NCBI GenBank assembly: GCA_038858525.1
Contig: JAWCFL010000003.1
Span: 45,491 to 77,490, forward strand
Direction of reading: 5' to 3'
DNA: 32,000 nt
DNA from: Candidatus Jordarchaeales archaeon
GTDB lineage: Archaea; Asgardarchaeota; Jordiarchaeia; Jordiarchaeales; Freyrarchaeaceae
Position 1 is the first letter of the stretch. Every line of letters begins with the position of its first letter. The notes beneath the pieces are model-generated. The model searched no databases. It was given only the letters and a program-made list of their open reading frames with translations, and was not told the DNA's origin. A program made the translations under genes and the position numbers. This document shows, in pieces, positions 1 to 32,000 of this stretch.

Positions 1-529
1 ACCTTACCAGTACCGGTGCGGGGGGAGCTGAGGAGGCGGATGAGGGAAGAAACTTTTCCTTATCCTTCCCCTTGCCGAAGCTATGCCCCCCATCCAGAAT
101 GAAACCTCCTCTCTCAAAGGCTGCAACACCAATACCGGATGTTCCCCCCCTTCCCGTAATCGACGCGAGGCGCCTTACGTCGCAATTTAATCCAAAAAGG
201 GAGGATACAGCCTTAGCAACGGCAAGCGAAAGCTGAGTCTTGGAGCCCAAGCCAACATGCTCCGGAATGGCTTCCAGAACTTCCACTCTGACCCCTGATT
301 CTATATTGAACGCCTCGACGACTTTTCTGAGCACAGCTTCAGCGGAGTCTTTCCTTAGGCCATAAACTTCTTGCCTGTCAGAGAGAGAGGCTTTCACAAC
401 AACGTTGGGCCTATCTATAGCCACACCTATTCCGCCGTCCACCCTGCTGAGAGAGCCATTTAAGTCGATAAGCGTGAAGTGGAGGCGGGCCGGCGTCTTC
501 ACGTACACTTCCTTCAACCAAACCACCAT
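1..529 (-). CDS. mptG: beta-ribofuranosylaminobenzene 5'-phosphate (RFAP) synthase, GHMP-kinase family; 3' end runs off the window
   Basis: Not in the ORF track. Manual translation from ATG 529 (GTG 532 is in frame): MVVWLKEVYVKTPARLHFTLIDLNGSLSRVDGGIGVAIDRPNV...IPEHVGLGSKTQL...GRGGTSGIGVAAFERGGFILDGGHSFGKGKDKEKFLPSSASSAPPAPVLVR. These are typical RFAP synthase motifs. Confidence 0.9.
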   Translation of the reverse strand, partial: MVVWLKEVYVKTPARLHFTLIDLNGSLSRVDGGIGVAIDRPNVVVKASLSDRQEVYGLRKDSAEAVLRKVVEAFNIESGVRVEVLEAIPEHVGLGSKTQLSLAVAKAVSSLFGLNCDVRRLASITGRGGTSGIGVAAFERGGFILDGGHSFGKGKDKEKFLPSSASSAPPAPVLVR

Positions 530-948
530 CACGATAAAATTTAACAAAGTTTACTTAACTACATATCAATTTTCAAAGTTACACTTCAAGCCTAAAAAAA
601 AGAAGGACAAACCTAGGATATAAGAGTTTTCGTCAGCTAGCAAAGAAACAACTTCACCAATAAACTTCAGGCTCGCAGACACATCTTTCACTAGAGGCAG
701 CTACAGGCCAGAGTTTCGGCAGATTACTAGATTATAACAAGAAGATACATTAATTACCACTCAAAATATAATAACCGTGTCCCGACCTCGAATCAATCGG
801 CACCTTTTACGATACATTACTCCGATCCCTTCCCCTAACACGTAATCCTCGCCTCTTCGCTATTTAGATTATACAACGCCCGAAAAGGCACTAAACCTGA
901 AGGCACATCAATCCTTCCGCCTTTTCACGTTACATGGACCAACGAAAA

Positions 949-980
949 TTGTTTAAGAGCTACGTTGTTTAAGAGCCACG
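949..980. repeat. Tandem 16-bp direct repeat, two copies with one mismatch
   Basis: TTGTTTAAGAGCTACG (949-964) is followed by TTGTTTAAGAGCCACG (965-980). Each copy contains a TATA-like TTTAAG. Confidence 0.85.
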
Positions 981-1782
981 CGGTAGCCAAGACAAAAATT
1001 AATTTAAGAACTAGAAAGTACACTTGACTCATCATACCGCCAGGCAAAATTTTTATGAGAAAAATAGTCGAGTGCTTACCAAATTACTGAGCATACAGAT
1101 ACATGTATTTTTAATGTTTTCTTAAGTTTGAAAAAGGTATAGATGTCTATACAAGGCACTTATTCTGACAGCCCACTTATATGAGGCTCTTCAAATTCTG
1201 TCTTTTACATGCAGGATGACATGGAGAGTGTTTTGCGAGGGCTTTTCTTCACATTGGTAAGCATTAGCATACTGATTAGTTGTTGGAGGCATTACGGTCG
1301 TAACAGTAACTGAAAACACATGAAGGAGACTCATTGACGAATACAAGGCATAGATAACAAGCCTCACTTACAGGTTAGCCATAACAGCCTATCGCTCAAA
1401 TGACAAAACAAGCATCATGGTCACGTCAACCTCAAGCATATTGAAAAGGCAATTTCAGCCTGCGGCAAAGCCAGTAATAAATCAAGAGCGCAATGGAAGA
1501 AGAATTAGAGAAAAAACCTAAAGCCATGTAGCTCGTAGAAAAGTCAGCGGAACTTAAATCACCAGCACGAGTATAAGAGGTCTACAAATAGCAGAGTAAC
1601 ACATCAACAGCACATGTGGAGACGAGGAAGATGCAAAAGCATGTATGAACACGCCTATTGAATCTGTGTCATCCTTAAGTTGCCAATGAAAACTTAAAGG
1701 CTGAAACGGAAGAGGTAGTGAAAGGTTAACTGTTCGGCGACAGAGAACTTACTAGTAATTTAAAGGTGAAAAATGGAATAAA

Positions 1783-1906
1783 TGGTGCGACCGCCGGGAT
1801 TTGAATTCCCTGGCCACCTTTATGTGGCCTCCCGGGTCACAGGCTTGGGGGGCCTGGGTCCTAGACCATTCTAGAGCCCCACGAGGGTTGGCTAGACCAC
1901 GGTCGC
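1783..1906 (-). tRNA. tRNA-Gly(CCC) with two non-canonical introns (17/17a and 53/54); CCA encoded
   Basis: Acceptor stem GCGACCG/CGGTCGC, A73, CCA. Removing 1869-1889 (21 nt; BHB central helix CTAG/CTAG) and 1806-1830 (25 nt; inner helix GGCCAC/GTGGCC) gives a 78-nt cloverleaf with D loop AGCCTGGTCTA, anticodon stem CAGGC/GCCTG and T arm CCGGG-TTCAAAT-CCCGG. Confidence 0.93.
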
Positions 1907-1932
1907 TCAGTATTAGAGGTTGGACGCTCACC

Positions 1933-1946
1933 TTTAAAAATTTTCG
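1933..1946 (-). promoter_or_regulatory. BRE/TATA promoter of tRNA-Gly
   Basis: Minus-strand CGAAAA-TTTTTAAA ends 27 nt upstream of the mature 5' end. Confidence 0.7.
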
Positions 1947-1996
1947 ATGTTATGTTTGTGGTTGAACTTGTTGTTTAGTGTTGGAGGGTTTTCGTT

Positions 1997-3013
1997 TTGA
2001 GGGTTCTTCCAGTGGGTAAGGTTCCTGTTGACGTTTTAGAGAAGGTTGTTTTTCCACGTGTTGGAGCTAGGAGTGAGCGGGTTATCCTTGGCCCTGCTGT
2101 TGGAGAGGATGCTGCTGTAATTGATGCGGGGGATAAGTTTCTTGTCGTTTCTTCTGACCCAATAACGGGTGCAAGTAGGGATGTTGGGTGGTATGCGGTT
2201 CACGTTAATGCCAATGATGTTGCTGTTAGGGGGGCTAGGCCGCTGTTCTTGACTTTGACTGTGCTTCTTCCGAGGGGGGCGAATGAGGAGCTTTTGGAGG
2301 AGGTGATAAAGGGGGCGGATTCCGCTGCTAGGGAGCTTGGTGTATCGATAGTTGGTGGTCACACCGAGGTTACTCCGTTTTTGGATCATCCGGTGGTTTG
2401 TGGTACGATGATAGGGGAGGTTGAGAAGGAGAAGCTTGTAACCACAGGTGGTGCTAAACCGGGGAATTTGATTGTTGCCACCAAGCATGCAGGGCTTGAG
2501 GGGGCTTCGATCTTGGCATGGGAGCGATACGGGGAGCTAGTTGACGTCGTTGGAAAAGAGGCGCTTGACAGGGCTAAGAGGTTCTCTGAGGAGCTGAGTG
2601 TTGCGCGTGAGGCGCTAGCCCTTAATGAGAAGTGTAGAGTTATGGCTATGCATGACCCAACGGAGGGAGGAGTTATTGGGGGTTTGATTGAGCTGGCCAT
2701 AGCCTCAAAAGCAGGTTTTTGTGTTGAGGTGAAAAACATCCCCGTCTCTGAGGAGACAAGGAAAATTTGTGAGGCGCTGTCAGTCAACCCTCTTAGGCTA
2801 ATATCTAGTGGAGTGCTGCTGGCGGCCATTGAGAGAGAAGATGTTGAGGTGGCAGCTGAGGTGCTCAATGGTTTAGGTGTGCGGTGGAGTATAATAGGCG
2901 AGGTTACTGAAAGAGGTAAAATAGTAATAGGGGAGCAGGGGGCTGTAGAGGTTGGTGGCGAAATTGTTGAAGAGTTATGGGAGGCGCTCAGGAGGCCTGT
3001 TGTGCGGCGTTAA
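1997..3013 (+). CDS. AIR synthase (PurM)-like family protein, HypE/ThiL-related
   Basis: 338 aa; motifs GEDAAVI, SSDPITG, HVNANDVAVRGARP, GGHTEVT, HDPTEGG. TTG start preceded by GGAGGG. Confidence 0.85.
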   Translation: MRVLPVGKVPVDVLEKVVFPRVGARSERVILGPAVGEDAAVIDAGDKFLVVSSDPITGASRDVGWYAVHVNANDVAVRGARPLFLTLTVLLPRGANEELLEEVIKGADSAARELGVSIVGGHTEVTPFLDHPVVCGTMIGEVEKEKLVTTGGAKPGNLIVATKHAGLEGASILAWERYGELVDVVGKEALDRAKRFSEELSVAREALALNEKCRVMAMHDPTEGGVIGGLIELAIASKAGFCVEVKNIPVSEETRKICEALSVNPLRLISSGVLLAAIEREDVEVAAEVLNGLGVRWSIIGEVTERGKIVIGEQGAVEVGGEIVEELWEALRRPVVRR

Positions 3014-3083
3014 GCTGTGAACGGAGAATTTTTATTTCTGAAGGGAGAGGTGGATGAGTTAGTAGAGGAGTGAAGGGATTTTC

Positions 3084-3944
3084 ATGAAAGTTAAGGTTAG
3101 CGGAGAAACCATGAAGCTGTGGGAAGAATTTGTGACGCCCTTCCTGCCCAAGGAACACTTCCTCTATAAGCCTTATACCGAGTACACGTTTAGAGGCGTC
3201 GAGAGAGGAAACGAAATAGTGGAGCTTTTTAATTATGTGAAGATCCCGGTTGGAGGAAAACTGGCGCTTGACCTAGGGCTTGGTTCGGGCGGAATATCGA
3301 TAGCTTTCTCCATGAGGGGGGCGAAGGTTGTAGGCATAGATGTGGAGAAGCACTACCCTAGGATAGCACACTCTTGGGCGAGAGATAACAACGTGGAGTT
3401 AGATGCCATATTGGCGAGCGGAGCGAGCCTGCCCTTCAAGGACGAAGCGTTCGACATCATAATATGCAATGACGTAATAGAGCACGTGAAAGAGGCGGAG
3501 AAATGCTCTGAGGAAATAAGTAGAGCTCTTAAGTGTGGTGGCGCCCTCTACATAACATGTCCTAATAGGATTGCGCCTTTAATAGTTGCGAGGGATGGAC
3601 ATTATGGTCTTCCTCTCCAATCGCTCATGCCGAAGAAGTTGGCTGATGCTTACGTTAGAGCGGCGAGACGAGCAGTACATGACAACGTTCCCTACCAGCC
3701 AACGTTTACAGGGCTGGTAGAGCGCTTCAGGAAGCTTGGAATAAAGTTATACTCGGTCGAGTTAAGCATGCAGCTTAAATCGTTCTTCGAGCCACGAAGC
3801 CAAAAACTATTCTCAAGAATTAAGAGGGTCATCGCCAGATACTTTCCCGGAGCAGTGGAAATTTACTCGAAGCACTTTTTCTTGAAATGGTTCACTCCTC
3901 TTTGGAGGTTTATAGGAATAAAGAAAGGCAAAAAACAGAATTAA
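3084..3944 (+). CDS. Class I SAM-dependent methyltransferase
   Basis: 286 aa; motif I LDLGLGSGG, VVGIDVE, SLPFKDEAFDIIICNDVIEHV, LYITCPN. Substrate unknown. Confidence 0.85.
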   Translation: MKVKVSGETMKLWEEFVTPFLPKEHFLYKPYTEYTFRGVERGNEIVELFNYVKIPVGGKLALDLGLGSGGISIAFSMRGAKVVGIDVEKHYPRIAHSWARDNNVELDAILASGASLPFKDEAFDIIICNDVIEHVKEAEKCSEEISRALKCGGALYITCPNRIAPLIVARDGHYGLPLQSLMPKKLADAYVRAARRAVHDNVPYQPTFTGLVERFRKLGIKLYSVELSMQLKSFFEPRSQKLFSRIKRVIARYFPGAVEIYSKHFFLKWFTPLWRFIGIKKGKKQN

Positions 3945-3957
3945 AAGGAAAGGATGA

Positions 3958-4092
3958 TGGACCCCGCGGGATTTACTCAACCTTTTTTCTGGGTTTTTGA
4001 ATTCGCGGCCCTCTTCAGGGCACCCGCGGCCTCCCGGGTGCAAACCGGGTGCTCATGGCGCCACAGGCTCTACCAGGCTGAGCTAGGGGCCC
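3958..4092 (-). tRNA. tRNA-Ala(TGC) with three non-canonical introns (22/23, 53/54, 58/59); CCA not encoded
   Basis: Acceptor GGGCCCC/GGGGTCC carries the G3:U70 alanine determinant; A73; anticodon arm CCCGG-TT-TGC-AC-CCGGG. Introns: 4054-4069 (16 nt, central helix TGGT/GCCA), 4002-4022 (21 nt, CGCG/CGCG) and 3973-3996 (24 nt, GTTC/GAGT). The spliced product is 74 nt. Confidence 0.95.
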
Positions 4093-4118
4093 TCATTTAA
4101 TTCAAACTACTTATGCCA

Positions 4119-4132
4119 TTTTAAATGTTTTC
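4119..4132 (-). promoter_or_regulatory. BRE/TATA promoter of tRNA-Ala
   Basis: Minus-strand GAAAACA-TTTAAAA ends 27 nt upstream of the mature 5' end. Confidence 0.65.
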
Positions 4133-4170
4133 TCCCTCATTCTTGATGTATTATCTACGTATTACTATCT

Positions 4171-5691
4171 GTGAAAAGAGAGGTTATGGAAGTTTTAATC
4201 ATGCAACCAGCATTTGGGGAGATTAGCGTTTCCGATTTTTTCTATAGGCATAGGGAGCTAGCAGGCTTCTCTAACCCGTCTCGCGCAACTTACATGGTTA
4301 TTCGTGAAGCCGTGGAGAATAGTCTGGATGCTTGTGAGGAGGCAGGCATCCTTCCAAACATTAAGGTTTCATTGAGCTACACAGGGGATGAGTTGTGCCA
4401 CTTGAGGGTTGAAGATAATGGGCCTGGAGTACCGCCGAGCGAGGTTCCTTTCGCTTTCGGCAAGTTTCTTTATGGCTCTAAATTCGGGGTTAGGCAGAGT
4501 AGGGGTGTCTTTGGGCTTGGGATCACGATGGCCCTCCTTTACAGCCAGGTTACGTCGGGTAGGCCAGCAAGGATCATCGTGAGTAATGGAGGAGACATTT
4601 TCGAGGTTAAGCTCAGAATTGACATCGAGAAAAACATGCCATTAGTTGAGGGGAAGAAGCGTCTCGCAAACATGGAGGAGTGGCATGGCTCCATCGTTGA
4701 ACTCTACTTTAAGGGGGATTATCCTAGGGCTGAGAAGAGGATCATGGAGTACTTTAAGCTGACGAGCATAGCTTCGCCGCATGCCGAGATAGCGTTCACG
4801 GATCCGGCGGGCGACCAACATTTGTTTAGGAGAAGTGTGGAGAAGGCACCTAAACAGCCAGTGGAGACGCTGCCCCATCCTCATGGGGTGGATGCTGAGA
4901 TGCTAAGGAGACTCCTAAAAAGGAGTGAGGGGAAAAGTCTTCTTTCCTTCATGGTTAAGAGCTTTCAGAGAGTCGGGTATGCCACCGCCAGGAAGTTTCT
5001 TGAGTCTGCCGGGTTTAGTCCACACCAGCCTACTTCGACGCTCACGAACGACGATGTGTTGGAGTTACTGGATGCTATGAGAAAGTATAGTTTTCCTCCA
5101 CCAGACGCTAGATGCCTTTCCCCTATAGGGGAGGACGCTTTAAGAGACGCTATTATGAGGATTTTCGAGCCGGAGTTTGTGGCGGTGTGTGAGAGGCCGC
5201 CGTCCGTGTATCTTGGGCACCCATTCATAGTGGAGGTAGCGGTGGCGTATGGATGTAAGGGAATTGAGGGAGAAATTGTCCTTTACAGGTTTGCTAATAG
5301 GGTCCCCCTTATTTATGATGCTCATAGCGATGTTTCCATGAACGTTTTGAGGAGGTTTAACTGGGGAAGTTATCTGCATGTTCGTCCACAGGCAACAGCG
5401 GTTTTCACTCATATATGCTCAACGAGAATACCATTCAAAACTGCGGGTAAGGAGTGCATCGCTGACCCACCTGAAGTCGAAAGGGAAATAGAGTTAGCCC
5501 TAAAGGAGTGTTGCAGACGCTTAAAAACGCACTTAACTGGAAGAGTAAGCGTGGAGGAGCGAGGGAGGAGGTTTAACGCATACAAAAAATACCTTCCCAA
5601 GATTGCACAGTTTGCCTCTGAGTTGGCTGGCAGAAAAAATGCGCCTAACGTATCTCTCATTCTTGAGCGGATCCTGGAGGGGAAAAATTGA
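4171..5691 (+). CDS. top6B: DNA topoisomerase VI subunit B
   Basis: EISVSDFFYRHRELAGFSNP; GHKL motifs ENSLDAC, DNGPG, QSRGVFGLG; H2TH region; RFANRVPL; FKTAGKECIA. The true start may be ATG 4186 or 4201. Confidence 0.96.
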   Translation: MKREVMEVLIMQPAFGEISVSDFFYRHRELAGFSNPSRATYMVIREAVENSLDACEEAGILPNIKVSLSYTGDELCHLRVEDNGPGVPPSEVPFAFGKFLYGSKFGVRQSRGVFGLGITMALLYSQVTSGRPARIIVSNGGDIFEVKLRIDIEKNMPLVEGKKRLANMEEWHGSIVELYFKGDYPRAEKRIMEYFKLTSIASPHAEIAFTDPAGDQHLFRRSVEKAPKQPVETLPHPHGVDAEMLRRLLKRSEGKSLLSFMVKSFQRVGYATARKFLESAGFSPHQPTSTLTNDDVLELLDAMRKYSFPPPDARCLSPIGEDALRDAIMRIFEPEFVAVCERPPSVYLGHPFIVEVAVAYGCKGIEGEIVLYRFANRVPLIYDAHSDVSMNVLRRFNWGSYLHVRPQATAVFTHICSTRIPFKTAGKECIADPPEVEREIELALKECCRRLKTHLTGRVSVEERGRRFNAYKKYLPKIAQFASELAGRKNAPNVSLILERILEGKN

Positions 5692-6731
5692 GGGATGTTT
5701 TAGTTAAACTGGAGGCGCTTGGGGAATCAATTTGCGTCCAGCTTGAAAACGGGGAGCTACCGTTTATAGACATACCGAGCAGAACAACTTCAAACATAAT
5801 CTACGACAAGGCAGAGGGAAGATTCGTTCTCGGTGAAGCGAGAACTAGGAGGACGACTTCAAACGTGAAGCATCTTCGTGCATTCACACAGACAGTTTGG
5901 ATGGCCTACATGGCTAAGAGGCTCATAGAAGAGGGGAAGAGCACAACTCTAAGGGACCTATACTATATGGCTGAGTCCTACGGTGTGAAGTTCAAGGACC
6001 AACAAGAGTCTGACAGTATAATAGCGGACCTTGAAGCCCTCCTCGGAGTGCCGAGAGAACAACTGCGAATATTTCCCGAGGAGAGAGCCACAGTCTACGG
6101 CGACCTCACAATAAAATATAACGTTCAAGGATACGAAAAGACGACGCTCAACCTGACCGCAAGCCCTGACGGAGTGGCAATAGGTCCGGCGCTAGCGGGA
6201 GCAGAGTTCCAAAATTGCGGAGCCGAAAGGGTGATCATGGTTGAAAGCGGAGGAATGTTCACTCGCCTAATAGAGGAAAGGGCACATGAAAAGTTTAAAG
6301 CGTTACTGATACACACAGCCGGACAAGCCCCCCGCCTAGCTAGACAATTCGCCTATAGACTGAGAAGGGAGCTAGGGTTGCCAGTATACGTCTTTACGGA
6401 CGGAGACCCATGGGGGGCGCACATAGCAATGGTGGTAATCAGCGGCTCGGCAAATGCGGCCCACGTGGATAGCATAGTAATACCGGACGCCAAATGGATA
6501 GGCGTGCTTCCTACAGATATAGAAGAATACAAGCTTCCTTTCGAAAAGTTCAACGAAAAAGACTGGAAGAGGCTGCACGACCTTATGGCTGACCCAAGAT
6601 ACCAGTCTCCATTCTGGAGGGAACAACTTAAAAGGTTCGAGGAAGAGGGAAGAAAATCTGAGCAACAAGCCTTAAGCATACATGGATTAAGCTATGTAAC
6701 CGAAAAGTACCTTCCAGAGAAATTTGCCTAA
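5688..6731 (+). CDS. top6A: DNA topoisomerase VI subunit A (Spo11 homolog)
   Basis: TLRDLYY containing the catalytic Tyr; TOPRIM motifs VESGGMF and FTDGDPWG; KSEQQAL. Overlaps top6B by 4 nt. Confidence 0.96.
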   Translation: MRDVLVKLEALGESICVQLENGELPFIDIPSRTTSNIIYDKAEGRFVLGEARTRRTTSNVKHLRAFTQTVWMAYMAKRLIEEGKSTTLRDLYYMAESYGVKFKDQQESDSIIADLEALLGVPREQLRIFPEERATVYGDLTIKYNVQGYEKTTLNLTASPDGVAIGPALAGAEFQNCGAERVIMVESGGMFTRLIEERAHEKFKALLIHTAGQAPRLARQFAYRLRRELGLPVYVFTDGDPWGAHIAMVVISGSANAAHVDSIVIPDAKWIGVLPTDIEEYKLPFEKFNEKDWKRLHDLMADPRYQSPFWREQLKRFEEEGRKSEQQALSIHGLSYVTEKYLPEKFA

Positions 6732-7924
6732 GTCTTTAGGCTTCTGAGTAGTATCGTGAGAGAGAGAGCCGCCGTCAGTTGGCATGCGACGCAGAAGGAG
6801 ACCACAAGCCAAGGACCAATTCCCGCTCCTAGGTCGTACATGAATCCCATTGTGAAGCCGCCAATAAGCCAGGCTAATCCGTAAATGGTGTTGAAGACTC
6901 CGTAAGCTGTTGCTCGCATCTCTAATGGGGACATGTCGGCTACCACAGATCTGTAAATGGACTCCTGAGCCCCCATTCCAACACCATACATGAGAATTGC
7001 TATCGAAAGTAGCACAACATCGTTTTTAACTGAAAAAACTGCTGGTAACGCTGATACCAGTATTATTAGCCAGAAAACTTTCATTTTGAATCGATCGTAG
7101 GCAAAGCCCAACGCGACTGCCGTCAAAGCGTCGATTCCCATTGCTGCAGCGAAGAGCAGGGGGACAAGCCAAGGCGCAATAATGCCTCCAGCTCTGTAAG
7201 CTATAAGGGAATAGTGTAAAAAGCCAACCACGCTGAGCGCGGCAACAAGGTTATACGTCCAGAAGCGTTTATCCAACTTCCTGAGGGAGACTTTGAACGT
7301 TACATGGCGGTCCTCCGCACTAACGTAGCCGCGAAGCCTAACGTAGGCTACGTAAAGCATCATTAAAGCGGCTAAAGCGGGTATAACTAATATTGAAAAT
7401 GAAAAACGAAGGTTGTTCATTGAAAAAAACATCACAGCTGAGACCAATATTGGGCCTAAAACCGCGCCAACTTGGTCTAGTAACTCGTGGAAGCCGAACG
7501 CCTTCCCAGTACCTATATCTTTAGCGACCAGTGATATAGCGGTATCTCTTGATGGGGCCCTCACTGCCTTCCCAAGCCTTTCAGCGAAAACAAGCAAGGC
7601 CGCAAGCTCCCATCCTCGAGCGAGGGCTAAAGCAGGTATGAAAAGGATGAAACTGTAGCCTAAAGCGAGGAAAAACCAGTATTTGCCGCTGTAATCGGCC
7701 AGAAAACCGCTGGGAAAACGCAGAGCGTACCCGATAAGTTCTCCTAAACCAGTAATTAGCCCGACAATCGCGGCGGAGGCGCCCAGGACCCTCAAGAACT
7801 CGGGTATAGCGCTTCTTCCACCTTCATAAACAATATCCGCTAGAAGACTAACAATCCCGAAGAGGATAACTCCATAATACCCAATCCGCCGCGTTCTCCT
7901 ATCAGCCAACAAGTTAGCCTCCAT
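6728..7924 (-). CDS. Major facilitator superfamily transporter
   Basis: 398 aa, highly hydrophobic; SGFLADYSGK loop motif, ERLGKAVRAPSRD, GFAYDRF, RATAYGVF. Confidence 0.9.
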   Translation of the reverse strand: MEANLLADRRTRRIGYYGVILFGIVSLLADIVYEGGRSAIPEFLRVLGASAAIVGLITGLGELIGYALRFPSGFLADYSGKYWFFLALGYSFILFIPALALARGWELAALLVFAERLGKAVRAPSRDTAISLVAKDIGTGKAFGFHELLDQVGAVLGPILVSAVMFFSMNNLRFSFSILVIPALAALMMLYVAYVRLRGYVSAEDRHVTFKVSLRKLDKRFWTYNLVAALSVVGFLHYSLIAYRAGGIIAPWLVPLLFAAAMGIDALTAVALGFAYDRFKMKVFWLIILVSALPAVFSVKNDVVLLSIAILMYGVGMGAQESIYRSVVADMSPLEMRATAYGVFNTIYGLAWLIGGFTMGFMYDLGAGIGPWLVVSFCVACQLTAALSLTILLRSLKT

Positions 7925-8154
7925 TTGTCTCTTAAAAATGAAAAGAGACGTTTGAGGAATGAAAATCCCTTAATTGGGTTTTTTAAGTGTTTCGATCCAC
8001 TTTCTGTTAAGCTACCCAAGATGAAAACCTGTAAAAACACTGGGCAAATTCATAATGTAGCCAACGAGCAACTTGAAGGCGGCGGCTTCGAAAAATGAAA
8101 ATATATCGTAATACTTAAAAAAGACGGAAGCGTTCACCTTAAAATAGTGAAGCC

Positions 8155-8260
8155 GGGCGGGTAGTCTAGCGGTTATGACTCCCTGATGGAAGTTTTTCAG
8201 GGGCAAGAAGCCGCCCTCACACGGCGGAGGCCCCAGGTTCAAATCCTGGCCCGCCCACCA
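8155..8260 (+). tRNA. tRNA-Val(CAC) with one non-canonical intron (25/26); CCA encoded
   Basis: Acceptor GGGCGGG/CCCGCCC, A73, CCA; anticodon arm CCGCC-CT-CAC-AC-GGCGG; T arm CCAGG-TTCAAAT-CCTGG. A 30-nt insert (8180-8209) has inner helix CCCTGA/TCAGGG and a relaxed BHB. Confidence 0.95.
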
Positions 8261-8270
8261 CGCACTTCTC

Positions 8271-8579
8271 TTACTTCACATTGACGTTTTGTCTTTCCTG
8301 TTGAAGTGGTTGTTGCCCTAGTCCTGTTGGTTTCCAGCGGGAGCCGTCTTCGTGGTTGCAGGTGACTATTTTCTCCTTTTCCATTATCTTGAGGTGTCTT
8401 AGAACAGCGTTGTAGCTTACGCTAAGTTCTTCCGCTATTTCTCTAGCTGTTTTTGGGCTTGTCATTATGGCTTGTATGATCCTGCTTCTTGTGGATACGC
8501 CTTGTTGGACGTTTCTTTTCGTCCTGAGCACTGCTTGCGGCGTGTGGGGGATTTTCCTCCACTTAGCTATTCGCGTCAT
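8271..8579 (-). CDS. Small winged helix-turn-helix protein
   Basis: 102 aa; KTAREIAEELSVSYNAVLRHLKIMEKEKIV wHTH core. Starts 15 nt after the DP2 stop. Confidence 0.8.
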   Translation of the reverse strand: MTRIAKWRKIPHTPQAVLRTKRNVQQGVSTRSRIIQAIMTSPKTAREIAEELSVSYNAVLRHLKIMEKEKIVTCNHEDGSRWKPTGLGQQPLQQERQNVNVK

Positions 8580-8594
8580 GCTTCATCAATTTAA

Positions 8595-11500
8595 TTACAT
8601 GCTTGTTAGGGTTAATTGTTTTTGCTTTTCGTTTTTCCGGAAAAGGAGGTTTAGAGTGTCCTGTACGAGCTTTACTCTTTGCACTATGTAGGGTTTGAGG
8701 TTGTAGCGTTGGATGAGTTCGAGGGCGTGTGGAAGGTATTTCTCAATAGTTGCTTGATGCACTGTGAGGACTAGTTTTCCACCGCATGCTGTGCATACGC
8801 CTTTTAATGGTGGTCTTCGGTATTTCTTGTTGCAGTTTAAGCATCTTACACTTTGTGTAGTGAACGCTTTGAGGTTTCCCACTATGTCTCTGATTATGTG
8901 TTTCTGAAGTATTTTTTCCGCCACATCTTGTTCTGTCACCGCCCTGATCTTGGAGGCGAGGGATAGCTGGGCTTCGATCTTTTCACTCATTTTTTTCAGT
9001 TTCTTGTAGGAGGTGGTTTCAGGGCCTGCGGTTATGTTTGTTGTTGGATGTGTAAAGCCGAGGCCATAGTACTGCTTTGGAGTCCCCAGTCTATGTGCGA
9101 CTATGTCCAGTTTTCGTGCTTGTTCATCCGGGTTTGGGAAGGAGTATGTTGCGTTGAAGAACTCGGGAGGGTAGCTGAAGCTTACGTCTAAGTTGTGTGC
9201 TTCGCTGTCCACTTCTAACGGGTTCAGGAAGACCGTAACGATGAGGGGAACATCCATCATTCCTCCTCTCTTCTCGGGGAGGTATGCCTTTGAAAAGTTG
9301 AGCAAAGCGTCTAGAGCTAGCATTATGGCGTCTTCGTCTCCGTCGCAGTTCCTTCTCTTTGCGGCGTGCCAGTATGGGTGTGCGAGGCAGACGTTAGCTT
9401 TCGTGAATCCCACTATTCTTCCTAGGATTCCGGCGGAGGTGTGGGGGGCTAGTCCTATCACTAGGTGGCCGACTAGGTCTTCTTCTTTTTCAACTTTGTA
9501 GTATGGTTGTTGCCCGTAGAATTTGACGAGAAGCTCGTCGATGAACTTGGCAACCTTGACGAAGTAGCTGGCGCACTTGAAGGGTATAACTATGTCTTGG
9601 GGCTTTAGTTCCAGTATCTGGCTCTCCTCTGTAAGGGGGACTCCCTTATAGTCGTGAGTGTATCCGAGTGTTCTCAGTTTCTCAACCGGTACAAATACTT
9701 CTTTCGGCGTGAAGTGAGTTAGTGGGGCGTCTGTAGCGTCAAACCTGATTGTTCCATCTTTGTAAACGTATAGCCCATACTTAGCGCGCAACAACCCCTT
9801 CTCAAGCGGTTCAGGCAACTTTGTGGCGCTGGATAAACCCTTTACTCCCTTAAGTGTCTGGGGAGGAGAATGCATGCTGATGTTCTTCATGGCGGCGGCC
9901 AGCTCCGCCTTCAAGTCTATCGTTAATCTACTGTATGGCTTAGCTTCAGCTCCGCAACTCGGGCAACGTCCATTACTTGTGGGAAGCCCGCACTTGGGAC
10001 AACCCATAACTTGAACCGTTCTGCAACTGCAACTTTCACAGTAAATTTTGAATGTTTCATTTCCGCATTCAGGGCAACGCCTCCTTGAAACTTCAACTTT
10101 TATGACGCCGTTCATCGCTGCCTTTGAGACGTCCCTCTCACGGCCTCCCTTAAGCTCGACTGGGAAAAGTACGTGTACTGGCGGGCTTAAAGTTCTCTTG
10201 TCTGCTTTCTCCGGCCTACCCATCCTCGCCCCTATATATACAGGGGCTTTTGGCTTGACGGGGAAGCCTGCTAGAGCCGTGACGAAGCTGTTAGGTGTGT
10301 TGGCGGAGTATACCAAGAGGCTGTTGTGACTTATAGGGCGCCCCCCCGCCAAGCACGCTGAGAGAATGAACGTCTCGTCTTCCCCCAAAACTAAGTCGTT
10401 CCCATCCACTTTGTGGGGAATGCATAGAGTTTCTAGAAGTTGCTTTATGCGTTGGGAGATTGGAGCCCTTATTGTGGAGCCAACCTTAAAGCGTTCCACG
10501 TATTCCTTAAGCTCCAAGATGGAGGGAATATCAACGTCTTGCCAGTTATATGTGTATCTTGGGTGGAGGGGGACTTTCAGCTTTCTGCTTATATTAACTG
10601 CTTCCTGCGCGGTGGGTTTAACTTCGAATGGTTTTTCAAGCAGTAATCTTAATCGCTCCTCGCTTAAGCCTAAGAGCTGGCTTACACGCTCTGGTCCTCC
10701 AAGCTGATTCACCTTTAAAAGTACCTCTTGAGACCACCATTCCTCACATATACCTGATGGGAGAAGCACGTGGTTGTTTTCCAAGAACTCGCCAAACCCA
10801 ACTAGAATGTCGCCTAGAAACAGTAATTTCTCCACTTTGCCTGACAACGCAATGGCATCCTGAAGACTTTCAACTTTCACCACGCTACCATCCTTTAATC
10901 TGACCACTGGGCCCTCTATGCTGTCCACTGGCATAACGACCGCGCCCTTGCCCGGCCTCTCCGTTCTTATATGTGTTCCAGGAGCCAAGAATCCGTCGAG
11001 AAGCACCATTGTTGCCGGATGTATTCCTACGGCTGCTAGCCCCGTGTTTCGGGAACGTCCATACCTCAGCCTGAAGCCGCCGACAGCCGAGGGCATAGCT
11101 AGAATGGGGCGCCCTGCAACAACATCTGAAAGGTACTTCTCGCTTGGCGAGATAGCCTCACTCTTTTTTTCTTCCTCTTTCTTATCTTTGGATTTTCCGA
11201 GCTCAGACAGCCACTCCCATCCGGTGAGGCCAATCTGCTCCACGAGCTTCTTAAGCTTCTTGGCTTTCCCTATAATGCCGTCGTTAAGCACCAGTATTGC
11301 TCCTCCTCTAAGCTGGTTTGTCTCAACCCGACTCAGGTTCCTGTGCCCTGAGACCTCAAATGGGTCTGTAGGTTCTCCCGTTACTTCAACCGGTAGATTT
11401 CTAGCGGCAAGTCTCACTTCTTGGGGGGATGAGGGATACTGAAGGTGGGTGACGCGGCGCTCATAGAGGTCTATTTCTTCGACATAGCGTTCAACTTCTT

Positions 11501-12035
11501 CTTCTGAAGGCTTATACCTTTCAAGGTGAAGAAGACGCCTTATGAAGTCGGCTACTATGACGGACACCGCTTGCTCGGTCCCCCCTGCCGATCTTATCGG
11601 TCCAGCGTAGTAAACGGCAAGGTAACTTGTGCCGTCAGGGTTACTTTTGATCTTAACCCCGGCGACTCCCTCTATTGGGGCGGCAGTAACGCTCTCTGTT
11701 AGGAGGGCTAGCGCCACTCTGAGGGCGATGTCTGCGGCTTCCTCTTCCGAGGAGAAACGGCAAAAGTGACCATAAACAACTTCTTCAGCTATCTTAAATG
11801 CAACCTCTTCTCTCGAGGCCTCTTTGAGTAATTCTCTTATTCTCTCTCCAACGCCCTCAAGACCCGTTATGCCTTCAACCCTTGCTGCTATGTCCTTAGC
11901 CGGCTTAACCTCCGGCTCAGGGGAGGGATCTACTCCCTTAGCCTTGGCTCTGCTTGCAAGCTCGTAAAGCTTGTTAAACGAGTCTTCCAGAGACTTAAAG
12001 TAACCATTAATCCATTCCACTTCACCACTCATCAC
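8595..12035 (-). CDS. polC: DNA polymerase II (PolD) large subunit DP2, no intein
   Basis: YYAGPIRSAGGT, RLRYGRSRNTG, IGARMGRPEKA, Cys clusters, DGTIRFDATDAPLTHF, catalytic HAAKRRNCDGDED, and a C-terminal zinc finger followed by a PIP-like QKQLTLTSM. Confidence 0.98.
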   Translation of the reverse strand: MMSGEVEWINGYFKSLEDSFNKLYELASRAKAKGVDPSPEPEVKPAKDIAARVEGITGLEGVGERIRELLKEASREEVAFKIAEEVVYGHFCRFSSEEEAADIALRVALALLTESVTAAPIEGVAGVKIKSNPDGTSYLAVYYAGPIRSAGGTEQAVSVIVADFIRRLLHLERYKPSEEEVERYVEEIDLYERRVTHLQYPSSPQEVRLAARNLPVEVTGEPTDPFEVSGHRNLSRVETNQLRGGAILVLNDGIIGKAKKLKKLVEQIGLTGWEWLSELGKSKDKKEEEKKSEAISPSEKYLSDVVAGRPILAMPSAVGGFRLRYGRSRNTGLAAVGIHPATMVLLDGFLAPGTHIRTERPGKGAVVMPVDSIEGPVVRLKDGSVVKVESLQDAIALSGKVEKLLFLGDILVGFGEFLENNHVLLPSGICEEWWSQEVLLKVNQLGGPERVSQLLGLSEERLRLLLEKPFEVKPTAQEAVNISRKLKVPLHPRYTYNWQDVDIPSILELKEYVERFKVGSTIRAPISQRIKQLLETLCIPHKVDGNDLVLGEDETFILSACLAGGRPISHNSLLVYSANTPNSFVTALAGFPVKPKAPVYIGARMGRPEKADKRTLSPPVHVLFPVELKGGRERDVSKAAMNGVIKVEVSRRRCPECGNETFKIYCESCSCRTVQVMGCPKCGLPTSNGRCPSCGAEAKPYSRLTIDLKAELAAAMKNISMHSPPQTLKGVKGLSSATKLPEPLEKGLLRAKYGLYVYKDGTIRFDATDAPLTHFTPKEVFVPVEKLRTLGYTHDYKGVPLTEESQILELKPQDIVIPFKCASYFVKVAKFIDELLVKFYGQQPYYKVEKEEDLVGHLVIGLAPHTSAGILGRIVGFTKANVCLAHPYWHAAKRRNCDGDEDAIMLALDALLNFSKAYLPEKRGGMMDVPLIVTVFLNPLEVDSEAHNLDVSFSYPPEFFNATYSFPNPDEQARKLDIVAHRLGTPKQYYGLGFTHPTTNITAGPETTSYKKLKKMSEKIEAQLSLASKIRAVTEQDVAEKILQKHIIRDIVGNLKAFTTQSVRCLNCNKKYRRPPLKGVCTACGGKLVLTVHQATIEKYLPHALELIQRYNLKPYIVQRVKLVQDTLNLLFRKNEKQKQLTLTSM

Positions 12036-12052
12036 AAACCACCATTATCAGT

Positions 12053-13279
12053 TCAGGAAGGCTTCTCTATGCATTCGGTTAATAAGTCTGCTATTAGAGG
12101 TAGGTCGAATACGTTCATTTTCAATTTCGGAAGGATAGATAGCAGCTGTTTAAGTGTTGCCATTACCAGCAGGTTACATTTTTCGACCTTGAAATCTATT
12201 GCCCCGTGGGGGGTTGCTACTTCGCCGCCAGCCGAAAGCAAGTGCTGCTTTAATGCTAACGCCGCTGGCGTGGGAACATTTCCAAGAAATATCACACGGT
12301 GAACGCCTTTCTCAGACATAAGCTTGGAGCCGGCTTCGCTCACATTAACCACGCTCATTAATTCTTCGACGTCGTTCACATCATCGACCAGCCAACTTAA
12401 GTCGACAGCGAAATAGTCTCCATGCTCCACGACTCTAGTTTTTACACCTGAAATTGCTTGCGCTACGAGAGCAGCCTGTCTAGCCTCGGCAACGTCATGT
12501 GTCCTTATTACATCTGCGCCATTATAGACTGCAACCGCGGTGGCTGCTACTGAGCCTATAAGCCTGTCCTCGGGCTTAGGCAAACTGAGAATGCACCCTA
12601 TAAAGTGCTTTCTCGAAACGCCGACCAGTAGGGGTTTACGCAGAACCTTCAATCTTCGAAGACCCCTTAATAGTTCCAAGTCGCACTCATATGGCTTACC
12701 AAAACCAATTCCGGGATCCACAACGATCTTCTCCGGTGATACACCCGCGTCCTCGGCTAGTTTTATACTCTCCTTAAGTGAGGTCCTCACTTCAGTTATG
12801 CTTCTTGCATCACCCGGCTTTTTAACGGTAGCCATCAAAATGCATGATGCTCCAAAGTCCGCTACAATGGAAGCCATTCGTCCATCTTCCTTAAAGCCGC
12901 TCACATCATTGATTATTTCCGCCCCCTCTTTGAGGGCGGCCTCAGCTACCGAGGCTCTTCGCGTATCTACTGAGATAGGTAGACTTGTAACGTCCCTGAG
13001 CAACCTAACAGCACGTACAACACGCTCCAACTCTTCATTTTCAGACACTGGCTTTACTCCGTAAATCTCTGGGGGAGCGGATGATGCGCCGCCCACGTCA
13101 AGAAAAGAGGCGCCTTCCTTCTCTACTCTCAACGCATATCTTTCAATCTCTTTTTCATCGGTAAAAACAGATCCCTTGTAGAAGGATTCAGGGCCTAAAT
13201 TCATGACAGCCATTATTCTGATGGGGTAACCGTCACCGACAGGAACACCACCCATAATGGAGAAACACCACTTCTTCAT
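12053..13279 (-). CDS. folP: Dihydropteroate synthase with an extra C-terminal domain of about 120 aa
   Basis: NLGPESFY, DVGG, ISVDT, IINDVSG, VDPGIGFGK, GVSRK, IRTHDV. The true start may be ATG 13255. Confidence 0.9.
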   Translation of the reverse strand: MKKWCFSIMGGVPVGDGYPIRIMAVMNLGPESFYKGSVFTDEKEIERYALRVEKEGASFLDVGGASSAPPEIYGVKPVSENEELERVVRAVRLLRDVTSLPISVDTRRASVAEAALKEGAEIINDVSGFKEDGRMASIVADFGASCILMATVKKPGDARSITEVRTSLKESIKLAEDAGVSPEKIVVDPGIGFGKPYECDLELLRGLRRLKVLRKPLLVGVSRKHFIGCILSLPKPEDRLIGSVAATAVAVYNGADVIRTHDVAEARQAALVAQAISGVKTRVVEHGDYFAVDLSWLVDDVNDVEELMSVVNVSEAGSKLMSEKGVHRVIFLGNVPTPAALALKQHLLSAGGEVATPHGAIDFKVEKCNLLVMATLKQLLSILPKLKMNVFDLPLIADLLTECIEKPS

Positions 13280-13554
13280 AAAAACACCTTAAAAGGCGAT
13301 AATTTCTTTAGATGCTTCACACTAATAAGTCTTCGTCTTTTTTAAAATTACTTTTAGAAGCGTGAGAACTATTGTATGCATTTATCCTCAAAGTGGATGA
13401 AGCTGCTGTTTTTATTGATGTTCAAAGCACTAGAAAACCAAAATCCTGCTAAAGCATCACTCTTTTAACATTAAAGTCAAAGGGTCCTAGGAGGGGACTG
13501 ACACGATGTGACAAAAGATATTTAAGCAGCGAGTTATTACTCACGCTTGAACAA

Positions 13555-13571
13555 CGATAAAAATTTAAATA
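13555..13571 (+). promoter_or_regulatory. BRE/TATA promoter of the rpoA2-rpl30e-nusA unit
   Basis: CGATAAAAA-TTTAAATA about 50 nt upstream of the rpoA2 start. A second TATA-like GATATTTAAG lies near 13517-13526. Confidence 0.55.
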
Positions 13572-13621
13572 CTCTAGCGTTGGATTCTGATCTATCTCAT
13601 TTTGCTGTAAGGGAAGAGTGA

Positions 13622-15108
<1,487 letters not shown>

Positions 15109-15112
15109 TTAA

Positions 15113-15553
15113 GTGGCTGGTCATGGTGTTAAATTGACCGCTGAAGAATTAAGGTATATTGCCCTTTTCGAGACTTTGACTGGAGCAACTGCCAAAGACT
15201 GCGTTGTGGACGCCGAAGATGGACGATTAATATTTGTCATCAAGCAGGGTAACCTCGGAATGGCAATAGGAAAGCGTGGAGCTAACATTAAGAAGGTTCG
15301 AAGCGTTCTGGGCAAGCAAGTTGAGGTTGTAGAGTATGCTGACTCGCCTGTTAACTTTATTCAAAACGTGCTTGCACCAGCTAGAGTCAGGTCGGTACAT
15401 ATAACAGAGAAAAGAGATGGAAAGAAAATAGCGATCGTTAACGTGGACCCAAAAGATAAGGGGCTAGCTATAGGGAAAAACGGGCGGACAATTGCTAGGG
15501 CGCGACTACTTGCCCGCCGCCACTTCGGAATAGAAGACATCATAATCAGTTGA
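15113..15553 (+). CDS. nusA: Archaeal transcription elongation factor NusA (two KH domains)
   Basis: YIALFETLTGATAKDC, AIGKRGANI, AIGKNGRTI; canonical position after rpl30e. Confidence 0.96.
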   Translation: MAGHGVKLTAEELRYIALFETLTGATAKDCVVDAEDGRLIFVIKQGNLGMAIGKRGANIKKVRSVLGKQVEVVEYADSPVNFIQNVLAPARVRSVHITEKRDGKKIAIVNVDPKDKGLAIGKNGRTIARARLLARRHFGIEDIIIS

Positions 15554-15600
15554 ATCAGTTGATCATAGCTGAGTTTGAAGTTGGCTATCGGAACTATTGT

Positions 15601-15620
15601 TAGTGAAGTACTTTTCACTA
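15601..15620. promoter_or_regulatory. Inverted repeat upstream of the IMPase gene (operator or hairpin)
   Basis: TAGTGAA-GTACTT-TTCACTA, with perfect 7-bp arms. Confidence 0.35.
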
Positions 15621-15638
15621 TAAGGTGGATGAGGAAAA

Positions 15639-16436
15639 GTGGAGGAGGAACTCGTACCTGTTTTGGATGACATCTTGGAAAGAGTTAGAGACAGGTTGTT
15701 GAGCGACTGGCGTGAAGCGAGAGAATTATTAGGCTTTAATGTTAAGGGTGATGAAACGAGAAAATTTGATGTAATGGCTGAAAAATTTCTGGTAGAGGAG
15801 ATTAAGAGGCGTTACCCAGAGGCTGCTTTTTTTGCTGAGGAGGAGGGGGAAATAGGAGGGGGTGGCCCGTTCTTCGTGCTGGATCCAGTTGATGGTTCGA
15901 CGAATTTCCTGAGGGGTATTGGCGCTTGCTCTGTTTCTGTCGCGGTGGCTGATGAACCTTACTTGGAAGACGTGAAGGTTGGAGTTGTCAAAAACCTGAT
16001 TTCGGGGGACACTTACGTCGGCATTAAAGGAAGAGGAGCTTTTCTTAACGGGCAACTCATTAGGGCTTCAGGAGTAAGTGAGCTCAGCGAGGCAATAGTG
16101 GGGGTTGACCTAGATTTTCCCGACAAGACAGAGTTAAGTAAGGTTTTCCCATTAATGATGAAAGTCAGGAAATTGAGGAAAATAGGAAGCAACGCACTAG
16201 AAATAGCTTATGTTGCCCATGGAGGATATGATGCCTTCATTGATATTAGAGGAGTGTTGACGTGTGAGAGTTTTCTAGGTGCTAAGATCATCTTAGAGGA
16301 GGCAGGAGGGGTTGTAACAGACGGGGAGGGAAGAGAGATAAAGGGAAGGATGGATTTGAACAAAAGGTGGACCATCATAGCTTCGGGAAACAAAGTTCTT
16401 CACGGCAAGATCAGCGAGGTTTTGAGAGGAAAGTAG
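15639..16436 (+). CDS. suhB: Inositol monophosphatase/FBPase (SuhB) family protein
   Basis: AEEEG, VLDPVDGSTNF, RKIGSNALEIAYVA.G.YDAF, IILEEAGG. The Asp of the WD-type motif is replaced by Ser211. Confidence 0.88.
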   Translation: MEEELVPVLDDILERVRDRLLSDWREARELLGFNVKGDETRKFDVMAEKFLVEEIKRRYPEAAFFAEEEGEIGGGGPFFVLDPVDGSTNFLRGIGACSVSVAVADEPYLEDVKVGVVKNLISGDTYVGIKGRGAFLNGQLIRASGVSELSEAIVGVDLDFPDKTELSKVFPLMMKVRKLRKIGSNALEIAYVAHGGYDAFIDIRGVLTCESFLGAKIILEEAGGVVTDGEGREIKGRMDLNKRWTIIASGNKVLHGKISEVLRGK

Positions 16437-16447
16437 AAAGGAGGTTA

Positions 16448-17209
16448 TTACTCGCTTCTTTTTGGCTCTGGAAGCTTTGCTAGTATTTCGAGTTTGCATT
16501 CGTCAGGTAATTTCATATGTTTAATCCAAGTTTCTCCTATCGCTACGAGAAAGAAAACGCCTACAAGTTTTCCTCCAGCTTTTTCTGTTAGGGATACTAA
16601 AGCTTTCTGGGTCTCCCCCGTCCTAACCACGTCGTCCACTATAAGCACATTGTCTTTATGTGAAAAGGCATTTTGAGGTATGTAAAGGGTCATCACCACG
16701 CCTGAAAAAGAAGGAACATAATTTTCTTCGATAAAACGTCTTACGCCAACTTCACGTTCACGCTTAGCGATGACCACTTTAGCATCGAGCAAATTTGCAA
16801 CATGGGTAGCTATGGGGATCCCGTCAACCGCAGCTGTAAGGACTACTGTGACTTTCTTGTCATAGAAGGACTTTGCAACCTTCTTCGCTATTAATCTCAG
16901 TAGAAGAGTGTCGCTTATCAGAGCGGTGTTGTCAAAATATCCTTTCTCGTCGAACTTTATTCGCCTTACGACTTCTTCTTCCAAGCTGAGCTTCTCTGAT
17001 AAGGTTTTGAAGAGTTCCTCTGCTCTGCTTCTGCTGGGCAACACGTGGCCTTTAACATATCTGTTAAGAACAGTTATTGGTAGCCCTGTAAGCGCGTGAA
17101 GTTCCTCGTAAGTGTAATGCTCCTTCATGAGTTTAAGCAACTCAACGGCTTCCATACGCCTCTGAAGGTCTACGACGTGAGTCTCCTTAATCAATAGGGC
17201 TTTCACCAC
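16448..17209 (-). CDS. Type I phosphoribosyltransferase with an N-terminal HTH (PurR-like/APRT family)
   Basis: HTH YTYEELHALTGLPITVLNRYVKGHVLP; TAAVDGIP; PRPP-binding loop LIVDDVVRTGET. Confidence 0.85.
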   Translation of the reverse strand: MVKALLIKETHVVDLQRRMEAVELLKLMKEHYTYEELHALTGLPITVLNRYVKGHVLPSRSRAEELFKTLSEKLSLEEEVVRRIKFDEKGYFDNTALISDTLLLRLIAKKVAKSFYDKKVTVVLTAAVDGIPIATHVANLLDAKVVIAKREREVGVRRFIEENYVPSFSGVVMTLYIPQNAFSHKDNVLIVDDVVRTGETQKALVSLTEKAGGKLVGVFFLVAIGETWIKHMKLPDECKLEILAKLPEPKRSE

Positions 17210-17282
17210 TGGGGGGCGCGTTTTCCATAATTCTGTTAAAAAATATGGAATGTTACTTATTAACTTTTACTTTTACGTGTAA

Positions 17283-17816
17283 TTAGAGGTTTTCGCCAAG
17301 ATACTTCCCCTTATATCCTTCAGATGGCTCGCTAAGCCTAAAGAAAACTAGCTGGACGATCCTCGCATTTTTCTCCAGGATGAAGCCATATGGGTTGCTC
17401 ACAGTCATCAATGATTCGCTACGTCCATGATAGCCCGCATCGAAAACCGCACAGTGAACGGTTACCCCACATCTGAGAAGGGAAGACCTGGGAAAGCCAA
17501 GAGCGAAAATGTCCCTCGGTAGATTAAGCACTTCATTGAAAACTACTTTGTACGCACCAGGCTTCAAAGAGTAAACGTTGCCTTCAGGGTTAAGCTTAAC
17601 AGCATCTGGAATCAGCCTACCCGCATTTGAAAAGTCGACGCGGCCGGGACCATTAAATGAGTAAACGTCCCTGAGAGACAAGTCAAAGCCGTTGGAAGTC
17701 ACCTGAACATTCAAGTCCAAGTAATCACTAACTAAACTATGTTCAAGTATTAGTTTCCGTACTTCGTGTCCGCTAAGCCCACATTCAAACATCCTGGAAC
17801 CCTCCACGTTAATCAT
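17283..17816 (-). CDS. dut: Archaeal trimeric dUTPase (dCTP deaminase/dUTPase superfamily)
   Basis: NGFDLSL, PRSSLLRCG, VFDAGYHG, RIVQLVF, C-terminal YKGKYLGE. The true start may be 17792. Confidence 0.82.
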   Translation of the reverse strand: MINVEGSRMFECGLSGHEVRKLILEHSLVSDYLDLNVQVTSNGFDLSLRDVYSFNGPGRVDFSNAGRLIPDAVKLNPEGNVYSLKPGAYKVVFNEVLNLPRDIFALGFPRSSLLRCGVTVHCAVFDAGYHGRSESLMTVSNPYGFILEKNARIVQLVFFRLSEPSEGYKGKYLGENL

Positions 17817-17883
17817 GCAGAATAATATGAGAAAAGATTATAGAAAAAAAATAGTGTTACGCAGAAACTATAAAGGAGAGATG

Positions 17884-18013
17884 TGGCGGGTCTGGAGGGA
17901 GTTTCACTGCTTCTCGGTTTTGAACCCTCGGCCTCCGGCTTTCTCCAGCGAAATTCCGAAGGCCGGCGCCCTATCCTAGCTGGGCTTATCCCCCTTCTAT
18001 GGGTTACAGACCC
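17884..18013 (-). tRNA. tRNA-Arg(TCG) with three introns (9/10, 37/38, 59/60); CCA encoded
   Basis: Acceptor GGGTCTG/CAGACCC, G73, CCA; D stem GCCC/GGGC with A20; anticodon arm CCGGC-CT-TCG-GA-GCCGG. Introns: 17986-18004 (19 nt), 17941-17955 (15 nt, CTTC/GGAG) and 17901-17918 (18 nt, TTCA/TGAA). The spliced product is 78 nt. Confidence 0.92.
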
Positions 18014-18050
18014 CTTACAACCCGCCTATGTTTTAGAAGAGACAAAAGAG

Positions 18051-18065
18051 AATTTAAACTCTTTC
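18051..18065 (-). promoter_or_regulatory. BRE/TATA promoter of tRNA-Arg
   Basis: Minus-strand GAAAGAG-TTTAAATT ends 38 nt from the mature 5' end, implying a leader of roughly 10-15 nt. Confidence 0.6.
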
Positions 18066-18108
18066 TTCAAGAGAAGCAGCATTGGTGTTGCCTACGTCGT
18101 GGAGCTCT

Positions 18109-18828
18109 TTAGATGTACATTCCTTCTTCTCCGCCGCCGAGCTCCCTTTCTTGCTGCTTTAGTATTTTTTCTATTTCTGCCTCTATTTCCTTTGCATCCT
18201 GTATTAGCGACTCTGTTTCCACGGGTAAGCCATATTTTTCCTTTAAAACGTCTATTGCAACTGCCGCTGCTCTTGGGTCCGGACGGCCACGCTCCGCAAA
18301 AGGAAGAATAGTGATAGCTGGGAAGTCGCTTAGTTCAAAGTATGCCAGCATTAGGGCAAGGGGACCGAAGACACCTAATTCTTCATCTAAGAAGGGGGCG
18401 CCAAGTTTTAGCGCCTCTGGATACCCCGCTCTTGTTGCCACAATTCTGAAGGCTTCGCTTCCCTGCCTGAACCTGCTGTCGAGCCCACCTATTAGGATCG
18501 CCTTGCTGAATTTCTCCTTCACCACCCACTCTGCAATTGTGAAGGCGAACTCCTTGTGTTCATCAGCGTGAGGAAGAACTCTGGGGAAAAGCATGACAAA
18601 ATTCTCGTACTTGAAGAGCTCGAATGGAAGAGCGAGACCACCACCCTTAAACCAGACAAACGGAGGGAGCAGCTTGGTTTCAATTATGCCTATTCTTTCA
18701 GGGTCAAGGTTCTTAATAATATGCCTGACAGCGATATACCCTGCCTCGCCTATCACGCTGTGAAAACCAGTTATGAATGTACATCCTTCAAAGCGGCACT
18801 CCTTTTTAACGTGAATCTTAACGCTCAT
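18109..18828 (-). CDS. Proteasome assembly chaperone (PAC2 family) with a C-terminal HbYX motif
   Basis: Probable start MSVKIHV at ATG 18828; FITGFHSVIGEAGYIA, ILIGGLD, RPDPRAAA; ends EGMYI. Confidence 0.87.
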   Translation of the reverse strand: MSVKIHVKKECRFEGCTFITGFHSVIGEAGYIAVRHIIKNLDPERIGIIETKLLPPFVWFKGGGLALPFELFKYENFVMLFPRVLPHADEHKEFAFTIAEWVVKEKFSKAILIGGLDSRFRQGSEAFRIVATRAGYPEALKLGAPFLDEELGVFGPLALMLAYFELSDFPAITILPFAERGRPDPRAAAVAIDVLKEKYGLPVETESLIQDAKEIEAEIEKILKQQERELGGGEEGMYI

Positions 18829-19280
18829 CGATATCACAGCCAAGTTTCGTTTGCATCCGTATTCAAAAACTTGCGAAAAAGAAGGAAGGGACACAATTTT
18901 AAATCTTACTAGTAGGTGACTAAAAGCGAAACTTAAACTATGCCTTTTCAGCCTACTTTTTTCGGTATTCATGGATTTTCATCTCTCATCTCTTGCCTCT
19001 ATCAGAGGTTCATTGGTGGGTTCTGGAGCAATGGTGCCCCCTCATCCTGAGCGTGCTTAAACGCCAACCACTCCGACGACACACGACCAGACGTCAGGCG
19101 TGAGCTCAAAGGAAGCCAAACAAGTATCCCGAAACTTTTAACAAGTCAATATGAAAAAGGCTTGGTCTACTCTGCGACTTCACAAGCAACAAGGACGGAG
19201 AAGTATTTTGCGTTATATTTAAATGCTTGATTTTAGTGTTTTTCACCCTGATAAAAAACAGATGAGAGAGGTACGAGAAG

Positions 19281-19721
19281 GTGGGTAAGAAGTCACCTAG
19301 AGGCGAGCGCGCGGCGCGGACACTGGCCAAGAGGCGCGGGAAGTTTAGATGGAGTAGCGTGTACTTTAAAAGAAAGATGTTGAAGCTTAAGTTGAAAGTG
19401 GACCCGCTCATGGGAGCTCCACAGGCGCGCGGAATAGTAATTGAAAAGGTAGGTATAGAGGCGCGGCAGCCAAACTCTGCTATCCGGAAAGCCGTCCGCG
19501 TGCAGCTTGCCAAGAATGGTAAACAAATAACAGCATTCCTGCCGGGGGATGGTGCCCTCAACTTTGTGGACGAGCACGACGAAGTTATAGTTGAAGGCAT
19601 AGGCGGCAGAAAAGGAAGGTCGTTTGGTGACCTTCCTGGGGTGAGGTGGAAAGTCGTTAAAGTTAACGGCGTGTCTCTTGAGGCGTTACTTACGGGTAAA
19701 AAGGAGAAACCGATGAGATAG
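19281..19721 (+). CDS. rps12: 30S ribosomal protein S12 (uS12)
   Basis: [39 protein letters not shown]-like TTATATTTAAA at about 19213-19223. Confidence 0.98.
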
Positions 19722-19733
19722 GAGGAGATTGGC

Positions 19734-20312
19734 TTGAGCGGTGAGGAAACAGGGATCAAGATTTTCGGACTGTGGGATGTCTCAAATATTGAGGTACGGG
19801 ATCCTGGTATTAGGCAGTATATTAATCTCAGACCGATCCTGGTACCCCACACTGGAGGTAGGCATGAGCATAGAAGGTTCATGAAGGCTAACGTTCCGCT
19901 GGTTGAGCGTCTAGCTAACAAACTTATGCGTCCAGGAGAGAACACAGGGAAAAAGATCAAGGCGTTAAACATTGTGAGAAACGCGCTTAAGATAGTGGAG
20001 CTCAAGACGGGGGAGAACCCTATTCAAGTTCTGGTGAGAGCTATAGAGAATTCTGCGCCTCGTGAGGAAACCAGCAGGCTTAGTTACGGTGGGGCAGTGT
20101 ATTTTACTGCCTGTGACGTTGCACCAATGAGGCGTGTTGACCTTGCGTTGAGGTTCCTGACTGAGGGAGCAAGAAAGAAGAGCTTTGGAAATAGGAAAAC
20201 TATAGATGAGTGTTTGGCAGAGGAGATCATACTTGCTGCGAGCAATGACCTTAAAAGCTACGCTGTGAGACAAAAAGACCAAATAGAGAGGATAGCGCTT
20301 TCTGCGCGTTAA
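19734..20312 (+). CDS. rps7: 30S ribosomal protein S7 (uS7)
   Basis: PHTGGRHEHRRF, NPIQVLVRAIENSAPREE, DVAPMRRVDLALRFL, ERIALSAR. Confidence 0.98.
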   Translation: MSGEETGIKIFGLWDVSNIEVRDPGIRQYINLRPILVPHTGGRHEHRRFMKANVPLVERLANKLMRPGENTGKKIKALNIVRNALKIVELKTGENPIQVLVRAIENSAPREETSRLSYGGAVYFTACDVAPMRRVDLALRFLTEGARKKSFGNRKTIDECLAEEIILAASNDLKSYAVRQKDQIERIALSAR

Positions 20313-20399
20313 ATGGTGTTATGAGTTAGTTTTTATGGTTTTTCACCTCTACTTTTGTTGAAGAGGTCCTCGAAGGAGGTTAACGTTAGAGGTTTGAAA

Positions 20400-22013
20400 A
20401 TGAGGTACGTTGTCGACACTAGTGTGCTTGTGGGTTCAGGCATTTCGAAGGAGATTGAAGCAGGAAAACTTGGAGACGAAGTTGAAGTTATAATACCTCA
20501 AGTTGTGTTAGCCGAGATAGAGCATCAAGCAAATATGGCTAAGACTACTGGTTTTCATGGGCTTGAAGAGCTGAAAAGACTCAGGCAACTCGAAAAAGAG
20601 GGAAAGGTTAGAATATTAATCGTAGGTGAAAGACCTACGCTTCAGCAGGTGAGGCTGGCTCCTGGCGGGGAGCTTGACAACTTGATTCGACGAGAGGCGG
20701 AGAAGCACTCTGCAACTCTTCTTACTAGCGACAACATTCAGGCAGCAATGTGTGAAGCTGAAGGAATAAAAGTGATCCTGTTGAGGGAAGATAAGAAAGA
20801 GAAAAAAAGAATCCAGGATTACTTTTTTGAGGACTCGCTTTCAGTTCACTTAAAAGAGGACGTGCCCCCGATGACTAAGAGGGGAACCCCGGGGAATTGG
20901 AGGCTGGAAAAGATATCTGAGAAGCCGGTTACTAGAGCTGAGCTTGAAGAGTTAGCTGCACAGATAATAGAGGAAACTAAGAGCGCGCCTAGGTGCTTCA
21001 TAGAGATAGACGAGGAAGGAGCAACTGTTGTTCAGTTAAGGGAGTACCGCATAGCGATAACTAGGCCGCCATTCTCTGAGAGAATGGAGATTACTGCTGT
21101 CCGTCCCCTGTTGAAGGTAACGCTTGACGATTACGCGCCTTCTGAAAAGCTGAAAAAAAGATTGAGGGAGGAGGCGGAAGGGATACTTATTGCTGGGAGG
21201 CCGGGAGCGGGCAAGTCAACATTTGCGAGCGCTTTGGCCGAATTCTATCAGAAGCAGGGAAAGATTGTTAAAACGCTTGAGAAACCGAGGGATTTGCAGG
21301 TTAGCCCGGAGGTAACGCAGTACACCGCTCTAGGAGGGGATATGGAGCGAACAGCTGATGTTCTTCTACTCGTCAGACCGGACTACTGCATATATGATGA
21401 GCTTAGGAAAACGAAGGACTTTCAGGTCTTTGCTGACCTAAGGTTTGCAGGCGTCGGTCTTGTTGGCGTGGTGCATGCATCTAAGCCGATCGACGCTATC
21501 CAGAGATTTATAGGGCGCGTTGAGCTTGGTCTTATATGCAGAATAATAGACACGGTCATTTTCATAGAAGATGGAAGAGTGGAGCAAGTTCTCTCGTTGA
21601 ACATGACGGTCAAAGTTCCAACTGGCATGGTGGAAGCAGACTTAGCGAGGCCAGTAATAGAAGTTAGGGACTTTGACACGGGGGAACTCCAATACGAAAT
21701 ATACACTTTTGGTGAACAAACTGTAGTGGTTCCTATTTCGGTTAGACCAGCCAGGAAAGAAGCGAGAAGAAAGAGGGAAATAAAGGGAATAGAGGCACCC
21801 GTGGAATTTGAAGAGAGGAAGAAACATGTTGTTCTCTCACTCCCTGAAGAATACGCGGGGAAGAATGTTGACGTTTATGCTGACGAAAAATATCTTTTCA
21901 CTTTAAAAGTGAACGGAGCAGGAAAAATAAAACTAAGAAAGAACACGGGTTACGGAGAAATTATACTCAAGGAAATTGAGAAAGGAAAAAGAGTGTCATG
22001 CAAGATTACGTAA
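20400..22013 (+). CDS. PIN-domain ATPase (PINA family, VirB11-like)
   Basis: N-terminal PIN YVVDTS...LDNLI...LLTSD; Walker A GRPGAGKS; LLVRPDYCIYDELRK; GVVHA; QRFIGRVELG. Start taken at ATG 20400. Confidence 0.92.
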   Translation: MRYVVDTSVLVGSGISKEIEAGKLGDEVEVIIPQVVLAEIEHQANMAKTTGFHGLEELKRLRQLEKEGKVRILIVGERPTLQQVRLAPGGELDNLIRREAEKHSATLLTSDNIQAAMCEAEGIKVILLREDKKEKKRIQDYFFEDSLSVHLKEDVPPMTKRGTPGNWRLEKISEKPVTRAELEELAAQIIEETKSAPRCFIEIDEEGATVVQLREYRIAITRPPFSERMEITAVRPLLKVTLDDYAPSEKLKKRLREEAEGILIAGRPGAGKSTFASALAEFYQKQGKIVKTLEKPRDLQVSPEVTQYTALGGDMERTADVLLLVRPDYCIYDELRKTKDFQVFADLRFAGVGLVGVVHASKPIDAIQRFIGRVELGLICRIIDTVIFIEDGRVEQVLSLNMTVKVPTGMVEADLARPVIEVRDFDTGELQYEIYTFGEQTVVVPISVRPARKEARRKREIKGIEAPVEFEERKKHVVLSLPEEYAGKNVDVYADEKYLFTLKVNGAGKIKLRKNTGYGEIILKEIEKGKRVSCKIT

Positions 22014-22109
22014 CCCGCCACAGTAGACGCGCCACAAAGGGTAATTTAGAAAAAGTTTTATACGTTTCGGATAGTAGGGGGTTGATAAGTGATGAAAGGC
22101 GGTATTTGA

Positions 22110-23261
22110 ATGGCTGGGCGGAGACGTTACAGCCTAGGAATTTTGTTGCTTGTTTTCTTGATCGGCTTCTTGATCGGGGCCATATTAATTTACGCTTCTG
22201 CTCAATCGGGGTGGATTAATGTAGGAGGAACTATGCCCTCCATTGAGTTAACCTTTGTTTATGGTAGTGAAAAACAAAAATGGATTGAAGAAGCTAAGGA
22301 GGGGTTTGAACGGTGGTTTGAGTCCACGTTCTTCGTTGATGTCAAGTGTAACTTCATAGCTATGGGTAGCAAAGAAATCATAACACAGATAGTTAATGAG
22401 CAACTACGCCCCGTCGCAATTAGCCCTGCTGCATCAATATGGATTCCCTACTTGAATGAGAAGTGGAGGGAGACTCATGGGGGGATGATAGTGGACGAAG
22501 CTAGTTGTAAACCATTGGTGGTCTCCCCCATTGTCTTAGCAACATGGAACAACAGTTTTTACCAACAGCACCCATTCAAAGGAATAAGAGATTTGATAGA
22601 TATTGCGCTGAACGATCCTGACGGAAGTGACGGCGTCCTAAAGTATGGTCATACTAATCCTCGCCTCTCAAACAGCGGTGCGATGATTATTCTCATTCAG
22701 TTTGCTGCTGCAGCCGGTAAGGAGCCAGGGGAACTCACTATCTTTGACCTTTCGAACCCACTTGTTCAACAAAGGGTGAGGGTTCTGGAGGCTGAAGCTA
22801 TTCAGTATGGTGAGAGCACAGGGTTCTTTGGCGACTGGGCGGTTGAAGGGGGGCCAAGTACAATATCGGTCTTCGCTGTTTACGAGAGCGTGGTTATTGC
22901 GAAGTCGAGGGCAGCAAGGCAAGCTTGGGGGGATTCTCTTATAGCGGTTTATCCAGAGGAGGGAGTTTTACTTTCTGATCATCCTTTCGCCATATTGAAC
23001 GCGCCGTGGGTATCTCCACTTCAAGTTTTTGCCGCAGAAAAATTATACGAGTACCTTATGCGTCCTGAAGTTCAGCAAGCAGCACAAAAGTATGGTTTCA
23101 GACCAGCTAACCCGGATGTCCCCTTGGATCCTTTGATATTCAGCCCGGAAAGGGGGGTCAGCGCCGTAATACCATCTAAAATACTGTCTCCGCCGCCGGG
23201 CTTCATTTTGGAGAACGCAATTATAGCTTGGGACGCTGTGCGGAACAGGGGGGTCAAATAA
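22110..23261 (+). CDS. Membrane-anchored extracellular solute-binding protein (SBP_bac_11-like)
   Basis: N-terminal TM helix; YGSEKQKWI, ISPAASIW, HTNPRLSNSG, YESVVI, YPEEGVLLSDHPF, YGFRPA. Confidence 0.82.
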   Translation: MAGRRRYSLGILLLVFLIGFLIGAILIYASAQSGWINVGGTMPSIELTFVYGSEKQKWIEEAKEGFERWFESTFFVDVKCNFIAMGSKEIITQIVNEQLRPVAISPAASIWIPYLNEKWRETHGGMIVDEASCKPLVVSPIVLATWNNSFYQQHPFKGIRDLIDIALNDPDGSDGVLKYGHTNPRLSNSGAMIILIQFAAAAGKEPGELTIFDLSNPLVQQRVRVLEAEAIQYGESTGFFGDWAVEGGPSTISVFAVYESVVIAKSRAARQAWGDSLIAVYPEEGVLLSDHPFAILNAPWVSPLQVFAAEKLYEYLMRPEVQQAAQKYGFRPANPDVPLDPLIFSPERGVSAVIPSKILSPPPGFILENAIIAWDAVRNRGVK

Positions 23262-23262
23262 A

Positions 23263-24174
23263 TTGACGAAGGAAGAGAAAAAACGTTCGGGTGCATTTCT
23301 TAGTTATGTTGCTGAAAGCGTCTTTTCCGCAAAATGGTTCACTCTTCTTAAGGACTCACTTATCCTGCTGACTATTTTTGTCTTGTTGCTGGCACCGATT
23401 ATATACATTACAGGTTATGTGGTTGTTGACTGGTGGGAGATAAACTATAACGTCTTTAGCAATCCGGTGATATATTCGACTAGATGGACGATACTTTTGG
23501 AAAGCTTACTCCTCTCTTTTAAACTTGCTTTTTACGCTACACTTATAGATGTCATTATTGGTGTTCCAATAGCACTCATTCTCCAAAACAGTAGCGTGCC
23601 AGGTCGACGTGTATTGGACACACTTATCAACATACCACTTGCAACTCCAACCAGCGCTTTGGGATTTGCTACACTCATTTTTTGGGGGACGCGGTCAGGT
23701 ATAGGTGGGCTTTTGGGTCTTACCACAGGGGTCTTCAAACTTGACGAAACCATCGGGGGAGGAGTAATGGGTATTCCCCCATTACTATTGTTGGCGCACG
23801 TTTCATTCACTTTTCCTTATGTTGTACGTTCAGTTTCAGCAGTGCTTGAAGGAATAGACCCATCGTACGCCGAAGCAGCACAAACACTTGGAGCTAGAAG
23901 TTTCACGAGGTTTCGAACGATCACGCTTCCGCTAATGGCACCAGGAATATTCGCTGGCGCTATACTTGCTTTTACGAGAAGCTTAGGAGAGACAGGGGCG
24001 TCGATGATAGTTGCAGGAGTTTTCACCACGGCACCAATACTGATTGTTGAGTGGAAGGCTGAGCTTTTAATTGCGCCAGCAGCTTTCCTCAGCGCTATAC
24101 TTGTATCGATAGCGTGTATTTCCATATTCGTCTTCAGGAAACTTATGGGAGCCGCTTTCGCAAGAGCTATTTGA
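23263..24174 (+). CDS. ABC importer permease, CysT/ModB-like
   Basis: DTLINIPLATPTSALG, FPYVVRSV, EAA loop EAAQTLGA, AFTRSLGETGA. Confidence 0.9.
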   Translation: MTKEEKKRSGAFLSYVAESVFSAKWFTLLKDSLILLTIFVLLLAPIIYITGYVVVDWWEINYNVFSNPVIYSTRWTILLESLLLSFKLAFYATLIDVIIGVPIALILQNSSVPGRRVLDTLINIPLATPTSALGFATLIFWGTRSGIGGLLGLTTGVFKLDETIGGGVMGIPPLLLLAHVSFTFPYVVRSVSAVLEGIDPSYAEAAQTLGARSFTRFRTITLPLMAPGIFAGAILAFTRSLGETGASMIVAGVFTTAPILIVEWKAELLIAPAAFLSAILVSIACISIFVFRKLMGAAFARAI

Positions 24175-24187
24175 GGGAGGACTGAAA

Positions 24188-25042
24188 ATGCTTAGGGGGA
24201 AGTTAAGGGTTTTAGTGCTTAAGGCTGATGAGGCTCTGTCTGCCAAGCCAGTCAGGCTCATAGGATACTCGTTGATATTTATACTGGTATCCTTCGTGGT
24301 TTTTGCTCCGATATTCTATATTTTCTATTATACTTGGAGGTGGTGGAGCTATTCCCCGTACACCTATGACTTCACGGAAGGAGTTCAGTACCAGTTCTTC
24401 TACTCAACGGCTAACGTAAACAAGAATTTCGTTGAAAGCCTGATAAATTCTCTCTTGGTCGCAGCGACGGTCACAGTAATTGGTTTAGGAGTGGGAATAC
24501 CTATAGGATTTTTTCTGGCAAGAAAAAGAGTACAGGGAATAACTATCCTGGACACGCTGACTAATGTTCCTCTAATAGTACCTTCGTCGGCGTTGGGCTT
24601 CGCGGTTTACCTGCTTTGGGGGTCATCTAAGGGGCTTTCTCTTGTAGCACCTGGACTCTGGCTAATAATACTTACACACGCCGTATTCACGTCTCCATAC
24701 GTGATAAGGTCAGTTCATGCTCAACTACTAAACTATGATATTTCTCTAGAGGAGGCGGCAAGAGTTCTCGGAGCATCTCCACTAAAAGCATTTACGACGG
24801 TAACCTTACCTGTTATAAAGCCCGGCGTGATTTCAGGAGCAATATTAGCGTTTACAAGAAGCTTAGGAGAAACAGGAGCAACGCTAGTTGTAATGGGGCC
24901 AGTCCAAACAGTACCAGTTCTCATAGTGGATTTAGTAGAACAACACCTTTGGCCTGCAGCCGCCTTCTCGGCGTCCATACTTATGCTGATCTCCTTTGTC
25001 TTCACGATAATCTTTAAGTATCTTGCTACACGAACATATTAA
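24188..25042 (+). CDS. ABC importer permease, CysW/ModB-like
   Basis: DTLTNVPLIVPSSALG, EEAARVLGA, AFTRSLGETGA. Confidence 0.9.
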   Translation: MLRGKLRVLVLKADEALSAKPVRLIGYSLIFILVSFVVFAPIFYIFYYTWRWWSYSPYTYDFTEGVQYQFFYSTANVNKNFVESLINSLLVAATVTVIGLGVGIPIGFFLARKRVQGITILDTLTNVPLIVPSSALGFAVYLLWGSSKGLSLVAPGLWLIILTHAVFTSPYVIRSVHAQLLNYDISLEEAARVLGASPLKAFTTVTLPVIKPGVISGAILAFTRSLGETGATLVVMGPVQTVPVLIVDLVEQHLWPAAAFSASILMLISFVFTIIFKYLATRTY

Positions 25043-25109
25043 GAACAAGCCTCGCTAAATATTCTTTTTAAAAATGAGGCAAAAGTTGCTTTCTTAGGGG
25101 GAGCGCATC

Positions 25110-26078
25110 ATGAAGTTAGAGAGAAAAAGAGTGCTTGTTACTGGTGGGTGTGGATTTATAGGTAGCCATTTAGTCGACAAGCTTGTTGAGAGAGAATGCG
25201 AGGTAGTTGTGCTGGATAACCTCTCAGGGTCTACTGTTGAGAACATTGAGGGACACGTTAAAAGTGGTAGGGTTAAGCTCATTGTGGGAGACGTGAGGGA
25301 CTACGAAAAGGTCAGGGAGTGCGTGAGGGATGTGGAGGTCGTTTTTCACTTTGCGGCTCAAGCGGATGTACGGAGAAGCGTTAGTGACCCGCGCTCCGAT
25401 TTCGAGGTTAACGTTCGTGGCACTATAAATGTACTTGAAGCCGTAAGAAGTAGTAATGCTAAGATGGTGGTGTTTGCTTCGAGTGGAGGGACGCTTTATG
25501 GAGAGGCGAAACGTGTTCCCACACCTGAAGACCTAGCTCCACTTCCAATAAGTCCTTATGGAGCAGCTAAGGCTGCCTGCGAAATGTACCTTTCAGCATA
25601 TTACGCATGCTATGGAGTTTCTTCATTATCCCTGAGGTATGCGAACATTATAGGTCCTAGGTCAACGCACGGTGTCATTTACGACTTTTACTGGAAGCTT
25701 AAGAACAACCCGGAAAAGCTGGAGATTCTCGGAGATGGAAACCAGAGAAAATCATACATGTACGTTTCAGACTGTGTTGATGCCACCCTTCACTTGGCGG
25801 AGAGAGCCGACGGGTTCGATGTGTTTAACGTTGGCTCTGAGGAGTCTCTAACGGTTAGAGAGCTGGCTGAAATAGTTGTCAGAGAGCTTGGACTTAACGG
25901 TGTGAAATTTCACTATACTGGGGGGAAAGGAGGATGGGTTGGAGACGTTTCGCTCTCTCTTCTAGACATTTCAAAGCTGAAGAAGACCGGGTGGAAGCCT
26001 AAAGTAACAATAGAGGAAGGAATAAGGAAATACGTGAGGTGGCTTGTGGAAAAGTATGGGGCTCTAAGAGGCCATTAG
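25110..26078 (+). CDS. NAD-dependent epimerase/dehydratase (GalE-like extended SDR)
   Basis: VTGGCGFIGSHL, YGAAK (YxxxK), LRYANIIG, GDGNQRKSY. Confidence 0.92.
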   Translation: MKLERKRVLVTGGCGFIGSHLVDKLVERECEVVVLDNLSGSTVENIEGHVKSGRVKLIVGDVRDYEKVRECVRDVEVVFHFAAQADVRRSVSDPRSDFEVNVRGTINVLEAVRSSNAKMVVFASSGGTLYGEAKRVPTPEDLAPLPISPYGAAKAACEMYLSAYYACYGVSSLSLRYANIIGPRSTHGVIYDFYWKLKNNPEKLEILGDGNQRKSYMYVSDCVDATLHLAERADGFDVFNVGSEESLTVRELAEIVVRELGLNGVKFHYTGGKGGWVGDVSLSLLDISKLKKTGWKPKVTIEEGIRKYVRWLVEKYGALRGH

Positions 26079-26090
26079 CTGGCGGGAGAC

Positions 26091-26462
26091 GTGAAGTGCA
26101 GCCGGTGCGCTAAATGTTGCCGTGATACAGAGATGCTTCTCTCTAAAAAGGACATTGAAAGGCTGGAGAGTAGAGGGTTCAGGCGGGAGGAGTTTGCCGT
26201 CAATCTTCCGGGTGGACTTTACCGGCTGAGAAACGTGAATGGGGCATGTTATTTTCTGAAGGATGGATTATGTAGTGTTTACAATGATAGACCTGAAGGG
26301 TGCAGGTACTACCCCATAGTCCTTTCAGAGGATGGCAGGAAGTGTATTCGCGACGATTTTTGCCCTAATAGTCACACGGTCTCTAGGAAGGAACTAAAAG
26401 AGACATGTCCTAAGCTTAAAAGGCTCTATAAGGAAATTTTTCAGTCATCATTCTCTTCGTAG
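26091..26462 (+). CDS. YkgJ-family CxxCxxCC cysteine-cluster protein
   Basis: CSRCAKCC, CYFL, CSVYNDRPEGCRYYP. Confidence 0.88.
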   Translation: MKCSRCAKCCRDTEMLLSKKDIERLESRGFRREEFAVNLPGGLYRLRNVNGACYFLKDGLCSVYNDRPEGCRYYPIVLSEDGRKCIRDDFCPNSHTVSRKELKETCPKLKRLYKEIFQSSFSS

Positions 26463-26938
26463 GGTAATATTTCTAAAACCCGCTTACCTATTTTTAAGAA
26501 TATGTTTATCGGGATGCCTTCCCTCAATGACTCAGAAATAATACAGTACTTTCTAAAAACGTTGAGGCATGATTCTAGATTCTTGGCGGTGCTTTCGTCA
26601 GCTAGATCAACTTGTAACTCAACATTTACTTCTCCGACTCTTATCATACCCTTCTTGCGCGTATATTTCCCACGAACCTTAATTTGCAACTTCTTGAGGG
26701 GGATGCCATGCTTCAGCGTCGAGTAGATGAAGGAAGACGCTACGCAGCCGCCCACAGACACTAATAAGTAGTCTGCAGGATTAGGAGCAGAGTCTTCTCC
26801 GACAGGTTCAAGTTCATCCATGTGAAACTTAGGAAAACCGTTAACTGTGACTTCGAAAAGAAAGTTCTTGATCCAGTTAAGTTCAACCTCAAAAAACTTG
26901 GATTTACCCCGCTTCATAGGTAACAAACCTCCAAACAC
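26441..26938 (-). CDS. OsmC-family protein
   Basis: PNPADYLLVSVGGC and KYCIISESL, the two conserved Cys. The true start may be MKRGK (26917). Confidence 0.82.
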   Translation of the reverse strand: MFGGLLPMKRGKSKFFEVELNWIKNFLFEVTVNGFPKFHMDELEPVGEDSAPNPADYLLVSVGGCVASSFIYSTLKHGIPLKKLQIKVRGKYTRKKGMIRVGEVNVELQVDLADESTAKNLESCLNVFRKYCIISESLREGIPINIFLKIGKRVLEILPYEENDD

Positions 26939-27120
26939 AATTAGAAAAAATGAACTTGGAGATAAAAAGGTTGGTTGAAAGGCGTTAAATGAGTAACTAT
27001 TGCGTCTTCAGCGTTTAGATGAACAAATACATTCTGGAGGGAACACCTACTTAATAAAAAAGTTTTTATTTGAAGTGGTATTGTGAAAAATGACGGAAAA
27101 ACTAGAAGAGCGTTGTAGCC

Positions 27121-27753
27121 TTGAGGACGTTGAAGAAGGCTATGTTTGAGATTTGCAAGTCAATTTCGGATTGTATTGAAAATGTTAATGATGAGGAAGT
27201 GAATAGATTAGTTGAACTTCTAATTGACGGGTGGAAGAATAATAAAAGAGTGTTCGTTACGGGGGCGGGTAGGTCGGGGTTAATGGGGCGCGCGTTTGCA
27301 ATGCGCCTCATGCATCTTGGCTACGAGGTTTTCGTTGTGGGAGAAACTATAACACCCGCTGTAAGAAAGGGAGACATACTTATAGCTATTAGTGGTTCTG
27401 GCACAACTAAACTTGTCTTGGAAACTTCAAAGATAGCGAAGGAAGAGATTGGAGCTAAGGTTGTGGCGATCACTTCGTATCCCGATTCACCACTGGGTAA
27501 AATGGCAGACCACGTGGTTGTCGTTAAGGGGAGAACTAAGAGCGACGTTGAGAGCGATTATCTCTCACGCCAGATGAGAGGTGAGCACTCCCCGCTAACA
27601 CCATTAGGAACGCTGTTTGAAAGCAACGTGCTAGCTTTTTTGGATGGATTAATTGCTGAATTAATGGAGAGGACGGGTAAGAAGGAAAAAGATCTCGAAC
27701 AGAACCATGCCAAACCAGACGGGGTAGTCGCCGCGTTAAAAGGGGAAGAATAG
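27121..27753 (+). CDS. hxlB: 6-phospho-3-hexuloisomerase (SIS domain, RuMP pathway)
   Basis: GAGRSGL, FAMRLMHLG, GETITP, ISGSGTT, PLGTLFE. Confidence 0.92.
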   Translation: MRTLKKAMFEICKSISDCIENVNDEEVNRLVELLIDGWKNNKRVFVTGAGRSGLMGRAFAMRLMHLGYEVFVVGETITPAVRKGDILIAISGSGTTKLVLETSKIAKEEIGAKVVAITSYPDSPLGKMADHVVVVKGRTKSDVESDYLSRQMRGEHSPLTPLGTLFESNVLAFLDGLIAELMERTGKKEKDLEQNHAKPDGVVAALKGEE

Positions 27754-27803
27754 TGAGGGAAAAAATAGTTTAGAGGTTGTAACTAGAAGAGTTTTCTGGC
27801 TGG

Positions 27804-28889
27804 TTAAGGTATCATAAAAGAGTTCCCTAACCCAGCAATTACTATGGGTTCACTGAGAGACTTTATTGAGTTTTCCAAAGATTCCAGCACATCTTTAATT
27901 AAATTCTGTAAATCGTGATCTATCCTGCTTGAAAGTTCTTCGCTTGTTAACTTTACCAGCACGGAAATGAGAGGAAGTTTTTTCCTTGTAGCTATGGATT
28001 CAAGCTCGAATTTTAATGGCTCATATGTTGCAGCTACGCCCACCCCCTGAGCAACTACAACGCCGTTTTCCCCCTTCAGCTTAGGTTGTGCCGAAATAAG
28101 AACTATTGATGGATTTTTTAGTCTACGGACTTCTTCCAGCAGAGTTTCGCCTGCATCCTCTTCAGTCCTCGCGCCGGGCCCTCTTGGCCTAATGATTACC
28201 GCGCGTTTTCCGTTCAATGTTTTTTCCGCAATGACTGCCCCCTTCTTGACTTCAACTTTTTCAGCGTTTTCCATTAAAGTTTTAGCCACTAGTGGTCCTA
28301 GACCATACCCGACGGGTTGCTTGGGATCCTGAAGATAGCATTTTAAGATGTTGAAACTTCTTTCTGCAGTAATTTTCAAGAAGGGTAGCTGAGAGAGGGC
28401 TTGAACCAAACCAGTCAAGTTCTTTGATTTAACAGCAGTTAAATATAGGTGCCTCACCAGCTTGCACACTCTGCTTAGCCTAGATGCCTCCAGGAAAACC
28501 TGCTTTACCGTAGCTTTACTTTCATCATCCTTCGAGGCTAGCAAAGAATTCACTTCTCTCTCTATATGTTGCCCTGCGACGTCTAGAACGTGCTTTAGCC
28601 TATGAATTGATCCTACAGGGTCGGACTCCTCGGGGGGTATGACGAAAAAGTCAGATAGGCGGGCATAGATCTGCTTCGCCTCCTCAAGGACGCCGAGACG
28701 CGCGAATTCCTTTTCGAAAAGTTCCTTGAACTCGGCTTCCATCTTCTCTAAGTGTCTCAGTAACTGTTTGACTTTTCTAAATTCCAAAATGAATACCAGT
28801 TCTTGCCTATAACCTGCTAGGAAGCATATGAGAAACAGAACGATGTAGCCTATGATGTAGCTGATAAGCTGATAAGTGGAATCGATCAT
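27804..28889 (-). CDS. DUF1512-like membrane-anchored protein, divergent
   Basis: N-terminal TM helix; FFVIPP..DPVG, LVRHLY, QLPFL, GPLVA, GPGA, AQGVGVA. The pattern matches DUF1512 as recalled. Confidence 0.65.
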   Translation of the reverse strand: MIDSTYQLISYIIGYIVLFLICFLAGYRQELVFILEFRKVKQLLRHLEKMEAEFKELFEKEFARLGVLEEAKQIYARLSDFFVIPPEESDPVGSIHRLKHVLDVAGQHIEREVNSLLASKDDESKATVKQVFLEASRLSRVCKLVRHLYLTAVKSKNLTGLVQALSQLPFLKITAERSFNILKCYLQDPKQPVGYGLGPLVAKTLMENAEKVEVKKGAVIAEKTLNGKRAVIIRPRGPGARTEEDAGETLLEEVRRLKNPSIVLISAQPKLKGENGVVVAQGVGVAATYEPLKFELESIATRKKLPLISVLVKLTSEELSSRIDHDLQNLIKDVLESLENSIKSLSEPIVIAGLGNSFMIP

Positions 28890-29482
28890 TCGTGTTCACC
28901 CTTCTCGCGTTCTAAAAGCGCCTTCATCCTAGAAAGCTCTTGGATAAGATGCTCTATTACTTCTTTTTTTAATGTTAGGTGTTGAATGAGAGAATCAATT
29001 TCTTCAAGGGAAAGACCTGAGATGTTGGAAGGAGAAAAAAATGGAGGGGGAAATGGAGGGGGAAATGGAGGGGGAAATGGAGGGGGAAATGGAGGGGGAA
29101 AGAAAGTATCAATTTTGGGAGCTGATTTCTTTAGAAGGAGCAGAAAAGCTCTTGTCATCCGGCGTCTTTCCTCAAGCATCTCGGAGAGCTCCTTTAGTCC
29201 CTTTTCGGTTATGTAGTAGCATTTCCTTTTACGAGTAGATGATTCTTCTTTGGTCCAGACTCCTCTTACTAGCTCCTGCTTTTCCATCTCCCTTAGGAGG
29301 GGGTATATGTTCCCGCTGGTTGACCTCAACCATCCGCCGGTGCAGTTCCTTATAAGTTTCATCAATGCGTAACCATGGAGGGGGGTTTGACTGAGAAGAA
29401 GAAGTATTAAAAATTTTGTTGCGCCTTCCTTAGCCTTGCTTAGCAACGTTTCGAAGCCAGGTTCAAACATTGAAGAAGTCAC
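28886..29482 (-). CDS. PadR-family transcriptional regulator with a (PPPF)5 linker and a C-terminal helical tail
   Basis: LHGYALMK, SGNIYPLLREMEKQELV, RKCYYITEKG; its stop overlaps the DUF1512 start by 4 nt. Confidence 0.88.
   Translation of the reverse strand: MTSSMFEPGFETLLSKAKEGATKFLILLLLSQTPLHGYALMKLIRNCTGGWLRSTSGNIYPLLREMEKQELVRGVWTKEESSTRKRKCYYITEKGLKELSEMLEERRRMTRAFLLLLKKSAPKIDTFFPPPFPPPFPPPFPPPFPPPFFSPSNISGLSLEEIDSLIQHLTLKKEVIEHLIQELSRMKALLEREKGEHE
29039..29098. repeat. Perfect 12-bp tandem repeat, five copies, inside padR
   Basis: (AAATGGAGGGGG)5 on the plus strand, equal to (CCC CCT CCA TTT)5 = (PPPF)5 on the coding strand. Confidence 0.97.
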
Positions 29483-29505
29483 CCTTAAGTTTAATTTGTC
29501 AAGTC

Positions 29506-29569
29506 ACATGATCATGTTATTTCAGATATGTTTTTAAACGCAATGGAATATGTTGCTGATAGACATATT
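29506..29569. promoter_or_regulatory. Divergent promoter with two candidate PadR operators
   Basis: Perfect palindrome ACATGATCATGT (29506-29517), TATA-like TTTTTAAA (29531-29538), and inverted repeat AATATGT-N9-ACATATT (29547-29569). Confidence 0.55.
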
Positions 29570-29599
29570 TTGCGTTGTAACTTTGTAGGAGGAGCTTTA

Positions 29600-30592
29600 A
29601 TGCCGATAATCGAGGTAAGGGACCTCAGGAAAGTGTATAACGGGAGTGTTGCCGCCCTAAAGGGTATAAGTTTCGACGTAGAAGAGGGAGAAATCTTCGG
29701 TTTTCTCGGTCCAAATGGAGCGGGAAAAACCACTACAGTCCATATTTTGTGTACTCTTATTACTCCAACGGGTGGTTTAGCCAAAGTGTGTGGGTTTGAC
29801 GTTGTAAAGGAACCGGACAAGGTGAGACGAAAAATAGGATTCGTTCCACAGGACATAAGTGTCGATGACGACTTAACAGCAAGGGAGAACCTAGAACTGC
29901 ACGCTAAGTTATACCATATGCCGAGGAGCCTTAGAGAGAAGAGAATTGAGGAGATGCTCGAGCTTGTTGGGCTTCAGGAGAGGGCGGATAGCCTCGTTAA
30001 AACATTTTCGGGAGGGATGAGGCGTAGATTGGAGATAGCGGAGGGGCTGCTTCACAGTCCGGAGGTGTTATTTCTAGATGAGCCTACAATAGGATTAGAC
30101 CCTGCAAGTAGGATGACTATATGGGAGCAGCTAAGGGAGCTGAACAAGGAGGGGGTAACCGTTTTTCTTACAACACATTACATGGACGAGGCTGATAGGC
30201 TCTGTGACCGAGTAGCGATCATTGATCTAGGAGAGATAAGGGCAATAGGCAGGCCGAGCGAGCTTAAGGAAGAAGTGGGAGGAGACGTGCTGATCTTGAA
30301 GACAAACAATCCAGATAAGCTCCTAGAAAAACTGCTTAGTCTCCCATTTGTTAATAGCGCCACGTCACAGGATGGCACACTAAGAATAACAGTTAAAAGT
30401 GGAGAAAAAGCAATACCGTTGATTTTTGAGGAGGCAAGAAGTTTGGGGGTAAACATAGAAGCGGTCTCTCTAAGCAAACCTACACTGGACGATGTCTTCG
30501 TCAGACATACAGGGAAAAGCTTGAGGGACGAAAAAATCGACATGATCGAGAGGTTTAAGCAATACATGCTAATGAAGAGGAGGAGACGGTAG
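29600..30592 (+). CDS. ABC-2 type exporter ATP-binding subunit (DrrA-like)
   Basis: GPNGAGKTT, FSGGMRRRLEIA, FLDEPTIGLDP, TTHYMDEA, C-terminal PTLDDVF. ATG 29600 follows AGGAGG. Confidence 0.93.
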   Translation: MPIIEVRDLRKVYNGSVAALKGISFDVEEGEIFGFLGPNGAGKTTTVHILCTLITPTGGLAKVCGFDVVKEPDKVRRKIGFVPQDISVDDDLTARENLELHAKLYHMPRSLREKRIEEMLELVGLQERADSLVKTFSGGMRRRLEIAEGLLHSPEVLFLDEPTIGLDPASRMTIWEQLRELNKEGVTVFLTTHYMDEADRLCDRVAIIDLGEIRAIGRPSELKEEVGGDVLILKTNNPDKLLEKLLSLPFVNSATSQDGTLRITVKSGEKAIPLIFEEARSLGVNIEAVSLSKPTLDDVFVRHTGKSLRDEKIDMIERFKQYMLMKRRRR

Positions 30593-30593
30593 G

Positions 30594-31499
30594 ATGCTTA
30601 AGGAAGCGTGTTACGTATGTGAAAGGGAGCTTAAGCATTTCATCAGGATGAGGGTGCAGATAATATCAAGCATAGTTACGCCAATAGTTTGGTTGGTCTT
30701 CTTCGGTTATTCAATGAACATGATGTCTTCCGGACTAGGAGGAATAAATATACTAAACGTTTTCATTGGAGGAGAGAGAAGTGTTTTTCTCTACTTTCTC
30801 ACTTCGGCATTAAACGCAACTCCGCTTCAAAGTTTAGTCATCCAAAATTACTTAGGAATCTCGTATCTGGATTTCTTCTACTCAGGTGTCATCGGAGTAA
30901 CAGTGATGTTCGCATGCGTTTTCAGCGGTCTATCGATAATATGGGATAAGCGCTTCGGTTTCTTTAACAAGCTTCTTGTAGCTCCGATCCCTCGATTATC
31001 AATAATGCTTGGGAAAACAATGTATGCAACAGTAAGAGGTTTAATTCAGGGGGTCATAATACTCGGGTTTAGTTTCCTCATCGGAGCCCGAATACGGACA
31101 GGTGTGGTGGGAGTAGCTTTGGCATTGGTCTTCATGCTTCTCTTAAGCCTTGGCTTTGGAGCGTTCTCCATGTCCCTAGGAATTAAGTTAGCTGATCAGG
31201 AGGCTTTGTTTGGAATAATAAACATGATAACACTACCACTTTTCATCTCGAGCGGTGCATTTATGCCCGTAGATACAATGCCTGGCTGGCTCCAAGTGAT
31301 CGCCTACGGAAACCCATTAACGTACCTTGTCGACGCGTTAAGGCTGTGCCTACTTGGCGGCCCATATTCCGCCCTCGGATTACCATTTTCGCTCATAGAC
31401 GTAGCACCGAGACTAATGAGAGACTTAATAGCACTTTCCGTATTCACGGGAACCTTCTTAATAATTGGAACATTGCTCTTCAGAGGTTCAGTCAAGTAA
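30594..31499 (+). CDS. ABC-2 type exporter permease (DrrB-like)
   Basis: ERELKHFIR, SIIWDKRFGFFNKLLVAP, MPGWLQVIAYGNPLTYLVDALR. Confidence 0.92.
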   Translation: MLKEACYVCERELKHFIRMRVQIISSIVTPIVWLVFFGYSMNMMSSGLGGINILNVFIGGERSVFLYFLTSALNATPLQSLVIQNYLGISYLDFFYSGVIGVTVMFACVFSGLSIIWDKRFGFFNKLLVAPIPRLSIMLGKTMYATVRGLIQGVIILGFSFLIGARIRTGVVGVALALVFMLLLSLGFGAFSMSLGIKLADQEALFGIINMITLPLFISSGAFMPVDTMPGWLQVIAYGNPLTYLVDALRLCLLGGPYSALGLPFSLIDVAPRLMRDLIALSVFTGTFLIIGTLLFRGSVK

Positions 31500-31535
31500 C
31501 CAGCGTGTACATGCTTAACAACATGCTTGTTTCGA

Positions 31536-32000
31536 TCAGCCTTTCAAAGCTTCCGTTAGAGGGATTCCTGGGTGTGCGAATAGGTTGCAATCAGATGGGT
31601 CGAAGTATATCGAAACGCGATCACCAACTTTAACTGAGCTGTAAGGTAAAGCATACGTGGTAACTCGTACACCATTTGCAAGTAGAACAGTCACTTTAAC
31701 CATGGAACCCAAAAACAAAACATCCTCGATCACACCCTGAGGAGACCCTTCCTCAACATTACCAAGAGTGATGTTTTCAGGCCTCACAGCCACAACAACT
31801 CTATTTCCTCTCCTGAAGCCGTTATCTTCGTCTTTTACGACGATGCGGTCTCTGCCCCCCTCTAATTTAACGGTTATTGTGCCGCTCGACTTTTCAGTTA
31901 CAACTCCCTCAAAGAAGTTCATTTCTCCAACAAAGCCGGCCACGAAAAGAGTTTTGGGTTTAAGATAAATCTCCTTTGGGGATCCAACCTGCTCAATTCT
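31536..32000 (-). CDS. ABC importer ATPase, C-terminal part with TOBE domain (PotA/CysA/MalK type); 5' end outside the window
   Basis: The frame is open from 32000: RIEQVGSPKEIYLKPKTLFVAGFVGEMN...VAVRPENI...VLFLGS...VKVGDRVSIYFD. Confidence 0.88.
   Translation of the reverse strand, partial: RIEQVGSPKEIYLKPKTLFVAGFVGEMNFFEGVVTEKSSGTITVKLEGGRDRIVVKDEDNGFRRGNRVVVAVRPENITLGNVEEGSPQGVIEDVLFLGSMVKVTVLLANGVRVTTYALPYSSVKVGDRVSIYFDPSDCNLFAHPGIPLTEALKG

Follow-up and report, generated by a model that had tools for sequence, protein, structure and literature searches.

Intron positions in archaeal tRNA genes are thought to be limited by where a BHB motif can form. The tRNA-Arg(TCG) gene analysed here raises the question of how an insert can be spliced when its motif needs a strand of the tRNA's own acceptor stem, and what part is played by a short leader segment, GGCGGGT, that is complementary to the tRNA 3′ end. 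The gene lies within a 32,000-nucleotide stretch of DNA (the window) from a 2.1-Mb hot-spring metagenome assembly of an Asgard archaeon. Its neighbours are unrelated to tRNA: a PAC2-family protein is encoded upstream, and a dCTP-deaminase-like protein and a phosphoribosyltransferase are encoded downstream.

The tRNA-Arg(TCG) gene occupies positions 18013-17884 of the window on the minus strand and contains three inserts, at 8/9-9/10 (19 nt), 37/38 (15 nt) and 59/60 (18 nt). In the raw window the unspliced gene received no call from ARAGORN or Rfam. Removing the three inserts yields a canonical 78-nt tRNA-Arg(tcg) that ARAGORN accepts. In the spliced tRNA, the acceptor stem (GGGTCTG/CAGACCC) is perfectly paired over 7 bp, G73 precedes an encoded CCA, and the core features U8, A9, G10-C25, A14, G18G19 and the T loop TTCAAAT. 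A single promoter serves a 130-nt gene with all exons in collinear order, and the gene is therefore neither a split nor a permuted tRNA. A gene model with GGCGGGT/ACCCGCC as the acceptor stem and A73 as the discriminator was rejected, because the 3′ strand of the T stem (CCCTC) runs directly into CAGACCC, and GGGTCTG leads into U8 and the D arm. From promoter to terminator, the locus is composed as follows.

18051..18065, minus strand: promoter, with a purine-rich BRE-like GAAAGAG and the TATA box TTTAAATT (18058-18051); 13/18 columns invariant in four species.
18027..18029, minus strand: predicted transcription start, about 30 nt past the first T of the TATA box, placed from TATA spacing only.
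18020..18026, minus strand: leader decoy GGCGGGT, exact complement of the tRNA 3′ end, most likely an ancestral leader GGC followed by GGGT, a copy of nt 1-4.
18014..18019, minus strand: spacer TGTAAG, separating the decoy from the tRNA and 5-6 nt long in relatives; 1/6 columns invariant, length varies.
18005..18013, minus strand: exon 1, tRNA nt 1-9 (GGGTCTGTA).
17986..18004, minus strand: intron 1, 19 nt, at 9/10 (= 8/9), with a relaxed BHB whose central helix involves acceptor nt 3-6; ends conserved and 4-nt loop variable in four species.
17956..17985, minus strand: exon 2, tRNA nt 10-37, with the D arm, the 5′ side of the anticodon stem and the anticodon TCG.
17941..17955, minus strand: intron 2, 15 nt, at the canonical 37/38 position, with a strict BHB (4/4 central pairs, 5-bp outer helix).
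17919..17940, minus strand: exon 3, tRNA nt 38-59.
17901..17918, minus strand: intron 3, 18 nt, at 59/60 in the T loop, with a strict BHB.
17884..17900, minus strand: exon 4, tRNA nt 60-76, including G73 and the encoded CCA; the decoy target ACCCGCC lies at 17891-17885.
17844..17851, minus strand: T8 run, a likely transcription terminator judged from the sequence; a weaker TTTAT lies at 17874-17870.

Introns 2 and 3 satisfy the strict geometry of a 4-bp central helix flanked by two 3-nt bulges. The central helix of intron 3 pairs TTCA of the T loop with TGAA of the intron, the T stem serves as the outer helix and both bulges are 3 nt long. Among the orthologs from four species, the first base of this intron is A, G, A or T, whereas the future nt 60 is always T. 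The D stem of the spliced tRNA covaries from GCCC/GGGC to GCTC/GAGC in one of these species (G002).

The BHB of intron 1 is relaxed, containing two G-U pairs and one 4-nt bulge. The intron slides by one base, with cuts at 8/9 and 9/10 leading to an identical product. Only one arrangement with four central pairs removes 19 nt. It pairs G3-T6 with GGAT, and it is the very motif that had been proposed from the sequence alone. In this arrangement, the 5′ bulge is 4 nt long, the 3′ bulge (AA|G10) is 3 nt long, the inner helix is CCC/GGG and the outer helix, formed with C11-C13, comprises 3 bp (two pairs in G002). Under strict geometry, the same central helix would excise 20 nt, with loss of nt 9. 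All arrangements place the 5′ strand of the acceptor stem in the central helix. Consequently, both the acceptor stem and the D stem must be open for the motif to form, as had been pointed out in the sequence-only reading. The site is common to four species, with CCC...AAGGGGGATAA invariant and the 4-nt loop and the first base variable.

A heteromeric, broad-specificity (alpha-beta)2 EndA has been reported to accept bulges of 1-4 nt (PMC3239211). The genome contains two ORFs with an EndA domain (PF01974; 110.7 and 80.6 bits), and the presence of two separate genes suggests that the enzyme may be of this broad-specificity heteromeric, two-subunit type. The domains map to G000:C3:81835-82089 (minus strand), about 4.3 kb past the end of the window, and to G000:C43:5978-6235 (plus strand), within frames of 193 and 198 aa, respectively.

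The leader segment GGCGGGT (18026-18020), located 6 nt upstream of tRNA nt 1, is the exact complement of tRNA nt 69-75 (ACCCGCC, 17891-17885), a target that includes part of the acceptor 3′ strand, the discriminator and the CC of CCA. Pairing of the two would involve six GC pairs and one AU pair versus five GC and two AU pairs in the acceptor stem; in G002 the complement amounts to eight Watson-Crick pairs. On all these points, from the 7-nt complement and the count of pairs to the coordinates and sequences of the decoy and of the TATA box (18058-18051), the sequence-only reading proved exact.

The TATA box starts at -45 relative to nt 1 of the tRNA, versus about -33 to -42 in most other tRNA genes of the genome; in genes with a decoy it is found at -45 to -47, about 10 nt further upstream than usual. 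Given the usual archaeal TATA spacing, the transcript is predicted to begin 1-3 nt before GGCGGGT. The sequencing runs that contain the stretch are hot-spring DNA metagenomes only, with no RNA run among them.

To assess conservation, we aligned the target gene with its orthologs from three congeneric genomes, all of which contain the same three introns (four species). The TATA box is invariant in all four. Within the leader, the decoy stretch TAGGCGGGT is invariant in 9/9 columns, as is exon 1 (9/9), versus 6/53 columns in the neutral flanks (2/23 between TATA box and decoy, 1/6 in the spacer and 3/24 in the trailer). The leader stretch is thus conserved like an exon, amid sequence that is not conserved. 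Both decoy and acceptor are invariant across all orthologs found. Every ortholog with the same intron has the complement (four species), and relatives without the junction intron lack the 7-nt decoy.

Our catalogue of tRNA genes in the genome comprises 28 recognisable genes, of an expected 45 or so. A leader complement of at least 7 nt to nt 66-76 is found in two of the 28, tRNA-Arg(TCG) and tRNA-Thr(GGT), which are also the sole genes with an intron at 8/9-9/10. For the other 26 recognisable genes, the leader complement never exceeds 5 nt. Complements of at least 7 nt occur in 7/496 stem-pair candidates of the genome, two of which are the junction-intron tRNAs; random stem pairs reach this length in 5/494 cases, a background of about 1%.

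The tRNA-Thr(GGT) gene (G000:C12 ~51830-51935, minus strand; loci L032/L033) reads GCCCCGG, a 5-nt spacer, GCCCCGG again, T and a 16-nt intron at 8/9. The BHB of this intron is strict, with C3-G6 paired to CGGG and with bulges GT|G and AA|A. Decoy, variable spacer and intron are found together in four genomes from two genera (G000, G003, G002 and G004). The decoy is degenerate in one species (G001), and both the decoy and the 8/9 intron are absent from the sister family. The Arg decoy and the 9/10 intron are confined to the target genus. The Thr intron also contains CCTCATTA, a complement of the anticodon arm with which it pairs in the RNAfold prediction.

A third example is the initiator tRNA of a genome from another Asgard family (G036:C1:6727-6879, plus strand; L049 / L097), which reads AGCGGGG, an 8-nt spacer, AGCGGGG and a 31-nt intron at 7/8. 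Its first exon is 7 nt long, and its strong HBh' motif has four Watson-Crick central pairs. The TATA box lies 31 nt before the decoy, which places the decoy at the predicted transcription start. The initiator tRNA is the only one of 30 tRNA loci in this genome to have a decoy; at least five loci with D-loop introns, for which the acceptor strand is not needed, are without one. Decoys thus accompany acceptor-borrowing introns in 2/2 cases versus 0/26 other genes in the target genome, and in 1/1 versus 0/29 in G036. The comparison supports the view that decoys track acceptor-invading introns in three separate gains, the co-occurrence being that of three evolutionary events only. While the Thr and iMet decoys are copies of nt 1-7, the register of the Arg decoy is shifted by three and covers G73-C75.

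A wider search for AGCGGGG-N(4-20)-AGCGGGG in 301 Asgard genomes returned 26 matches, approximately as many as the reversed control, one of them (G036) at a tRNA. A further candidate, a tRNA-Arg of another family (L009 in G016), was rejected: its leader GGGCCGT resembles its own 5′ strand GGGCCCG, but the complement is only 5 nt, within background, and there is no visible junction intron. Searching for tRNA 3′ ends without a contiguous 5′ strand gave no convincing orphan genes.

The shifted register of the Arg decoy can be rationalized by its probable origin. GGC directly precedes GGGTCTG, and the 3′ end reads CAGACCC-GCCA, in both the paralog tRNA-Arg(CCG) from this genome and the G004 ortholog of tRNA-Arg(TCG), which comes from another genus. 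These two genes have only the GGC leader and are without the junction intron. The presence of GGC in a paralog and in another genus indicates that it is an old leader feature of this tRNA family, complementary to G73-C74-C75. In the target genus, the 5′ end reads GGC GGGT-TGTAA-G GGGTCTGTAA-C. Judging from these sequences, the decoy most likely arose when about 10 nt at the 5′ end of the gene were duplicated in tandem, downstream of the older GGC leader; only GGGT is still intact in the upstream copy. A decoy made of GGC and a copy of nt 1-4 explains the shift to nt 69-75. The Arg leader is thus a well-supported instance of such a decoy and a distinct variant, both in its register, which includes the discriminator and CC, and in an origin traceable to the GGC leader and a partial duplication.

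The paralog (L002; G000:C4 ~36016-36150, plus strand) and the G004 ortholog (L006) have the 37/38 and T-loop introns in common with the target gene, and a D-loop insert in place of the 9/10 insert; the 5′-side intron thus differs between close relatives. tRNA genes of the target genome mostly encode CCA. In several of its G73 tRNAs (e.g. C4:36016, C32 minus strand, C2:114927, C37 minus strand), the final leader bases GGC or GGT complement G73-C74-C75, a pairing that would extend the acceptor stem of the precursor to 10 bp and that may be no more frequent than chance.

To understand how the leader might affect folding, we computed RNAfold ensembles with and without it. With the leader present, the decoy helix forms with a probability of ~1.0 and the acceptor stem with a probability of 0.0, and the result is the same at 37 and 70 °C; leaderless RNA is predicted to form the acceptor stem. 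The prediction agrees with the sequence-only reading in that the decoy outcompetes the acceptor stem. In constrained ensembles at 37 °C, the decoy helix leads by 8.6 kcal/mol in the Arg precursor with all its introns and still by 5.8 kcal/mol once they are out. The corresponding values for Thr are 3.5 kcal/mol in the precursor and 2.7 kcal/mol after splicing. In the model, splicing moves the balance toward the cloverleaf without flipping it, and no simple thermodynamic switch is predicted. The switch that had been proposed from the sequence alone is therefore not borne out in its simple form, since the nearest-neighbour model keeps the decoy favoured after splicing. The energy model leaves out tertiary contacts, modifications and proteins; with the decoy helix still favoured in the spliced RNA, refolding into the cloverleaf must depend on factors that the model does not include.

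The proposal that the leader captures the 3′ strand and thereby frees the 5′ strand fared unevenly. The decoy helix predicted with near certainty, the conservation of the decoy and its specificity for genes with such introns all agree with it, but the BHB of intron 1 does not appear in the MFE or ensemble folds with the leader (RNAfold), either for Arg or for Thr. Instead, the freed 5′ strand is predicted to pair with T-arm sequence. We read the modelled energies as sufficient for the decoy to play the proposed role and as costly if it were useless; so strong an obstacle would presumably have disappeared had it conferred no benefit.

Our preferred reading, which we hold to be reasonably probable, is that the leader is a decoy, or placeholder strand, that holds the tRNA 3′ end so that the 5′ strand can build the cutting signal of intron 1. 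We infer that the decoy is transcribed and needed for cleavage, and that events would proceed in the following order. The transcript would begin with the decoy GGCGGGU. Exon 1 and intron 1 would fold locally into the relaxed BHB, with acceptor nt 3-6 pairing with GGAU of the intron. The newly made 3′ strand (nt 69-75) would then be captured by the free decoy and could not strip the 5′ strand from the intron. EndA would cut and a ligase would join the exons. With its intron partner gone, the 5′ strand would exchange with the decoy while the tRNA body folds into the cloverleaf. Finally, RNase P would remove the leader together with the decoy and render the step irreversible; an RNase P RNA was found in the genome (174.6 bits).

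Attenuators and riboswitches likewise rely on mutually exclusive helices and a logic of strand competition. By analogy, and in logic only, the acceptor 3′ strand would have two alternative partners, and the choice between them would decide the outcome. Unlike in attenuators and riboswitches, no ligand or ribosome is involved at the Arg leader.

Among the other explanations, the one that survives best is that the leader complement ties up the discriminator and CC and so delays RNase P cleavage, 3′ trimming, CCA checking or aminoacylation of an unspliced precursor, as a quality-control lock on end maturation with no effect on the BHB. A lock of this kind would account for the shift of the Arg decoy onto G73, C74 and C75 and for a decoy helix that is still favoured after splicing; shorter GGC or GGT complements to nt 73-75 also precede several G73 tRNA genes without a junction intron. 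However, complements of at least 7 nt are found only with acceptor-invading introns and not in other multi-intron genes that would equally need a lock, and in Thr and iMet the decoy simply repeats nt 1-7. We consider a pure end-maturation role unlikely. Because a lock at the ends and an aid to splicing are not mutually exclusive, the leader could possibly serve as both; in the sequence-only reading, too, the leader would hold back end-processing until splicing is complete.

The tandem duplication invoked above could also have left nothing but a functionless, tolerated remnant. The leader does read as two copies of the gene's 5′ end (GGC GGGT-TGTAA G / GGGTCTGTAA), and the orthologs show no covariation, both decoy and acceptor being invariant. 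Yet a remnant should have diverged with the spacer and flanks (6/53 columns invariant), whereas the stretch is unchanged in 9/9 columns. In addition, the architecture has three independent origins, in Arg, Thr and iMet, always beside an acceptor-invading intron, and the predicted 4-9 kcal/mol hindrance of the acceptor stem should be selected against if the stretch were useless. This makes a mere remnant rather improbable.

It is very unlikely that GGCGGGT is a promoter element acting at the DNA level, such as an initiator or initially transcribed sequence, with only incidental complementarity to the 3′ end: it does sit at the predicted start site and is conserved along with the TATA box, but it is absent from other tRNA promoters of the genome, and the Thr and iMet genes have a different sequence at the same place, each matching its own acceptor strand. 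Hardly tenable is a model in which the tRNA begins at the upstream GGGT (18023-18020) and the 10 nt that follow (TGTAAGGGGT) form a fourth intron in the acceptor stem. The mature sequence would be the same, with identical products for any cut from 0/1 to 4/5, and the paralog and the other genus do have GGC immediately before nt 1. However, no BHB-like motif exists at any of the five equivalent positions (at most 2/4 central pairs under strict geometry, no flanking helices) and the 10-nt piece varies between species in length and sequence.

Returning to a leader that holds the tRNA 3′ end on behalf of intron 1, we compared it to known systems. Non-canonical BHB introns, known from Thermoproteales, ARMAN and others, are short, protein-spliced inserts outside 37/38, with up to several per gene, and have been reported at 3/4, 20/21, 22/23, 25/26, 29/30, 30/31, 45/46, 53/54, 56/57 and 59/60 (PMC4090602, PMC4033280, PMC3239211). 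The introns of the target gene resemble this group, in which relaxed motifs are cut by a broad-specificity EndA and the reported sites include 59/60 and even 3/4. A 9/10 intron and a mechanism of this kind appeared undescribed in the sequence-only reading, and the literature bears this out: no intron at 8/9 or 9/10 was found in searchable reviews and primary papers, and the searchable literature on archaeal tRNA introns mentions no leader that competes for the 3′ strand of the acceptor by pairing with it. Still, the junction position is rare rather than unique, given the 8/9 intron of tRNA-Thr in the same genome and the 7/8 intron of iMet in another family.

According to the accessible part of a 2026 Asgard preprint, tRNA genes of Jordarchaeia are heavily interrupted, with 2.2 inserts per gene on average; many are missed by standard software, D-arm inserts are common, and junction and acceptor inserts are grouped as rare 'other' (10.64898/2026.10.13.758758). 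The target gene, missed by ARAGORN and Rfam, resembles the Jordarchaeia genes described in that part of the preprint (10.64898/2026.10.13.758758), which, unlike our analysis, does not discuss leaders and intron folding.

In the searchable literature, complementary leaders are described only for split tRNAs (Nanoarchaeum equitans, Caldivirga) and permuted tRNAs (PMC4090602, PMC3218864). As in those systems, a flank that is not part of the tRNA would pair so that the splicing endonuclease finds its motif. In split and permuted tRNAs, however, the BHB is built by the flanks themselves through mutual pairing, whereas the Arg leader takes no part in the BHB and has its partner in mature sequence of its own RNA. 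The Arg decoy would act by competition and be removed by RNase P, in contrast to the flanks of split and permuted tRNAs, which are removed by EndA.

Whether the leader represents an undescribed general class of cis-acting placeholder strands at the 5′ ends of pre-tRNAs in intron-rich archaea is, in our judgement, evenly balanced. Such strands would let introns settle where their motif borrows the acceptor stem and would impose an order in which splicing precedes RNase P cleavage; the Arg leader would be the variant that grips the discriminator and the encoded CCA. A leader that parks the tRNA 3′ end would explain how introns persist at sites where their motif competes with the tRNA's most stable helix, and would be a new kind of RNA-folding aid in tRNA maturation. 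The leader complement would also provide a simple sequence signature for hidden 5′-proximal introns, and the decoy would bear on the tolerance of Asgard archaea for extreme interruption of tRNA genes.

The window also contains a tRNA-Val(CAC) gene (8155-8260, plus strand), whose leader complement to the 3′ end is at most 3 nt. Its acceptor stem is GGGCGGG/CCCGCCC, followed by A73 and CCA, and a single insert of ~27-30 nt is located between the D arm and the anticodon stem. The Rfam match to this gene covers 8201-8257 only and has the 5′ part wrong.
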